DNA of 62,160 bases from Candidatus Buchananbacteria bacterium. Its GTDB lineage: Bacteria; Patescibacteriota; Patescibacteriia; 2-01-FULL-39-33. Under the pieces are notes generated by a model that did not search any database, was not told the DNA's origin, and worked only from the letters and a program-made list of their open reading frames with translations. Of this stretch, positions 1 to 62,160 are shown piece by piece; within the stretch, counting starts at the first letter, position 1; each line of letters starts with the position of its first letter. The stretch covers positions 1 to 62,160 of the forward strand of contig JAUSEE010000062.1 of the NCBI GenBank assembly GCA_030650095.1. The letters are read 5' to 3'. The position numbers and the translations under genes are program-made.

Positions 1-1
1 A

Positions 2-847
2 GTTTTAGATGCCAGTAGCGGATCAGGCGCCAAACTGGCTGATTATTTTTTTGTCCGGCTTAACTCCAAAATAATAAAAATGAATTTTAAAGCCGGTGAC
101 AAGTTTACAGATCACGGCCCTAATCCCATATTGCCGCAAAACCAAAAGCCGGCTATTTTAACAGTCAAAAAAAATAAAGCGGATATGGGCGTGATTTTTG
201 ACGGCGACGGGGACAGATGTATCTTTATTGATGAAAGAGGTGAATTTGTCCATCCTTATTATATGAATTGCCTCTTATCGGAATTAATCTTAAAAAAATA
301 TAAAAAGACAGCCATAGCCATGGACGCCAGACTAAGAATAGGCTTAAGTGAGACAATTAAAAAAGCCCAGGGCCAGCCTGTAGTGTGCCGTTCCGGCTAT
401 GCCAACTTAGTAAAATTAATGCAAGAGCAAAAGATTCTGTTTGGCTGTGAAAATTCCGGACATTATTTTTTCAACTTTAAAATCATTGATAAAAAAAGCA
501 ACTACATCTTTGGCGATGCGCTCATGCCCATATTGCTTGTCTTGGGCCATCTAAAAGAAAATAACATTCACCTGTCCGAGGCTACGGCTAAATTTAAAAA
601 ACAATATTTTATTTCCGGGGAAATAAATTACAAGGGAGTTAGTTTCTCCAGCTTAGAAAAAAAATTAGCCCGAAAATATTCCAGCTACAAAAGCGACGAT
701 CTTGACGGCTTATCCATTTACAGCCCGGATTGGTTTTTAAACATCCGTCCCTCTAAAACAGAGCCTCTTATCAGATTGAATATGGAAGCTAAAAATAAAA
801 GCGCACTCAGCCAAATAAAAAAAGAAGTGACTTCTCTCTTAAAATAA
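2..847 (+). CDS. Phosphoglucomutase/phosphomannomutase family protein, 5'-truncated by the window edge
   Basis: The frame is open from nt 2, with no stop before the listed Met at 80. Contains the Mg-binding loop GVIFDGDGDRCIF, the sugar-binding-like GCENSGHYFF and the phosphate-binding-like RPSKTEPLIRL. Confidence 0.85.
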   Translation, partial: VLDASSGSGAKLADYFFVRLNSKIIKMNFKAGDKFTDHGPNPILPQNQKPAILTVKKNKADMGVIFDGDGDRCIFIDERGEFVHPYYMNCLLSELILKKYKKTAIAMDARLRIGLSETIKKAQGQPVVCRSGYANLVKLMQEQKILFGCENSGHYFFNFKIIDKKSNYIFGDALMPILLVLGHLKENNIHLSEATAKFKKQYFISGEINYKGVSFSSLEKKLARKYSSYKSDDLDGLSIYSPDWFLNIRPSKTEPLIRLNMEAKNKSALSQIKKEVTSLLK

Positions 848-850
848 AAA

Positions 851-882
851 ACCGGAAATTGATATTTCCGGTCTATTTTTTT
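851..882 (+). terminator. Intrinsic terminator after the PGM/PMM gene; overlaps the 3' end of the convergent plsC
   Basis: Hairpin accggaaat-tgat-atttccggt followed by a T-run. Confidence 0.6.
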
Positions 883-1580
883 AATCCCTCCGAAGCTTGT
901 GATAAGACTTCCTGTAATTTAATTCTCACCTGCTCAGAAATAAGTTTGATTGATTCGCTTCTGCTTTCATTTGAAAGATCTTTAATTTTAATCGGCTGGC
1001 CGATAACTATGACTACTCGCTTGAATAATTTAGGAAACCGGCTGCCAATGGGCAGAATATCTTCCACGCCTCTTATGGCGACCGGCAACACAATGCCTTG
1101 CGCATGATAGGCTAAAACAATCGCGCCCCGACGCCAGGTATTTAATTTGCCGGATTTGGGCTGGCGGCTTCTGCCACCTTCGGGAAAAATCATCATGGAG
1201 CCGTCTTGCAATTTATCAATCAAGAGATCAAACTTCTCGATAAAATCGCCGCTGCCCCGATTGATGGGGATGCACTTGGATAAATCGCACAAAAGCGTTA
1301 AGAACCAATTCTTCTTCATGAAATTGCCTTCCTCCGGCAAATGCCAAGGAATCAAAGACGGCCGTATCATGGCCTTGGGCCAATAAATAGCTAAAGCCAG
1401 AAACCAGCTATCAATCACTGTCAGGTGATTGGCTACAATCAGGCAATTTTTCTGCCAAGGAATATTTTTCTTGCCAATGATGATGGTCCTATTTAGGATA
1501 TGGCAAAAGCACCAGAAAACTACACCGGTTAAAAACAAAATAACATAAGAAGCCACGGCCCTAAACTTGGAATAAATCAT
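873..1580 (-). CDS. plsC: 1-acyl-sn-glycerol-3-phosphate acyltransferase family protein
   Basis: N-terminal TM segment, HxxxxD acyltransferase motif (ANHLTVIDSW) and FPEGGRS motif. Confidence 0.8.
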   Translation of the reverse strand: MIYSKFRAVASYVILFLTGVVFWCFCHILNRTIIIGKKNIPWQKNCLIVANHLTVIDSWFLALAIYWPKAMIRPSLIPWHLPEEGNFMKKNWFLTLLCDLSKCIPINRGSGDFIEKFDLLIDKLQDGSMMIFPEGGRSRQPKSGKLNTWRRGAIVLAYHAQGIVLPVAIRGVEDILPIGSRFPKLFKRVVIVIGQPIKIKDLSNESRSESIKLISEQVRIKLQEVLSQASEGLKK

Positions 1581-1616
1581 GGCTTATCACCTCCTTTTTT
1601 AAAGTGCCAACTAAAT

Positions 1617-2567
1617 TTAACTGGCTAAACCGATTATCTCTTTTATTTCTAAAATTGTTTTGGTAGCAATTTTTTCAGCTTGTTTTTTGCCTTGAGCCAG
1701 TATCTTATTAACATAACTGCGGTTTTTTAGCAACTCCTGCTTCTTTTCTCTAAACGACGCAAAATGGTTATAAATCCCTGCAGCCATAACAGCTTTGGTT
1801 TCGCCCATTTTATCCGGCTTGAAATCACCGGCCATATCTTCTAAAAAAGATTCATAAATAGCTTTTAAATTCTCTATGCCTTCAGCGGTGCTAACGGCTT
1901 TTTTAATCTTATCCAATATTTTTTCCTTTGATTCATCTATGCCCAGAAAGTGTTTAGCGCCCAAAGATTTGGACATCTTTTTTTCCGGATCAGCTAAACT
2001 CATCACCCTGGCAGATTTGGTCAGAAGCGGTTTGGCCTCCGGCAAATAATCAGTTTGATATTTATGATTGAACCATCTGGCAATGTCCCTGGTTAATTCT
2101 ACATGCTGGATTTGATCTTCGCCTACCGGCACCAGGACGCCTTTGTAAATTAAAATATCAGCGGCTTGAAGCACGGGATAATCAAACAAGCCCATATTGA
2201 TATTTTTTAATTGGCGCGAAGCTTTATCCTTGAATTGCGTCATTCTTTCAAGTTCTGACACGGGCGTAATTGTGTTAAATACCCAAGCCAGTTCGGTGCA
2301 GGCCGGCACCTGCGATTGGATAAAAAAAACAGACTTCCGGGGATCCAAGCCGGCAGCCAGGCAGTCCACGGCTAAATTAAAAATCTGCTCTTTTTTTTCT
2401 TTGGGGTCGTAATTTTCAGTTATAGAATGATAATCGGCTATAAAAAACAAGCAGTCGTATTTGCCGCTGTTTTGTATCTCAACCCAATTCTTTAAAGCTC
2501 CTAAATAATTTCCGATATGCAACTGCCCGCTGGGCTGGATGCCGGAAACCACTGTTTGTTTATTCAT
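1617..2567 (-). CDS. trpS: Tryptophanyl-tRNA synthetase
   Basis: Class I aaRS of TrpRS size (316 aa). HIGH-type motif (GQLHIGNYLGA) and KMSKS present. Confidence 0.95.
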   Translation of the reverse strand: MNKQTVVSGIQPSGQLHIGNYLGALKNWVEIQNSGKYDCLFFIADYHSITENYDPKEKKEQIFNLAVDCLAAGLDPRKSVFFIQSQVPACTELAWVFNTITPVSELERMTQFKDKASRQLKNINMGLFDYPVLQAADILIYKGVLVPVGEDQIQHVELTRDIARWFNHKYQTDYLPEAKPLLTKSARVMSLADPEKKMSKSLGAKHFLGIDESKEKILDKIKKAVSTAEGIENLKAIYESFLEDMAGDFKPDKMGETKAVMAAGIYNHFASFREKKQELLKNRSYVNKILAQGKKQAEKIATKTILEIKEIIGLAS

Positions 2568-2601
2568 AATAAGTGACTTATTATAAAGCCTTGATTTAAT
2601 A

Positions 2602-2840
2602 AACCCGACCCCGCTCTAAAGAGCGGGGTACCCGCCTGCCTACGCCTACCTTAATTTATTAATTAAGGTATTGGGTTTGCGTAAAACTAATTTGTTTTTA
2701 AGAAAAAATAGGGACGGCAATGGCGGGCAGGTCTGGGCGGTTTCAAATGGAAGGTGTCGGCTCCGCCGACGTATTTTTCCTCACACTGCCCTTCATCCCC
2801 TGGCTTAAAAGCCAGGGGTATTCGGGCAGCAACATTATAA
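2602..2840 (+). repeat. Structured repeat family, copy A (forward orientation, carries a ~101-nt internal insertion at 2631-2731)
   Basis: Shares aacccgaccccgctctaaagagcgggg ... ggcggtttcaaatggaaggtgtcggctccgccgac ... ctgcccttcatcccctggcttaaaagccagggg ... gggcagcaacattataaa with copies B-E. Confidence 0.85.
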
Positions 2841-2857
2841 ATAGTCTACCAAAATAA

Positions 2858-2886
2858 TTGACAAAAAACAAGCCGGTATTTAAACT
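2858..2886 (+). promoter_or_regulatory. Sigma70-type promoter for the small ORF at 2917
   Basis: TTGACA (2858-2863), 17-nt spacer, TAAACT (2881-2886). Confidence 0.5.
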
Positions 2887-2916
2887 ATAAGCAACGTCAT
2901 TGAAAGGAGAGGAATT

Positions 2917-3090
2917 ATGCAATTCCCAACCTGTCCTCACGGCCCAGAAAAAATGGATATCGCTTGCTTTAAGATGGTAGAAGGATATTTAATCATGGTT
3001 TATTACTGCGATACTTGCAACGATGAGTTCTTTAGAGAGCCAACTGAATCAGAAATAAATCAAGCTAAGAATTTGGCCCTAATCAAATGA
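2917..3090 (+). CDS. Small Cys-rich (zinc-ribbon-like) protein, 57 aa; below the ORF-track length cutoff
   Basis: SD aaaggagagg lies 5-6 nt upstream of the ATG. Translation is MQFPTCPHGPEKMDIACFKMVEGYLIMVYYCDTCNDEFFREPTESEINQAKNLALIK, with CPH...C...CDTC spacing. A clean terminator follows. Confidence 0.55.
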   Translation: MQFPTCPHGPEKMDIACFKMVEGYLIMVYYCDTCNDEFFREPTESEINQAKNLALIK

Positions 3091-3093
3091 AAG

Positions 3094-3121
3094 CAGGCAG
3101 TTTTAAAACTGCCTTTTTTTA
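3094..3121 (+). terminator. Intrinsic terminator
   Basis: Hairpin ggcag-ttttaaaa-ctgcc followed by T8. Confidence 0.7.
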
Positions 3122-3243
3122 TCAAATGGCATTTATCAACAGAAAAACCGCCCATGTTCTTGATATAATTATAGTTTTAAAGTATAATTGATTGTAAAAG
3201 TTCCTTGAAAAGACTTTATTAATTAATAAAAAGATAAAAAGAA

Positions 3244-3633
3244 ATGAAAATTTCTGCCTTACGCTTGCTTTACAGAAAGCAACAGGCGTGGGGACTGACA
3301 GCAAGTATTGACTTGTCTGGATGCGACCATGAACTCATTCAATCGCCGAAAGCGATAAAACATTTCGTAACAGAAATGATTACTTCGATTAACATGAAAA
3401 CCCATGGCCCAATGCACTTGGAAAGATTTGCCGAGGGACATTTGGAAGGTTATTCAGTAATGCAATTTCTGGAGACGTCGTCTCTAACAATTCACTTTGA
3501 TCATATGATCAAAGACCGGGCTTTTATTGATATTTTTAGCTGTAAGTTTTTCGACCCGATCAAAGCCGAGAAATTTTCCAAGGAGTATTTCAAAGCTAAA
3601 AAAGCCAGAACCAAAACACTCATCCGTTATTAA
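3244..3633 (+). CDS. S-adenosylmethionine decarboxylase-like (SpeH/class 1 pyruvoyl enzyme family) protein
   Basis: Small size (129 aa). LETSSLTIHFD resembles the E-S self-cleavage site followed by the IHT motif of class 1 AdoMetDC. Assigned by motif resemblance only. Confidence 0.55.
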   Translation: MKISALRLLYRKQQAWGLTASIDLSGCDHELIQSPKAIKHFVTEMITSINMKTHGPMHLERFAEGHLEGYSVMQFLETSSLTIHFDHMIKDRAFIDIFSCKFFDPIKAEKFSKEYFKAKKARTKTLIRY

Positions 3634-3650
3634 ATATAACAAAACAAAAA

Positions 3651-3684
3651 ACAGCCCCGCCTTGGCGGGACTGTTTTTTGTTTT
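3651..3684 (+). terminator. Intrinsic, probably bidirectional terminator between convergent genes
   Basis: Hairpin cagccccgcc-ttg-gcgggactg flanked by an A-run and a T-run. Confidence 0.6.
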
Positions 3685-3693
3685 AAAAAGTGA

Positions 3694-4341
3694 TTATTTC
3701 CTGACTATCCATAAATCCTTCCAATGACCGGTTTTCATATCCCGTTTGATGAAAATCAAAGACAAACTGCCTAATAAATTGAAAATCATCACCAGGAAAA
3801 AAACCCATTTAAAACCCAGGTAATAAGCCAGGCTGCCGCCAATGGCGCCAGTGGCTGCCGCACCGATATCGGTTAAGGTGTAATAAACGCCCAATTCCGT
3901 TCCTTCTTTATTCTTATCCAAATGGCGATGGAAGATAGCCATATAGGCCGGGAAGGTGGTAGCTGTCACAATGCCGTAAACCGCTTGGATAAAATAAAGC
4001 TGGGGCACTGTTTTAACAAAAATATAACCTAGGGGGATAAGCGACATAATAATGGAACCGATGAAAACAACCCAGAAATCATCTTTCTCCCCTTTTATCT
4101 TATCAATTAAGGTGGCGATGGGAATTTGAGTCAGGCTTTTGGTAATCAAGAATATGGTTACAGCAATGCCGGCCACTTGGATATTAGCGCCTTCGATATA
4201 ATCAGTTATGAAAACAGCAAAGATGGGCGCGAGGAGTCCATAGCTGCCAATGACAACCAAATCAGAAATAATCATCCAACGAATAACATTATTAAAATTA
4301 AGCATTAAATAATTACGCCAGCCTGTTTTCTTCCCATCCAT
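3694..4341 (-). CDS. Six-TM membrane protein resembling one half of an MFS transporter
   Basis: About 6 hydrophobic segments. The loop IDKIKGEKDD sits where MFS motif A would be. No second half is adjacent. Confidence 0.55.
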   Translation of the reverse strand: MDGKKTGWRNYLMLNFNNVIRWMIISDLVVIGSYGLLAPIFAVFITDYIEGANIQVAGIAVTIFLITKSLTQIPIATLIDKIKGEKDDFWVVFIGSIIMSLIPLGYIFVKTVPQLYFIQAVYGIVTATTFPAYMAIFHRHLDKNKEGTELGVYYTLTDIGAAATGAIGGSLAYYLGFKWVFFLVMIFNLLGSLSLIFIKRDMKTGHWKDLWIVRK

Positions 4342-4543
4342 TTTTTTAAAAGTTAATTATTAAACTTCAATAATAACCCCGATCATAATTCCAATGATGT
4401 TTAGTGATGATAAACTACAGCTCTTAAGAATCGCCTTCGGCTTACTTTCTTTTTGATCTATATTTATTGTGGAATTACAACGGGGCGAGATAATGTATTA
4501 AATGAAATTTTTTCCAATAATCAATAATATTTATTCGATGCCC

Positions 4544-6496
4544 CTACACTTCAATAATAACCGGCAAAATCATAGGCCGCTTTTCGGTTTTTTGGAATAA
4601 GAATTTGCCTATTTCATTCCTAAGTTTTTCCCTGATGATTTGTTCGTCGGGAGATGTTTTGGAACTATGATCTTTTAATATTTTTTTAGCCTTTTGCCTG
4701 GTCATCTCGATCAGTTTTTTGTTTTCTTTCATATAAACAAAGCCTCGAGAAATCAAATCCGGATTATGGATTAATTCGCCCGTCTTCCGGCTAATGGTGG
4801 CTATTATAACCAACATGCCGTCTTCGGCCATCATTTGCCTATCGCGCAAAATAACGTTATGGCTATCGGAAATGCCCAAGCCGTCCACAAAAACATAATC
4901 AGTGACGGCTTTTTTGGTGGATATATAGCCGCCTTTTTTACTGAACTCTATAATGGTGCCGTTATTAGGCACGAATATTTTATCTTTTTTAAAGCCACTA
5001 GCCAAAGCCAACTTCTCGGCTTCTTTAAGTATATAATGGTTAGCATAAACCGGGATATAATAATCCGGTTTAACAGTGTTTAAAATATAAATAATATCAT
5101 CCCTATTGCCATGTCCGGAAATATGGATATCCATCAGATTGCCGTGGATAACATTATCGCACTGGCGATATAAATTATCTTTCAGCCTTTGGATTGTCCT
5201 TTCATTACCCGGAATAATAGAAGAAGACAGGACTACGGTGTCGTTCTTTCTTAATTTAATGCTCCTGTGGCTGCCATCGATGATACGTGATAAGACGGCA
5301 TTGCTTTCGCCTTGAGCGCCTGTACACAGCACTACCACTTTGTTATCAGGATAATCAGCTAGCTGTTCGGTTTTAATAATTGTGCCTTTGCCTGCCTTGA
5401 TATAGCCAAGTTTTTGGGCAATTTCCACATTCATCTTCATGCTATAGCCGTCTAAAGCCACTTTCTTGCCTAATTCCTGAACCATGGAAATAATCCAGCC
5501 GATTCTTTCAATTTGAGAAGAAAAGGTGCCAATAATCAAACGGCCGGGCGCTTCGGCAATTATTTTTCTTAAATTCTTTTTCATTTCTTCGCTATTAGTG
5601 CTGGGTTTGAAATTAATAGCTCCCAAACTTTCTAGCATCAATATTTTGGGACTGGGCAAACTAGCCAAATGCTTGTAATCCACCAGTGGCTGGTTGTTGT
5701 TATTTCTTTCCATCGTCCAATCACCGGGATGGATAACAGTTCCTGGCGGCGTTCTAAGTATAACGCCCACGGCATCCATGATAGAATGCTCAATTTGGAA
5801 AAAGCCCACCTGAAAAGCTCCCAATTTCAAGCGATCGCTGATTTTATTTATGACAATAGTTTTTAATTTTTTGGAGCTGTCTTTTTTATAATCTTCCAAA
5901 CGGTGCTTGATCATAGCCAAAGTCATATTCATGCCTATAACCGTAGGATAACCCAGCTTTTCCAAAAGTATGGGAGCCGCTCCGATATGATCTAGGTGTC
6001 CATGGGAAAATATAACCGCTCTAATGTTCTTTTCGCGTCCTTTTAGATAATCAGAATTAGGGATTATATAATCTATGCCCGGCATGTCTTCTTCGGGAAA
6101 TTGAATGCCCATATCCAAAATCACGATATCTCCACGATATTCAAATACAGTCATATTACGGCCAACCTCTTCACAACCGCCGATAGGTATTATTTTTAAA
6201 ACATCTTCGCCGCCTCTGGCTATTTGTGGCCTGAGCTGCGGCGTTTTACTTACTGGAGCCGGCCTGTACCTATTGTCTTTGCCGGTATTTGAATTAATAT
6301 CACCCAGTAGCTTATCTTCATAAGCGGCAACCGGTGATTTAGGAACATTTTTAGTTATTTGATGTTGGCTGGAAATATCTTGTGAATAGTTCCCAGGTTT
6401 TTTAGAAACTGTTTTCTTATACGGGTTTCTATGTCTGCGTCTTATATTCTTGCTGTTAGCTCCTATATTTTGACGACTTTTTTCTTCATTACTCAT
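4544..6496 (-). CDS. rnj: Ribonuclease J with a ~95-aa basic N-terminal extension
   Basis: Metallo-beta-lactamase motif HGHLDHIG, beta-CASP and C-terminal domains collinear with RNase J. The canonical start region LKIIPIGG lies about 95 aa in. Confidence 0.9.
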   Translation of the reverse strand: MSNEEKSRQNIGANSKNIRRRHRNPYKKTVSKKPGNYSQDISSQHQITKNVPKSPVAAYEDKLLGDINSNTGKDNRYRPAPVSKTPQLRPQIARGGEDVLKIIPIGGCEEVGRNMTVFEYRGDIVILDMGIQFPEEDMPGIDYIIPNSDYLKGREKNIRAVIFSHGHLDHIGAAPILLEKLGYPTVIGMNMTLAMIKHRLEDYKKDSSKKLKTIVINKISDRLKLGAFQVGFFQIEHSIMDAVGVILRTPPGTVIHPGDWTMERNNNNQPLVDYKHLASLPSPKILMLESLGAINFKPSTNSEEMKKNLRKIIAEAPGRLIIGTFSSQIERIGWIISMVQELGKKVALDGYSMKMNVEIAQKLGYIKAGKGTIIKTEQLADYPDNKVVVLCTGAQGESNAVLSRIIDGSHRSIKLRKNDTVVLSSSIIPGNERTIQRLKDNLYRQCDNVIHGNLMDIHISGHGNRDDIIYILNTVKPDYYIPVYANHYILKEAEKLALASGFKKDKIFVPNNGTIIEFSKKGGYISTKKAVTDYVFVDGLGISDSHNVILRDRQMMAEDGMLVIIATISRKTGELIHNPDLISRGFVYMKENKKLIEMTRQKAKKILKDHSSKTSPDEQIIREKLRNEIGKFLFQKTEKRPMILPVIIEV

Positions 6497-6694
6497 TTTA
6501 TTTAATTGTTAATATCAGCTTTAAAAGCTGACCCTAAAAGGGATTTTAATTAATTTTATCAATCTAATTTAAGATTGATGCTTGTAGTTTAATAGGAAAA
6601 TTTTCCTATTTTACTGGGCCAGATATCTGACCAACGGAAAATGGCTGCATCCTACGGCAATTTATCCGCTCTTATCGCTCTATTTTATAATTTA

Positions 6695-6778
6695 TGCCGA
6701 AAGAGGGATTTGAACCCTCACGGATTTTAATCCACAGCATCCTGAATGCTGCGTGTCTGCCAGTTCCACCATTTCGGC
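6695..6778 (-). tRNA. tRNA-Leu (anticodon CAG), class II with long variable arm, no encoded CCA
   Basis: Folded by hand. Acceptor GCCGAAA/UUUCGGC; D arm GUG...CAC; anticodon stem CAGCA/UGCUG with loop UUCAGGA; variable arm GGAUU-AAA-AUCC; T arm GAGGG-UUCAAAU-CCCUC; discriminator A. Confidence 0.9.
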
Positions 6779-6829
6779 TTGATTTTAGAAACGCGCTCGC
6801 CTGTCAGAAGGCAGATATAAATGCATTCA

Positions 6830-8659
6830 TTATTTCCAAATACGCTTGGTTTTAATAAACCATTCAAAAAGATTGGAAAAGCGATCGGCTGGAACCGCTA
6901 TATTATATAAATCAAATCCTTGGATAATCTTATCCTGAGGATAGGTATAAGTGGCGTTAAAAAGAGAGATAGCCGGCAACTCTTCAGCAATAATTTTTTG
7001 GAACTCCAAATATTTCTCTTTTCTTTCTTCCCAATTATTGCTTCTTCTGGCATCTTCCAAAAGCTTGTCAACTTTTTTATCGGTAAAAATAGCTAGATTC
7101 AATCCGGGATATTCATTCTGCGATGAATGCCAAAAAGGAAAGGGATCGGGATCGGTACCCAGATTTTCAGAAAATAAAAGCGATTCATAATTGCGCGTCT
7201 TAATGACATCCTGCAATATCTTTGATTTATCAACTATATCCAAATTGATGCTAAAGCCTACCTGCTCCAAAGATTTTTTTATAAGTTCGGCTGTTTGAAC
7301 ATTAACCGGCTGATCGACAGTAGTGAGTTTCAACTCCAAATACCAACCCTTTTTTTGGCGCATCTGTTTGGTAATGCCATCACTGGTGGTAGTAGAAATT
7401 GTCTGCCAGCCGTTTTTCTCCAAAAGCTGGACAGCTGCCTCCGGATCATAATCATATTTTTTTACGTCTGGATTGCTGATTATGCCCGGCAAGCTAGGGG
7501 CTTCGGCAATACGGCCTTCGCTGTTGAAAATATCCCTAACTATGGTTTTCTTATCTATAGCCAAAGCAATCGCCTGCCTGATGTAATCAGCGCTTAGTAG
7601 TGAATTATTGCTCTGGTTTAGAAATAAGCCTGTATACTGCGGCTGATCCAAATTATGATAATTCAAATTTTTGTATTTTTCCAAATCAGCCCGAAATTCT
7701 TTAGGCAAATAGGCAATGCCTTGTACATCCTTGCTCTTGAGAGCATCGACCAATGAATTAAAATCAACATAAAATTTAAAAATTAGCCTGTCCAAATAAG
7801 GCTTGTCGCCATAATAACCATTATTTTTGACCAAGGTGTATGATTTAATGACGCCAATTTTATCTTTACTGAACTTGCCAAATTTCCAAGCGCCGGTTCC
7901 TATAGGAGCCCGGTTAAGCTCGGTTAAAGTAGCATTGGCCGGTGGAATGCCATACCATAAATGTTCCGGTAGAATGCCGAAAGTCAAAAGACTTAAAAAA
8001 GGCGCGAACGGCTCTTTTAAGATAAACCGAACCGTATTATCATCAACTTTTTCGGCCGTAATGCCTATGAAACTTCTAGACAAAGAACTGTTAAACTCGG
8101 GATCTTGAATGGAAGCCACAGTAAAGACAACATCATCGGCATTAAATTTTTCACCATCATGCCAAAAGGCATCCTGCCCTAAATGAAAAGTATAAGTTAG
8201 CTGATCTTCCGATATTTCATAGCTCTGCGCTAAATCGGCAACTAACTGCCTATTTTTGTCATATTTTAAAAGACCGGAGAAAATTAAACTGGACAGATCC
8301 TTGTCCACATCGGTTTGGGCTAATATCGGATTTATAAATCTAGGTGAACCGACCAAGCCTTCAATATATTCACCGCCGGCTTTAGGCACGGAAACGGTAG
8401 CCAAAAAATAACCATTGACCAAAAATATAACCAAAGCGGCGAGTATAATAAGAGATAGGCCGCCGATTCGTTGGCGTTCGTGCTTTTTTAGAACTTTGGG
8501 CAAATAACGCAATTGTTTCAGACTGGGAAATTTTGATTTATTTAAAACACTCACCAATTGCTTGTCCCAATGGTGTTGCTTTTGAAATTTTCTTAAGCTT
8601 TTTTTCTGATGGGAGAAATAATCTAATATTTTTTTTCCCCAAGAAGATAATAGTTCCAC
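6830..8659 (-). CDS. ABC transporter substrate-binding protein, family 5 (peptide/nickel type), N-terminal TM anchor
   Basis: Length and sequence are typical of SBP_bac_5 proteins, and a long N-terminal region carries one TM helix. No permease or ATPase genes are adjacent. Confidence 0.8.
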   Translation of the reverse strand: MELLSSWGKKILDYFSHQKKSLRKFQKQHHWDKQLVSVLNKSKFPSLKQLRYLPKVLKKHERQRIGGLSLIILAALVIFLVNGYFLATVSVPKAGGEYIEGLVGSPRFINPILAQTDVDKDLSSLIFSGLLKYDKNRQLVADLAQSYEISEDQLTYTFHLGQDAFWHDGEKFNADDVVFTVASIQDPEFNSSLSRSFIGITAEKVDDNTVRFILKEPFAPFLSLLTFGILPEHLWYGIPPANATLTELNRAPIGTGAWKFGKFSKDKIGVIKSYTLVKNNGYYGDKPYLDRLIFKFYVDFNSLVDALKSKDVQGIAYLPKEFRADLEKYKNLNYHNLDQPQYTGLFLNQSNNSLLSADYIRQAIALAIDKKTIVRDIFNSEGRIAEAPSLPGIISNPDVKKYDYDPEAAVQLLEKNGWQTISTTTSDGITKQMRQKKGWYLELKLTTVDQPVNVQTAELIKKSLEQVGFSINLDIVDKSKILQDVIKTRNYESLLFSENLGTDPDPFPFWHSSQNEYPGLNLAIFTDKKVDKLLEDARRSNNWEERKEKYLEFQKIIAEELPAISLFNATYTYPQDKIIQGFDLYNIAVPADRFSNLFEWFIKTKRIWK

Positions 8660-8678
8660 TGTAACTTAGATCTGTATT

Positions 8679-8888
8679 TTAAAATAAAATATTTACAAAA
8701 GCGGTAATAAAAAATACTACAGCTAGTATAATAGTCAATTGAAATAAAACTTTTTCCACGCTTCTTCTAGAACGATAAACATTGCCTTCGCCGCCAAAAG
8801 CAGCCCCTAGGCCAGAGCCTCTGTTTTGGAGGATAATAACAATTATAAGGGCAATGGCAGAAACTATCTGGACAATATCTATGATCAT
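8679..8888 (-). CDS. secG: Preprotein translocase subunit SecG
   Basis: 69 aa, two TM helices, central LQNRGSGLGAAFGG motif. Confidence 0.8.
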   Translation of the reverse strand: MIIDIVQIVSAIALIIVIILQNRGSGLGAAFGGEGNVYRSRRSVEKVLFQLTIILAVVFFITAFVNILF

Positions 8889-9037
8889 AATTAAATGATT
8901 TAATTTAAATAATTAAAGAGCGTTTCCCTCCAAAAACGCTAGATATGTTATCTCTTATTACTATTATGATATCACACTTTAGCTCTAAAGTCAATTACTG
9001 GGATATTTAAAGAGATGTGTTATAATTAATTTATCTT

Positions 9038-9772
9038 ATGTTAATACCCATAAATAACCAAGAAAACTGGCTAAATCGCTCAGCTTTATGGCTCAAAAAA
9101 AAGTGGACCGTAGCTCTTATTGTAATTATTATCTTGTTGATAGTTTTAATCGCTCTAATTTTCCTCTCCGGCGACCAGTCCAAAAATAACCAGCCGACTT
9201 TAATTAATATAACCAATAATCTCCCGGCTAGCGACCCCAAAAGGCAGATGGCGGAAAAGAGAGACCGGCCTCATTTTGGCAATGAAAATGCCAAACTGGT
9301 TATAGTGGAATTTTCTGATTTCCAATGCCCGGTCTGCCAAGCCCAATTTCCGACAATCAGGGAAATTGTAAATAAATATAAAGATGATATTTTTTTTATC
9401 TACAGGCAATACCCTATTATTAATGACAACTCCCCTGTGGTTTCCATGGCTTCTTTGTGCGCCTACGAACAAGATAAATTCTGGCCCATGCATGACAGAT
9501 TATTTCTAAACCCCAGTGATAATTTTTCCGGTGACGACCTAAAAAATATCGCTAGGCAGTCCGGTCTCGACCTGGAGAAATTCAACAGTTGTTTGACATC
9601 GGAGAAATATAAAAATATGGTTACAGAGGATACCCGTGACGGATTTGACCTGGGAGTTCCGGGCACGCCGACTTTTTTCATAAATGGCGATAGGCTAAGC
9701 GGCAATATTTCCAAAGAAAATTGGGATATTATAATCAGCCAATCATTAAAATTGTTAAATAACCAGAAATAG
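9038..9772 (+). CDS. DsbA-family thiol:disulfide oxidoreductase, membrane anchored
   Basis: N-terminal TM helix, thioredoxin-fold CPVC active site (FSDFQCPVCQ), DsbA-like C-terminal part. Confidence 0.85.
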   Translation: MLIPINNQENWLNRSALWLKKKWTVALIVIIILLIVLIALIFLSGDQSKNNQPTLINITNNLPASDPKRQMAEKRDRPHFGNENAKLVIVEFSDFQCPVCQAQFPTIREIVNKYKDDIFFIYRQYPIINDNSPVVSMASLCAYEQDKFWPMHDRLFLNPSDNFSGDDLKNIARQSGLDLEKFNSCLTSEKYKNMVTEDTRDGFDLGVPGTPTFFINGDRLSGNISKENWDIIISQSLKLLNNQK

Positions 9773-9775
9773 TAT

Positions 9776-10321
9776 ATGGTGGAAATTAGGATACATGGAC
9801 GAGGAGGCCAAGGATCGGTAACAGCTTCTAAGCTTATAGCCATGGCCTCTTTTTATGACGGCCAGTTCTCCCAAGGTTTTCCTAATTTCGGCGTAGAACG
9901 GCGCGGCGCCCCGGTAACGGCTTATGTTAGGATAGATGATAAATTCATCCGTCTGCGCAGCCAGATTTATAACCCCGATTACATCATCATCCAAGACCCG
10001 TCGCTAGTAGAAGCAGTGGATGTCTTTGCCGGCGCCAAAGAAGGAACAATAGCGCTTATTAATACCGAAAAGCCGGCCTCGGATTTTAAGGCGCCCAAAG
10101 GAGTGGAAATAAAAACCATAGCCGCCACTAAAATAGCTATGCAAATTATCGGTAAACCGATCATTAACACCATCCTACTTGGCGCTTTTGCCGGCTTAAC
10201 CGGCATAATCAAAATAGAATCGGTGGGCCAAGCCATCACTGAACAATTTACAGACGAAGAAATAGTCAAAAAGAACATTGAGGCGGCTAAATACGGATTT
10301 AACTCCATAAAGAAAAAATAA
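9776..10321 (+). CDS. porG: Pyruvate/2-oxoacid:ferredoxin oxidoreductase, gamma subunit
   Basis: Starts IRIHGRGGQGSVTASKLIA, typical of POR gamma subunits. Operon context with the delta, alpha and beta subunits. Confidence 0.9.
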   Translation: MVEIRIHGRGGQGSVTASKLIAMASFYDGQFSQGFPNFGVERRGAPVTAYVRIDDKFIRLRSQIYNPDYIIIQDPSLVEAVDVFAGAKEGTIALINTEKPASDFKAPKGVEIKTIAATKIAMQIIGKPIINTILLGAFAGLTGIIKIESVGQAITEQFTDEEIVKKNIEAAKYGFNSIKKK

Positions 10322-10323
10322 TT

Positions 10324-10599
10324 ATGAAAATAAAAATAGTTTCTAAGCCGGGAACAACCGCCGAAGTTAAAACCGGCAATTGGCGGGAATTAACTTATCC
10401 AGTAATAGATCATGAGAAATGTATTGGTTGCGATTTGTGCGCTAAAATTTGTCCGGAAGGCATCTGCTTTCCCACGGGAGAAAAAAACAGCCAGGGACGG
10501 GTATACTATGAAACCGATCTTGATTACTGCAAAGGTTGCAGCCTCTGCGCCGAAATCTGCCCAGTGAAATGCATAAAAATGGTGGAAGAAAATAAATAA
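10324..10599 (+). CDS. porD: Pyruvate:ferredoxin oxidoreductase, delta subunit (2x[4Fe-4S])
   Basis: Two CxxCxxCxxxCP motifs (CIGCDLCAKICP, CKGCSLCAEICP). Confidence 0.9.
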   Translation: MKIKIVSKPGTTAEVKTGNWRELTYPVIDHEKCIGCDLCAKICPEGICFPTGEKNSQGRVYYETDLDYCKGCSLCAEICPVKCIKMVEENK

Positions 10600-10608
10600 A
10601 TAAAATCT

Positions 10609-11283
10609 ATGTACCAAAAAATAATTATAACGATATCAATCGCAATAGTGGGAATAATTAGCGGCCTCGGCTTAATCAGCTACCTCAATCAAAAATCAAC
10701 AGGCCAAAATAACAACAGCAATGTCCCTTCTGGCCTAGCGGCCGTTTTAGGAACAACTATAATCAATCAAAATACCAACATGTCAGAAAATAACACAGCT
10801 TCATCAACCCAAGCCACCATCAAAACCAACTTAGGCGACATCACGATTAAGTTATACCGCGAAGACGCCCCCGAGACAGTGGCTAATTTTATTAAATTAG
10901 CCAGCAGCGGATTTTATAACGGCATTAAGTTCCACCGCATCATAAAAGATTTTATGATCCAGTCGGGCGACCCTTTAACTAAAGACGATTCCCTAAAAGA
11001 TCGTTGGGGCACAGGCGGTCCGGGCTATAAATTTGAAGATGAGATAAACAACCACAAATTAGTGGAGGGTTCTGTGGCTATGGCCAATTCCGGACCAGAT
11101 ACCAATGGCAGCCAATTTTTCATTGTCACTACCAAATCCACGCCCTGGCTGGACGGCAAACACACTAATTTCGGCGAAGTCATAAGCGGCCTGGATATTG
11201 TTAAATTAATTGAAAGCACTCCCACCGATCAATTAGACAGGCCCAGTAATGATGTGGTGATTAATGCCATTGAACTGCAATAA
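10609..11283 (+). CDS. Cyclophilin-type peptidyl-prolyl cis-trans isomerase with N-terminal TM anchor
   Basis: FHRIIKDFMIQSGDP, GSVAMANSGPDTNGSQFFI and PWLDGKHTNFGEV are cyclophilin hallmarks. Confidence 0.92.
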   Translation: MYQKIIITISIAIVGIISGLGLISYLNQKSTGQNNNSNVPSGLAAVLGTTIINQNTNMSENNTASSTQATIKTNLGDITIKLYREDAPETVANFIKLASSGFYNGIKFHRIIKDFMIQSGDPLTKDDSLKDRWGTGGPGYKFEDEINNHKLVEGSVAMANSGPDTNGSQFFIVTTKSTPWLDGKHTNFGEVISGLDIVKLIESTPTDQLDRPSNDVVINAIELQ

Positions 11284-11285
11284 TT

Positions 11286-12440
11286 ATGCGAAAGATATTA
11301 GAAGGCAGTCGAGCTATTGCCGAAACAATCAACGCCTGTAAGCCAAGCGTGGTGTCGGCTTATCCCATTACTCCGCAAACGCATATTGTGGAAGAATTGG
11401 CCAAATTAAAAGCCGACGGCGACGGCCATTACGAATATGTGAGGGCGGAAAGCGAATTTGCCGCCGCTTCTATTGTTTTGGGCGCTTCGGCCACGGGCGT
11501 AAGAGTTTATACGGCCACTTCATCGCAAGGGCTGCTGCTTATGACCGAGGTCTTATACAATATCGCCGGCATGAGGCTGCCGATTGTCATGACCAACGCC
11601 AACAGAGCGGTTTCCGCGCCGATAAATATTTGGAATGATCAGCAAGACGCAGTTACCATGCGCGACAGCGGCTGGCTGATGTGGTTTGGCGAAACTAATC
11701 AGGAAGTTTGCGATTTGCATATTTTGGCTTACAAAATAGCCGAGAAACTGCAACTGCCGATAATGGTGAATCTGGACGGCTTTATTTTGACTCATGTGGT
11801 AGAGCCGGTGGAAATTGAAACAACAGAGAAAATAAAAAAATTCCTGCCCGATTATAAGCCCACCGAATTTTTAGATGTTAACAATCCCCTAACTCTTGGG
11901 GCTTTTGCCACGCCGGAACATTATTTTGAAATCAGGCAAGAATTGCACCAGGATATTATTGATGCCAAAAAAGCCATAATCAACAGTTGCAATGAATTCA
12001 AAAAAATATTCGGCCGAGATTTGAACCTAGTGGAATATTACGGCGATAAAAATGCCGATACGGTGCTAGTAGCCATGGGATCGGTTTTGGGCACCATTAA
12101 AGACGCGGCCGATGAACTTACAAAAGCCGGCCAATCCACCCAAGGCGGACCAGATGGAAAAATCGGAGTTTTAAAAATTGTGGCCTTCAGGCCTTGGCCG
12201 AAAGAAGAAATATTGTCACATCTGGAAAGGGCTAAAAACATTGCTGTTATAGACAAATCGATTTCTTTGGGTCGAGAGGGCATACTGGCTTCGGAAATAA
12301 AACAAACTGTAGGCGGCGAAAAAAACGTAACCAGTTTCATTGTCGGTTTGGGCGGCCGTGATGTAACTGTCCAAATGATCAAAAAAATATACGAGCAGGC
12401 TAAAAATAAAAATGAAGAGGCTGTTTTTGTCGGCCGATGA
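11286..12440 (+). CDS. porA: Pyruvate:ferredoxin oxidoreductase, alpha subunit
   Basis: Collinear with POR alpha subunits (AYPITPQT, YTATSSQGL). Confidence 0.9.
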   Translation: MRKILEGSRAIAETINACKPSVVSAYPITPQTHIVEELAKLKADGDGHYEYVRAESEFAAASIVLGASATGVRVYTATSSQGLLLMTEVLYNIAGMRLPIVMTNANRAVSAPINIWNDQQDAVTMRDSGWLMWFGETNQEVCDLHILAYKIAEKLQLPIMVNLDGFILTHVVEPVEIETTEKIKKFLPDYKPTEFLDVNNPLTLGAFATPEHYFEIRQELHQDIIDAKKAIINSCNEFKKIFGRDLNLVEYYGDKNADTVLVAMGSVLGTIKDAADELTKAGQSTQGGPDGKIGVLKIVAFRPWPKEEILSHLERAKNIAVIDKSISLGREGILASEIKQTVGGEKNVTSFIVGLGGRDVTVQMIKKIYEQAKNKNEEAVFVGR

Positions 12441-12461
12441 TCACTTTTAATCTTTAAATAT

Positions 12462-13274
12462 ATGGCAGAAAAAATAACCAAAGGCATAATCCTGGCCGCC
12501 GGCTATGGCACCAGGCTTTATCCTTCAACTATCGTCACCTCCAAACTGCTACTGCCGGTTTACGATCGCCCGATGATCTTTTATCCTTTGAATGTTTTAA
12601 TCAAAGGCGGCATAAAAGACATTTTAATAATCGTCTCTCCCGATCACAGCGGTCATTTTATCAATCTGCTGGGATCAATACTGGAAAAATACAAAATCCA
12701 AATATCTTTCAAGGTGCAAAGCCTGCCCAACGGACTACCCGAGGCTTTTATCTTGGGGGAAAACCATATTGATGAAAATAATGTGGCTTTGATTTTAGGC
12801 GACAACATCTTTGAAAATGATTTTTCCAGTGAAATAAAAAATTTTAAATCAGGCGGACATATTTTTGTTAAAAAAGTGCCCGATCCGGAAAGATTTGGGG
12901 TTGTTAAATTAGATGCTGGTGGCCAAGCCGAAAAAATAGTGGAAAAACCAAAAGACTGGGTAAGCGATAATGCTATTACCGGCTTATATTTATTTGATCA
13001 TCAAGTGGTGGAACTGGCTAAAACGCTAAAACCGTCGGCTCGAGGCGAATTGGAAATAGTCGATGTCCATAATTATTATTTGCATAAAAAAGAATTGGCT
13101 CTAACCATATTTGAGGGTGAATGGTTGGATGCCGGCAGCCATGATTCGCTACTGGAAGCCAGCTTAACTGTTCGAGACAAAAAAATAACCGGCACCTTTG
13201 ATCCGATGCTGGATGAAGCTATAGCCGAGTACTGCGAAAAACAAAAAAGCTTAATTAAAAAAAGAATCAGTTAA
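12462..13274 (+). CDS. rmlA: Sugar-1-phosphate nucleotidyltransferase (glucose-1-phosphate thymidylyltransferase-like)
   Basis: GIILAAGYGTRLYPST...SKLLLPVYDRPMIFYPL closely matches the RmlA N-terminal signature. Confidence 0.75.
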   Translation: MAEKITKGIILAAGYGTRLYPSTIVTSKLLLPVYDRPMIFYPLNVLIKGGIKDILIIVSPDHSGHFINLLGSILEKYKIQISFKVQSLPNGLPEAFILGENHIDENNVALILGDNIFENDFSSEIKNFKSGGHIFVKKVPDPERFGVVKLDAGGQAEKIVEKPKDWVSDNAITGLYLFDHQVVELAKTLKPSARGELEIVDVHNYYLHKKELALTIFEGEWLDAGSHDSLLEASLTVRDKKITGTFDPMLDEAIAEYCEKQKSLIKKRIS

Positions 13275-13278
13275 TCAA

Positions 13279-14190
13279 ATGGCTGGAGAAATTAAAAATA
13301 AACCCAAAGCGCCTTTGTCTTATATGCTAAACCCTGGCCATAGCGCTTGCGCCGGCTGCGGCATGATTATAGCCGCCCGTTTGATCTTGGACACGGCCGG
13401 GCCGAAGACCATAATCACCAATGCCACCGGTTGCAGCGAAGTAACCACCACTCAATACCCGATGACTTCTTATAAACAGCCCTGGATCCATAGCTTGTTT
13501 GAAAATCCGGCTTCGGTAGCCTCCGGCATTTTGGCCGCTTTAAAAATAAAAGGCTTGGCCGAGACAACTAATGTGATTGCCATCGGCGGCGATGGAGCCA
13601 CTTTTGATATCGGCTTGGTTCATATTTCCGGCATGTGGGAAAGAGGAGAAAATATTTTATATGTCTGTTATGACAACGAAGCTTACCAAAACACCGGCTA
13701 CCAAAGCAGCAGCGCCACCCCGCTTGCGGCTAATACCACCACTACGCCTCCCGGCAAAGAATCTCTGGGTTCTACTCTGCCCAAAAAAGACATGATTAAA
13801 ATCGCTTTGGCCCACAACTTGCCTTATGTGGCTACAGCCACTATCGGCTATCCACTGGATTTGATAGCTAAAGTTAAAAAAGCATTGTCTATTGAAGGGC
13901 CTAAATACCTGCAAGTCTATTGCCCTTGCGTGCCTGGCTGGGGTATTGAACCCAAAGACACCCTAAGCACCTCGCAACTGGCGGTGCAATCAGGATTTTA
14001 TCCGCTAGTTGAATATATAAGCGGCCAATTGGCCAAAGTGCAAAAAATAACCAAGAAAACTCCGGTGGAAGATCTGCTTAAACTGCAAAAAAGATTCAAG
14101 CATCTCTTTAAAACGCCTCAAGGCAAAGCGGAGTTGGCCAAAATACAAGAATTGGCTGATAAGAACATTAAAGATTTTAATTTAAGTTAA
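13279..14190 (+). CDS. porB: Pyruvate:ferredoxin oxidoreductase, beta subunit (TPP-binding)
   Basis: CAGCG near the N-terminus and GGDGATFDIG ... NEAYQNTG TPP-binding motifs. Confidence 0.9.
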   Translation: MAGEIKNKPKAPLSYMLNPGHSACAGCGMIIAARLILDTAGPKTIITNATGCSEVTTTQYPMTSYKQPWIHSLFENPASVASGILAALKIKGLAETTNVIAIGGDGATFDIGLVHISGMWERGENILYVCYDNEAYQNTGYQSSSATPLAANTTTTPPGKESLGSTLPKKDMIKIALAHNLPYVATATIGYPLDLIAKVKKALSIEGPKYLQVYCPCVPGWGIEPKDTLSTSQLAVQSGFYPLVEYISGQLAKVQKITKKTPVEDLLKLQKRFKHLFKTPQGKAELAKIQELADKNIKDFNLS

Positions 14191-14256
14191 ATTACCAGGA
14201 GAATGATCCGCATTTTCCAGAATACTTTACTGACTAAACATTTATTTTCCCACCAT

Positions 14257-14281
14257 GCTCAGACAACCGTCTGGGCTTTTT
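14257..14281 (+). terminator. Intrinsic terminator of the por operon
   Basis: Hairpin gctcagac-aacc-gtctgggc (one G-U pair) followed by T5. Confidence 0.65.
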
Positions 14282-14330
14282 GATTTAGTAAACAATTGGA
14301 CTAATTTAATTAAATCAAATTGCGAGCGTT

Positions 14331-14488
14331 AAAAAATATTGTGCTAATTTAATGCGGGAGCGACTAGAAAATCATCGCAAGCGCAGCGTCAGATGATTTT
14401 CAGGAGAGAAGCATTAAATTTAGCCATGATTTTTTTCAGCGAGCGACTTTTCTTTTGGTTAGACTTTTCTTTTCCTAGAAAAGAAAAG
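14331..14488 (+). repeat. Structured intergenic module, locus 1: long hairpin with conserved base, then CTTTTGGTTA and a perfect 10-bp hairpin
   Basis: The ends AAAAAATATTGTGCTAATTT (14331-14350) and GCCATGATTTTTT (14423-14436) are identical at 19591-19610 and 19689-19701. The interior differs but keeps its pairing. Confidence 0.6.
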
Positions 14489-14535
14489 GTAAGTAAAGAT
14501 ACAATTAGCTATATATTATTGAACACAATATAACC

Positions 14536-14564
14536 TTGACAAATAATTATATCTATGATATAAT
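14536..14564 (+). promoter_or_regulatory. Consensus sigma70 promoter with extended -10
   Basis: TTGACA (14536-14541), 17-nt spacer ending in TGA, TATAAT (14559-14564). Confidence 0.75.
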
Positions 14565-14578
14565 TTTAAGTTCAGTTC

Positions 14579-14601
14579 TTTGACAATCCGTTATTGTCAA
14601 A
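14579..14601 (+). promoter_or_regulatory. Perfect 9-bp inverted repeat just downstream of the promoter (candidate operator)
   Basis: TTTGACAAT-ccgtt-ATTGTCAAA, roughly +8 to +30 relative to the predicted transcription start. Confidence 0.45.
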
Positions 14602-14678
14602 ACAGTCAAAAGTTCCAACACCCAAAAGGCAAAGTCCGCCGACGCTAAAGCTATGGCGAGACAAAAGGAGAATCTGCC

Positions 14679-15929
14679 ATGAGCAGAAAAGTCAGAGAGA
14701 TCGTAACTCGTTTCCCTAATTTGGAATGCGGTTTTTTGGCCGGGCTTCTCGCCTATTGCGAGAGGGTCCGCCGGCATCTGGAAATCACTACCGGCAGATT
14801 GTTGTGGGATTTTATCTCCACGGCTAAAAAAATTGACAGCCCTGATGAAGACCCGGAAGTGGTTTATTTCAATGTGGGCCGCGGACACTTTGATCAGCAT
14901 GGCAAACCGGAAAATGAATCTCTGTGTAAATTATGCTCGCTGGATTTGATCCGTGACTCCTACGATTTCCTGGTGGGTCGGCCTTGGCTTCGGGACATTT
15001 TTGGATTAGTCCGCGCCAACGATATTCGTGGCGAGAGAATCTCCAGCCACCCTTTCAATCTGCGCGAGTTGATGACCGCCCTCTCCTATAACTACAAAGA
15101 TAATCCTCAATTGGTTTTGGATTGGCTGTCGCTGGCTTTCTGCGGCGTCTTTGAAGGCTGTAAAGCCGGCATACCAATCAAAAAGATTTTCAACCCGGAA
15201 GAAATGATCAAAGGAGTGGCTCTTCACTCGCCCCCGGAATTGGAATGGTTTGAAGAATTGCTCCAAGAAGCGATTTCCACCGTTAAACGGCATAACTCGT
15301 GGGCCCAGAAAGCGGTGAGGGCAGCGGAAGTCCGCGGTCGGAACGCTACCGTTTATGTGCCGTCGCTTAAGAGCGATATTAAGGTGATAGAAGTTTTCTG
15401 CGATTCTTTCAAGACTGGCGCGGCTGGACGCCAAGCCGGTTACCAAATTGTGATTCAGTGGAACAAAGACGGCCACTGCCAAATCCACGGCGGCCATATT
15501 AAAATTGAAGAGACGGTGGATATACAAACTATGAATGTTGAACAATTCTTAGAAAGAACCAGGGCCGGCGAATCTGGCGACGAGATTTTTAAAACCAGAA
15601 TAACCAAGAAGTGGGCACACATGGGCGAAGTCGCCAAACAGTTGCGCTTTTTGGAAGCCAAGTTCCGCGGCCGCAAAATAAAAGAGGGCCAGGATTGGAC
15701 CAAAAGCGGCATAATTATCTTCGCCGAAAACGACACCCCTATACCCTGGTATCTGGCAGAGTTTTTAACCAGCCTGTACAACGGCACCATGAGTTCTGCA
15801 GATATTCCGCCCACTGCCATTGGCCGAAAAAAGCTTTTTGAGGCGGTGTGCAAGTCCTTGCCCAAATGCCTGGCGGTTATCCAGGTAGGTAGTAACGAGA
15901 GAGAAGTAGTCGGACTGGCCAGAGTCTGA
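14679..15929 (+). CDS. Hypothetical protein, 416 aa, orphan
   Basis: Long ORF with SD aaaggag 8 nt upstream. Visibly more G+C-rich codons than its neighbours. I recognise no family; it contains the motif FNVGRGHFDQHG. Confidence 0.7.
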   Translation: MSRKVREIVTRFPNLECGFLAGLLAYCERVRRHLEITTGRLLWDFISTAKKIDSPDEDPEVVYFNVGRGHFDQHGKPENESLCKLCSLDLIRDSYDFLVGRPWLRDIFGLVRANDIRGERISSHPFNLRELMTALSYNYKDNPQLVLDWLSLAFCGVFEGCKAGIPIKKIFNPEEMIKGVALHSPPELEWFEELLQEAISTVKRHNSWAQKAVRAAEVRGRNATVYVPSLKSDIKVIEVFCDSFKTGAAGRQAGYQIVIQWNKDGHCQIHGGHIKIEETVDIQTMNVEQFLERTRAGESGDEIFKTRITKKWAHMGEVAKQLRFLEAKFRGRKIKEGQDWTKSGIIIFAENDTPIPWYLAEFLTSLYNGTMSSADIPPTAIGRKKLFEAVCKSLPKCLAVIQVGSNEREVVGLARV

Positions 15930-15947
15930 TAATCAAAAAATTTATGC

Positions 15948-15979
15948 CCCCCAGCGCCAAGCGTTTGGGGGGTCTTTTA
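15948..15979 (+). terminator. Intrinsic terminator
   Basis: Hairpin ccccccA...Tgggggg followed by tctttta. Confidence 0.55.
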
Positions 15980-15985
15980 TTGCCT

Positions 15986-16014
15986 TTGACAAGGAGATGG
16001 TAATCAGATATAAT
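15986..16014 (+). promoter_or_regulatory. Consensus sigma70 promoter of uvrA
   Basis: TTGACA (15986-15991), 17-nt spacer, TATAAT (16009-16014). Confidence 0.75.
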
Positions 16015-16044
16015 AAGTGTTGATTTAATTTAAAGCTATTTTCT

Positions 16045-18888
16045 ATGAAAGACAAGATATCAATATCGGGCGCTCGAGTTAATAATCTAAAAAATATTAA
16101 CGTTGATATCCCCAAAAATAAATTGGTAGTCATCACTGGTTTATCCGGATCGGGCAAATCATCTTTGGCCTTTGATACGATTTATGCCGAGGGACAAAGG
16201 AGATATGCCGAGAGCTTATCGTCTTATGCCAAACAATTTTTGGATTTAATGGATAAGCCTGATGTTGATAATATAGACGGCTTGTCTCCGACTATCGCCA
16301 TTGATCAAAAATCCTCATCGGTCAATCCCCGTTCCACCGTCGGCACCATTACCGAAATTTATGATTATCTTAGATTGCTTTATGCCAAAGTGGGCCTTGT
16401 CCATTGCCACAAATGCGGCCAAGAAATCACCCGGCAAACCCCGGCTCAAATATTGGATAAAATAGCCGAACTGCCGCAAGGCACCAAAATCCAATTACTG
16501 GCTCCGGCGGTCTTAAACCAAAAAGGTTCGCATCTAAAACAAATAGAGGCTATCAACAGAGCCAACTACGAACTTCTGCGCATAGACGGCAGTTTTTACA
16601 ATATAAAAGAAGCCAAAGAATTAAAACTGGATAAAAATATCAGCCACACTATCGAAATACTGATAGATACCATCACTCTTTCGCCGGAGATAAAGAAAAA
16701 AACTAAAAGCGATTTGGATTGGCAAAGGCTGGAGAAAGCGGTCGCCTTATCTTTGGATTTCGGTAACGGCTTTTTAAACATATCCCTGCCGGAAAAAGAC
16801 CAGAACCTGCAATTTAACTTGTATTATGTCTGCCATAACTGCGGTGAAAATATCGCCGAAATAGAACCTCGGACTTTTTCTTTCAATTCTCCTTTCGGCG
16901 CTTGCGCCGATTGCCGAGGCTTGGGCATCAGATTGGTTCCGGATCAAGAACTTATAATTCCCAACAAAAGATTAACTTTAGCTGAGGGAGCGATCAAGCC
17001 TTGGTCCAGAAACTTCGCCTCTCAAAGCTCCAATTTCAAACTTTTGGAACAAGTCGCCAAAGAAAATAAATTCAGCCTGCATGTTCCGGTAAGCGAACTG
17101 CCGGCCAAAGCTTTGGCTATCTTATTCCACGGTTCAGCCGACAAAGTTTATGACGTTGAAGGCAGAAAAATAGAATTTGAAGGCTTGATAAAATTCATTG
17201 AAAACAAATACAAAGAAACCAAATCCGAATACCTGCAAAAAACTTTGGAGGATTACATGCGCACATCCACTTGCCCGGCCTGCGGCGGCCACCGCCTTAA
17301 ACCAGAAGCCTTGGCAGTTACCATAGAAGGCCGATCAATTGCCGATGTCAGTGATTTAGATATTAATAAATTAGCTGATTTTTTTGAGGAGCTGAATAAA
17401 ATATGGAAAGCCTCTTCCCGAGAAGGAAAAATATCAAAACAAATAATCAAAGAGATAACCAAAAAAATAAGCTTTTTGCAAAATGTGGGCTTGAATTATT
17501 TAACCTTAAGCCGCAGCGCCAATACTTTGGCCGGCGGTGAAGCCCAAAGAATCCGACTAGCCACCCAAATCGGCTCCGGTTTGGAATCGGTTACCTATAT
17601 TTTAGATGAACCATCCATCGGTCTTCATTCGCGCGATAATTCCAAATTAATCGATACGCTTAAAAAATTACGCGACAAAGGCAACTCGGTCATAATCGTC
17701 GAGCACGACGAGCAAATGATGGCCGCCGCCGATTATCTGATCGATGTCGGCCCGGGAGCCGGCAGTCTGGGCGGAGAAATTGTGTCTTGCGGCACATTTG
17801 AACAGATAAAAAAGGATAAGAAATCAATCACCGGACAATATTTATCAGGCCAAAAACAAATCAAAGTGCCAGCCACTTTCCGAGACGGCAATGGCAAATT
17901 CATAGAGATAAAAGGCGCCAGTGAATTTAATTTAAAAAATATCGACGTTAAAATTCCTCTGGGAAAACTGGTTTGCATTTCCGGAGTTTCCGGCAGCGGC
18001 AAATCCACTTTGATGAGCGAGATTTTAGCCAAAGCCTTGTCCAATAAGTTTTATCGCACCAAAGAATTGCCGGGCAAGCACAAAGAAATAAAAGGGTTGG
18101 AAAACTTAGACAAGGTTATTGATATCGACCAATCGCCTATCGGCCGAACACCCAGGTCCAATCCGGCCACCTACACCGGCGTTTTCACCTATATCCGCGA
18201 TCTCTACGCCAATTTAGCAGAAAGCAAAATCCGAGGCTTCAAGCAAGGCCATTTTAGCTTTAATGTCAAGGGCGGCGGCCGTTGCGAAACTTGTTCCGGC
18301 GACGGCATGGTGAAAATTGAAATGCAATTTTTGCCCGATGTTTATATTGAATGCGAAGAATGCCACGGGAAAAGATACAATTCTGATGCTCTAGAAATCC
18401 ATTACAGCGGCAAGAACATAGCTGATATTTTAGATATGTCAGTCTCGGAAGCCAGAAAATTCTTCTCCTTACACCAGCAAATAATTGATAAATTATCTAT
18501 TTTGGAAGAAGTTGGCTTGGGTTATTTAAAACTTGGCCAGAGCGCCACCACTTTGTCGGGCGGCGAAGCGCAAAGGGTTAAACTGGCCACCGAACTTTCA
18601 CGCCGGCCCACCGGCAAAACTCTATATATCCTGGATGAGCCGACAACCGGCCTGCATTTTGATGATGTCAAAAGACTGTTGCAAGTCTTAAACCAATTAG
18701 CCGACAAAGGCAATTCTGTTTTGATCATTGAGCATAATTTAGATGTGATAAAATGCGCCGACTGGGTAATTGATTTAGGCCCGGAAGGAGGCAGTGGCGG
18801 AGGCGAGATCGTCGCCGAAGGCACGCCGATAGAAATCAGCCGAGTTAAAAGAAGCTACACCGGCCAATATTTGAAAAAACTTTTTTAA
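16045..18888 (+). CDS. uvrA: Excinuclease ABC subunit A
   Basis: Two ABC ATPase modules ([23 protein letters not shown]; [10 protein letters not shown]), Zn-finger Cys clusters, LSGGEAQR signature twice. Confidence 0.97.
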
Positions 18889-18896
18889 GCCTTAAA

Positions 18897-18924
18897 ACAG
18901 CTCGCTCAAAGCGGGCTGTTTTTA
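18897..18924 (+). terminator. Intrinsic terminator of uvrA
   Basis: Hairpin cagctcgc-tcaaa-gcgggctg followed by T5. Confidence 0.6.
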
Positions 18925-18988
18925 ATTTCATTTGATTTTTTCAAAAAACTATTATAAGATCTTCAAACAACCACAAAGGAGTCCTGGC

Positions 18989-19198
18989 ATGGGTTTTAGG
19001 TACATTTTCCAATTTATGGCTATGTTGGTCGGCCCGCTGGTTACTTTCGCCAGTGTTTATGTTATTTTATTTTTAGGTGATTTACTAGTGGGTCTGCTAA
19101 TAATTTTCTTTTACTGTAAAAATCTGGATATGTGGGATCCTTGGAGGCCGAAAGTTATAAAGCAATTCTTGACTAATGCCAAGAAGCTTGGCTGGTAA
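18989..19198 (+). CDS. Small membrane protein (69 aa)
   Basis: An internal ATG at 18989 has SD aaggag 8 nt upstream. Two hydrophobic helices, and a terminator follows. Confidence 0.55.
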   Translation: MGFRYIFQFMAMLVGPLVTFASVYVILFLGDLLVGLLIIFFYCKNLDMWDPWRPKVIKQFLTNAKKLGW

Positions 19199-19202
19199 TC
19201 AT

Positions 19203-19229
19203 AACCGCTTAATTTAAGCGGTTTTTTTA
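19203..19229 (+). terminator. Intrinsic terminator
   Basis: Hairpin aaccgctt-aatt-taagcggtt followed by T7. Confidence 0.7.
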
Positions 19230-19275
19230 TTTTTCAATATTTTTTATTTTAATAATTTTTATTAGAAAAATAATA

Positions 19276-19750
19276 CCTCTTGTTACTTTTTATTCTTGAA
19301 ACCTTTTGGCCGCAAAAGGTTTCCCCACTTTTTTAGAAAAAGTGGGACAAAAATCGCGACAATTGAAAGATTTATAGTCGAATTAAAAACTTCGCACCGC
19401 TAATCTTGTCATCCCGCACTTGTTGCGGGATCCCTGGGATCCCTGCCTACGCAGGGATGACAGTTCAAACATGCGGAAATTTGGCTCATCTACTATTCGC
19501 CAACATTCGCCTTCAGCTTGATTTTATGACGGCTCATCCATTAGGCTGGCAGATCTATCTATATATTATTAATAAAATAAGGCGAACACTAAAAAATATT
19601 GTGCTAATTTCTCTTACCAGCGAACGTTAAGAAGACAATATTCTGTCGCTGTTTTGATTATTGTCTTTAGTGAGCTGGGGAGAAATTGGCCATGATTTTT
19701 TACGTTCGCGAGCTTTTGGTTACTTTTGGCGGACCAAAAGTAACAAGAGG
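19276..19750. repeat. ~475-bp noncoding segment bounded by perfect 15-bp inverted repeats; a nest of palindromes that includes locus 2 of the structured module
   Basis: CCTCTTGTTACTTTT (19276-19290) is the exact reverse complement of AAAAGTAACAAGAGG (19736-19750). Inside are GTCATCCCGC...GCGGGAT-type palindromes and the module at 19591-19744. Confidence 0.55.
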
Positions 19751-19835
19751 CGTTATGCGTTAAATAAAAGGGATCCCTCCACTTCGGTCGGGATGACAGA
19801 AAGTAGGTTGGGATGACAAATAAATATTTATCTAT

Positions 19836-19864
19836 TTGACAAAATCAAGCCTATTTTATAAAAT
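19836..19864 (+). promoter_or_regulatory. Sigma70 promoter
   Basis: TTGACA (19836-19841), 17-nt spacer, TAAAAT (19859-19864). Confidence 0.65.
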
Positions 19865-19923
19865 AGATTATTGAATCAGCACCTTTTAAACGGCATAATT
19901 CCAACACCAGGGAGATAAAAATC

Positions 19924-20640
19924 ATGCCCAGCCTTAAACAATGGTTTACAAAAAAAGACAAACCGGAACCGGCTAGTATTCATCCCAAAAATAAAACCGC
20001 CAGTCAAAAGCCAACTAGAACGGAAATAAAAACAGAGCCAAGGCCAATAGAGCCAAGGCCCAAAAGCCCCGGCTTGAATCGGGAAGAAGCTGAAGATTTG
20101 GAAAAATTAGAATTTGAAAGTTCAGGCATTCCTTATGAGCTAGTTTTAGCCGCCAGGGCCAAGAAATTTACGGACATTAATCCCCGAAAAATAATCGAAG
20201 ACACTGATCTTATTAATTCTAAGTTATTTGACTTGGGTCTTAATATTAAAATAAACTATTTGGAATGCTTTGAAGCCCAGCTATTTTATTTAAATTACCA
20301 AAGGGAAAGAAATGCCAAAGCAGTTGAAGGCATCAATTGGCCCAATCACAACTTGATACATATTATTGCTTGGCGCGAAGCGGAAAAAATGATCAGGCAA
20401 AAATTCCAACTAGCTGAAAATCCAGCCGTTGGGGAATTGGCCAAAAGATTTCAAATAGAAGTTCAGAATTTGTTTAAGATCCTTTGGGACAAATCCCTTG
20501 ATCACCAATTAAGGCAACGAGCCCAAATACGCCTAAGACAAGAGAGAAAACTGCCCAACAATGAGCTCCTTTTGGATGTGGATGTCATCGCCATGATGCA
20601 AAAAATCAAGGCCGAACAAACTGCCAAAGAAAAAAAATAA
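19924..20640 (+). CDS. Hypothetical protein, 238 aa (Pro/Lys-rich N-terminus), orphan
   Basis: ORF with SD gggag upstream and its own promoter. No recognisable family. Confidence 0.65.
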   Translation: MPSLKQWFTKKDKPEPASIHPKNKTASQKPTRTEIKTEPRPIEPRPKSPGLNREEAEDLEKLEFESSGIPYELVLAARAKKFTDINPRKIIEDTDLINSKLFDLGLNIKINYLECFEAQLFYLNYQRERNAKAVEGINWPNHNLIHIIAWREAEKMIRQKFQLAENPAVGELAKRFQIEVQNLFKILWDKSLDHQLRQRAQIRLRQERKLPNNELLLDVDVIAMMQKIKAEQTAKEKK

Positions 20641-20679
20641 CGCAATCGATCATCGGTCTGCGTTATTTATTTTTTTAAA

Positions 20680-21714
20680 TTATTCTTCCTCGGCTCTCTT
20701 TTTCTTGACTTCTTCCCAGACTAATTTTTTTATTCCGGCAATAAGCTTGGGATTTTCCCTTAGATACCTTTTGGCATTTTCCCTGCCCACACCCAACTTT
20801 TCCTCGCCCAAAGAGTAAGAATTGCCATTTTTAGAAACTATGCCATAGACCACGCCCATATCTATCGTATCGCCGGAGATAGAAATGCCTTCATTATACA
20901 TAATATCAAACTCAGTGCTCTGGAAAGGAGCAGCTACTTTATTTTTAACGATTTTCACCTTAACCCGATTGCCGATATTCTTATCGCCCTGTTTTATTTG
21001 GGCGCTGCGCCTAACTTCTATTCTCACCGAGGAATAAAACTTCAAGGCCGTGCCACCGGTGGTAGTTTCCGGGTTGCCAAAAAAGACTCCTATTTTAAGT
21101 CTAATCTGATTGATAAAAATCAAAACCGTATTGCTTTTGGAAATAGCCGCGGTGAGCTTCCTTAAAGCCTGGCTCATTAACCGAGCTTGCAGTCCCATAT
21201 GAGAATCGCCCATGTCGCCTTCTATTTCCGCCTTTGGCACCAAGGCAGCCACGCTGTCCACTACAATAACATCAACCGCATTGGACCGGAGCAAAGTTTC
21301 CACTATCTCCAAGGCTTGTTCGCCGGTATCCGGCTGGGAAATAAACAAATCATTCACATTAACACCTATTTTTCTGGCATAATCCGGATCAAGCGCATGC
21401 TCGGCATCCACAAAAGCGGCGACACCGCCTGTTTTCTGCATCTCGGCCACTATATGCTGGGCCAAAGTCGTCTTGCCAGACGCTTCCGGACCGAATATTT
21501 CAACTATTCTGCCTCGAGGCACTCCCCCTACGCCTAAGGCGATATCCAAGGACAGACAACCGGTGGAAACAACTTCTACCTGCATAGCTCTGGATTCGCC
21601 AAATTTCATGATTGAGCCCTCACCGAATCTTTCCCTTATTTGATCAACGGCTAAACCGACAGCTTTTATCTTCTCGCTAACTTCTCCTCCATCCATATTG
21701 GCTTTTTTAGGCAT
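20680..21714 (-). CDS. recA: Recombinase A
   Basis: Walker [12 protein letters not shown] and full-length collinearity with RecA. Confidence 0.97.
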
Positions 21715-21727
21715 AATTTATGTTAAT

Positions 21728-22366
21728 TTAGTCTTTAAATAATAATCTTATCTCCTGCTCTATGGTACGGCTGTACCTCTTCTTCGCACTTATTTTAATC
21801 AAATTCAAACCTTTTTGCAAATCAATGATAGTTTCAAAATTTCCACCATCATCCACGAATATTTCTTTATTGTTAATTATCAGTTCAACTTCTTTTTCCG
21901 ATCTGCCAGACAGTTCTATTTGCCTGGTGTTCACAATCAGGCCGTCATAAGGATAGTTTATTTCTAAAATCGGCGGAGAAAATATCTGCTCAACTTTTAA
22001 ACCTAAGAAAAACAACACAGCGCCAATAACAACTATTATCGACAACTTCCTAATCAATTTAGGCCAGGAAGTAAAATATTTATTTTCTACTTTTTTGTAT
22101 TTATTAAGGCTGTAAAAATTTTTATCATTTTTTAAAAGTTGCCATAAATTGGAAAAATCCAACTTTAAGTAAAGGCCATATTTTTTTAATATAGCTTTTA
22201 AATTTTTTTTATCCGGCAGATCCTTAAAATTATTGTGCTCCAAAGCTTCCAGATACCGAAAAGGGATATTAAGATCCTTGGCGGCTTCATCCAAATTTAT
22301 ATAGCGTTTATTTCTAGCTTCCGCCAGAATTTCGCCGAGAGTGCGAGGAGTTATTTTTCTAACCAT
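21728..22366 (-). CDS. RodZ-like protein (N-terminal XRE-type HTH, one TM helix, extracytoplasmic domain)
   Basis: LGEILAEARNKRYINLDEAAKDLNIPFRYLEALE, then a TM helix. This architecture is typical of RodZ. Confidence 0.65.
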   Translation of the reverse strand: MVRKITPRTLGEILAEARNKRYINLDEAAKDLNIPFRYLEALEHNNFKDLPDKKNLKAILKKYGLYLKLDFSNLWQLLKNDKNFYSLNKYKKVENKYFTSWPKLIRKLSIIVVIGAVLFFLGLKVEQIFSPPILEINYPYDGLIVNTRQIELSGRSEKEVELIINNKEIFVDDGGNFETIIDLQKGLNLIKISAKKRYSRTIEQEIRLLFKD

Positions 22367-22443
22367 AAAAGTTAATTAAGAAAAGAAGAAAGCAATAAAA
22401 TAACAAATTAAGACAATGGAAAACCAAGATGCTTTCTTATTTT

Positions 22444-22584
22444 TTATAATGTTGCTGCCCGAATACCCCTGGCTTTTAAGCCAGGGGATGAAGGGCAGTG
22501 TGAGAAGAAATATGTCGGCGGAGCCAACACCCTCCATTTGAAACCGCCCAGATACCCCGCTCTTTAGAGCGGGGTCGGGTTCAT
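22444..22584 (-). repeat. Structured repeat family, copy B (forward orientation on the minus strand)
   Basis: Full-length copy between the ftsK stop and the rodZ-like start. Carries substitutions that keep base pairing (see findings). Confidence 0.85.
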
Positions 22585-22601
22585 TTTTATTACTTTCTTA
22601 T

Positions 22602-25247
22602 TTAGGTCCATTCGTCTTCAGAAAAAACCTTTTTCTTTTTCGTTTCCGGCTTTTCGTCTTCTGTTTCAGTCTCATCTTCGTCTTCTATATCCTCTGGCTT
22701 ATCGTTATCTTTTTGATCATCGTCGTCACTTTCTTCAGCTTCATTTTCTTCTTCTGTCGCTGCTACTTCTTCCGTTACTTCTTCTGCCTCATCTTCACCG
22801 GTAATATCATTAATTTCCTCCTCTGATTCGCTTATTTCACTGTTATCTTCAGCTTCATCTAAATCATTTTTGCCGGATAAATCTTCTTCGCTACTGTCAT
22901 CCAAATCTTCGTCTTCGTCTTCTTCATCATCATAAAAACTATCATTTTGATTTTGTTCCAAGGGCCTTAACTCACCGGTTAAATCATGCTCGCGCGAGGC
23001 GAATTTAAGCGGATCAACTCCGCCCAATTTATCCAAAAAAACTTCTCTGGGCTTAGCGCCGTCAGGCGGGCCGATTACTCCTTGTTCCTCCAGCAAGTCC
23101 AATATTCTGGCCGCTCTGGCATAACCTATTTTTAATCTTCTCTGCAGTAGAGAAGCCGAGGCTTTGCCCGATTCCCTGATAATTTCTTTGGTCTCTCCTA
23201 AAAGGGCGTCGCCGCTGTCATTATAAAATCCTTTGCCGTCACTGCTGGAATAGCCAGACTGCCTTTCCACCACTTCCTCAATATAATCCGCTGGGCCCTG
23301 CTGCTTGATATAGTTTATTATATTGTGTGTTTCCCGGTCTGAAATAAATACACCCTGGATTCTTTTGGGCTTGCTGGTTTCCGGCCCGATATAAAGCATA
23401 TCGCCCCGGCCGACTAATTTTTCCGCTCCGGAGGTATCTAAGATTGTCCTGGAATCAATAAGCGAGGCCACGGAAAAAGCAATGCGAGCCGGAATATTGG
23501 CTTTAATCAAGCCGGTAATAACTTCCACCGATGGCCTTTGCGTGGCTAAAATCAAATGGATGCCAACGGCTCTGGACATTTGAGCCAATCTGATAATGCC
23601 GGCTTCCACGTCGTTGGCGGCCGTAGACATTAAATCGGCCAACTCATCAATGATAAAAATAATGTAGGGCAATTTATCAGAAGCGTTTCTATTATAAGCG
23701 GCGATATTCCTTTTACCGGCTCTGGATAAAATATCAAAGCGCCTTTCCATTTCCACGGTTGTCCATTTAAGAGCATTGATTGTTTTTTTAACATCAGTTA
23801 TAACCGGCGTTAAAAGATAAGGAATGCCATTGTAAACAGGCAGTTCTACTCGTTTGGGATCAACTAAAATAAATTTAAGTTCATCTGGACTGTTCTGATA
23901 AAGCAAGCTGGTGATAATGGAATTGATGCAAACTGATTTGCCGCTGCCGGTAGCGCCGGCTATTAAAAGATGAGGCATCCTGTCCAATTGGACCAGGTAA
24001 GGCTTGCCACTGACATCTTTGCCTAACACCATCATCAAATTGCTTTCCCGATTTTTAAACTGCGATCCGGCTAATATCTCGTTCATCGTAACCTTAGCCG
24101 CCATTTGATTGGGAATTTCTACACCCACCAGTGATCGGCCGGGTATGGGCGCTTCTATCCTAATGGGATGGGCCGCTAAAGCCAAGGCTAAATCGCTGTT
24201 TAAATTTATGATTTTGGATAATTTAACGCCATCGGCCGGACGAAAAGTATATTGGGTGACAGTCGGACCAATATTGACATCAGCCATATCAACTTCAATG
24301 CCAAAATTAGACAAGGTTTTTTTTATAATCTGCTGATTGGATTTAATATCACCGCTCGTGGGCTTGCCTGATTTGCTCACCAGTAACTCCAAGGGCAATT
24401 CTATTTTTTTGCCGAACTTTTTCGGTTTGATTATTTTAGAATCTTCTTCATCGTCAGCCTCCGATAAGCTGACGGCTTTTTTTTCAAATTGAGGCTCGGT
24501 ATAATCTTTGTCTGGTGTTTGATCTTCTTCTTTGGCTAGACTTTCATCTTCGGCTTCAATTTCATCTTCGTCTTCGTCTTCTTCTTCCTCGTAACCATTT
24601 GGCTCACGCTTATGCTGTTGGACTAAAGTGGAAATCTTATTGTAAATAAACTTAAATAATTTCACCGGCCACATCAAGCCATAAAGAGAAGTTTCAAAAG
24701 TTAAAAGCAAGCCGATGATAAAGACAGCCAAACAAACAACCAGAGTGCCCCAGAAACCCATAAGTTTCAAAAGAGGCCAAGACAAAATCAAGCCGCTATA
24801 ACCGCCGCCCAAACCCTGGCCGGCCGCGAAAACCGAGTTTTTTATATCAAACTGCAAATGCCATAAAGCTGTCAGCCCCAAAACTAAAAATACCGTTCCG
24901 GCATAATTTACTACCTTTATGCCATAGCTGTCTGAGCGGAGCATGAAATAAGCAAAAAGCAAGGCGACGACAGGGAAAAGCCATTTTAAAGCGCCCAACA
25001 TCCAAGAAATAATTTTAACTACCACTTGGCCGAAAGCGCCTGATAAATCAAAAAGGCCTAAAAAACTCAAGGCTGCTAAAACAAATAAAAAAATGATGAT
25101 AATGCCTTTTTTGGTTTCGTTGGATATGCTCCAATCCATGCCGAAACCACCCTCTGTGGACCTGGGGGTGGGATAATGCCTGTTTCTTATTTTCTTTCTG
25201 TTGAGTAATTTTTTTAAGACGGTATTGTTGCGGCGACGATAAGCCAT
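22602..25247 (-). CDS. ftsK: DNA translocase FtsK/SpoIIIE with a long acidic C-terminal tail
   Basis: N-terminal TM helices, Walker A GATGSGKS, gamma winged-helix LLQRRLKIGYARAARILDLLEEQGVIG, then about 170 aa rich in D/E. Confidence 0.93.
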   Translation of the reverse strand: MAYRRRNNTVLKKLLNRKKIRNRHYPTPRSTEGGFGMDWSISNETKKGIIIIFLFVLAALSFLGLFDLSGAFGQVVVKIISWMLGALKWLFPVVALLFAYFMLRSDSYGIKVVNYAGTVFLVLGLTALWHLQFDIKNSVFAAGQGLGGGYSGLILSWPLLKLMGFWGTLVVCLAVFIIGLLLTFETSLYGLMWPVKLFKFIYNKISTLVQQHKREPNGYEEEEDEDEDEIEAEDESLAKEEDQTPDKDYTEPQFEKKAVSLSEADDEEDSKIIKPKKFGKKIELPLELLVSKSGKPTSGDIKSNQQIIKKTLSNFGIEVDMADVNIGPTVTQYTFRPADGVKLSKIINLNSDLALALAAHPIRIEAPIPGRSLVGVEIPNQMAAKVTMNEILAGSQFKNRESNLMMVLGKDVSGKPYLVQLDRMPHLLIAGATGSGKSVCINSIITSLLYQNSPDELKFILVDPKRVELPVYNGIPYLLTPVITDVKKTINALKWTTVEMERRFDILSRAGKRNIAAYNRNASDKLPYIIFIIDELADLMSTAANDVEAGIIRLAQMSRAVGIHLILATQRPSVEVITGLIKANIPARIAFSVASLIDSRTILDTSGAEKLVGRGDMLYIGPETSKPKRIQGVFISDRETHNIINYIKQQGPADYIEEVVERQSGYSSSDGKGFYNDSGDALLGETKEIIRESGKASASLLQRRLKIGYARAARILDLLEEQGVIGPPDGAKPREVFLDKLGGVDPLKFASREHDLTGELRPLEQNQNDSFYDDEEDEDEDLDDSSEEDLSGKNDLDEAEDNSEISESEEEINDITGEDEAEEVTEEVAATEEENEAEESDDDDQKDNDKPEDIEDEDETETEDEKPETKKKKVFSEDEWT

Positions 25248-25343
25248 AAATCAAAAAATATCAATTATTACCTACTAATTGTAATATAAAAATCACTTTT
25301 TATAAAGGGAGTAAAAATCACCATAAATAGCTGAAACCAATGG

Positions 25344-28300
25344 TTAAATTACTGGTTCGGTAACAGGAGCCGGCTCTGGCGCAGGAGCTGGTGCCGGATC
25401 TGGTTCCGGTGTTGGTATTGGCTCTGGTGCTGGAGCCGGATCTGGTTCAGGCGCCGGCTCTGGTTCTGGAGCCGGTGTCGGTTCCGGTTCAGGCGTTGGA
25501 TTAGGCTCTGGTTCTGACGCTGGATTAGAATTTGGTTCCGGATTTGAAACAACCGGGTTGTAAGTACAGGAGCCGTCGTTTTCGGTGGCCGAGAGGTTAT
25601 AATTGTTAGCGCTTGGATCGGTACAACCCATAACGGCGCTGTCTCCGGCAACTTGTGGGGTAGGAGTATTTTCAATGGTTCCTTGGACGGCTAAAGATAG
25701 CCAATCAAAGGAGATGTCTTTATTAATGGTCGGGCTCATATTCAATCTGAAACCTTTGGCAGTTTTATCAGAAATCCAATAATTCTTGCTTTCCAAATTA
25801 TCAAGAGGCGTAACCACGATTCTAGGAGTGCCTAAATATTCAGTGGCAAAAATAATTTCTGTGCTGGTGGCAAAAGCGGGAATGGTAATGCCGCCAGCCT
25901 GATCCTTATTAACATAAATTTTGCCTTTGACATCTATATCGTTTTGGAAAGACACTTTAACCGCAAAATTAGCTTCGCCTAAAACAGTGATCGTGCCATA
26001 GAAAGTGGCGGCTTCTCTAACTACAAGTTCATCTTGCGTTTGATAATTGTTGTTCACAGCCAACAGGCCTACTTGGGCATCCAATTCCTTGACGGCGGCC
26101 ATAGTGATGCCGATCCAATCCATTGAATTTATTCCTTGATCTTCGCCAATATCGAAATATTGATTGATGTAATCCACGAAGGGAGAAATGTGCCGTCTCT
26201 GATCGTCGGCGTATCTATTTGCTCCATCGACTACTTCATTCTTATACTGCCACTCATAAAGTGGCATAGCCCGCAATTTCTCAAGATAGCCGACGGGTTG
26301 AGTCCAATTATCCTTATACCAACTGTATGAAGGAGCATCTGTCCAAACTCCAGCCGTAGTCAAGCGAGCGCTAGAATCGTCCCAAATTGGCCAAGTGGTA
26401 CCGGTAGTGCCAATGCTTATGCCGTAACCTGTTTGCGAGGCAAGTCCGAATCCAACCACACCCGATGTGTTTAATGTTGTAACTCCGCTAACAGCTCCAC
26501 TAGTCACATCCCAACTGCTGCTATTTATATTCACTATATCTCCTCCATCACCGATAGTCAGTGTGGAATTTGTCGTCCATGTGCCATTAACAGTGTTGCT
26601 TGATAGTGTTCCGCCACTGACAGTAATAGTATCATCAACTTCAGCATTAGAAACAACAGAGCTTCCTGCAACTAAATTTGACGCTGTCAAAGTATCAGAA
26701 ACTTGAGCATCAGCTATTTCTCCCGTTGAAAAAAAGCTAGTGGCACTATCGCCCGTTAAAGCGGCACCTGCTTCGGCATCACCAGCGGCGTAATTATTTG
26801 TTGTGTCGGTGCCTAATGCCACGGAGTTGAGGGCAATAGTAGCGACAACCGAACCAGGACCGGAAGCAGTAACATCGCCAGTCAAGGCAGTAATATAATT
26901 TCCCGTGGCTTGTTTGGCATTTAATTGTGTTTGAATGGCCGAAGTGACACCATCGACATAATTCAACTCCGTGCCGGTCGGCAAGACTGAAACTCCGCCG
27001 AGAGTAAAGGGGGTGGCCATAGTAAATGTTCCATCAACGCTTAAAGTTCCGCCATAATGTCCGTTGCCTTTGGTGAATAATCCAGAAGTGGAAGACGCCC
27101 AACCCCCAACTGTTAAATTACCAGAAGTGGTGGCGTTCCTGCCTACATACAAATCACCAGCGCCAATGGTAGAGCCAAAGGTACTAATGACATCTGTAGT
27201 ACCAATATTGAGCCAGTTGGAAGTGGTGGCAGTGTTGACCACGAGATTAGTGATAGTGGAAGAAGCCGTGTTAACCAAGATGCCTCTGGTGGAAGTAGGA
27301 GATAGAGCCGTCGCATCAAAGGCGTACCAAGCGCCGGATTGACCGCCAGTAACCGTCAGAGCCCCGCCTGATATAGTCAAACCTAAACCAGTCAGATCAG
27401 TAAAGTATTCGCTGTTAACACCCAGGCCGGTGGTGTAGAAATTAGTGGTAGTGGCACTACCATCAATAGTCAAGTTGCCTCCGTAGTGACCAGAACCTTG
27501 AGTAAAGAGTCCCAGAGTGGTGGACGCCCAACCTAGAACAGTTAAGTTGCCTGAAGTGGTGGCGTTTCGTCCCACATACAAATCTCCTGCTCCAATGGTA
27601 GAGCCAAAGGTACTAATGACATCAGTCGTGCCGATATTAAGCCAACCCGAGGAAGTGGCGTTGCCATCAACACTTAAACTGCCTCCATAGTGACCAGAAC
27701 TTTGGGTAAAGAGTCCTAAAGTTGTGGAGGCGTAGCCGCCAAAAATACCATTATTTTGTATATTTAAATTTCCCGCGGAAAATAATGCGTCAGTCGGAGC
27801 CGTGCCAATAGTCAAATACCCCGTTGAAGTGGCGTTGCCGGTATTTGTTAGGCCATTAACATCAAGCATTCCACTCATATTTAAATCATCCGAAAGAGTG
27901 AAATTGCCCTGGCTTACGCCCAACGCGCCGGCATTATTCCAACCGAAACTTTCTCCACCGGCATCGAAATAAATTTTATCATCGTCGGAATTTGAAGTTT
28001 GGCCTATAAATAAATCTTCACCCACATACATGAAATTAGTGGTTGTGGCATTTCTGCCCACATACAAATCTCCTGCTCCAATATTAGCGCCAAAAGTGCT
28101 AATAACATCTGTCGTGCCGATGTTGAGCCAGTTGGAAGTGGTAGCGGTATTGACGACGAGATTAGTAATGGTGGAAGAAGCCGTGTTGACTAAGATGCCT
28201 CTGGTGGAAGTAGGAGATAGAGCCGTAGCGTCAAAGGCATACCAAGCGCCGGAAGCGCCAATATTGGCTACAGTCAAAGCGCCTCCGCTGATAGCTAAAC

Positions 28301-30791
28301 CGCTGCCAGTTAGATCGGTAAAGTATTCACTGTTAACGCCCAGGCCGGTAGTGTAGAAATTAGTGGTCGTGGCGCTGCCATCAATAGTCAAGTTGCCGCC
28401 GTAGTGGCCATTGCCTTGAGTGAAGAGTCCCAGAGTAGAAGAAGCCCAACCTAGAACAGTTAAGTTGCCTGAAGTGGTGGCATTCCTGCCTACATACAAA
28501 TCCCCTGCTCCAATAGTAGAGCCAAGCAGTCCAAAGACATCAGTGGTGCCAATATTGAGCCAGTTAGAAGTGGTAGCATTGCCATCAATACTTAAATTGC
28601 CCCCATAGTGGCCACTACCTTGGGTAAAGAGTCCCAGAGTGGTGGAAGCGAAACCCAGACCATATAAATGTTCCGTTGTAGTCGCGCTACCATCAATTCT
28701 TAGACCGCCTTGGAATAAAGCAGATGTGGTAGCAGTAGAAACAACATGCAGAGTATAAGCCGGGCTATCCGTTCCGATGCCAACTCTGCCGCCGCTTGTC
28801 GGTTGCAAAAGAATTTTTCCAACTTCAACTGATCCAGCTCCACCCTCTAACACAACATTGCCCCCGGTGCCCGTAACCAGAGAGCCCTGTCCGCCGGCTC
28901 CACCGGTAATCGTTATAGCTCCGCCAGTACCGCCAAATCCGCCACCGCCAGTGCCATCGCCACCTAAGCCACCAGTGAGATTGATCGCACCGCCAATATT
29001 GCCAGTAAGCGCAGTTCCTCCTTTTCCTCCTGTTACAGTTAAGACTGATAAAGCGTCTGCTCCAGCACCGGCATTTGAACCCACAACATGCAACTTGGCC
29101 GCCGGAGTCGTTGTTCCAACTCCAACACTGTCAGTATCAGCCTGAACCACTAGAGTACTGGTGTCTACGGTTAGATTGCCACTAGTTGTAGCATTTCGTC
29201 CCACATACAAATCGCCAGCGCCAATAGTAGAGCCAAAGGTGGCAATGACATCAGTGGTACCAATATTGAGCCAGTTAGAAGTGGTAGCATTGCCATCAAT
29301 ACTTAAATTGCCCCCGTAGTGGCCACTACCTTGGGTAAAGAGTCCCAGAGTGGTGGAAGCATAACCTCCAAAAATACCATTATTTTGTACGTTCAAGTTT
29401 CCTGCGGAAAATAATGCGTCAGTCGGAGCTGTGCCAATAGTCAAATACCCCGTTGAAGTGGTGTTACCGTTTAAAACAGTATCGCCTTGGACATTTAAAG
29501 TGGTGGTGCTGTTGGTGATAGCTCCGCCTAAGGCTATCATGCCTAAGATATACATGTTTTGAGTTGTGGTGGCATTGCCCTGGACATAAAGCTTGGTAGT
29601 AGAGGCTGTGCCATCGTTGGTAATGGTGAAGTATCTGGTGCCGGCAAAGTAAGCGGAGTTGTCAATGACTTCCAAGTAGTTACCAGTGCCATTTTGGGAG
29701 ATAGTGAGGGCGGTTGAAGAAGTGACGCTTAAGTTCTTGTTGGACTCAATCCAGACGCTGCCTTTCATATGCGTCCAATCAGAATTGGCCATATCGCCTA
29801 GATAAGAATTGTTTTCTACAGTTAAAGTAGAGATAGTGGAAACACCTACGCTTTGGGTGCCAGAGAGAGTGAGGTTGTTGGCAAAGACATCCCCTTCGGC
29901 ATCAACTAAGAATTTAACACTGTCAGCTACAGCTAATCCTAAAAGATTAGAATCCCCCACAGCTGAAGCTGGGTTGATGTAGATAGAAGCGTTGTCGGCG
30001 TTAGCATTAGTTGTGCCCGGAGACCAAGAGCCGAAGGAATGAGGCAGGGTGGGTGAATTGGTGGAAATGGTAATGCCGTTGATGTAGAGGTTGCCGTCTA
30101 TTTCCGCGTCATTAGCTACGTAGAGTTCGCCGGAGGAGAAATTCAAATGATTAACCGTGCCTGCTCCTACCATCAAATAGCTGGTAGTAGTAGCTTGGGT
30201 GATGCTTAATCCTTTGCTGCTATCCAAAGCTAGAATCTGTCCGGCGGTGGCGGTGGTGGTGGCATGCAAGCCGTCAACCGTATCGGAGTTGAAAGCGTAA
30301 GGCGAAGAAGTGATTCTTTTTCGAGGCGTGAAAGTTTCTTCAAAACCACCATCGCTATTGGCATCAAATTTAACAGAGAGGAAAAGAGAATTAGAATTGA
30401 AATCGACAGTAGAAAGCGAAGTGGAAGTGCCCAGGTTAACCGAGAAGATGCCCCGAGTTATGCTCACAGCGCCGGGAGTGGTAGTGGCGGTCCAAGTTTC
30501 TTCCCAAAGCAGGGTGCCTGAGGTGACATCATCATAGAGTTGGAATTGAAAGCCGTAACTGCCGGTGGTGACCGAGAGACCGGAAGAGTTGGCTATTTTG
30601 CCTTGATAAGTTATTTGTTGGTTGATGCCTAGGGCGGCTTGGGTAGTAGAAACTGCAGACAAATCAAAGACTATCCAAGCCGCTGCTAAAATCGGCACGA
30701 CAAGCAAAATTAAAACCAGCACAAGATTAGTAGAGAAAAATCTATTTTTCAATTTCATGAGGTGGCTGAATTGTTTTAAAAATTTAATCAT
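25344..30791 (-). CDS. Giant repetitive surface protein, 1815 aa (N-terminal TM/signal anchor, Gly/Thr/Asn-rich repeats, tail-fibre chaperone-like domain, Cys-bracketed module, Pro-rich tail)
   Basis: Single uninterrupted ORF. Repeated blocks such as GYASTTLGLFTQGSGHYGGNLSIDGNATTSNWLNIGTTDV..GAGDLYVGRNATTSGNLTV. C-terminal PEPEPTPAPEPEP tail. Confidence 0.85.
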   Translation of the reverse strand: MIKFLKQFSHLMKLKNRFFSTNLVLVLILLVVPILAAAWIVFDLSAVSTTQAALGINQQITYQGKIANSSGLSVTTGSYGFQFQLYDDVTSGTLLWEETWTATTTPGAVSITRGIFSVNLGTSTSLSTVDFNSNSLFLSVKFDANSDGGFEETFTPRKRITSSPYAFNSDTVDGLHATTTATAGQILALDSSKGLSITQATTTSYLMVGAGTVNHLNFSSGELYVANDAEIDGNLYINGITISTNSPTLPHSFGSWSPGTTNANADNASIYINPASAVGDSNLLGLAVADSVKFLVDAEGDVFANNLTLSGTQSVGVSTISTLTVENNSYLGDMANSDWTHMKGSVWIESNKNLSVTSSTALTISQNGTGNYLEVIDNSAYFAGTRYFTITNDGTASTTKLYVQGNATTTQNMYILGMIALGGAITNSTTTLNVQGDTVLNGNTTSTGYLTIGTAPTDALFSAGNLNVQNNGIFGGYASTTLGLFTQGSGHYGGNLSIDGNATTSNWLNIGTTDVIATFGSTIGAGDLYVGRNATTSGNLTVDTSTLVVQADTDSVGVGTTTPAAKLHVVGSNAGAGADALSVLTVTGGKGGTALTGNIGGAINLTGGLGGDGTGGGGFGGTGGAITITGGAGGQGSLVTGTGGNVVLEGGAGSVEVGKILLQPTSGGRVGIGTDSPAYTLHVVSTATTSALFQGGLRIDGSATTTEHLYGLGFASTTLGLFTQGSGHYGGNLSIDGNATTSNWLNIGTTDVFGLLGSTIGAGDLYVGRNATTSGNLTVLGWASSTLGLFTQGNGHYGGNLTIDGSATTTNFYTTGLGVNSEYFTDLTGSGLAISGGALTVANIGASGAWYAFDATALSPTSTRGILVNTASSTITNLVVNTATTSNWLNIGTTDVISTFGANIGAGDLYVGRNATTTNFMYVGEDLFIGQTSNSDDDKIYFDAGGESFGWNNAGALGVSQGNFTLSDDLNMSGMLDVNGLTNTGNATSTGYLTIGTAPTDALFSAGNLNIQNNGIFGGYASTTLGLFTQSSGHYGGSLSVDGNATSSGWLNIGTTDVISTFGSTIGAGDLYVGRNATTSGNLTVLGWASTTLGLFTQGSGHYGGNLTIDGSATTTNFYTTGLGVNSEYFTDLTGLGLTISGGALTVTGGQSGAWYAFDATALSPTSTRGILVNTASSTITNLVVNTATTSNWLNIGTTDVISTFGSTIGAGDLYVGRNATTSGNLTVGGWASSTSGLFTKGNGHYGGTLSVDGTFTMATPFTLGGVSVLPTGTELNYVDGVTSAIQTQLNAKQATGNYITALTGDVTASGPGSVVATIALNSVALGTDTTNNYAAGDAEAGAALTGDSATSFFSTGEIADAQVSDTLTASNLVAGSSVVSNAEVDDTITVSGGTLSSNTVNGTWTTNSTLTIGDGGDIVNINSSSWDVTSGAVSGVTTLNTSGVVGFGLASQTGYGISIGTTGTTWPIWDDSSARLTTAGVWTDAPSYSWYKDNWTQPVGYLEKLRAMPLYEWQYKNEVVDGANRYADDQRRHISPFVDYINQYFDIGEDQGINSMDWIGITMAAVKELDAQVGLLAVNNNYQTQDELVVREAATFYGTITVLGEANFAVKVSFQNDIDVKGKIYVNKDQAGGITIPAFATSTEIIFATEYLGTPRIVVTPLDNLESKNYWISDKTAKGFRLNMSPTINKDISFDWLSLAVQGTIENTPTPQVAGDSAVMGCTDPSANNYNLSATENDGSCTYNPVVSNPEPNSNPASEPEPNPTPEPEPTPAPEPEPAPEPDPAPAPEPIPTPEPDPAPAPAPEPAPVTEPVI

Positions 30792-30793
30792 TT

Positions 30794-31009
30794 TTAATTA
30801 TTTCTAGTCACTAAAATTATCTCGTTATTAGATAGTGGCCTTGTTCCGGCTTGGGACGTCCTGGTCAATTCCAGATCTCTTAAATTATAAGCCACCCAAG
30901 CCGTCACAAATGTTAGCGGCACGACAAGCACTAATAAGCCCAGCATTATCTTCTTGAAGATGCTATTTCTGGATCTGGGCTCGAATTTTTCTATGGTTAA
31001 AAAATTCAT
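30794..31009 (-). CDS. Small membrane protein (71 aa) similar to the N-terminal anchor of the giant protein
   Basis: LLVLVVPLTFVTAWVAYNL compared with LILLVVPILAAAWIVFDL in the giant protein. The gene is 2 nt upstream of the giant ORF. Confidence 0.55.
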   Translation of the reverse strand: MNFLTIEKFEPRSRNSIFKKIMLGLLVLVVPLTFVTAWVAYNLRDLELTRTSQAGTRPLSNNEIILVTRNN

Positions 31010-31027
31010 AATAAAATAAAAACTTGG

Positions 31028-31222
31028 TTATCTTTTCTTACGTCCGGAACTCGTCATGTTGCGGCGCAGAAATTTAATCAAGTCGTTTTCAAACACCCTA
31101 TAAGTCTTATAACCTATTCTGGCGGCAGGAAGCTGGCCATCATTAACCCAACGGTAAACCGTTTTCAGGCTAACGTGCATTAATTTTGCCACTTCTCCGA
31201 TTGTTAAAATCCCTTGGGGCAT
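31028..31222 (-). CDS. Excisionase/MerR-type helix-turn-helix DNA-binding protein (64 aa)
   Basis: LTIGEVAKLMHVSLKTVYRWVNDGQLPAARIG matches the excisionase-family HTH pattern. Confidence 0.75.
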   Translation of the reverse strand: MPQGILTIGEVAKLMHVSLKTVYRWVNDGQLPAARIGYKTYRVFENDLIKFLRRNMTSSGRKKR

Positions 31223-31304
31223 TTTTATTTTTTATTTAAATTAAGATAAATAACCAAAATATATAATTATTTATTTTTTGGTTCCTTGGCCTAATTCTTA
31301 TGTT

Positions 31305-31334
31305 ATTATAATTAATAATGTACTGAATTGTCAA
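31305..31334 (-). promoter_or_regulatory. Sigma70 promoter of the HTH / small TM / giant-protein operon
   Basis: Minus strand: TTGACA (31334-31329), 18-nt spacer, TATAAT (31310-31305). Confidence 0.6.
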
Positions 31335-31340
31335 TTATAA

Positions 31341-31460
31341 GTTATCAACAGTTGTTAATTTAACTAAATATAACCTAATCATTCCTTATTGTTAATTATT
31401 ATTATTATTAGTTATCAATTTAACTTATTATAACTCTATTATTCCTTATTATTAATTATT
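31341..31460. repeat. Two degenerate tandem repeats of about 50-60 bp in an AT-rich regulatory region
   Basis: GTTATCAA..TTTAAC..TATAAC..ATTCCTTATTGTTAATTATT (31341-31400) and GTTATCAATTTAAC..TATAACTC..ATTCCTTATTATTAATTATT (31411-31460). Confidence 0.6.
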
Positions 31461-31568
31461 GTTCTTAATTGACAAAATATTTAAGCTCTAAAAAAATTCC
31501 ACTAAATTAGAATGGAGTTGTATAAAAATAGGTTGATTTAGCTAAAAAAACATTATAAATACATCTTT

Positions 31569-31645
31569 GTCATTGCGATCCGCCCAGGGCGGAGAAGCAA
31601 TCTCGTATTTGTTTGTCGTGGGATTGCTTCGTACCTCGCAATGAC
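31569..31645. repeat. REP-like three-way palindrome GTCATTGCGA...TCGCAATGAC
   Basis: 10-bp outer stem enclosing the hairpins ccgccc-a-gggcgg and gaagcaatc...gattgcttc. Lies just beyond the stop of the 926-aa gene. Confidence 0.6.
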
Positions 31646-31653
31646 ATAAAAGT

Positions 31654-34434
31654 TTAACCAAACTTACTCTCTGATTCTTGTTTGTTAATAACAGTTGCTT
31701 CAGTCTGTTCCACAACTGGAGACTCTGGCTTATCCCCTGTTTGGTTTATGGTATTAGTAGTAGAAATCATATCATCTTCAGAAGATGGGGGCGGAGTTTC
31801 AGTAGAATCATCTGGCGGTGATTGATTGCTAACACTTTTTTCGGCTTCTTGTTTTAATTTGTCAGCTATTTCAGCCAGAGGTGATTTTTCTGCGCTGATT
31901 GTTTCCTCCGAAGTTGGATTAATAACCTCCTCTTTCTCTTCTATTTTTATTTCATCAATATTTTCCACTGGCGCATTACTATCTCCTTTAGAAATATTAT
32001 TTTCCAGCTGATTACTTTCTGGCGCGCTAGGTATCGGCTCCAGCTTAATATCTTGGCCAATGACTTCTTCTGATTTTTTATGAGTCAAATCAATATTCTC
32101 GGTCTTAGCTTCGCTATAGCCATCTTTGGCAGCTGAAATGTAATAGATATTATTGCCGGCCAAAAATCCATAGCGACCATGCCTATCGGTAACTTGAGCT
32201 TCAAGCATCTTATTGTATTCGGGCGAATAAATTTTAGCCACTGTGCCGGAAATAGGCTTGCCTGTTTTAGCATCTAGCACAATACCCCACCTATTAACTT
32301 TCTCTCTGGCCACCAACCTTCTAAACAAGAGATACAGTATTATATGAATAACGGCGAAAGAAGCCATAAGTACACTGGGGAAAATAGCAAAAGAAACCAA
32401 GGCGAAAATCGGGCCGGCCAAGCTGATATTTTTTTGGATAATATACCGGAAATTTTTTCTCCTAACTTCTTGATCTGATATTTTGGCATCCGGCGGATCA
32501 ACTGGGATGTTGGCGGTAATAATTCCCTTTTGATCCTTGGTGATTGATATTAGCTCACCATGGTAGATATTGGTGAACTGCCTGTCCTCTGATGAATCTT
32601 TTAAAATATCAGAGGGGAACACCATGCTTTGCTTAACCACTTCCAAAATATAATCGCCTTCCGAAACTAAGAAATTATATCGCCCCTCTCTATCGGTAAC
32701 TCTGGATTTTAATAATCTGCCTGTTGTTTTGTCGTATAATCTGATAACGGCCAAATCAATCGGTTTTTTGGTAATGGAATTGTAAACCACACCCCAGCCT
32801 TTTTTCTTGCGCCTAAAAAACCAAGCCAGCGGTTCGGTAAACAAATATTGCATGTAATTGATAAAGCCCCACCAAGGAATAGCTATAAAAGCGCTGATAG
32901 TGGCTAGGCTGGCTACAAAAGGGGCGGTATATTGGTTTACTTTTTCCACCACTGGATTATCTAATATATCCTTGATAATTTTTAAAATCTGTTCCAATAA
33001 GGTTAGGCCGATATCCTGATTGATGATGTTATTTCTAACATTAAATAATCTGCCATCATATATCTTTTGGCCATTGTCAAAGACAACTAATTTATACCTG
33101 CCGTTTTCCACCATAAAACCGTAAGTCCCATCCGGATTTATCTTGCTTAGCTGTATTATTAATTTATTATTTTCATTATACAGTAAAACCGAGATGCCAA
33201 AAATCCTGGTTTTATCTTCTGGCAATTTGGAAAAGACATGGCCCAGTGGATGAACGGTGATTATTATATTTTTTTCTTGGACTGAATTATCGGCATAGAC
33301 AACCGATAATTTAACATAATTCTTGCCCAGGGTATTAAATCTGTTTAATTGAAGCAAGTATTGATTTGAACTGGTGTCATAGGTAAAAGGCCATGTCTCT
33401 CCGCCGCTAACGGCCGTAATTTGTTTAACCTCTTTGGGAAAATTATTAGGTACTAAAATCAATAATTCATGGCTGATTAAAAGATCAATATTGTCATTTA
33501 GCAAAAACAACTGCAGGCCGTTATTATTGGTAAAAAAATAATAGTTCGGTCCTACCAATCCGCCTGTCGGAACAGTAGGCACAGAATAGACACAGGTGCC
33601 GTTGTTTACGGAAGCGCTGGAATCATAATTTAAAGCTCTGCTGTCGGTACAACCAAAAACCGGATAAGTGCAACTGCCATTGTCTATGGTCGCTTGAGGA
33701 TTGTAGTTTAAAGCCGAGCCATCGGTACAGCCGGGAATATCATTGGGGTCATAAGAACAGGTGCCATTATCCACATTGGCCTGAGGATTATAATTGACAG
33801 CCGTCGGATCGGTACAGCCCGAGACAATGCAAGAGCCATTATCGCTGGTGGCTTGGGGGTTATAATTACCAGCCAAGGGATTAGTACAGCCGGAAATTAG
33901 ACAACTGCCATCATCAATAGTGGCCTGAGGATTATAATTATCAGCCAAGGGATTAGTGCAGCCGGCTAGCTGATAAATACAACTACCATCATCAATAGTG
34001 GCCTGGGAATCATAATTTATAGCTGTCGGATCCATACAACCAGAGTTTATATACTCACAAGAACCGTCATCCTGGTTGGCTGATGGGTTATAATTGACAG
34101 CAATTTGATCGGTGCAGCCTAAAACAACCGGCTGGCAAGAACCATCATCAATAGTGGCGCTAGGATTATAATTGACAGCCGTGGGATCGGTACAGCCATA
34201 GACATCATAGATGCAAGAACCGTCATCAATAGTAGCGCTAGAATTATAATTTAGAGCCAAAGGATCGGTACAACCGTAAACAGGAACTGGAGGTGGAGGT
34301 GGCGGTGGGGGCGGAGGAGGATTACCACCAGAAATTCTAGCATTGATATTTACATCGGCCGCCGACACAAAAGAAACGGCTGAAACCGCTAGAAAAAATA
34401 TTAAGCCAATTATAAGTAATTTCTTAGAGAGCAT
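31654..34434 (-). CDS. Large surface/membrane protein, 926 aa (signal peptide, poly-Pro, 9 tandem Cys-bracketed modules, TM segments, two carboxypeptidase-regulatory-like domains, acidic S/T-rich tail)
   Basis: Nine copies of GCTDPxAxNYNxxAxxDDGSCxY. Two segments match the CarboxypepD_reg pattern (VIRLYDKTTGRLLKSRVTDREGRYNF; AKIYSPEYNKMLEAQVTDRHGRYGF). Confidence 0.8.
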   Translation of the reverse strand: MLSKKLLIIGLIFFLAVSAVSFVSAADVNINARISGGNPPPPPPPPPPPVPVYGCTDPLALNYNSSATIDDGSCIYDVYGCTDPTAVNYNPSATIDDGSCQPVVLGCTDQIAVNYNPSANQDDGSCEYINSGCMDPTAINYDSQATIDDGSCIYQLAGCTNPLADNYNPQATIDDGSCLISGCTNPLAGNYNPQATSDNGSCIVSGCTDPTAVNYNPQANVDNGTCSYDPNDIPGCTDGSALNYNPQATIDNGSCTYPVFGCTDSRALNYDSSASVNNGTCVYSVPTVPTGGLVGPNYYFFTNNNGLQLFLLNDNIDLLISHELLILVPNNFPKEVKQITAVSGGETWPFTYDTSSNQYLLQLNRFNTLGKNYVKLSVVYADNSVQEKNIIITVHPLGHVFSKLPEDKTRIFGISVLLYNENNKLIIQLSKINPDGTYGFMVENGRYKLVVFDNGQKIYDGRLFNVRNNIINQDIGLTLLEQILKIIKDILDNPVVEKVNQYTAPFVASLATISAFIAIPWWGFINYMQYLFTEPLAWFFRRKKKGWGVVYNSITKKPIDLAVIRLYDKTTGRLLKSRVTDREGRYNFLVSEGDYILEVVKQSMVFPSDILKDSSEDRQFTNIYHGELISITKDQKGIITANIPVDPPDAKISDQEVRRKNFRYIIQKNISLAGPIFALVSFAIFPSVLMASFAVIHIILYLLFRRLVAREKVNRWGIVLDAKTGKPISGTVAKIYSPEYNKMLEAQVTDRHGRYGFLAGNNIYYISAAKDGYSEAKTENIDLTHKKSEEVIGQDIKLEPIPSAPESNQLENNISKGDSNAPVENIDEIKIEEKEEVINPTSEETISAEKSPLAEIADKLKQEAEKSVSNQSPPDDSTETPPPSSEDDMISTTNTINQTGDKPESPVVEQTEATVINKQESESKFG

Positions 34435-35371
34435 TACGATGCTTATTTTTTCTTTTAAATACTTTAATTAAAGCTGCTACTGCCAGTAAAAATAATACAA
34501 TCAAAGCTAGCGGCAGCCAAGGAATTACCCAAAAATAAATCAGTTCGGAATCTAAACTCTTGCCGTCGCCATAAGTTACAAGAGCTTGAGCGCTGAATCG
34601 TCCAATGGCAAAATGCCTTAACTCCTCGGCTAAATTAGAAAATAAATTTTTATTTTCATCTAAACTCCAAACTGTTTCAAATACTCTAATGGTGCCGGGC
34701 AAAATAGCGCCACTCTGGCCATTAACGGTTAGGGCTTCCACGGTCTGGCCCAGGAGATTTTTAATAATAATCGATCCTTGCGGCCTTTCATGGATGTTGC
34801 CGGAATTTCTTAAACGCAAGAAAAAATCTATAGGCAAACTGCTGTAAAAATTTCTGGTTGTCTTTAAATTAAAATCAATTATCTCTAGATTATTATTTAC
34901 CTCGCCCTTGACCTCCAAGAGCACTAATTCTCCTACCCGGCTGGAAACAAGGGCCTGGTGGCTCTTTGCCGATTGAGGCCCAGAAGATGACTCCCACATG
35001 ACCGCCAGATAATAACCGCCCAGGCCGGCTGTTTTGGGAATATCTATAACCACCGGAACAGAAATACTCTCGCCTGGCCTCAACACCAAGGAATTATTAG
35101 GTAATTTTATCCAATTAACCGACTTGTCAGAAACATCAAAAGGCAAAATCTGCGTTTGACCGTTCTCGCCTTTGGGCTCGAATTTTTCTATTGAGCCGTT
35201 TAAAAAAATATCCTCGCCGGTTTCATTATAAAGCTGCAATTGATATGTCTGTGATTGCCCGGGATCCAGATTAATATCAATTATAGCCGGGGCGATTGTC
35301 AGAGCACTGGCTGAAAAAGGCAAAAAAATAAAAATAAATAATAAGCTTAGTGGAAATAAAAACTTCATCAT
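34424..35371 (-). CDS. Cell-surface protein resembling DUF916/DUF3324 (WxL-locus type), C-terminal TM anchor
   Basis: Signal peptide, LDPGQSQTYQLQLYN and ILPGTIRVFETVW blocks, C-terminal TM plus a KRKNKHR stop-transfer sequence. Overlaps the next gene by 11 nt. Confidence 0.6.
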   Translation of the reverse strand: MMKFLFPLSLLFIFIFLPFSASALTIAPAIIDINLDPGQSQTYQLQLYNETGEDIFLNGSIEKFEPKGENGQTQILPFDVSDKSVNWIKLPNNSLVLRPGESISVPVVIDIPKTAGLGGYYLAVMWESSSGPQSAKSHQALVSSRVGELVLLEVKGEVNNNLEIIDFNLKTTRNFYSSLPIDFFLRLRNSGNIHERPQGSIIIKNLLGQTVEALTVNGQSGAILPGTIRVFETVWSLDENKNLFSNLAEELRHFAIGRFSAQALVTYGDGKSLDSELIYFWVIPWLPLALIVLFLLAVAALIKVFKRKNKHRNAL

Positions 35372-35381
35372 AATAAACTAT

Positions 35382-36092
35382 TTAGAAATTAGCCGTAGCC
35401 GTATAAGTAATGGTGGTAGTGTAAGTGCCATTTTTTTCATCACCGCTGATATTGGCGATGAAATGTATATCGAAAGTGGTCTGGTTAATCTGACTAGTAG
35501 AACTGATAATTTCATCGCCACTATTGAAAGCATAGATATTTTCAGAATTGTAGGGTGAGAGCGAAGAAGCAATTGGAGCCGAACCGCTACTATAAATGGC
35601 ATTAAAGCCAAATTGGCTGGTGCCTATGATGGAGGCGGCGCCCGTTGATCCTATTGGGCTGACCGTATTTATGCCGCTACAAGCCGAGCAGGTTAGAGTA
35701 GCCCCAGCATAGGTTATGCTAACTCCCGTATAAGCATTGGTTTCCACGATTAAAACAAGTGAACCAACGGCCGTGCCATGCTTATCTAGTTGGCCAAATT
35801 CTAATGATGACTGGCTGCTACTAAAGGATAAAACAGTTTGTCCGGTATAGAATTCCTGACTTCTAAAACCAGGCTTGAGGCCACTACTGGTGGAGGAAGA
35901 ATTGTCCAAGCCGAATTCTCCCAGGGTGTCTTGTAAAATATAGTCGTTTGAAGATTGATTTTCGCCGCCACCAACCGAAATGGCATCTTGCCAAATCTGG
36001 TAATTGCTCGAAGTCATGGCCGCTTCCAGAAAATTAGGAAAAACAAAAATAGCCAATAAAAAACAAATTAAAAAATTAACTAATTTTGCCAT
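35382..36092 (-). CDS. Secreted protein, 236 aa, unknown family (Ser/Thr/Gly-rich, beta-rich appearance)
   Basis: Signal peptide MAKLVNFLICFLLAIFVFPNFLEA. First gene of a three-gene operon. Confidence 0.6.
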   Translation of the reverse strand: MAKLVNFLICFLLAIFVFPNFLEAAMTSSNYQIWQDAISVGGGENQSSNDYILQDTLGEFGLDNSSSTSSGLKPGFRSQEFYTGQTVLSFSSSQSSLEFGQLDKHGTAVGSLVLIVETNAYTGVSITYAGATLTCSACSGINTVSPIGSTGAASIIGTSQFGFNAIYSSGSAPIASSLSPYNSENIYAFNSGDEIISSTSQINQTTFDIHFIANISGDEKNGTYTTTITYTATANF

Positions 36093-36160
36093 ACGCCAGG
36101 CTAGAAATATTATTTTAAGATGACTATATTATAACACAAAACAATAATTTCTAAAAAATT

Positions 36161-36183
36161 AAAAAACCCCGCCGGCAGCGGAG
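36161..36183 (-). terminator. Intrinsic terminator after rpoC
   Basis: Minus strand: cuccgc-ugccg-gcgggg followed by U6. A T-run also follows on the plus strand. Confidence 0.65.
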
Positions 36184-36207
36184 TTTTTTAACTGATTTAA
36201 GTGGAGT

Positions 36208-39200
36208 TTAAATATTCTTTTTAAATCCGGTACCAGCTGGAATCAAGCGGCCGATAATAATATTTTCTTTCAGCCCTGATAAATCATCAGTCTTGCCGGT
36301 AATAGCGGCATTGATCAAAACTTTGGCTGTTTCTTGGAATGAAGCGGCAGCCAGCCAGCTTCTGGTGGAAAGAGAAACTTTGGTAATACCCAAAAGCAAA
36401 CGATCAAATTCAACTTCCTTTTTGCTTTCTTTCTTTAATCTCTTATTTTCATAAGCCACGTCGATATATTCAACTATTTCACCCGGCAAGAGATCACTGT
36501 CACCGGCCTCACGGATATAAACTTTGGAGAACATCTGGCGCACAATAACTTCAGCATGCTTGTCATTAAGTTTTTGGCCCTGGGAAGAATAAATATGCTG
36601 TATTTCACGCATAATATATTTTTGCGTAAACTCTTGTCCCTTAAGACGGAAAATTTCGTGCAAATCCAAACTGCCTTCGGTTAATTGATCGCCCGGCTCA
36701 ACGCTGTCGCCATCTTTTATCAAAAGAGAAATATGTCCTGGAATAATATATTCCTTAACACCCAGTTCTTTGCCGGAAACAGTCAATGAATTTTTATCTA
36801 CTTTAACTGTGCCGTCAACCTGGCTGGTTTCTTGTTCTTCGCCGTTGGTAAACAGGATTTGGCCTTTAACTATAGTGTCGCCGTTTTTAACTTCAATCTT
36901 CAAATCGGCTTTATTTTTAGGCAAAGGAATCTTTTTAATCAATTCATTATCATAACTTATCTGCAAAACTCTTTCTCTGGATGAAGTAACCAAAACCTTG
37001 CCTTCGGTATTTTTTATTTCCCGCTGGCCTTGAGTAATCTTAACCTGGCCTTTTATATCCGCCACAATAGCCTTGGCTTTGGGCGTTCTGGTTTCAAAAA
37101 TTTCTTCCACCCGAGGCAGACCTTGGGTGATATCGCCTTCGGACGCCACACCTCCGGTGTGAAAGGTTCTCATAGTCAACTGAGTGCCAGGTTCGCCCAC
37201 GCTTTGAGCGGCAATAATGCCAACAGCGGTGCCTTCTTTTACCAGTTTATTGTAACTTAGATCATAGCCGTAGCATTTTTGGCAAATGCCTTTAATGGTT
37301 TTGCAAGACAAAACGGATCTGATTCTGAGGCTGTCTAAATCGGCTTTTCTTAATTCGTCGGCATTTTCTTCGGTGATTAGTTGTCCAGCTTTAATCAAAA
37401 CCTTTTTATTTTTTGGATTAATAACATCTTCGGCTGGATAGCGTCCTATTAGCCTGTCCACCAAAGCTTCCCCCATGGTTTCACTTTCCACTTTGGTTAA
37501 TTCCAAACCTTCTTTGTCGCCGCAATCTTCTTCTGAAACAATCACATCTTGTGCCACATCAACCAATCTTCTGGTTAGATAGCCGGCAGATGATGTTCTA
37601 AGAGCCGTATCGGTTAAGCCTTTTCTGGCGCCATGAGTGGAAATAAAGAATTCCAAGACGTCAAAGCCTTTTTTAAAGTTGCTTTTAACCGGCAATTCAA
37701 TAACTTCATAAGAAGGGTTAACCACTGGGCCTTTCATACCAATCATCTGGTTTAATTGTCCCCAAGTTCCACGAGCGCCGGAATCAATCATGGCCCTGAT
37801 GGAATTGCCTTCTTTTAAAATGCCTTGGACATTGCCTAAAATATTATTATTAACCTTCAACCACAGCTCAACGATTTTATCATGCCTTTCATCTTCGGTT
37901 AAAAGACCCATTTGGTATTGCTGTTCTATTTCATCCAATTTAACATTACCCTCTTCAATTAATTTTTCCCGGTTAGGAATTTCACCCAAATCATCCATGC
38001 CGATTGATTGAGCGGAAACGGTTAAATATTTAAAAGCTATTTCTTTTATGGAATCAAGGGTGCTAACTGTTACCTCTGGTCCGAATTTGTATAAAATTTG
38101 TCCCAAGAGTTTGGAAAGGTATTTCTTAGTGACTCTTTCGCCTATAAATTCCAATTCACTGGGTAAAATAGAATTAAAGATAATCAAACCAATAGTAGCT
38201 ATTTGGAGTTCCATCTTCTTAACTTTCAAACCTTTTTTAAGCATCAGCACCTTAATTTGATCATGAAGCGTGATTATGCCTTTTTCATAAGCCAACATAG
38301 CCTCATTAACAGACGAATAAGTCTTGGGCTTCTCTTTTTCATTTATCGTAGTCAAATAATAACAGCCCAAAACGATGTCTTGGTTAGGCGTAACAATCGG
38401 CCGGCCGTCTGAAGGCTTAAGCAGATTCTTGGAAGAAAGCATTATTTCAGCCGCTTCTTTCCTGGCGCCTTCGGTTAACGGCACATGAACAGCCATTTGG
38501 TCGCCGTCAAAATCAGCGTTAAAAGCGCTACAAACCAAAGGATGAATCCTGATAGCTTTGCCTTCGGTTAAAATCGGTTTGAAAGCCTGGATGCCTAAAC
38601 GGTGAAGGGTGGGAGCGCGATTAAGCAAAACATAAGCTCCGGTCACCACTTCTTCCAAAAGATCCCAGATTTCATCATGTCCGGCTTCAATATACCTATT
38701 GGCGCTTCTGACGTTGTGGACAATGCCTCTTTTAATCAATTTAGAAATAATAAACGGTTTGAATAATTCCAAAGCCATTATTTTAGGAATACCGCATTGA
38801 TCCAAATGCAATTCGGGACCAACCACGATAACGCTTCGTCCTGAATAATCGATTCTTTTACCCAGCAAATTCTGCCTGAATCGTCCTTGTTTGCCTTTCA
38901 ACATGTCGGCAATGGACTTCAGCATTCTCTTTTGCCCGGTAGAAGCCACAACGGTTTTGCCATGCCTGGCATTATTATCAATCAAAGCATCAACCGCTTC
39001 TAGCAGCATTCTTTTCTCGTTTCTGGTAATAATTTCCGGAGCGTTCAATTCCTGAAGCTGTTTCAAACGATTGTTTCGGTTGATTACCCGGCGGTACAAA
39101 TCATTCAAATCAGAAGTGGCAAAGCGTCCGCCATCTAACGGCACCATAGGCCTTAGATCCGGCGGGATTATCGGCACAACAGATAACACCATCCACTCCG

Positions 39201-40092
39201 GCCTGATGCTGTTTTTAATCAAGTGATTGAAAAATTTAATTCTTCTGATTAATTTATCCCTTTTAGCGCCGGTTGATTTTTCCAGTTCTTTATCCAAACC
39301 GGCAATGGTTTTGGCGATATCAATTTTTTCCAAGAGATTTCTGATAGCTTCGGCTCCGATGCCGGCTTCAAAAATATGTCCGTATTTTAAAGACAAATCA
39401 TGGAAGGTATGTTCGGAAATTATCTTGAGAGGCTTCAATTCTTTTAATTCCATTTCGGCTACCGCTAAAGTATTTTCCAGTTCGGTTAATTTTTCTTCTT
39501 TTTGGGTGATAAGCTTGCCCACTTGTCCTTCGGCTGTCGCTGTGCCCTTTTCGGTCAGCTGTTTGATGCGATTATCAAAATCGCTTTCAATTTGCTTGCG
39601 GTATTGCTTGTATTCGGCTTTAAGTTGGGCCAAGGTTTCTATCTTTAAATCATCATTAACCGTGATAATGATAAAGTCAGCAAAATAAATCACTTTCTCC
39701 AGATTCTGGATAGACATATCCAAAGCCAAACCGATGCGTGAAGGCACGCCTCTTAAAAACCAAATATGGGAAACCGGCACAGACAAATCTATATGTCCCA
39801 TTCGTTCGCGCCTAACCACGGCTCTGGTAACTTCCACTCCGCACTTGTCGCAAATTATGCCTTTGTACCTTATTTTTTTGTACTTGCCACAATAGCATTC
39901 CCAATCCTTGACCGGACCGAAAATCTTTTCGCAAAACAGGCCGTCCTTTTCGGGCTTTTGAGTTCTGTAATTTATAGTCTCGGGACGCAAAACTTCGCCA
40001 TAAGACCAATCATGGATATTATCAGGAGAAGCTAAACGCAATTTGATTGAAGTAAAATCTTCTGCGATTCTGTGTTCCTGGGTATTTAGCAT
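36208..40092 (-). CDS. rpoC: DNA-directed RNA polymerase subunit beta'
   Basis: NADFDGDQM catalytic motif, Zn-binding Cys near the N-terminus, full collinearity. Confidence 0.98.
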
Positions 40093-40126
40093 ATGTGTAT
40101 ATTTAAGTCGAATTACTTATTCTTCT

Positions 40127-43100
40127 TTATTTGGGCGCGTCCTTATAATTGCGCTTGGATTCGCCATATTCTGATTCTGTCAGTGATTCGACCGTTTCAC
40201 TGCCGCCGTTTAATTCCACATTAAGGCCTAGGCCTTTGAGTTCTCTAACCAGAACATGGAAACTTTCTGGAATATTTAAATTGGTGATGGGTTCGCCCTT
40301 AATGATAGATTCGTAAGTTTTTGACCTACCCACCACGTCGTCTGATTTAATTGTCAGTATTTCCTGCAAAGTATTGGCCGCGCCATAACCTTCCAAGGCC
40401 CAAACTTCCATTTCGCCGAACCTTTGTCCGCCGAATTGCGCTTTGCCTCCCAAAGGCTGTTGGGTAATCAAAGAGTAAGGTCCGATTGATCTTTGGTGGA
40501 TTTTGCTTTCAACCAAATGGTTTAGTTTCAACATGTAAACATAGCCCACAGTTGTTTTCTTATCAAAAGCCTTGCCGGTTCTGCCGTCATAAAGCTGAAT
40601 GCGTCCATCCGGGCTAAAGCCGGCTTTCTCAAGCTCTTCTCTTATTTTAGTTTCGGTAATGCCGTCAAAAACAGGCGTAGCTACTTTGTAGCCCAGTTTT
40701 TGAGCCGCCAAGCCTAAGTGAGTTTCCAAGATCTGTCCCAAGTTCATACGAGAAACAACGCCCAGCGGTGAAAGAATAATATCTACCGGAGTGCCGTCCT
40801 CCAAATGAGGCAAATCTTCAACCGGCACCACTTTGGAAATAACACCCTTGTTGCCGTGTCGGCCGGCCATTTTGTCGCCCACTTGGACTTTTCGCAGAGA
40901 AGCTACTGTTACCTGGATCATTTTAATCATGCCGGCGGAAAGCTTGTCGCCGTTTTCACGAGAAAATATTTTAACATCAATAACTTTGCCGGAAGAGCCG
41001 TGTTCCATATATAAGGATGAATCCCTAACGTCCCTGGCTTTCTCGCCGAAAATAGCTCGAAGCAATTTTTCTTCGGCTGACAATTCGGTTTCTCCTTTGG
41101 GCGTAATTTTGCCAACTAAAATATCTCCGGACCTAACATTGGCTCCGATTCTGATAACGCCTTCCTCATCCAAATCTTTCAATTTTTCTTCGCTGACATT
41201 AGGAATATCAGAAGTTACGACTTCCGGACCCAGCTTGGTTTCGCGCACTTCGCAAGCATAATCTTCTATATGAATGGATGAATATCTGTCTTTTTGGACT
41301 ATTCTTTCAGAAATAATAATGGCATCTTCATAATTGTAGCCTTGCCAAGGCATGAAAGCGACCAGAATATTTTGGCCCAAAGCCAATTCTCCGCCTTCAG
41401 TCGCCGGGCCGTCGGCAATCGGCTGGCCCTTCTTTACCTTCTGGTTTATTTCCACTATGGTCTTTTGATTGATGCAAGTGGAAGCGTTTGATCTTAAAAA
41501 CTTATTTAAAGAGTAAGTGTCAATTTTGCCTGATTTATTTTTAATCTCAATCTTATCGCCCGACAAACCGACAATTTCTCCATCCTCTTTGGCTATAATC
41601 ACATGGCCGGAATCTTGGGCGGCTCTGGCTTCTACTCCAGTCCCGACTAGGGGAGCTTGGGGCTTAATGCAAGAAACAGCTTGGCGTTGCATGTTGGTGC
41701 CCATCAAGGCGCGAACAGCATCATCATGTTCCAAAAAAGGAATAAGCGAAGTGGCAATGGAAACAATCTGATTGGAAGCCACATCCATATAATCAATATT
41801 GCTGGAACTGGTAATGGTTGGTTTTAATTTAACCCGAGCTTCGATTTTATCTTTGACAAAATAACCGTTTTCATCAAGCGAAACAGTGGAAGTGGTGGTA
41901 TTAACCCGGCTTTCCTCGAAGGCATCAAGGTAAACTATTTCATCAGTTACTCTGGTTCGGCCGTCTTTTTCTTTCACCACTTTATAGTAAGGAGTTTCAA
42001 TAAAGCCGAATTCATTAACCCGAGCATAAGTGGACATGTGGCCGACCAAGCCGATATTCGGACCTTCGGGAGTGGCAATCGGACAAATCCGGCCGTAATG
42101 GGTAGGATGAACGTCTCTAACTTCAAAGCCGGCTCTTTCCCTGGACAAACCGCCCGGGCCCATAGCTGACAATCTTCTTTTATGCTCAAGCTCGGCTAAC
42201 GGATTAACCTGATCCATAAACTGGGACAATTGGGAAGACATGAAAAATTCTTTGACCGCGCTGTTAACCGGACGGGCGTTAATCAATTTGCTGGGCGTTA
42301 AAGCGGTCATATCCAAAGTGCTCATTCTGTCTTTGATGATTCTTTCCATTCTGGCCAAACCGATACGGAATTTATTTTGGATCAATTCGCCGGCCGCCCT
42401 GATTCTTCTGTTGCCCAAATGATCAATGTCATCAGCATCTTCTTGGGTGATATTCAAACGGATAATTTCTTTTAAAATATTGATAATATCTTCTTTAAGC
42501 AAAACTCGATTTTCTTTGGTTATAGGCACATCGCGATCAAATCTTTGGTTCAATTTATATCTGCCCACTCGGCCGAAATCGTAGCGGGAAAAATTAAAGA
42601 ACATATTATCAATCAATTGCTTGGCATTATCCGGAGTGGCCAAATCGCCCGGACGGATTCTTTTATAAACCTCAATCAAGCCCTCGGCTTCGGTGCTGGC
42701 GGCATCCTTCTTTAAGGTCGCTTCAATATATTTAACAGTGGAATCATTTTCTAGATCTTTAAATTGATCTAAAATCGATTCATCGCTGTTGTAGCCAAAA
42801 GCGCGCAACAGAGTGGTGGCCGCCACTTTTCTTTTTCGGTCTATCTTTACCCAGATGACTCCGTTGTTATCAGTTTCAAATTCCAGCCAAGAACCGCGGT
42901 TAGGAATAACCTTGGCTCCATAAAGCTTGCCTTCGTTGCCTAACTGGCTGCTAAAAAACACGCCGGCCGATCTGATCAATTGCGAAACGATAACCCTTTC
43001 AATGCCGTTGATAATAAAAGTTCCCCTGTCGGTTATCAGTGGAAAATCTCCCAAATAAACTTCTTGGTCAACGGATTGGCCGGTCTTTTTATTTAAGAGA

Positions 43101-43402
43101 GTCGTATTAACGCGCAGCGGCGCTTCATAGGTGATGTTTTTTTGTTTGCTGGTTACCTCGTCAAATTTTGGATCATCCAAAGTGTAGGCGCCAAAATAGA
43201 CTTCCAAATCACGGCCGATAAAATCAGTGATGGGAGAAACTTCTTCGAATAATTCTTTCAACCCTTCATCCCAAAACCAGGCGTAAGATTTCTTTTGCAG
43301 TTCTATTAAATCCGGCAAGGGCAGAATCTTTTTAGCGGAAAAACTTATTCTTTCCCTGACTCCTGTCTTTGATGACGGAGTTGTGCTTTTTTGTTGTGGC
43401 AT
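40127..43402 (-). CDS. rpoB: DNA-directed RNA polymerase subunit beta
   Basis: Full-length collinearity with RpoB; directly upstream of rpoC. Confidence 0.98.
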
Positions 43403-43934
43403 AATATAATATTGATTTTTTGTATTTTTATTCGAAAAGACGCAAAAAAGCTCATTTCTTTTTTACCCTACTTATATATCCGATTACATCCGATAATTTC
43501 AGGCGAGAAATGAGTTATATTAATTAAGATTGTATAGATTGTACACCCACTATCTTTTGAAGGTTATTAACCCAATGATTTCTATTGAAGTAGGGCTTTT
43601 AAAAATGATAACTAAAACAGTTATTGACATTTTAACAGAAAAAATACAATAAAGTCAAGTGTTATACAAATTTTTAAAAGGATGTCAAATATTCTTTATT
43701 TTTTATCTAAATTTAGCTAAAAACAAATTAATTACGGTTATTTTAGCCTTTAAAAATAAGTTTTTAAAATTAGCTATTCCCCTACTTATCCACAGGGTAA
43801 ATTATGGTTTATCAACACTAATAAGCTAAAAATTACCCCTAAAAATGAACGAGTTGGCTTAACTAAAAATAAAACAGCCATTAACCCTGGCTGTCTTGAA
43901 CAAAAAGATACTTGGTTTATTTTAAAAATAACTA

Positions 43935-44804
43935 TTATTTATAAGCTGATTTTCTGGCATTTTCCAGAGCCCGCTTAACATCCCTACTGGGCGTAATCCA
44001 TAAATCCCAAGTCCAACCTATTTTGGATAAAAGATAAATAAGCCACTTGCTGGGATCAAAATCAAATTTCCTGTGGCCATTTCTGTAATCCCTAGGAAAC
44101 TGATGATGGAAAGAATGGTACATCTCGCCTAAAGCCACAAAAAAAATGGAGAAGAAATAATTATTCCGCGATTGATCGGGGCGTTTAAACAAATTCGTGC
44201 CGTAAGTGTGAGCAATGGAATTTATGGTCCAAGTCATATGCCATTCCACCGCTACTCTTAAAAAACCGGCCAGTAGAACTCCACCGATAAAATCATGCCA
44301 AAGACAAGCGATAATTCCCGGCCAGACAAAGCCGAAGACAATCACTAAAAATAAATAATGCTTATGCTGGAACTGAAAAGATTTTTTTTCCAAGAAGGCC
44401 ACGTGGCCGGTAACGCTTTTATAAAACAACCAGCGCCAGTGAGCCCACCAAAAGCCTTTTTTAATATCATGCGGATCTTCTATTTTGTAATTGGTATCGG
44501 AGGCATGATGCAGCAAATGGGTATACACCCAATCACGAGCGCTGCCCTGCAGGGAAGCGGCGCCAAAAAGGAGCCACAGCCACTCGACGATAAAATTACA
44601 TTTATAAGAACGGTGGGTAAAGAGGCGATGATAGCCGGCAGTAATGGAAAAACTGCACAAGAAAAACCAAACAACGGCTAGAATTAAACTCAGCCAAGAA
44701 AATTTAATAAAAATCAGATAAAGCGGAGCGACAATCAAGCCCACAAAATGGACCAAGGGAATGGAAATGGCATTAAAAACATTGATTTCCTTCTTAATAG
44801 ACAT
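43935..44804 (-). CDS. Membrane fatty-acid desaturase (acyl-CoA/acyl-lipid delta-9 type)
   Basis: Three histidine boxes: HRLFTH, HLLHH and HSFHH, with TM segments between them. Confidence 0.85.
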   Translation of the reverse strand: MSIKKEINVFNAISIPLVHFVGLIVAPLYLIFIKFSWLSLILAVVWFFLCSFSITAGYHRLFTHRSYKCNFIVEWLWLLFGAASLQGSARDWVYTHLLHHASDTNYKIEDPHDIKKGFWWAHWRWLFYKSVTGHVAFLEKKSFQFQHKHYLFLVIVFGFVWPGIIACLWHDFIGGVLLAGFLRVAVEWHMTWTINSIAHTYGTNLFKRPDQSRNNYFFSIFFVALGEMYHSFHHQFPRDYRNGHRKFDFDPSKWLIYLLSKIGWTWDLWITPSRDVKRALENARKSAYK

Positions 44805-44928
44805 GGTTGTTTTCTCCTGGTAGAAAAGCGGTTGGGGGTTTAAAGTTAAAAGGACTGACTAGAGTATAAAATGAAAAGTTTATTTTGTCAAAAAAAGACG
44901 CATGCACTTTTTAGTGATGCGTCTAAGA

Positions 44929-46365
44929 CTATTTAGCCCTCTCAAAGAGAGATTCCAAATAAAGGATGGCTTGATAAGCTAAGTAAGAATTATCTTCTGA
45001 CTTCATTAAATATCTGATGAATTCATAATCCCGACCCAGGGTGATAAGCGGTTTTTCAACATAGCCGGTGCGCGCTTGCAACTGCCTTAAATCAATATTG
45101 GCCGCCAGAGCGTTACATAAGCATTTACGCCCAATAGCTTCATCTGGCAATCCGCCCTTGGAGATAAATATGTCTATTGGCTCAGCCGGACAACGATAGC
45201 CGATTGAACCGTCTTTCTCCAAAAACAACTGACGCAGATGGCCGATATTGCAAACTCGCGGACGATTGCCATATTCCTCATCGCCAGACAATGATCCTGG
45301 CAGATGAGCCACTTTAAAAGGAAAACCGGTTGGCGAGGCTAAAATATCGTCATAAACTTTCAGCTCACCTCTAAAAGCCAGTCGACGCAGTTCGCGCTTG
45401 TAAATTTCATTAAAGCCCGATTCACTAGATAAGGCAAAAATAGTTCCGGCCTGAATACCGACAGCTCCTGATTCAAAGACATTATGAATGCCCTCAAGGC
45501 TGACAAAAGATCCGGCCAGCCAAAAAGGCAAACCTAAATCCCTGATTCTATTTAAATCCGGCTCGTCGCGCGGTCCGTATATTATCAGGCCATCGCTGCC
45601 CATTTCCACTTTGCCCCGAGGCGGAGCATTGTGGCCGCCGGCATCTTTCCTTTCAATAATCCAGCCGTAAATCTTGCCTGGCAACCTTTTAAGCATGCTT
45701 ATGGCCAGAATATGCGAAGTGATAATTGGCACGAACTTGGGACGCTTAAGTGATTTTATTTTGTCGCCCACAATGCTTTTGGGATCAAAAACCATTTGGT
45801 AAATGTCGCCTTTTTTGGCGCCGAGGACATCAAGCTGATAAATAGCGGTTTCCATTTTTTCTAAACTGTCTAAGACCGATGGTATCTGCATGGGGATGCC
45901 GGCTCCGATTAAAATATAATCAACGCCGGCCAGCATGCAGCCAAAAATATTATAAACCATAGGCATGGGCAGTTTCGTCATCAAATTAACAGCGACCAGT
46001 CCATTATGAGATTCTTTAGCCAGCCAAACTTGGGCGAAACTGGCGCAAACAGTCAGTTCAATTAAAGGCGTTGAGGGCTTGATGGTAAACATGGGCACAT
46101 TAGAAAATCCGGCCTCGGCCGATTTGCCATTTTCAATAAAATATTTTCTTAAAACGCGCTCGGCCATTTCCGGAATCGGAAAATGGCTTAAGGCTCGACG
46201 CCAATCGCCCTTTAAATCTCCCAACTGCAAATTGCGAACCATAACCAGTTCGGCGCAAGTGCCGGAAACAGTTCCTACATAGCCCAGGGACGAAACAGTT
46301 CGAGCCAGGTTATAAGTAGAAACTCCGATACCCATGCCGCCTTGTATAATCTTGGGATCAGACAT
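44929..46365 (-). CDS. Nitronate monooxygenase / FabK-like FMN-dependent oxidoreductase family protein
   Basis: N-terminal IIQGGMGIGVS...LARTVSSLGYVGTVSG is typical of the NMO/enoyl-reductase II fold. Confidence 0.7.
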   Translation of the reverse strand: MSDPKIIQGGMGIGVSTYNLARTVSSLGYVGTVSGTCAELVMVRNLQLGDLKGDWRRALSHFPIPEMAERVLRKYFIENGKSAEAGFSNVPMFTIKPSTPLIELTVCASFAQVWLAKESHNGLVAVNLMTKLPMPMVYNIFGCMLAGVDYILIGAGIPMQIPSVLDSLEKMETAIYQLDVLGAKKGDIYQMVFDPKSIVGDKIKSLKRPKFVPIITSHILAISMLKRLPGKIYGWIIERKDAGGHNAPPRGKVEMGSDGLIIYGPRDEPDLNRIRDLGLPFWLAGSFVSLEGIHNVFESGAVGIQAGTIFALSSESGFNEIYKRELRRLAFRGELKVYDDILASPTGFPFKVAHLPGSLSGDEEYGNRPRVCNIGHLRQLFLEKDGSIGYRCPAEPIDIFISKGGLPDEAIGRKCLCNALAANIDLRQLQARTGYVEKPLITLGRDYEFIRYLMKSEDNSYLAYQAILYLESLFERAK

Positions 46366-46516
46366 TTAAATCACCTCCTTTGATGGATTGTTATTTTGTA
46401 ATGTTCGATAGAAGAATACTACTTAAAAGAAGGAAAAAAGTCAATCGCTAAAAAAGCCTAAAACAAATTGTTTTAGGCTTTAATGATTTATCCGGAATAA
46501 TGTTTTATCTTAGAAA

Positions 46517-46568
46517 ATGAACCCGACCCCGCTCTAAAGAGCGGGGTATTCGGGCAGCAACATTATAA
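46517..46568 (+). repeat. Structured repeat family, copy C (short form lacking the central ~90 nt)
   Basis: atgaacccgaccccgctctaaagagcggggta joined directly to ttcgggcagcaacattataa. Confidence 0.8.
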
Positions 46569-46574
46569 AAATTA

Positions 46575-47909
46575 TTATTTAGCAGCAGCCAATATTTCCC
46601 TGGCCACTTGCCTTTCATCCCAAGGAATTTTCTGGCCGCCTTTAACCGCTATGGCTTGTTCGCAGCCTTTGCCTGTAAGAAGCACCAGGTCGCCTGCCAC
46701 GGCCAAACTCATAGCCTTTTTAATGGCCTCGCGCCGGTCTAATATTTTAAATAGATTCTTATTAATCTCTTTGCCGCCGGCCTGCGCTCCTTCGGCCACT
46801 TCTTTCATAATTTCTTGTGGATCGTCATCATAAGGATCTTCATTGGTTATCACCACATAATCGGAGTGCGAGGCTGCTAGCCGCCCCAAAACAGGCCGTC
46901 TGGCCCTATCCCTCCCGCCGCCGCAAGAGCCTAGAACATGTATTATTTTACGGCTGTGATCAACCAAATTATGTTTATTGATGCTATCGTATAATTGCCT
47001 TAAACTTTCCGGTTCTGGCGCGTAATCAACCAGGACTTTAAAATTCTGTCCCTCGTTTATAAATTCCATGCGTCCAGGAATATTTTCTATTTTTTCTAAA
47101 GCCGATTTACAGATGCTGATATCAATGCCTTGCGATTGGGCCACAGTAATAGCTGACAAGGCGTTATAAACATTAAACTGGCCAAATAATTTTAAATTTA
47201 TTTTAAAATCATAAACATCAAAAGAAACGCCCTGTTCGCCCAAGACGATATTGTCGGCTTCCACTTTGGCTTTCAATTCGCCATCTTGGCTTTTGCCTTT
47301 TAAGCCAAAGCCGTATTTGGCATCAGCCTGGTATTTTATGAAATCTTTAATATGCTCGTCATCGGTATTGGCCACAATGATTTTATCGATTTTTTTTCCG
47401 CCTATTTCCTTGTGGCCGTCATATTTTAATTTGGCAAAAAGCTCTTCTTTGGCTTTTTTATAATTTTCAAAACTGCCATGCGCTTCTAGATGTTCCGGCG
47501 TTAGATTGGTAAAGACAGCCACATCATAATTTACGCCCAAATGCCGATACTGCTTGATACCTTCAGATGATGTTTCAATAACAGCGTACTGACAACCGGC
47601 AGAAACCATATCACGCAATATTTTTTGCAATTCGTTTCGGCCCAACATGGTCATTTTTTTATCGTTAAGCCATTCCTTGTCGCCGATTTTAAACAAAGCC
47701 GTGGAAGTCGCCCCCACCCTATAACCGGCTTCTTCCAAAATCCGAGCAATCATAAAAACAGTGGTGGATTTGCCGTTGGTTCCGGTAACACCTATCACAA
47801 TCATTTTCTGGCTAGGATTCAGATAAGCCAATTTGCTACCCAAAGCCAATGATTTATGATAGTTATCAAGTATTTTTCTGGGAATGAATTTTTTAATGGT
47901 TTGTTTCAT
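46575..47909 (-). CDS. murE: Mur ligase family protein, MurE-like
   Basis: ATP-binding GVTGTNGKST, central and C-terminal Mur ligase domains, TNEDPYDDDP in place of the DNPR region. Confidence 0.65.
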   Translation of the reverse strand: MKQTIKKFIPRKILDNYHKSLALGSKLAYLNPSQKMIVIGVTGTNGKSTTVFMIARILEEAGYRVGATSTALFKIGDKEWLNDKKMTMLGRNELQKILRDMVSAGCQYAVIETSSEGIKQYRHLGVNYDVAVFTNLTPEHLEAHGSFENYKKAKEELFAKLKYDGHKEIGGKKIDKIIVANTDDEHIKDFIKYQADAKYGFGLKGKSQDGELKAKVEADNIVLGEQGVSFDVYDFKINLKLFGQFNVYNALSAITVAQSQGIDISICKSALEKIENIPGRMEFINEGQNFKVLVDYAPEPESLRQLYDSINKHNLVDHSRKIIHVLGSCGGGRDRARRPVLGRLAASHSDYVVITNEDPYDDDPQEIMKEVAEGAQAGGKEINKNLFKILDRREAIKKAMSLAVAGDLVLLTGKGCEQAIAVKGGQKIPWDERQVAREILAAAK

Positions 47910-47935
47910 AGCTGAAAATATATGGTAATGCCAAA

Positions 47936-48520
47936 TTACCTTTTGCCTAAAATCTTCAGTGCCTCTCTGATTTTATCTCCCGTATCAGGCGACTTAACAT
48001 GCGACAAAGCCTCCCTCACCTGTGAGGTAGAATAACCTAAACCAACTAGAGCTTCAAGGGCTTCGCCGAATTGATCGCTCCAAACGCCGGTCTTGGTGGT
48101 TTCTATGCCGCCAATCTTGTCCTGCAAACCGGCCACTATTTTTTGAGCGGTCTTGTGGCCAATGCCCGACACTTTGCTTAAAATATCGGCGCTGCCCATG
48201 TTAGCCGCTTCTCTTAAATCTTCTATCTTGGCTTTTTGCAAAATATTCAAAGCGCTTTTGGGGCCGACTCCGGAAATGGAGATAAGGACTTCAAAAAAAT
48301 TAAGTTCTTCAACGGTGACAAAACCGTAGAGATCCAAAACCGCCTCAGCCACCTGGTTGTAAATAAACAATTCTATTTCTTGGCCGTTTTGCAGATTGTT
48401 TATCAATTGATCTAAAACATAAACCTTATAGCCGACGCCGGCCACATCAATAATTATAAAATTATCTTTTTTAGGTATAACGCTTTTATATTTTAGGCTG
48501 CCTCTTAAATAAGCAATCAT
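47936..48520 (-). CDS. ruvA: Holliday junction DNA helicase RuvA
   Basis: Starts MIAYLRGSL; two HhH motifs (ISGVGPKSAL, VSGIGHKTAQKI); C-terminal domain III. Confidence 0.93.
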   Translation of the reverse strand: MIAYLRGSLKYKSVIPKKDNFIIIDVAGVGYKVYVLDQLINNLQNGQEIELFIYNQVAEAVLDLYGFVTVEELNFFEVLISISGVGPKSALNILQKAKIEDLREAANMGSADILSKVSGIGHKTAQKIVAGLQDKIGGIETTKTGVWSDQFGEALEALVGLGYSTSQVREALSHVKSPDTGDKIREALKILGKR

Positions 48521-48534
48521 ATGTTGATAAATAT

Positions 48535-49788
48535 TTATTTCTTTTTCCTAATCAGGCTCATATCTACTATATCATATTTAGAGCTGATTTCCACCTGATA
48601 AACATCTTCCGTCCCGCCACGAATCTTAGCCAGACTTTTTCCCTTTTCCGAAAAGAATTCCTTAAATTTTGTTTTATAGGTGTTGTTAGGGGTTATGATT
48701 TCCACTTCTTCGCCGGCATCAAGAGCATTGTGCGGACGAATATAAATAATTTGTTTTTGCGCTTTCTGTGATTTTTGTGTTTTTATGATTTCTCCGACAA
48801 ATTCCCAATCGCTCATCGCTTTAGAAGTTTTAAACTCCTCCCGATTATAGCTTTCATTGCCTAAGAGAAATCCGGTCGTATAACCGCGGTTGTCAATTTT
48901 GTTTAATTCTTGCTCTAATAATTTTAAATTTTGTTTTTGGGCTTTTTGATTTTTAGTCTTTGGGGTTATTAAATCAATGGCTTGCCGGTAAGCCCTAACT
49001 GCCACGGCCAAATAGTAAATACTTTTTGTCCGGCCTTCTATTTTAAAAGAAATCAGTCCGGCCTTGATCAAATCTGCCAAGTGAGCCATTAAATTAAGAT
49101 CTTTGGAATTCATTATATAAGTGCCGTTTTGATCTGTTTCTATGGGAATCATTTCACCCGGCCGCAACTCTTCTTCCAAATAAACTTTGTAATTCCAGCG
49201 GCAAGGCTGGGTGCATAATCCCAAATTAGCGCTGCGTCCGCTTTGCCAAGCCGAAAGATAACAGCGGCCGGAATAGCTCATGCACATGGCGCCATGGACA
49301 AAAATTTCCAATTCCATTTTAGGAACTTTTTTATGTATCTCGATGATATCTTTTAACGATGCTTCACGTCCTAAAATTATCCGGCTCACGCCCTGCTTTT
49401 GCCAAAATTTAACCGCTTCGTAATTAAGCGTGTTCATCTGGGTGGAAAGATGTATAGCCATTTGAGGCAAAATCTTTTTAACCATGGCCAAAACTCCCGG
49501 ATCGGAAACAATTATGGCATCGGGCTGATATTTTTTTATTTGCTTTAAATATTGGGGCAATAATTTAAAATGGCGATTGTAGGCAAAAATATTAATGGTA
49601 ATATAAACTTTCTTGCCTAATTTATGAGCATAGTCAATGCCGGCTTTGATTGATTTTAAATCAAAATCAGTCTTGGCCCTAAGAGAATAGGCCGGCAAAC
49701 CGATATAAACAGCGTCGGCCCCGTACTTAAAAGCGATTTTTAATTTTTTTAAGCTCCCGGCTGGAGCCAGTAACTGCGGTTTTTTCAT
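48535..49788 (-). CDS. Peptidase U32 family protein
   Basis: U32 signature EIFVHGAMCMSYSGRCYLS. The start is placed at the internal Met (MKKPQLLAPAG). The 63-aa upstream extension in the ORF track looks non-native. Confidence 0.85.
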   Translation of the reverse strand: MKKPQLLAPAGSLKKLKIAFKYGADAVYIGLPAYSLRAKTDFDLKSIKAGIDYAHKLGKKVYITINIFAYNRHFKLLPQYLKQIKKYQPDAIIVSDPGVLAMVKKILPQMAIHLSTQMNTLNYEAVKFWQKQGVSRIILGREASLKDIIEIHKKVPKMELEIFVHGAMCMSYSGRCYLSAWQSGRSANLGLCTQPCRWNYKVYLEEELRPGEMIPIETDQNGTYIMNSKDLNLMAHLADLIKAGLISFKIEGRTKSIYYLAVAVRAYRQAIDLITPKTKNQKAQKQNLKLLEQELNKIDNRGYTTGFLLGNESYNREEFKTSKAMSDWEFVGEIIKTQKSQKAQKQIIYIRPHNALDAGEEVEIITPNNTYKTKFKEFFSEKGKSLAKIRGGTEDVYQVEISSKYDIVDMSLIRKKK

Positions 49789-49873
49789 CTGTCTGGTTAA
49801 TTGGTATGAAACTTGAAAATTATACGATAATATGGTAAAAAAATCAAGCGCCAAGACTTCCAAGGAGAAGAAA

Positions 49874-50065
49874 ATGAACCAAAAACCTAAGTTAATAGAC
49901 CCGGAGAAATTAAAAAATGTCTGTAAACTAGGGCTAGCCCAAGAAGAGTGCCACCTTTTACGGCGACTGGTCCACAACGGCTTGATAGTTTGCGCTCATA
50001 AAACCTACGTGGATATCGGTATAATAAAACCCAATTGCCAGAAAATGAACCCGACCCCGCTCTAA
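49874..50065 (+). CDS. Small Cys-containing protein (63 aa) whose last 7 codons and stop lie inside repeat copy D
   Basis: SD aaggag 6 nt upstream of the ATG at 49874. The ORF ends ...KPNCQK-MNPTPL-stop within the repeat. Confidence 0.45.
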   Translation: MNQKPKLIDPEKLKNVCKLGLAQEECHLLRRLVHNGLIVCAHKTYVDIGIIKPNCQKMNPTPL

Positions 50066-50185
50066 AGAACGGGGTATCTGGGCGGTTTCAAATGGAAGGT
50101 GTCGGCTCCGCCGACGTATTTTTTCTCACACTGCCCTTCATCCCCTGGCTTAAAAGCCAGGGGATGAAGGGCAGCAACATTATAA
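50045..50185 (+). repeat. Structured repeat family, copy D (reference copy, with a perfect 19-bp terminal hairpin)
   Basis: Full-length copy followed directly by an intrinsic terminator. Confidence 0.85.
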
Positions 50186-50191
50186 ACAGCC

Positions 50192-50220
50192 AGCTCGAAA
50201 ATAACCTTTCGAGCTTTTTT
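50192..50220 (+). terminator. Intrinsic terminator immediately after repeat copy D
   Basis: Hairpin agctcgaaa-ataacc-tttcgagct followed by T6. Confidence 0.65.
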
Positions 50221-50439
50221 ATTTATTAAAAACCTATAAAAAACATACCCCCAGCTGGAGGCTGGGGTATCTGTTTGACCCACTAGGCGGGCTAGTAGCT
50301 CACAATTATAGTAATAGAGTGGAATGAAAAAATAGGATATATTACTCCTCCCCTTTCCAAGGGGAGGCCGGGAAGGGGTTTTTGAGGCATCAGTATAAAC
50401 CTCCCCTTGACCCCTCCTTAAAAAGGAGGGGAAATAAAA

Positions 50440-50466
50440 AATAAAAAAAGCGGATTAACAATCCGC
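50440..50466 (-). terminator. Intrinsic terminator of the 280-aa orphan gene
   Basis: Minus strand: gcggatt-gtta-atccgc followed by a long U-run, directly after the stop codon. Confidence 0.65.
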
Positions 50467-51309
50467 TTAGTGGTTATCCAAGTATCCATCTTCCAAATAT
50501 TTGGCAATACGATCAGAATCAAGGTTGAGTTGCTCAACAATATCCCGGCTAATGCCCATAAAATCGGGATCATTTTCTATAGCATATACAATTTCTGATT
50601 TGGTACGGTAATTAATCATAATTTTAATTACCGACCAATGATCGGCCCAAACAGCTGTGGCAACCTTAAGAAGTTCCGGCAAAGTATAGCCATGCTGAAA
50701 ATATTCTAAGATAAAATTTTTACCATAGCCGGCGCCGTCAAGAGCTCTGATTTTTCGCTCCAAATTCCAATCAGAAATAGCTGAAATAATATCCTCTATG
50801 GGAAAATGCAACCGCAGAAGTTCAATAATCACAAAATCATTGCAACCGGTAATTGAGTAAGCCTCCATTGTTTCAGCTATATCACAATCACCATATACCA
50901 AAGATCGAACAATCCTCTGTGGTTCCCAATTACCGGCTTTCATCCTGGCGACAAGCGATGGCAGATCTTTATATAAATTAAAAATGAGTATTACTTTTTG
51001 CTCATCCTCAAATAATGATCCGTCTAAAGCCTGCCAAACCCGGTTGATATCCCAGGAAGCGAAACCAATGAATTCTAATATACTCTCAAAATCATAATCA
51101 TAATCCAAATTCAAAAGTTCTAGCATCTGCCTATCGCTTAATCCAGCCTCGATAAGCACTGGAAAAATGTCGGCTATATTAGCTAATTTATCATAAATAC
51201 AGACATGAAGTGAACTAATTAGCTCATTATGAACAAAGGGTTTTTCAGCCAAAAGCCGTCCGGCATTAACTAAATATTTTAAATATCTGGATCTTTCTTC
51301 GGCAGTCAT
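50467..51309 (-). CDS. Hypothetical protein, 280 aa, helical-repeat appearance, orphan
   Basis: ORF with SD aaaggag upstream. Recurrent short helical blocks (e.g. GLSDRQMLELL, GYTLPELLKVA). No family recognised. Confidence 0.65.
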   Translation of the reverse strand: MTAEERSRYLKYLVNAGRLLAEKPFVHNELISSLHVCIYDKLANIADIFPVLIEAGLSDRQMLELLNLDYDYDFESILEFIGFASWDINRVWQALDGSLFEDEQKVILIFNLYKDLPSLVARMKAGNWEPQRIVRSLVYGDCDIAETMEAYSITGCNDFVIIELLRLHFPIEDIISAISDWNLERKIRALDGAGYGKNFILEYFQHGYTLPELLKVATAVWADHWSVIKIMINYRTKSEIVYAIENDPDFMGISRDIVEQLNLDSDRIAKYLEDGYLDNH

Positions 51310-51384
51310 GACTATCTCCTTTCAGATAGAAGTTTTAAAGGTGCTTACAGCCAAATTGCCATAAATAAAGGCAGCTGTCAATAT

Positions 51385-51423
51385 AAAAACAAATCAGCAC
51401 AGTTTGCCTAAAACCGTGCTGAT
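51385..51423 (-). terminator. Intrinsic terminator of ileS
   Basis: Minus strand: aucagcac-...-gugcugau (8-bp stem) followed by uuuguuuuu. Confidence 0.6.
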
Positions 51424-51446
51424 TGGATATTAAAAATAAAAATTAT

Positions 51447-54400
51447 TTATATTTTTTCCAGTTGAATCTTAATTTCTTCATTATTAATTTTAGATTGAGC
51501 GCCCTCGTTATCTGATTTGATGAATTCCGTAGTGAGAGTGGCTTGCTTTAATTCCTCTAACCATCTTTTATCAGTTAAAATATTTATAACCATCTGACTG
51601 TCACTCTGCCACAAGACTTTTATTTTATCCCCGATAGTCAAACCATTATCTTTCCTAAGGCTGTTAATTGTCCTAACAAGTTCACGCAGCAAGCCTTCGG
51701 CTTTCAACTCCTCTGTCAGTTCTGTGTCCAGTTCCACTTTTATTTCGGCTCCTTTTTTAAATTCCACTTCTTTAACATTCACTTCATCGGCTATTAATTC
51801 TGCTAATTCTTTTGGCAAATCATAACCGGTAACTTTTAATTGGGCTAGCGGTTGTCTTATTTTTATGGCTTTTTCCGCCCGAGCCGCCAGACCCATTTCC
51901 ACAATTTTTCTGACACTGTCCATCTGCTCGATTATTTTGTGATCAGCTTTTTCGGCCTTAGGCCATTTATCCAAATGAACTGATTCTAATTTTCCTTTAG
52001 CCGCCAGATAAACTGATTCCGAGAGAAAGGGCATAAACGGCGCCATTATTTTAGACATTTCTATTAAGACAAAGTTAAAAGTGGAAAGAGCTTGTTTTTT
52101 GTCTTTCTCATCCCCCGATTTAAAGCGATCACGGCTGCGCCTTAGCCACCAAGTTGAGAACTCATCCACAAAATACTGTATCGGCCGAACTGCCTTAGAC
52201 AACTGGTAGCTGTCCAACTCTTTAGTGACGTCATGAGCCAATTTATTAAACTTAGCTATCAGCCATTTGTCCAATATATTCTTGGAATTATCGGCTGGCA
52301 CGATAGAATCGTCGGCATAGAGCTGATAAAATTTTACGATGTTACTAGTTAACATCACCACTTTCTGGAAAGCTTCTTTCACCCCGGTTTCTGAAAAATT
52401 AAAATTTTCCGCCGACATAACCGGAGAAGAAAGCAGATAAAACCGCAGGGCGTCAGCGCCGTATTTCTCAATAATCAAATCAGGCTCCGGATAATTCTTT
52501 AAGCGCTTGCTCATTTTAGTGCCATCTTCGGCTAAAACAATGCCATTGGCAACAACATTTAAAAAAGCCGGCTTATCAAACAAGGCTGTAGCCAAAATCA
52601 TCAAAGTGTAAAACCAACCGCGCGTTTGATCCACGCCTTCGGCGATAAAATCGGCCGGAAAAGTTTTCTGGAACTTGTCTTTATTTTCAAAAGGATAATG
52701 CAATTGGGCGTAGGGCATGGAACCGGATTCAAACCAGCAATCCAAAACCTCTGGTATCCTTTTCATTGGGCTGGAGCATTTGGGACAAGGCAATAAAATA
52801 GAATCCACCACGTCCTTATGGATATCAACTGTCTTTTCGGCCAACTTTACAGTATCGGTATTCTCCAGCATCGGCGAATCAAAAATATTGGCTGGCTTTA
52901 AACCGGCTAATTTTCCGGCCAGTATCCTAATATTATCGCCATGTGAAACCAAGAGGACATTCTTACCAGCATGATTTTTATTTATCTCTTTCCAAAGGCT
53001 AAACATCCTAGCCTCTACTTGAGCCGAACTTTCTCCCTGGGGAAATTGAAAAGTAGATTTTCTTTGCCATTCTTTTAATAATTCTGCGGCTGTTTCATCA
53101 CTATCAGACTGGCCTTGCAACTCGCCAGGATCAACTTCATTTAATCTATCATCAAAGGCCAATTTTATTTTAAGCTCATCGGCCATGATTTCGGCCGTTT
53201 GCTTGGACCTCAACACTTCCGAAGAAATGATTAAATAAATATTCAAATCTTTTAATTTTTTAGCTGCTTGTTTGGCTTGTTTTACGCCTTTTTCGGTCAA
53301 AGGATATTTATCCTTATCATTGCTAAAAACATTGAGTATGTTTTTTTCTGATTCGCCATGACGCATGGCATAGACATTGATCTCATCGATTTTAGATTTA
53401 TCCAATTCCTCGATTGAACCGATAACTTTTATCTCGCCGCAATCGCTACAGCGCCAAACTGGCAGGGGCGTGCCCCAAAACCTGGAACGAGAAATCGCCC
53501 AATCACGCGCATCTTCCAGCCAATGGCCAAAGCGGCCGAATTTTAAATGCTCCGGCACCCAATTAACCTGGCTGTTGTTTTTAATCAGATCTTTTTTAAT
53601 AGCGGTCACTTTCACAAACCAAGAAGAGGTGGCGTAATTTAAAAGAGGTGTATCGCAACGCCAGCAATGAGGATAACTATGCTCGTATTTTTCCTTGGAA
53701 AACAATAATTCCTTGTTTGATAAATATTTGATTATTTCCACATCGGTTTTCTGGGTATCTTCTTTGGGTTTAACTTCCAAGCCGGCAAAACCGTCGCCGA
53801 TATCGGATTTAATCCGGCCGGTTTCATCAACATGCTGGATCAAGGGAAGATTTTTTTCGCTCCCCAAGGCCATATCCTCTTCGCCGAAAGCCGGAGCAAT
53901 ATGGACTACGCCCACGCCATCGGTCGTGGAAACAAAATCAGCCGAGACAATCGTATAAAGATTTTCCTTGTACTCTATGTCCTTGTCTAAAAAATAATCA
54001 AACAGGGGTTTGTATTTTTTGCCTACTAATTCTTGGCCCTTGAATTCAGAAATAATTTTATACTCTTGGTCTTTAAAAACTTTCTCAACTAAATCCTTGG
54101 CCAATATAAATATTTCTTCCTGATTTTTGTGATTTTGTGTTTTGGTATCTTTGTAAATAACTTTAACATAATCAATATCCTCCCCCACAGCCAAGGCCAC
54201 ATTGCCAATAAGCGTCCAAGGCGTGGTAGTCCAAGCCAAAACATAAGTGCCCGGCTCGTCTTGCAACTCAAATTTGGCTGTCACGGCCAGATCTTTGACA
54301 TCTCTGTAGCCTTGAGTGACTTCGAAATTAGACAAGGTGGTTTCGCATCTGGGGCAAATGTGCATGGATTTATAGCCTTCATAAATCAAGCCTTTATCAA

Positions 54401-54893
54401 AAAGCTGTTTGAAGACCCACCAAATGCTTTCCATATACCAGGGCTCCATAGTTTTGTAATCCGCCTCCATGTCCACCCAACGACCCAGGCGGGGAATGGT
54501 TTTTTTCCAAATATCGGCATACCTCAAAACACTTAGGCGACAACTGTTATTAAACTTGCTGATGCCCATGGCTTCGATATCCTTGCGGCTTTTTAAATCA
54601 AGTTCCTGCTCAATCAGATTTTCTATCGGCAAGCCGTGGCAATCCCAGCCCCAACGGCGTTCTACATATTTGCCTTTCATGGTTTGATACCGCGGTACAA
54701 CATCCTTAATGAAACTTGAGGGAAAATGGCCATAGTGAGGCGTGCCAGTGGCAAAAGGCGGACCATCATAGAAACTGAAAACCTCGCCATTTCTGGTGGC
54801 GGCTAAGCTTTTTTCGAATATTTTATTATCCTCCCATGATTTTTGGATTTCCTTTTCTTTCTCGATCAAGGGGTTATTTTTCGCATCAGTCAT
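51447..54893 (-). CDS. ileS: Isoleucyl-tRNA synthetase with an in-frame histidine-phosphatase-like domain insertion
   Basis: HIGH-type PHYGH and KMSKR motifs, CP1 editing domain. Start placed at the Met of MTDAKNN (54893); the 10 upstream codons lie inside repeat copy E. The insert contains RHGES ... SHG motifs. Confidence 0.93.
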   Translation of the reverse strand: MTDAKNNPLIEKEKEIQKSWEDNKIFEKSLAATRNGEVFSFYDGPPFATGTPHYGHFPSSFIKDVVPRYQTMKGKYVERRWGWDCHGLPIENLIEQELDLKSRKDIEAMGISKFNNSCRLSVLRYADIWKKTIPRLGRWVDMEADYKTMEPWYMESIWWVFKQLFDKGLIYEGYKSMHICPRCETTLSNFEVTQGYRDVKDLAVTAKFELQDEPGTYVLAWTTTPWTLIGNVALAVGEDIDYVKVIYKDTKTQNHKNQEEIFILAKDLVEKVFKDQEYKIISEFKGQELVGKKYKPLFDYFLDKDIEYKENLYTIVSADFVSTTDGVGVVHIAPAFGEEDMALGSEKNLPLIQHVDETGRIKSDIGDGFAGLEVKPKEDTQKTDVEIIKYLSNKELLFSKEKYEHSYPHCWRCDTPLLNYATSSWFVKVTAIKKDLIKNNSQVNWVPEHLKFGRFGHWLEDARDWAISRSRFWGTPLPVWRCSDCGEIKVIGSIEELDKSKIDEINVYAMRHGESEKNILNVFSNDKDKYPLTEKGVKQAKQAAKKLKDLNIYLIISSEVLRSKQTAEIMADELKIKLAFDDRLNEVDPGELQGQSDSDETAAELLKEWQRKSTFQFPQGESSAQVEARMFSLWKEINKNHAGKNVLLVSHGDNIRILAGKLAGLKPANIFDSPMLENTDTVKLAEKTVDIHKDVVDSILLPCPKCSSPMKRIPEVLDCWFESGSMPYAQLHYPFENKDKFQKTFPADFIAEGVDQTRGWFYTLMILATALFDKPAFLNVVANGIVLAEDGTKMSKRLKNYPEPDLIIEKYGADALRFYLLSSPVMSAENFNFSETGVKEAFQKVVMLTSNIVKFYQLYADDSIVPADNSKNILDKWLIAKFNKLAHDVTKELDSYQLSKAVRPIQYFVDEFSTWWLRRSRDRFKSGDEKDKKQALSTFNFVLIEMSKIMAPFMPFLSESVYLAAKGKLESVHLDKWPKAEKADHKIIEQMDSVRKIVEMGLAARAEKAIKIRQPLAQLKVTGYDLPKELAELIADEVNVKEVEFKKGAEIKVELDTELTEELKAEGLLRELVRTINSLRKDNGLTIGDKIKVLWQSDSQMVINILTDKRWLEELKQATLTTEFIKSDNEGAQSKINNEEIKIQLEKI

Positions 54894-54897
54894 ATTT

Positions 54898-55038
54898 TTA
54901 TAATGTTGCTGCCCGAGTACCACTGGCTTTTAAGCCAGGGGATGAAGGGCAGTGTGAGGAAAAATACGTCGGCGGAGCCGACACCTTCCATTTGAAACCG
55001 CCCAGATACCCCGCTCTTTAGAGCGGGGGCGGGTTCAT
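54898..55038 (-). repeat. Structured repeat family, copy E (forward orientation on the minus strand, 4 nt upstream of the ileS ATG)
   Basis: Full-length copy. Its 3' end ...gcagcaacattataaaaat abuts the ileS start codon. Confidence 0.85.
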
Positions 55039-55221
55039 TATCTATTATATCACAGTTATTATGGCATTTTTTGATTCACCCTGTTAAATAAGATTTAAAT
55101 ATATTTAAATCTTATTTTTAAATTTTAGTTGTTTAAAAATTAAATCTTTTAAACGATGGAATATAAACGAAATGCTTATATTCGTATTATATAAAATTTA
55201 AAAATTATTAAACAGGGCAAA

Positions 55222-55487
55222 TAAAAAACCGACATGCCACCAAGAGCCTTACAAGGCGGTACCATCTCGGGATTATACTTGTTTTAAAAGCTGTAATGGG
55301 CTAACCCAGTCGGTTCTAACGGCAGATTTGCTTTCTTCCGACAGCTGCTTTGATGATAGTCAAAGTTTATCCCGTTAAAATACTCAGTAATTGAATTTTA
55401 ATCATTAAGGCTGAAACAGGATTGCCCCCAAATATAAACAATTAATAATATTATTTAACTTGGGGTCATATGCTTTTTATAAATTGT
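55222..55487 (-). promoter_or_regulatory. T-box leader (Ile) upstream of ileS
   Basis: Minus strand: ccgaga-UGGUACC-gcc-uuguaa-ggc-ucuugg forms a textbook antiterminator with the 7-nt bulge UGGUACC, followed by a U6 run. Candidate specifier AUC-A is in the hairpin loop cuuuga-CUAUCA-ucaaag (55365-55348). Promoter is TTGACT-17-TAAAGT (55522-55494). Confidence 0.65.
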
Positions 55488-55599
55488 ATTGTCACTTTAC
55501 TAGATTACGGTATTTTAGTCAACTGCCATTAAGACGCTATTTTAATTTACTAAGTATTATAAAAAACGGGCTTAACCCGCTTCTTATTTTAAAATTATT

Positions 55600-55794
55600 C
55601 TATTCTTCCCAGCTGATGGCCTGCACCGGACAAGCGACTATGGATTCATCAACTTTATCCTTATGGAGAGCGTAATCAGCTTCCTTGACCACGGCAATAA
55701 TCCTGTCGTCCTTCTCTTCCATTTTAAAAACTTCCGGACAAATTGATTCGCAAGTACCGCAACCGATACAGCTGTCGTTGACGATTGGCTTCAT
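55600..55794 (-). CDS. Ferredoxin (4Fe-4S)
   Basis: CIGCGTCESICP plus a distal C..CP motif; 64 aa. Confidence 0.85.
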   Translation of the reverse strand: MKPIVNDSCIGCGTCESICPEVFKMEEKDDRIIAVVKEADYALHKDKVDESIVACPVQAISWEE

Positions 55795-55835
55795 ATTTAA
55801 AAAAGTAATTATTTATTAATTCTTGATCACTGATT

Positions 55836-56240
55836 TTATTTATCATTGGAAGGAAAAATTTTATTTATCTTATCAACTAATTTAGACGGCGTATAATCGG
55901 ATTTTATCAAGTAATCTTTGGCGCCCAATTTCATGGCTTTTTCTATTTCATCTTTCTGGGTTAAATTGCTGAAAATGTAAACCAATGTCTGGCTGACAGA
56001 TTTATCGCCTTTTATTTCCCTTAAAACCTCATAACCGTCTTTTTTAGGAATGATTAAATCCAAAAGAACCAAATCCGGCTTTAGAGATTTAACCAGATCC
56101 AAAGCATTAGATCCGTCTTCTATGACCTCAACTTCAAAACCAGCCCTTTTTAGAGCTGTACTGAATAATTCCACCAGTTCCGGCTCATCTTCAATTAGAA
56201 GTATTTTATATTTTCTAGCCATAGGCTTATTATACACCAA
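55836..56240 (-). CDS. Response regulator, receiver domain only (CheY-like)
   Basis: ILLIEDE, DLVLLDLIIPKKDG and a conserved Lys region. An alternative start at 56222 (MARKYK) is likely. Confidence 0.85.
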   Translation of the reverse strand: MVYNKPMARKYKILLIEDEPELVELFSTALKRAGFEVEVIEDGSNALDLVKSLKPDLVLLDLIIPKKDGYEVLREIKGDKSVSQTLVYIFSNLTQKDEIEKAMKLGAKDYLIKSDYTPSKLVDKINKIFPSNDK

Positions 56241-56257
56241 TTAATTATACCTATAAA

Positions 56258-57988
56258 TTACATTTGATCAAGTGGCTCGATGCCCAAAATGGACAGGCCG
56301 TTAACCAAAACCTTCCGGACAGAATCAACTAAGATCAATCTGGCCTCTTTGATATCCTTGGACGAATTGATAATGGGAAACTTCTGATAAAAAGAAGAGA
56401 AAAGTCTAGCCAAATCAAACAAATATTTAGCGATTATGCTGGGATCGTAATTTTTAGACGATTCGGCCACTATTTCCGGCCAGCTGGCCAGCTGCAACAT
56501 GATTTCTTTTTCCAAATCGCTGTTTATTTTAGCATAATCAATTTTGGCCAAACCGCTGAATTTAGCTTTTTTAAGCACGCTGTTGATACGGCTGCAAGTG
56601 TATTGGATATAAGGGCCGCTAAAGCCGTCAAAGCTGAGTGATTCATCAATGTCAAAAGTTATGATGCTGTTATTGCCCACCTTTAACATATTGAATTTAA
56701 TGGCTGACAAGGCTATCTTGCGGGAAACCTCTTCGGTCTTTTTTTCCGGCCACTCCTGATGCCTGGTTTTGGTTTCAATTTTAGCCCGGCCAAAGACAGA
56801 ATTATAAAAATCTTTGAATAAAACCACATTGCCCTCTCGAGAAGCCATGGCTCCATCTTTTAGGGTGACGAATTCATAGGGTATGTGGACCATCTTCTTT
56901 TTAAAACCGATGACTTCCATGGTTTTAAAAAACTGCTGCAGATAAAAGCTTTGCCGGCTGTCTACTACCACAATGCTTTCGTCGATTTTAAATTTTTCAA
57001 ATTTTAATTTGGCCAAAGCCAATTCTTTGGTGGAATAAAGCGATGAGCCGTCTGACTTTAAAAGCAGGAATTTTTTTAAATCGTACTTTTCCAAATCAAT
57101 GATAACCGCTCCTTCTGATTTTTCGGCTACACCTTTTTTAAGCAGATCTGCCACTATTTTTTTGCCTGGCTTTTCCACTTCGCTTTCATAAAAAAAATGA
57201 TCAAATTGAATGCCTAGTATTTTATAAATCTTATCAAAATCGTCCAAACTCCACTTTCTGGTCTTTTTCCATAAGTCCAGCCACTTCTTACTCTCTCCGC
57301 CGAAAGATTTTGGATCTCCGCTTTCCAATTTCTGCAAAATATCATCAACTTCTTTTTTGTAATCGGGATTGGCTTCCAGTTTTTTAGAGCCATTAGTGTA
57401 GACCTGTCCCAAAAACTTGCCTTTGTCCTCGGGCAAATCTTTGTCTTTATAAAATTTATCATAAGCCCAAAGGCATTTGGCCACATGAGCCCCCACATCG
57501 CCGATATAATTAACCGGCATAACCTTGTTGCCGGAGAATCTAAGCAAATTAACCAAGCTGTTGCCTAAAATGGCATTCCTCAAATGGCCGATATGGAATT
57601 CTTTATGGGTGTTGGGCTGGGAAAATTCCAGCATTATTTTCTGATGATTGATTTTTAATCGGCCATAATCATTTTTAGCTTTTTGTATTTCGCTAATGAC
57701 ACTTTTGCCTAAAACAGCCGGATCAATAAAAAAATTCAAGTAAGGCCCGACATTTTTCAGGGCTTTGATTATGCCGCCCGGATTTATTTTGGCCGATAAT
57801 TCCTCAGCTACCTTAGTGGGAGATTTTCTGGTTAATTTTGACAGATAAAAACAAGGTACAGCCAAATCGCCCAAAGTGGAATCGGGCGGCACCACTATTT
57901 CTAATTTATCAATATCAAAATCAGGCTCAATGGCTTGGGCGATCAAATCTAATATTTGTTTTTTGATTTTTAAAATTGTGTATTCCAT
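56258..57988 (-). CDS. argS: Arginyl-tRNA synthetase
   Basis: Class I HIGH motif (FHIGHLRN), ArgRS N-terminal and DALR anticodon-binding regions. Confidence 0.93.
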   Translation of the reverse strand: MEYTILKIKKQILDLIAQAIEPDFDIDKLEIVVPPDSTLGDLAVPCFYLSKLTRKSPTKVAEELSAKINPGGIIKALKNVGPYLNFFIDPAVLGKSVISEIQKAKNDYGRLKINHQKIMLEFSQPNTHKEFHIGHLRNAILGNSLVNLLRFSGNKVMPVNYIGDVGAHVAKCLWAYDKFYKDKDLPEDKGKFLGQVYTNGSKKLEANPDYKKEVDDILQKLESGDPKSFGGESKKWLDLWKKTRKWSLDDFDKIYKILGIQFDHFFYESEVEKPGKKIVADLLKKGVAEKSEGAVIIDLEKYDLKKFLLLKSDGSSLYSTKELALAKLKFEKFKIDESIVVVDSRQSFYLQQFFKTMEVIGFKKKMVHIPYEFVTLKDGAMASREGNVVLFKDFYNSVFGRAKIETKTRHQEWPEKKTEEVSRKIALSAIKFNMLKVGNNSIITFDIDESLSFDGFSGPYIQYTCSRINSVLKKAKFSGLAKIDYAKINSDLEKEIMLQLASWPEIVAESSKNYDPSIIAKYLFDLARLFSSFYQKFPIINSSKDIKEARLILVDSVRKVLVNGLSILGIEPLDQM

Positions 57989-58075
57989 TAGCCTTATTCT
58001 AGCTTAAAATCACCCAATAATCAAACAAAAAACCGTTTCAGCTAAGAAACGGTTGCTACTCTCCGGCAAAAATAT

Positions 58076-58459
58076 TCACTTTGGCAAAGTGACTGGGTTT
58101 AAATCAACTTTCTTTACAGGAATATTTTTTGAACCGACATTACCCTCTTGTGCCATTAAAAACTTGCAAAGTTCATGCCGTCCTCGGCTACAAGTGGTTC
58201 TAATTAAAAGAAGCAAATTATCCTTGGCGTGCTGTTCAATCCAACTATCATGATCAAGCAAGAGTTGGATATCATGCAAACTTACTTTCAAAAGCTGGGC
58301 TAATTCCAAATGATGCAAACCATGTTCTTTAATGAAGGTCTTAAAATCCACCAAGCCGGTAGCGCTCGGGGCCTTAGGTCCGGCCTTGATGACTTCATTA
58401 AATCCGTCAATTTCCCGGCGAAACAAGATATACTTTATTTCTACTGCTTTTTCACTCAT
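58076..58459 (-). CDS. Hypothetical protein, 127 aa, orphan (possible HTH segment)
   Basis: SD aaaggagg upstream, own promoter (TTGACA 58557-58552, TGaTAAAAA 58536-58528), terminator at about 58030-58060. Confidence 0.6.
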   Translation of the reverse strand: MSEKAVEIKYILFRREIDGFNEVIKAGPKAPSATGLVDFKTFIKEHGLHHLELAQLLKVSLHDIQLLLDHDSWIEQHAKDNLLLLIRTTCSRGRHELCKFLMAQEGNVGSKNIPVKKVDLNPVTLPK

Positions 58460-58563
58460 GGACGCCTCCTTTTGGGGGTATAAAAGTGCTGATAATATGA
58501 ATGTACGCCCATATTCTTAATAGGATATTTTTATCATAAAAGACTGATTCTTGTCAAGACAGT

Positions 58564-58592
58564 TTGACAATACCAGCTGGCTGGATTACAAT
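58564..58592 (+). promoter_or_regulatory. Sigma70 promoter of the thrS leader
   Basis: TTGACA (58564-58569), 17-nt spacer, TACAAT (58587-58592). Back-to-back with the divergent -35 box inside the palindrome TTGTCAAgacagtTTGACAA. Confidence 0.7.
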
Positions 58593-58598
58593 TTTAAA

Positions 58599-58786
58599 TG
58601 TAAACGATTGAGGCGCCCACCAAACGCCTGCTCTAACTTTAGAGTCATAAAAATTAATTTATGCCAAGTTTTTTACCAAAGAGCCTGCCACTTAAGACAG
58701 GAAATGCGGGTGGAACCGCGGAAGGAGAATAAAACCTTTCGTCCCGAACATATTTTTAGGTATGTTTAGGAGGAAAGGTTTTTTTA
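58599..58786 (+). promoter_or_regulatory. T-box riboswitch (Thr) upstream of thrS
   Basis: T-box core gcggg-UGGAACC-gcgg (58706-58721). Antiterminator helices cggg/cccg and gcggaagg/ccuuucgu. Competing terminator aaaccuuucgucc...ggaggaaagguuu followed by U7 (to 58785). Candidate specifier ACC-A is in the hairpin loop ggcg-cccACCAaa-cgcc (58612-58628). Confidence 0.85.
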
Positions 58787-58806
58787 ATAAAAAATAATTT
58801 AATTGT

Positions 58807-60531
58807 ATGGATGATCAACAACTTCAAAAAATACGCCATTCAACTTCCCATATCTTGGCTTATGCGGTTAAGGAAATTTTTGGCTCGGAAGTTAAATTCG
58901 CCATCGGCCCGACGATTGACGACGGCTTTTATTATGATTTTGATTTGAGCGGCCAGACATTTTCTACCGATGACTTGAAAAGAATAGAAAAGAAAATGAT
59001 GGAATTGATCAAGAAAAAATCAGATTTTAACAGAACAGAAACGGATATCAAAACCGCTCTGGAAAAAACCAAAGCCCAGCCCTACAAGCAAGAATTGATA
59101 AATGATTTGGCCAAAGAAGGCGAGAAAAATGTCAGCTTTTACCAAGTTGGGGAATTTGAAGATCTCTGCCGCGGGCCTCATGTGGAAAATACCAAAGAGC
59201 TGGGGCATTTTAAATTGCTTAAAATAGCCGGCGCTTATTGGCGGGGCGATGAAAAGAATAAAATGTTGCAGAGAATCTACGGCACAGCCTTTAAAACCAA
59301 AGATGAGTTGCAAAAATACCTAATCATGTTGGCAGAAGCAGAAAAAAGAGATCATAAAAAATTAGGCCGAGAGTTGGATTTGTTTTCTTTCCAAGAAGAA
59401 GGCCCGGGTTTTCCCTTTTTTCATGATAAAGGAACTATTATTTGGAATGCTCTGGTGGATTTTATGAGGCAAGAAATGAAAAAAAGGAATTATGAAGAAA
59501 ACAAAACACCGATTATTTTAAACGAAGACCTGTGGCGAACATCAGGACATTGGGATCACTACAAAGAAAGCATGTATTTTACCACTATCGACGAAAAAAA
59601 ATTCGCTGTTAAACCCATGAATTGCCCCGGCAATCTGCTAATCTATAAAACCAATCAGCATTCTTACAAAGATTTGCCGATTAAAGCTGGCGAATTCGGC
59701 TTGGTTCATCGCCATGAAAAAAGTGGTGTCTTAAATGGCTTGTTTAGAGTTAGAAATTTTACCCAAGATGATGCTCATATTTTCTGCACAGCTGATCAAT
59801 TAAAAGAGCAAATAATCGAATTGATTGATTTTGTTGATTTCATTTATAAGACTTTTGGTTTTAAATATTTAATGGAGCTAAGCACTAAGCCGGAAAAAGC
59901 CATGGGTTCTAAAGAAACTTGGGACAAGGCCGAATCAGCCTTAAAAGAAGTCCTGAAAGAAAAAAACATTGAGTTTAAAATCAATGAAGGCGACGGCGCT
60001 TTTTACGGTCCTAAAATAGATTTTCATTTGAAGGACGCCATTGGCCGAACTTGGCAATGCGGCACTATTCAATTGGATTTCTCCATGCCGGAAAAATTTG
60101 ATTTGGAATATACGGGCGAAGACGGTAAAAAACATCGGCCGATAATGCTGCATCGGGCTATCTATGGCAGCATAGAAAGATTTTTAGGCATATTGATAGA
60201 ACATTACGCCGGCGCTTTCCCACTCTGGCTCTCCCCAGTTCAAATTATAGTTATTCCCATATCAGAAAAATTTGCCGGCTACGGCCACCAAGTTATGGAA
60301 AAATTCAAACGAGAAAATATAAGAGTAAAAATAGACGATAGCAATGAATCGCTGGGCAAAAGGATTAGAAATGCCGAAAAAGAAAAAATCCCCTACATCG
60401 TGGTAGTGGGCGAAAAAGAACAAGGCGAAAAAACTTTAGCTATCAGAAAAAGAGGAGAAGGCGATCTGGGCTCCAAAAAGATTGACGACTTTATGGCCGC
60501 CATAAAAACAGAAATTACTGATAAGAAATAA
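58807..60531 (+). CDS. thrS: Threonyl-tRNA synthetase (lacks the N-terminal TGS domain)
   Basis: Starts in the editing/second additional domain (HSTSHILAYAV...GFYYDF). Class II motifs and C-terminal anticodon-binding domain present. Confidence 0.95.
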   Translation: MDDQQLQKIRHSTSHILAYAVKEIFGSEVKFAIGPTIDDGFYYDFDLSGQTFSTDDLKRIEKKMMELIKKKSDFNRTETDIKTALEKTKAQPYKQELINDLAKEGEKNVSFYQVGEFEDLCRGPHVENTKELGHFKLLKIAGAYWRGDEKNKMLQRIYGTAFKTKDELQKYLIMLAEAEKRDHKKLGRELDLFSFQEEGPGFPFFHDKGTIIWNALVDFMRQEMKKRNYEENKTPIILNEDLWRTSGHWDHYKESMYFTTIDEKKFAVKPMNCPGNLLIYKTNQHSYKDLPIKAGEFGLVHRHEKSGVLNGLFRVRNFTQDDAHIFCTADQLKEQIIELIDFVDFIYKTFGFKYLMELSTKPEKAMGSKETWDKAESALKEVLKEKNIEFKINEGDGAFYGPKIDFHLKDAIGRTWQCGTIQLDFSMPEKFDLEYTGEDGKKHRPIMLHRAIYGSIERFLGILIEHYAGAFPLWLSPVQIIVIPISEKFAGYGHQVMEKFKRENIRVKIDDSNESLGKRIRNAEKEKIPYIVVVGEKEQGEKTLAIRKRGEGDLGSKKIDDFMAAIKTEITDKK

Positions 60532-60549
60532 ATTATTGGGTTTAAAAAA

Positions 60550-60573
60550 CTCGGGTTAAAACCCGAGTTTTTT
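60550..60573 (+). terminator. Intrinsic terminator of thrS
   Basis: Hairpin ctcgggtt-aaa-acccgag followed by T6. Confidence 0.75.
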
Positions 60574-60576
60574 GTC

Positions 60577-60605
60577 TTGACAATTTACTCTTTATATGAT
60601 AAGAA
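60577..60605 (+). promoter_or_regulatory. Sigma70 promoter (extended -10 type)
   Basis: TTGACA (60577-60582), 17-nt spacer ending in TGA, TAAGAA (60600-60605). Confidence 0.5.
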
Positions 60606-60638
60606 TTAATTTATCAGCACCTTACAAGGAGAAGAAAA

Positions 60639-61244
60639 GTGGAAAATCATCAAACATTCTTAGATCGCCTGAGGCTAAAAGTTACCGATCATGAATTAGT
60701 TTTAATAGACTGGGCCTATATCTTTGCCAAATACGGGCACCGCAATCAAAAAAGAGATGATGGCACAAGATATTTTGACCACCTAAGATCAACAGCTTTG
60801 ATTTTAATAGATGAGTTGCAAATCTTTGACAGCCAAATGATCATGGCCGCCCTCATGCACGACATGTTGGAAGACAGCTTTCTGTTAAACATGGAAAGAA
60901 TTAAAGTTATTTTTGGCCAGGAAGTGGCTTATGCGGTAATGCTTTTAAGCCTGCCGGAAATGGACGAATCCATATTTACCTCCAAACAAGATCGTTTGGA
61001 GGCTTATCATCAGACTATTTTAAATAGTCCGCCCAAGGTTATGATTATCAAGTTATGCGATCGTCTTCACAATCTAAGAACAATGCCCAGTTGCACGCCG
61101 GAAAAAATAAAGCGTAAAGCTGAGGAGACTAGAGAGCATTATGTGCCACTTATTGATCTTTTGCAGAAAGATTATCCGCAAATAGCTGCAAAACTTAAAA
61201 TTGAATACGACAAAGCTCTGGCCCAGCTGCCAGAAACAGTCTAA
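60639..61244 (+). CDS. HD-domain (p)ppGpp hydrolase of the RelA/SpoT family (small alarmone hydrolase-like)
   Basis: YGHRNQKRDDGTRYFDHL, AALMHDMLED and KLCDRLHNLRTM match the RSH hydrolase-domain motifs. GTG start with SD aaggag 7 nt upstream. Confidence 0.8.
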   Translation: MENHQTFLDRLRLKVTDHELVLIDWAYIFAKYGHRNQKRDDGTRYFDHLRSTALILIDELQIFDSQMIMAALMHDMLEDSFLLNMERIKVIFGQEVAYAVMLLSLPEMDESIFTSKQDRLEAYHQTILNSPPKVMIIKLCDRLHNLRTMPSCTPEKIKRKAEETREHYVPLIDLLQKDYPQIAAKLKIEYDKALAQLPETV

Positions 61245-61253
61245 AGGAGACTG

Positions 61254-61547
61254 GTGATGAAAAAAGACACAAGAATATCTGAAAATAAGTTTAAACAATT
61301 ACTCGGCATAAGCCTGCGCCGCCAGCGAAAAAAACTCCGTTTAACGCAAGATCAGGTGGCCAAGCATGCCGGAATTACTCGAAACTATTTGAGTTTGATT
61401 GAGAACGGAAAACGCACTGGCACTATTTGGACCATACACAGTATTGCGACTGCTGTGGGCATTGAACTATCGGCAATTATCACCTCTGCTAAAGAGGCTG
61501 TGCAAATTCCTGTCTCACAAATAAGAGAAAGACTTAAAAATATCTAA
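61254..61547 (+). CDS. XRE-family helix-turn-helix transcriptional regulator
   Basis: LRLTQDQVAKHAGITRNYLSLIENGKR. Confidence 0.85.
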   Translation: MMKKDTRISENKFKQLLGISLRRQRKKLRLTQDQVAKHAGITRNYLSLIENGKRTGTIWTIHSIATAVGIELSAIITSAKEAVQIPVSQIRERLKNI

Positions 61548-61587
61548 GAGAATCTACCAACCGAATTATTAATTTAATTCGGTTTTT

Positions 61588-62160
61588 TTATTGCGATTTT
61601 ATTTTTTTTATTTTACTCTTATCAGCTACCGGCAAACTGAAAGAAAACTTGCTGCCTTGATCCTTGCCGGCGCTTTCCACCCAAATCCGGCCACCCATAT
61701 TTTCTATCACCATTCTGGCAAAATAAAGCCCCAAACCGGTACCCTCGGTATAAACCTGCATCATGCCTTGGCCTCGGACAAACTTTTCAAACAACCTGGG
61801 CAAATCTTCGGGCAAAACCCCAATGCCTGTGTCCTGGCAATTAAAGACTATTGATTGGCTTTCCAGATGAAGCCCAACGATAATACTGCCCTTATTGGTA
61901 TACTTAATGGAATTATCCATCAAATTGGATATAACTTCTTTAATCTTCTGTGGATCAACTAAAACTGGGGGCAATTCGGCATCGGGCAAAAATTCAAATT
62001 TTAAACCTTTCTTTTGGGCCTTTTGTTTAAAACCGTCAAAAATCGATTCTGTTATTTTAGCCAAATCAGCCGCTTGAAGATCAAATTCCAAACGCCCGGA
62101 CTCAATACGAGAAATATTCAAGAGGCTTTCCACTAGACTAATAAGCCTTTCATTGGACAA
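61588..62160 (-). CDS. Sensor histidine kinase, C-terminal part (N-terminus lies beyond the window)
   Basis: HATPase_c boxes: N (NLMDNSIKYT), G1 (DTGIG), G2 (GTGLGL). The ORF runs off the right edge. Confidence 0.85.
   Translation of the reverse strand: MSNERLISLVESLLNISRIESGRLEFDLQAADLAKITESIFDGFKQKAQKKGLKFEFLPDAELPPVLVDPQKIKEVISNLMDNSIKYTNKGSIIVGLHLESQSIVFNCQDTGIGVLPEDLPRLFEKFVRGQGMMQVYTEGTGLGLYFARMVIENMGGRIWVESAGKDQGSKFSFSLPVADKSKIKKIKSQ

What the first reader, a model, noticed from the sequence alone, without database searches (positions are those of the whole stretch)
52860..53390. Histidine-phosphatase (PGAM-like) domain inserted in-frame inside isoleucyl-tRNA synthetase
Seen in sequence: the ileS ORF is collinear with class I IleRS (PHYGH, CP1 editing domain, KMSKR). 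Between ...[27 protein letters not shown] and ...DIHKDVVDSILLPCPKCSSPMKRIPEVLDCWFESGSMPYAQ it carries about 180 extra residues: INVYAMRHGESEKN...PLTEKGVKQA...SSEVLRSKQTAE...LLVSHGDNIRIL. Established knowledge: RHGE(S/T) with the catalytic His, a downstream Arg in an S.L.R..QTA context, and a distal SHG His are the hallmarks of histidine-phosphatase superfamily branch 1 (cofactor-dependent PGAM/CobC/SixA-like). In other IleRS this linker, as I recall it, is only about 10-20 residues. Neither junction has a stop or frameshift, so this is a domain insertion, not two genes. I am not aware of a described aaRS with an embedded phosphatase. Inference: it could act on a phosphorylated nucleotide or a tRNA end, or regulate the synthetase.
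Basis: partly seen in the sequence, partly recalled or inferred. Interest (0 to 1): 0.82.

Follow-up and report, generated by a model that had tools for sequence, protein, structure and literature searches.

The report
Phosphatase domain embedded inside isoleucyl-tRNA synthetase
The gene for the enzyme that loads isoleucine onto tRNA really does carry a complete, apparently active phosphatase inserted in its middle; in many relatives (candidate-phyla-radiation bacteria) the same phosphatase is instead a separate small gene abutting the synthetase gene, so the two are conserved partners whose joint function nobody has described.

Summary
The minus-strand ORF 51447..54923 is a complete type-2 IleRS. 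It has a ~190-residue His_Phos_1 domain (Pfam E=2e-40) inserted in frame between the two CxxC pairs of a zinc knuckle, where other IleRS have about 8 residues.

It is not a chimera or a one-off. 78 of the 120 closest IleRS in public data carry the insert at the same site.

New finding: the phosphatase is a conserved IleRS partner in Patescibacteria.
- In 74 of 74 evaluable metagenome loci encoding relatives of the nearest free-standing clade, it is IleRS-linked.
- 42 are a separate gene between argS and ileS, abutting the ileS start. 30 are embedded in IleRS. 2 have one gene in between.
- Some IleRS carry 2-4 copies, or copies at three other sites. A few also carry a NUDIX or rhodanese domain.
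- The catalytic Arg/His/Arg/Glu/His set is invariant in 130 domains.
- It lacks dPGM substrate residues and reaches no curated subfamily cutoff. Its fold is closest to PhoE, PspA, Rv2419c and CobC.
- The insert was lost or gained at least 9 times, and syntenic close relatives lack it.

Most likely it is an autonomous phosphomonoesterase tethered to IleRS. The substrate is unknown. I found no literature on it. It is a new variant of aaRS domain accretion.

The parts
51447..54923 (-). ileS: type-2 (eukaryote/archaeal-like) isoleucyl-tRNA synthetase with an embedded phosphatase. The longest ORF runs from a GTG at 54923; the public gene call starts at the ATG at 54893 (1148 aa).
   Evidence: TIGR00392 scores 892.6 bits (cutoff 621.4). 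The best solved relatives are IleRS2 and yeast IleRS (TM 0.82-0.89 normalised to target). AF2 model: mean pLDDT 90.9, pTM 0.82.
53400..54923 (-). N-terminal part of IleRS (residues 1-508): first half of the Rossmann fold with PHYGH (His63 at 54735-54737), the CP1 editing domain (WTTTPWTL, HIAPAFGEED) and the [16 protein letters not shown] strand.
   Evidence: editing-site and catalytic residues are invariant in alignment A1.
53439..53450 (-). First Cys pair of the zinc knuckle (C492-x2-C495, WRCSDCG).
   Evidence: C482/C485 in P0001 numbering are conserved in >=90% of 88 IleRS. Coordinates.
52842..53375 (-). His_Phos_1 (histidine phosphatase superfamily, branch 1) domain, residues 517-694. The whole extra segment including linkers is ~52833-53399.
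   Evidence: Pfam E=2.2e-40. AF2 of the insert alone gives pLDDT 92.6. Foldseek PDB best matches are PspA 4ij5/4ij6, Rv2419c 4pz9, PhoE 1ebb/1h2e and CobC 6nru, TM ~0.8.
53358..53363 (-). Catalytic Arg521-His522 of the RHG motif (the nucleophilic His).
   Evidence: R and H are invariant in 130 of 130 related domains and in alignments A2 and A4.
52941..52943 (-). Second catalytic His661 (VSHGD). Also Arg572, Glu596, Glu631 and Arg639 within the domain.
   Evidence: R2, E(GES), R3 and H2 are 130/130; the catalytic-acid Glu596 position is Glu in 127 and Asp in 3. Residue positions were derived.
52776..52787 (-). Second Cys pair of the zinc knuckle (C713-x2-C716, LPCPKCS).
51447..52832 (-). C-terminal part of IleRS (residues 698-1158): second half of the Rossmann fold with KMSKR (52503-52517), the anticodon-binding domain and the DUF5915 C-terminal domain.
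55600..57988 (-). Conserved upstream context: argS (56258-57988), a single-domain response regulator (55836-56240) and a 64-aa ferredoxin (55600-55794). In other lineages the free-standing phosphatase gene occupies the slot between argS and ileS.

Best explanation
The window encodes the housekeeping IleRS of a Patescibacteria (CPR, Parcubacteria-type) bacterium. A complete, catalytically competent histidine-phosphatase domain (PhoE/PspA/CobC-like phosphomonoesterase, acting through a phospho-His intermediate) has been internalised in it. The domain sits in the loop of a four-cysteine zinc knuckle of the catalytic domain.

This phosphatase is a lineage-wide partner of IleRS. In many relatives it is a ~190-aa gene sitting between argS and ileS, with its stop abutting or overlapping the ileS start. 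In others, including this window, it is inserted in frame into IleRS.

I conclude that it works as an autonomous hydrolase module. It is kept at one-to-one (or higher) dosage with IleRS and physically next to it. It is not a new step of the aminoacylation or editing chemistry. It hydrolyses a phosphomonoester, most probably a small nucleotide- or metabolite-type substrate.

Shown: the architecture, the partnership, active-site conservation, modularity and repeated loss. Inferred: that it is active, that it acts independently of the synthetic and editing sites, and the class of substrate. The substrate itself remains unidentified.
For: Architecture.

Not an artefact: 78 of the 120 best IleRS hits have the insert at the same site. 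59 of the best 150 cluster representatives found with the insert alone are IleRS or IleRS fragments.

Partnership: the closest free-standing relatives P0271, P0283 and P0290 each lie directly upstream of an insert-less ileS that passes TIGR00392. In 80 metagenome loci, 42 are separate and abutting, 30 are embedded in frame, 2 are upstream with a gap and 6 are not evaluable, so 74 of 74 evaluable loci are IleRS-linked. argS lies upstream in 67 of 80, directly adjacent in the loci whose ORFs were read. In L011 the phosphatase and ileS ORFs overlap by 11 nt.

Catalysis is selected: R, H, R, E(GES), R and H are invariant in 130 of 130 domains, and the catalytic-acid Glu is Glu in 127 and Asp in 3. 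Nearly every complete copy of the multi-copy proteins keeps the set.

Modularity: copies occur at three further sites (around residues 440, 744-754 and 871-880 in window numbering) and as tandem arrays of 2-4. No IleRS core residue covaries with insert state. There are at least 9-11 state changes on the core tree. Syntenic close relatives L003 and L090-L092 have neither an insert nor a nearby phosphatase gene.

Fold and sequence are nearest to ~200-aa small-molecule phosphatases.

The IleRS motifs and editing site are intact, and the locus is the syntenic housekeeping one.
Against: No substrate was identified. No curated subfamily cutoff is reached; the best are dPGM_arch at 107.6 (cutoff 225) and CobC at 98 (cutoff 162.9).

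Strict linkage to IleRS, with fusion into IleRS only and never into the equally adjacent ArgRS among the hits seen, is more than an unrelated housekeeping enzyme would be expected to show. That hints at a substrate connected with IleRS or tRNA(Ile).

Catalytically intact NUDIX domains are inserted in the CP1 region of some of the same proteins. This is compatible with a nucleotide or RNA-end substrate.

The 80 metagenome loci were selected by similarity to one free-standing clade. Other similarly distant free-standing relatives (P0302, P0279) are not IleRS-linked.
Confidence: 0.55

Rival explanations
1. tRNA-end phosphatase. The domain removes a blocking phosphate from the acceptor end of tRNA bound to, or about to bind, IleRS. 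Candidates are a 3'-phosphate, an opened 2',3'-cyclic phosphate, or the residue left after removal of a 3'-pyrophosphate added by a toxin. That would give the synthetase a repair site in addition to its synthetic and editing sites.
For: The linkage is exclusive to a tRNA-handling enzyme, inside a translation-gene cluster thrS-argS-(HP)-ileS. Some of the same IleRS carry a NUDIX pyrophosphohydrolase with an intact Nudix box in the CP1 region, which handles the tRNA 3' end. Together with a monoesterase, that would give a two-step route for removing a pyrophosphate. Phosphatases of the P0271-related clade are very basic, at +16 to +20 net charge. From established knowledge: toxSAS/CapRel enzymes pyrophosphorylate the tRNA CCA end, and ribotoxins leave 3'-phosphate or cyclic phosphate ends.
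Against: The high positive charge is a clade feature, not a family feature. The window's domain is -4, and the IleRS-adjacent P0283 and P0290 are -4 and -8. Variable insertion sites and copy number argue against a fixed path for a tRNA end. No histidine-phosphatase-superfamily member is known to me to act on RNA ends. The nearest folds are small-molecule enzymes. There are no PADLOC defence hits. The domain has been lost repeatedly.
Confidence: 0.17
2. Hidden glycolytic enzyme. The domain is the cofactor-dependent phosphoglycerate mutase of these bacteria and merely shares an operon or polypeptide with IleRS. This would explain why PGM seems to be missing in some Parcubacteria.
For: The best NCBIfam hit is archaeal-type dPGM. 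The best PDB sequence hit is the 211-aa S. pombe dPGM 1fzt, E=3.6e-16. Jaffe et al. [quoted passage not shown] Extra copies would fit a metabolic dosage effect.
Against: Aligned to 1fzt, the window has V, P and D where dPGM has the substrate-binding R, Y and K (ERYYG..LNK). It has WQRK instead of WRRS and HGD instead of HGN, so only 1 of 6 dPGM-specific residues is kept. Across the family the residue after the second His is G, E or Q. The scores are less than half of every dPGM cutoff. Close syntenic relatives have lost the domain entirely.
Confidence: 0.08
3. Protein phosphatase. The domain, like SixA, PGAM5 or Sts-1 within this superfamily, dephosphorylates IleRS itself, ArgRS, or a phosphorelay protein. 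It would regulate the synthetase or protect it from an inactivating kinase.
For: The superfamily contains protein phosphatases (established knowledge). A single-domain response regulator sits between argS and ileS in this window and its close relatives. From established knowledge: HipA-type kinases inactivate GltX and TrpS by phosphorylation near the KMSKS region.
Against: SixA scores are far below cutoff, and SixA is not listed among the best 25 families for the window's domain. The response regulator is absent from the loci that carry the free-standing phosphatase, where argS abuts it directly. No kinase was seen in the neighbourhoods. The nearest folds are metabolite phosphatases.
Confidence: 0.08
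4. Artefact or inert passenger. The insert is an assembly chimera, or a decaying, non-functional piece of an upstream gene that slipped into ileS.
For: The gene immediately upstream of ileS in related lineages is the same phosphatase, so a local rearrangement is the likely origin.
Against: The same in-frame architecture recurs in dozens of independent assemblies at 49-76% identity. The catalytic residues are invariant in 130 domains. The domain model is confident, at pLDDT 92.6. There are no junction repeats or frame disruption.
Confidence: 0.02

Closest known systems
Type-2 (eukaryote/archaeal-like, mupirocin-insensitive) IleRS, e.g. Priestia megaterium IleRS2 (PDB 8C8V), yeast IleRS (8WND) and Thermus thermophilus IleRS (1ILE)
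   Same: Same core. It has the HIGH-type and KMSK-type motifs, the CP1 editing domain, the anticodon-binding domain and the DUF5915 C-terminal domain. The model superposes with TM 0.82-0.91 normalised to target.
   Different: These enzymes have a ~7-10-residue linker between the two Cys pairs, where the window has a ~190-residue phosphatase.
Stand-alone branch-1 histidine phosphatases of ~200 aa: PhoE/YhfR (1EBB, 1H2E), phosphoserine phosphatase PspA (4IJ5), glucosyl-3-phosphoglycerate phosphatase Rv2419c (4PZ9), CobC (6NRU), riboflavin-pathway HFP (9MMH)
   Same: Same fold (TM ~0.8) and the same catalytic Arg-His...Arg...Glu...His set.
   Different: Those are free proteins with known small substrates. 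This one is embedded in, or encoded next to, IleRS, and it reaches none of their curated family cutoffs.
Bifunctional RNase H / CobC-like acid phosphatase (NCBIfam NF005567; Rv2228c/SCO2299 type)
   Same: It is a precedent for a His_Phos_1 domain joined to an enzyme that works on nucleic acid. The window's domain hits this model at 85.6 bits.
   Different: There the domain is a terminal fusion, not an insertion, and the host enzyme is unrelated. The score is far below the cutoff of 326.
IleRS with an extra enzymatic domain: NCBIfam NF040702 'ileS_w_GNAT'
   Same: It shows that IleRS can host an additional catalytic domain.
   Different: That extra domain is an acetyltransferase. The window scores 286.7 against a cutoff of 1999 and has no GNAT domain.
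Class Ia synthetase insertion modules (CP1 editing domain, LeuRS leucine-specific domain, zinc-knuckle insertions)
   Same: A folded module is spliced into a surface loop of the Rossmann-fold catalytic domain (established knowledge).
   Different: Those modules serve aminoacylation or editing and are ancient. This one belongs to an unrelated hydrolase superfamily, also exists as a separate gene, and is gained and lost within one phylum.

Membership tests
Isoleucyl-tRNA synthetase (TIGR00392) | Whole-protein score above the curated equivalog cutoff | tested here: met
   892.6 bits against 621.4, in spite of the insertion.
Isoleucyl-tRNA synthetase (TIGR00392) | Class I signature motifs (HIGH-type, KMSKS-type) and CP1 editing-site motifs | tested here: met
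   PHYGH, KMSKR, WTTTPWTL and HIAPAFGEED are present. These positions are invariant or nearly so in 88 relatives.
Type-2 IleRS | Eukaryote/archaeal-type C-terminal domain (DUF5915), and closest similarity to IleRS2 rather than bacterial IleRS1 | tested here: met
   DUF5915 has E=3.7e-18. PDB IleRS2 and yeast hits have E~1e-226, against 1e-90 for S. aureus IleRS1. Foldseek gives the same ranking.
Histidine phosphatase superfamily, branch 1 (PF00300) | Pfam gathering threshold | tested here: met
   138.9 bits against 21.7, covering profile positions 1-179 of 194.
Histidine phosphatase superfamily, branch 1 (PF00300) | Catalytic core: RHG Arg and nucleophilic His, second Arg, acid Glu, second His | tested here: met
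   R521, H522, R572, E596 and H661 are present. R, H, R and H are invariant in 130 domains, and the acid position is Glu in 127 and Asp in 3.
Histidine phosphatase superfamily, branch 1 (PF00300) | Alpha/beta PGAM fold | tested here: met
   AF2 pLDDT is 92.6. Foldseek gives TM 0.76-0.85 to PspA, PhoE, CobC and dPGM. This rests on a prediction, not a solved structure.
Histidine phosphatase superfamily, branch 1 (PF00300) | Phosphatase (or mutase) activity | not testable with these tools
   This needs an enzyme assay.
Cofactor-dependent phosphoglycerate mutase (dPGM) | Substrate-binding residues equivalent to Arg90, Tyr92, Lys100, Arg116, Arg117 and Asn186 (E. coli numbering, recalled from established knowledge), and curated cutoffs | tested here: not met
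   Only 1 of the 6 positions is kept in the alignment to S. pombe dPGM 1fzt. NF038349 scores 107.6 (cutoff 225), and the other dPGM models are further below.
Alpha-ribazole phosphatase CobC (TIGR03162) | Curated equivalog cutoff | tested here: not met
   98.0 against 162.9.
Phosphoserine phosphatase PspA (NF045917) | Curated equivalog cutoff | tested here: not met
   75.6 against 350, although PspA is the top Foldseek match.
Phosphohistidine phosphatase SixA (TIGR00249) | Curated equivalog cutoff | tested here: not met
   Not among the best 25 families listed for the window protein. The free-standing relatives score 28-38 against 74.5.
Intein or other mobile in-frame insertion | Hint/splicing or homing-endonuclease domain, or terminal repeats at the junctions | tested here: not met
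   Pfam finds only His_Phos_1 in the insert. The junctions show only short, chance-level repeats.

The most novel reading that the evidence does not exclude
IleRS of many Patescibacteria has acquired a third catalytic activity that acts on its own macromolecular substrate. The idea is a phosphatase (with a NUDIX pyrophosphatase in some lineages) that clears blocking phosphates from the 3' end of tRNA(Ile) before charging. That would be a tRNA-end repair or anti-toxin function built into, or encoded next to, an aminoacyl-tRNA synthetase.
Probability: 0.15. Interest if true: 0.9.

Novelty: new variant of a known kind. Interest (0 to 1): 0.66.

Why it matters
Aminoacyl-tRNA synthetases are among the most conserved enzymes, and their added domains usually serve tRNA binding, editing or, in eukaryotes, signalling. 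Here an unrelated hydrolase with an intact active site is tied to IleRS across a large bacterial radiation. It appears as an operon partner, as an insertion at four different sites, and in up to four copies. That pattern implies a selected functional link that has not been described.

Identifying the substrate would either reveal a new accessory reaction of translation in ultra-small bacteria or fill a gap in their sparse metabolism.

There is also a practical consequence. The insertion makes the NCBI pipeline name these proteins only 'class I tRNA ligase family protein', so genomes can appear to lack IleRS. The embedded domain can likewise be missed or miscounted in metabolic reconstructions.

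Tried and rejected
1. Genome-contig scan with the junction-spanning peptide. It returned only one close relative and one unrelated phosphatase, so it was no use for distribution.

2. Metagenome scan with the diverse alignment A2. I repeated it with the tighter alignment A3.

3. Charge analysis as evidence for RNA binding. The phosphatases of the P0271-related clade are very basic, but this holds for embedded and free forms alike in that clade. It does not hold for the window or for P0283 and P0290. It is therefore a lineage property, and I rejected it as functional evidence.

4. Search for IleRS core residues that covary with insert state in the mixed clade. Only weak, conservative differences appeared, with a best score of 0.56.

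5. Co-divergence of phosphatase and IleRS. The Mantel correlation is only r=0.11. The sample was selected on phosphatase similarity, so I used this only to flag discordant pairs such as L014 and L016, not to infer rates.

6. NUDIX or rhodanese as recurrent neighbours. There was one weak hit in 92 loci, so they are not conserved neighbours.

7. Loci with both an upstream and an embedded copy, which would be rearrangement intermediates. None were found.

8. Junction repeats or mobile-element signatures. None were found.

9. PADLOC defence models. There were no hits for the phosphatase.

10. Rfam search on the ileS leader. Nothing reached threshold, and there is no T-box.

11. Eight literature searches for IleRS or aaRS together with histidine phosphatase or PGAM, and for CPR aaRS architectures. 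None describes this architecture (papers read).

12. Foldseek with the full-length model. It returns only IleRS.
Full report
**1. What is in the window**

The finding lies on the minus strand. ORF 51447..54923 (1158 aa from a GTG; the public gene call P0001 starts at the ATG at 54893 and is 1148 aa) is a complete isoleucyl-tRNA synthetase.
- Pfam finds tRNA-synt_1 split into two pieces, His_Phos_1 at residues 517-694 (E=2.2e-40), Anticodon_1 and the DUF5915 C-terminal domain.
- NCBIfam TIGR00392 (ileS) scores 892.6 bits against a cutoff of 621.4.
- The closest solved structures are type-2 and eukaryote-like IleRS: 6ldk, 8wnd, 8c8v and 1ile, at E~1e-204 to 1e-228.
- In the alignment to 6ldk, query residues 509-698 face chain residues 497-504. 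About 190 residues therefore replace about 7.
- There is no stop or frame change.
- The His_Phos_1 envelope is window 52842..53375. The whole extra segment is ~52833..53399.

**2. Where the domain sits**

The insert is bracketed by WRCSDCG and LPCPKCS. These four cysteines are conserved in at least 90% of 88 related IleRS. The domain therefore sits in the loop of a zinc knuckle of the catalytic domain, roughly 100 residues upstream of KMSKR.

An AlphaFold2 model of the whole protein, built on an 88-sequence alignment, is confident (mean pLDDT 90.9, pTM 0.82). The insert forms a well-ordered alpha/beta domain. The model matches IleRS2 structures with TM 0.82-0.91 normalised to the target.

The class I motifs and the CP1 editing motifs are intact. 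The protein therefore has a synthetic site, an editing site and a third, phosphatase-type site.

**3. Not an artefact, and not rare**

Of the 120 best hits among 5.8 billion proteins, 78 carry the insert. The distance between the motifs FWGTPLPVW and DCWFESG is 244-274 aa in 77 of them and 456 aa in P0108, which has two tandem copies. It is 60-65 aa in the other 42. Hits are 49-76% identical and come from independent assemblies named Patescibacteria, Buchananbacteria, Yonathbacteria and similar.

A word-index-free search with the insert alone against 1.84 billion cluster representatives gave 2364 hits at E<=1e-10. Among the best 150, 59 are IleRS or IleRS fragments, 73 are single-domain proteins of ~190-240 aa and 18 are tandem doubles. 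Every long hit is an IleRS. No other synthetase appears.

**4. The key new result: a conserved partnership**

The three closest free-standing relatives that I could place on contigs (P0271, 41% identical; P0283; P0290) each lie immediately upstream of an insert-less gene on the same strand. That gene passes the ileS equivalog cutoff in all three cases.

I then scanned JGI metagenomes with an alignment of that free-standing clade and analysed the best 80 loci.
- In 42 loci the phosphatase is a separate gene whose stop abuts the ileS start. The gap to the start of the IleRS alignment is under 70 nt in 34 of them, and under 300 nt in all.
- In L011 the two ORFs overlap by 11 nt.
- In 30 loci the phosphatase is embedded in frame between the N and C parts of IleRS.
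- In 2 loci it is upstream with one intervening gene.
- In 6 loci the contig ends, so they cannot be evaluated.

All 74 evaluable loci are IleRS-linked. ArgRS lies upstream in 67 of the 80 loci, and directly adjacent in the two loci whose ORFs I read. The cluster is therefore argS-HP-ileS, or argS-ileS[HP]. The IleRS that carry the separate gene are also Patescibacteria: Azambacteria, Nealsonbacteria, Staskawiczbacteria and Parcubacteria.

One caveat applies. These loci were chosen by similarity to one clade. Two other free-standing relatives at ~35% identity (P0302, P0279) sit in unrelated contexts.

**5. Variations on the theme**

Some IleRS carry more copies, or copies at other sites.
- Tandem pairs at the zinc knuckle: P0108, P0124, P0132.
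- Four copies in P0121, one of them near residue 440 (window numbering).
- A copy after the HYPFEN loop (residues ~744-754): P0127, P0128, P0136, P0259.
- A copy just before the anticodon-binding domain (residues ~871-880): P0123, P0133.

Nearly all complete copies keep the catalytic set. The two-copy protein P0127 occurs on contigs up to 1.06 Mb.

Three relatives also carry a NUDIX domain with an intact Nudix box inside the CP1 region. One of them has a C-terminal rhodanese domain as well.

**6. Is it an active enzyme, and of what kind?**

In 130 domains (101 embedded, 29 separate), the RHG Arg and His, the second and third Arg, the Glu of the GES motif and the second His are all invariant. 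The catalytic-acid Glu is Glu in 127 and Asp in 3.

The isolated domain models at pLDDT 92.6. It matches ~200-aa phosphomonoesterases at TM ~0.8: PspA 4ij5/4ij6, Rv2419c 4pz9, PhoE 1ebb/1h2e, CobC, and the riboflavin-pathway HFP 9mmh.

No curated subfamily cutoff is reached: dPGM_arch 107.6 of 225, CobC 98 of 162.9, PspA 75.6 of 350.

The best sequence hit in the PDB is the short S. pombe mutase 1fzt. In that alignment, however, the window has E-V-D-P-G...Q-S-D where the mutase has E-R-Y-Y-G...L-N-K. It has W-Q-R-K where the mutase has W-R-R-S, and H-G-D where the mutase has H-G-N. Only one of the six mutase-specific substrate residues is kept. Across the family, the residue after the second His is G, E or Q. 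The domain therefore looks like a phosphatase and not a mutase.

**7. Evolution**

The window's locus is thrS, argS, response regulator, 64-aa ferredoxin, ileS, U32 peptidase, ruvA, Mur ligase, rpoB. Insert-less relatives L003 and L090-L092 share the upstream thrS/argS/response-regulator/ferredoxin/ileS arrangement. L003, L091 and L092 also share the downstream genes, while L090 differs downstream. None of the four has a phosphatase within 6-8 kb. The gene in the window is therefore the housekeeping orthologue, and the domain can be dispensed with.

On an NJ tree of the IleRS core (927 columns, 120 sequences), Fitch parsimony needs 11 changes of state. Across 30 bootstrap resamplings it needs 9-11, with the root inferred as insert-bearing.

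In the metagenome sample the embedded IleRS form one clade, but the phosphatase tree interleaves the two states. L014 (separate) and L016 (embedded) are 77% identical in the phosphatase and only 49% identical in the IleRS core. That pattern suggests exchange of the module between contexts.

No IleRS core residue tracks insert state, and the DNA junctions carry no repeats.

**8. Interpretation**

Shown:
- a complete IleRS with an embedded, conserved histidine-phosphatase domain;
- a lineage-wide genomic partnership between this phosphatase and IleRS;
- modular behaviour, meaning a separate gene, four insertion sites, one to four copies and repeated loss.

Inferred:
- the domain is an active phosphomonoesterase using the standard phospho-His mechanism;
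- it operates as an autonomous module rather than as part of the aminoacylation or editing chemistry. It works as a separate protein, its position in IleRS is not fixed, the core does not adapt to it, and close relatives do without it.

The substrate is unknown. The fold neighbours point to a small phosphoester.

The exclusive association with IleRS, and the occasional NUDIX co-insertion in the domain that handles the tRNA 3' end, keep a tRNA-end phosphatase as the most interesting rival (about 0.15-0.2). A hidden phosphoglycerate mutase is a weaker rival. It would resonate with the report that PGM seems absent in shallow Parcubacteria clades (PMC7304191), but the residue test argues against it. 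A protein phosphatase role is also weaker.

**9. Novelty**

Eight full-text searches found no paper describing an IleRS, or any aaRS, with a histidine-phosphatase domain or partner. A paper on unusual CPR synthetases mentions other fusions only.

The sequences themselves are public. One example is a UniRef entry from Azambacteria GW2011_GWA2_39_10. NCBI labels them merely 'class I tRNA ligase family protein'.

Domain accretion in synthetases is a known phenomenon, and NCBIfam even has an IleRS-with-GNAT model. I therefore rate this a new variant of a known kind. It combines an undescribed two-enzyme partnership with an open functional question.

Noticed in passing
relatives P0060 (res 323-454), P0112 (212-324), P0095 (225-334 and 1317-1406): Some phosphatase-bearing IleRS also carry a NUDIX domain with an intact Nudix box, inserted in the CP1/editing region. 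P0095 additionally has a C-terminal rhodanese domain. IleRS in this phylum seems to accrete several small hydrolase or transferase domains.
   Followed up: partly
relatives P0121, P0123, P0124, P0127, P0128, P0133, P0136, P0259: These IleRS carry 2-4 phosphatase copies, or copies at three other sites (around window residues 440, 744-754 and 871-880). Nearly all complete copies have intact catalytic residues. The two-copy form P0127 occurs on contigs up to 1.06 Mb.
   Followed up: partly
window 55600-56240 (-): A single-domain response regulator (55836-56240) and a 64-aa ferredoxin (55600-55794) sit between argS and ileS. This is the slot occupied by the free-standing phosphatase gene in other lineages. 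The pair is conserved in the insert-less relatives L003 and L090-L092.
   Followed up: partly
window 54894-55599: There is an unusually long (~680-700 nt) AT-rich non-coding spacer upstream of ileS. Three GC-rich hairpins lie at ~54900-55035, one of them followed by a T-run. The closest relative L001 has only ~130 nt there. There is no T-box or other Rfam family; the only hit is a sub-threshold HgcC-like match (19 bits).
   Followed up: partly
window 60639-61244 (+): A 201-aa HD_4 (RelA/SpoT-type hydrolase) protein is encoded next to thrS. It looks like a small alarmone hydrolase.
   Followed up: no
window 50467-51309 (-): A 280-aa ORF directly downstream of ileS has no Pfam or PADLOC hit. The relatives L003 and L091 have a NIF3-like (DUF34) gene at that position.
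   Followed up: no
L001 (CAYIBK010000005.1): This is the closest relative of the window's ileS (76% identity, same insert). Its MAG is labelled 'uncultured Gammaproteobacteria bacterium', which is at odds with the Patescibacteria affiliation of all other relatives. It is probably a mislabelled or misbinned record.
   Followed up: no
and name columns: NCBI's pipeline names insert-less orthologues 'isoleucine--tRNA ligase' but insert-bearing ones only 'class I tRNA ligase family protein'. The insertion degrades automatic annotation and could make genomes appear to lack IleRS.
   Followed up: no
L014 vs L016/L019: A separate-gene phosphatase and an embedded one are 77-78% identical, while their IleRS cores are only 49-50% identical. 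This suggests transfer of the phosphatase module between IleRS contexts.
   Followed up: partly
P0126 (eukprot, Gymnodinium smaydae transcriptome): A 450-aa tandem-double histidine phosphatase from a dinoflagellate transcriptome is among the best matches to the insert (E=4e-28). Its origin, whether eukaryotic or contaminant, is unknown.
   Followed up: no
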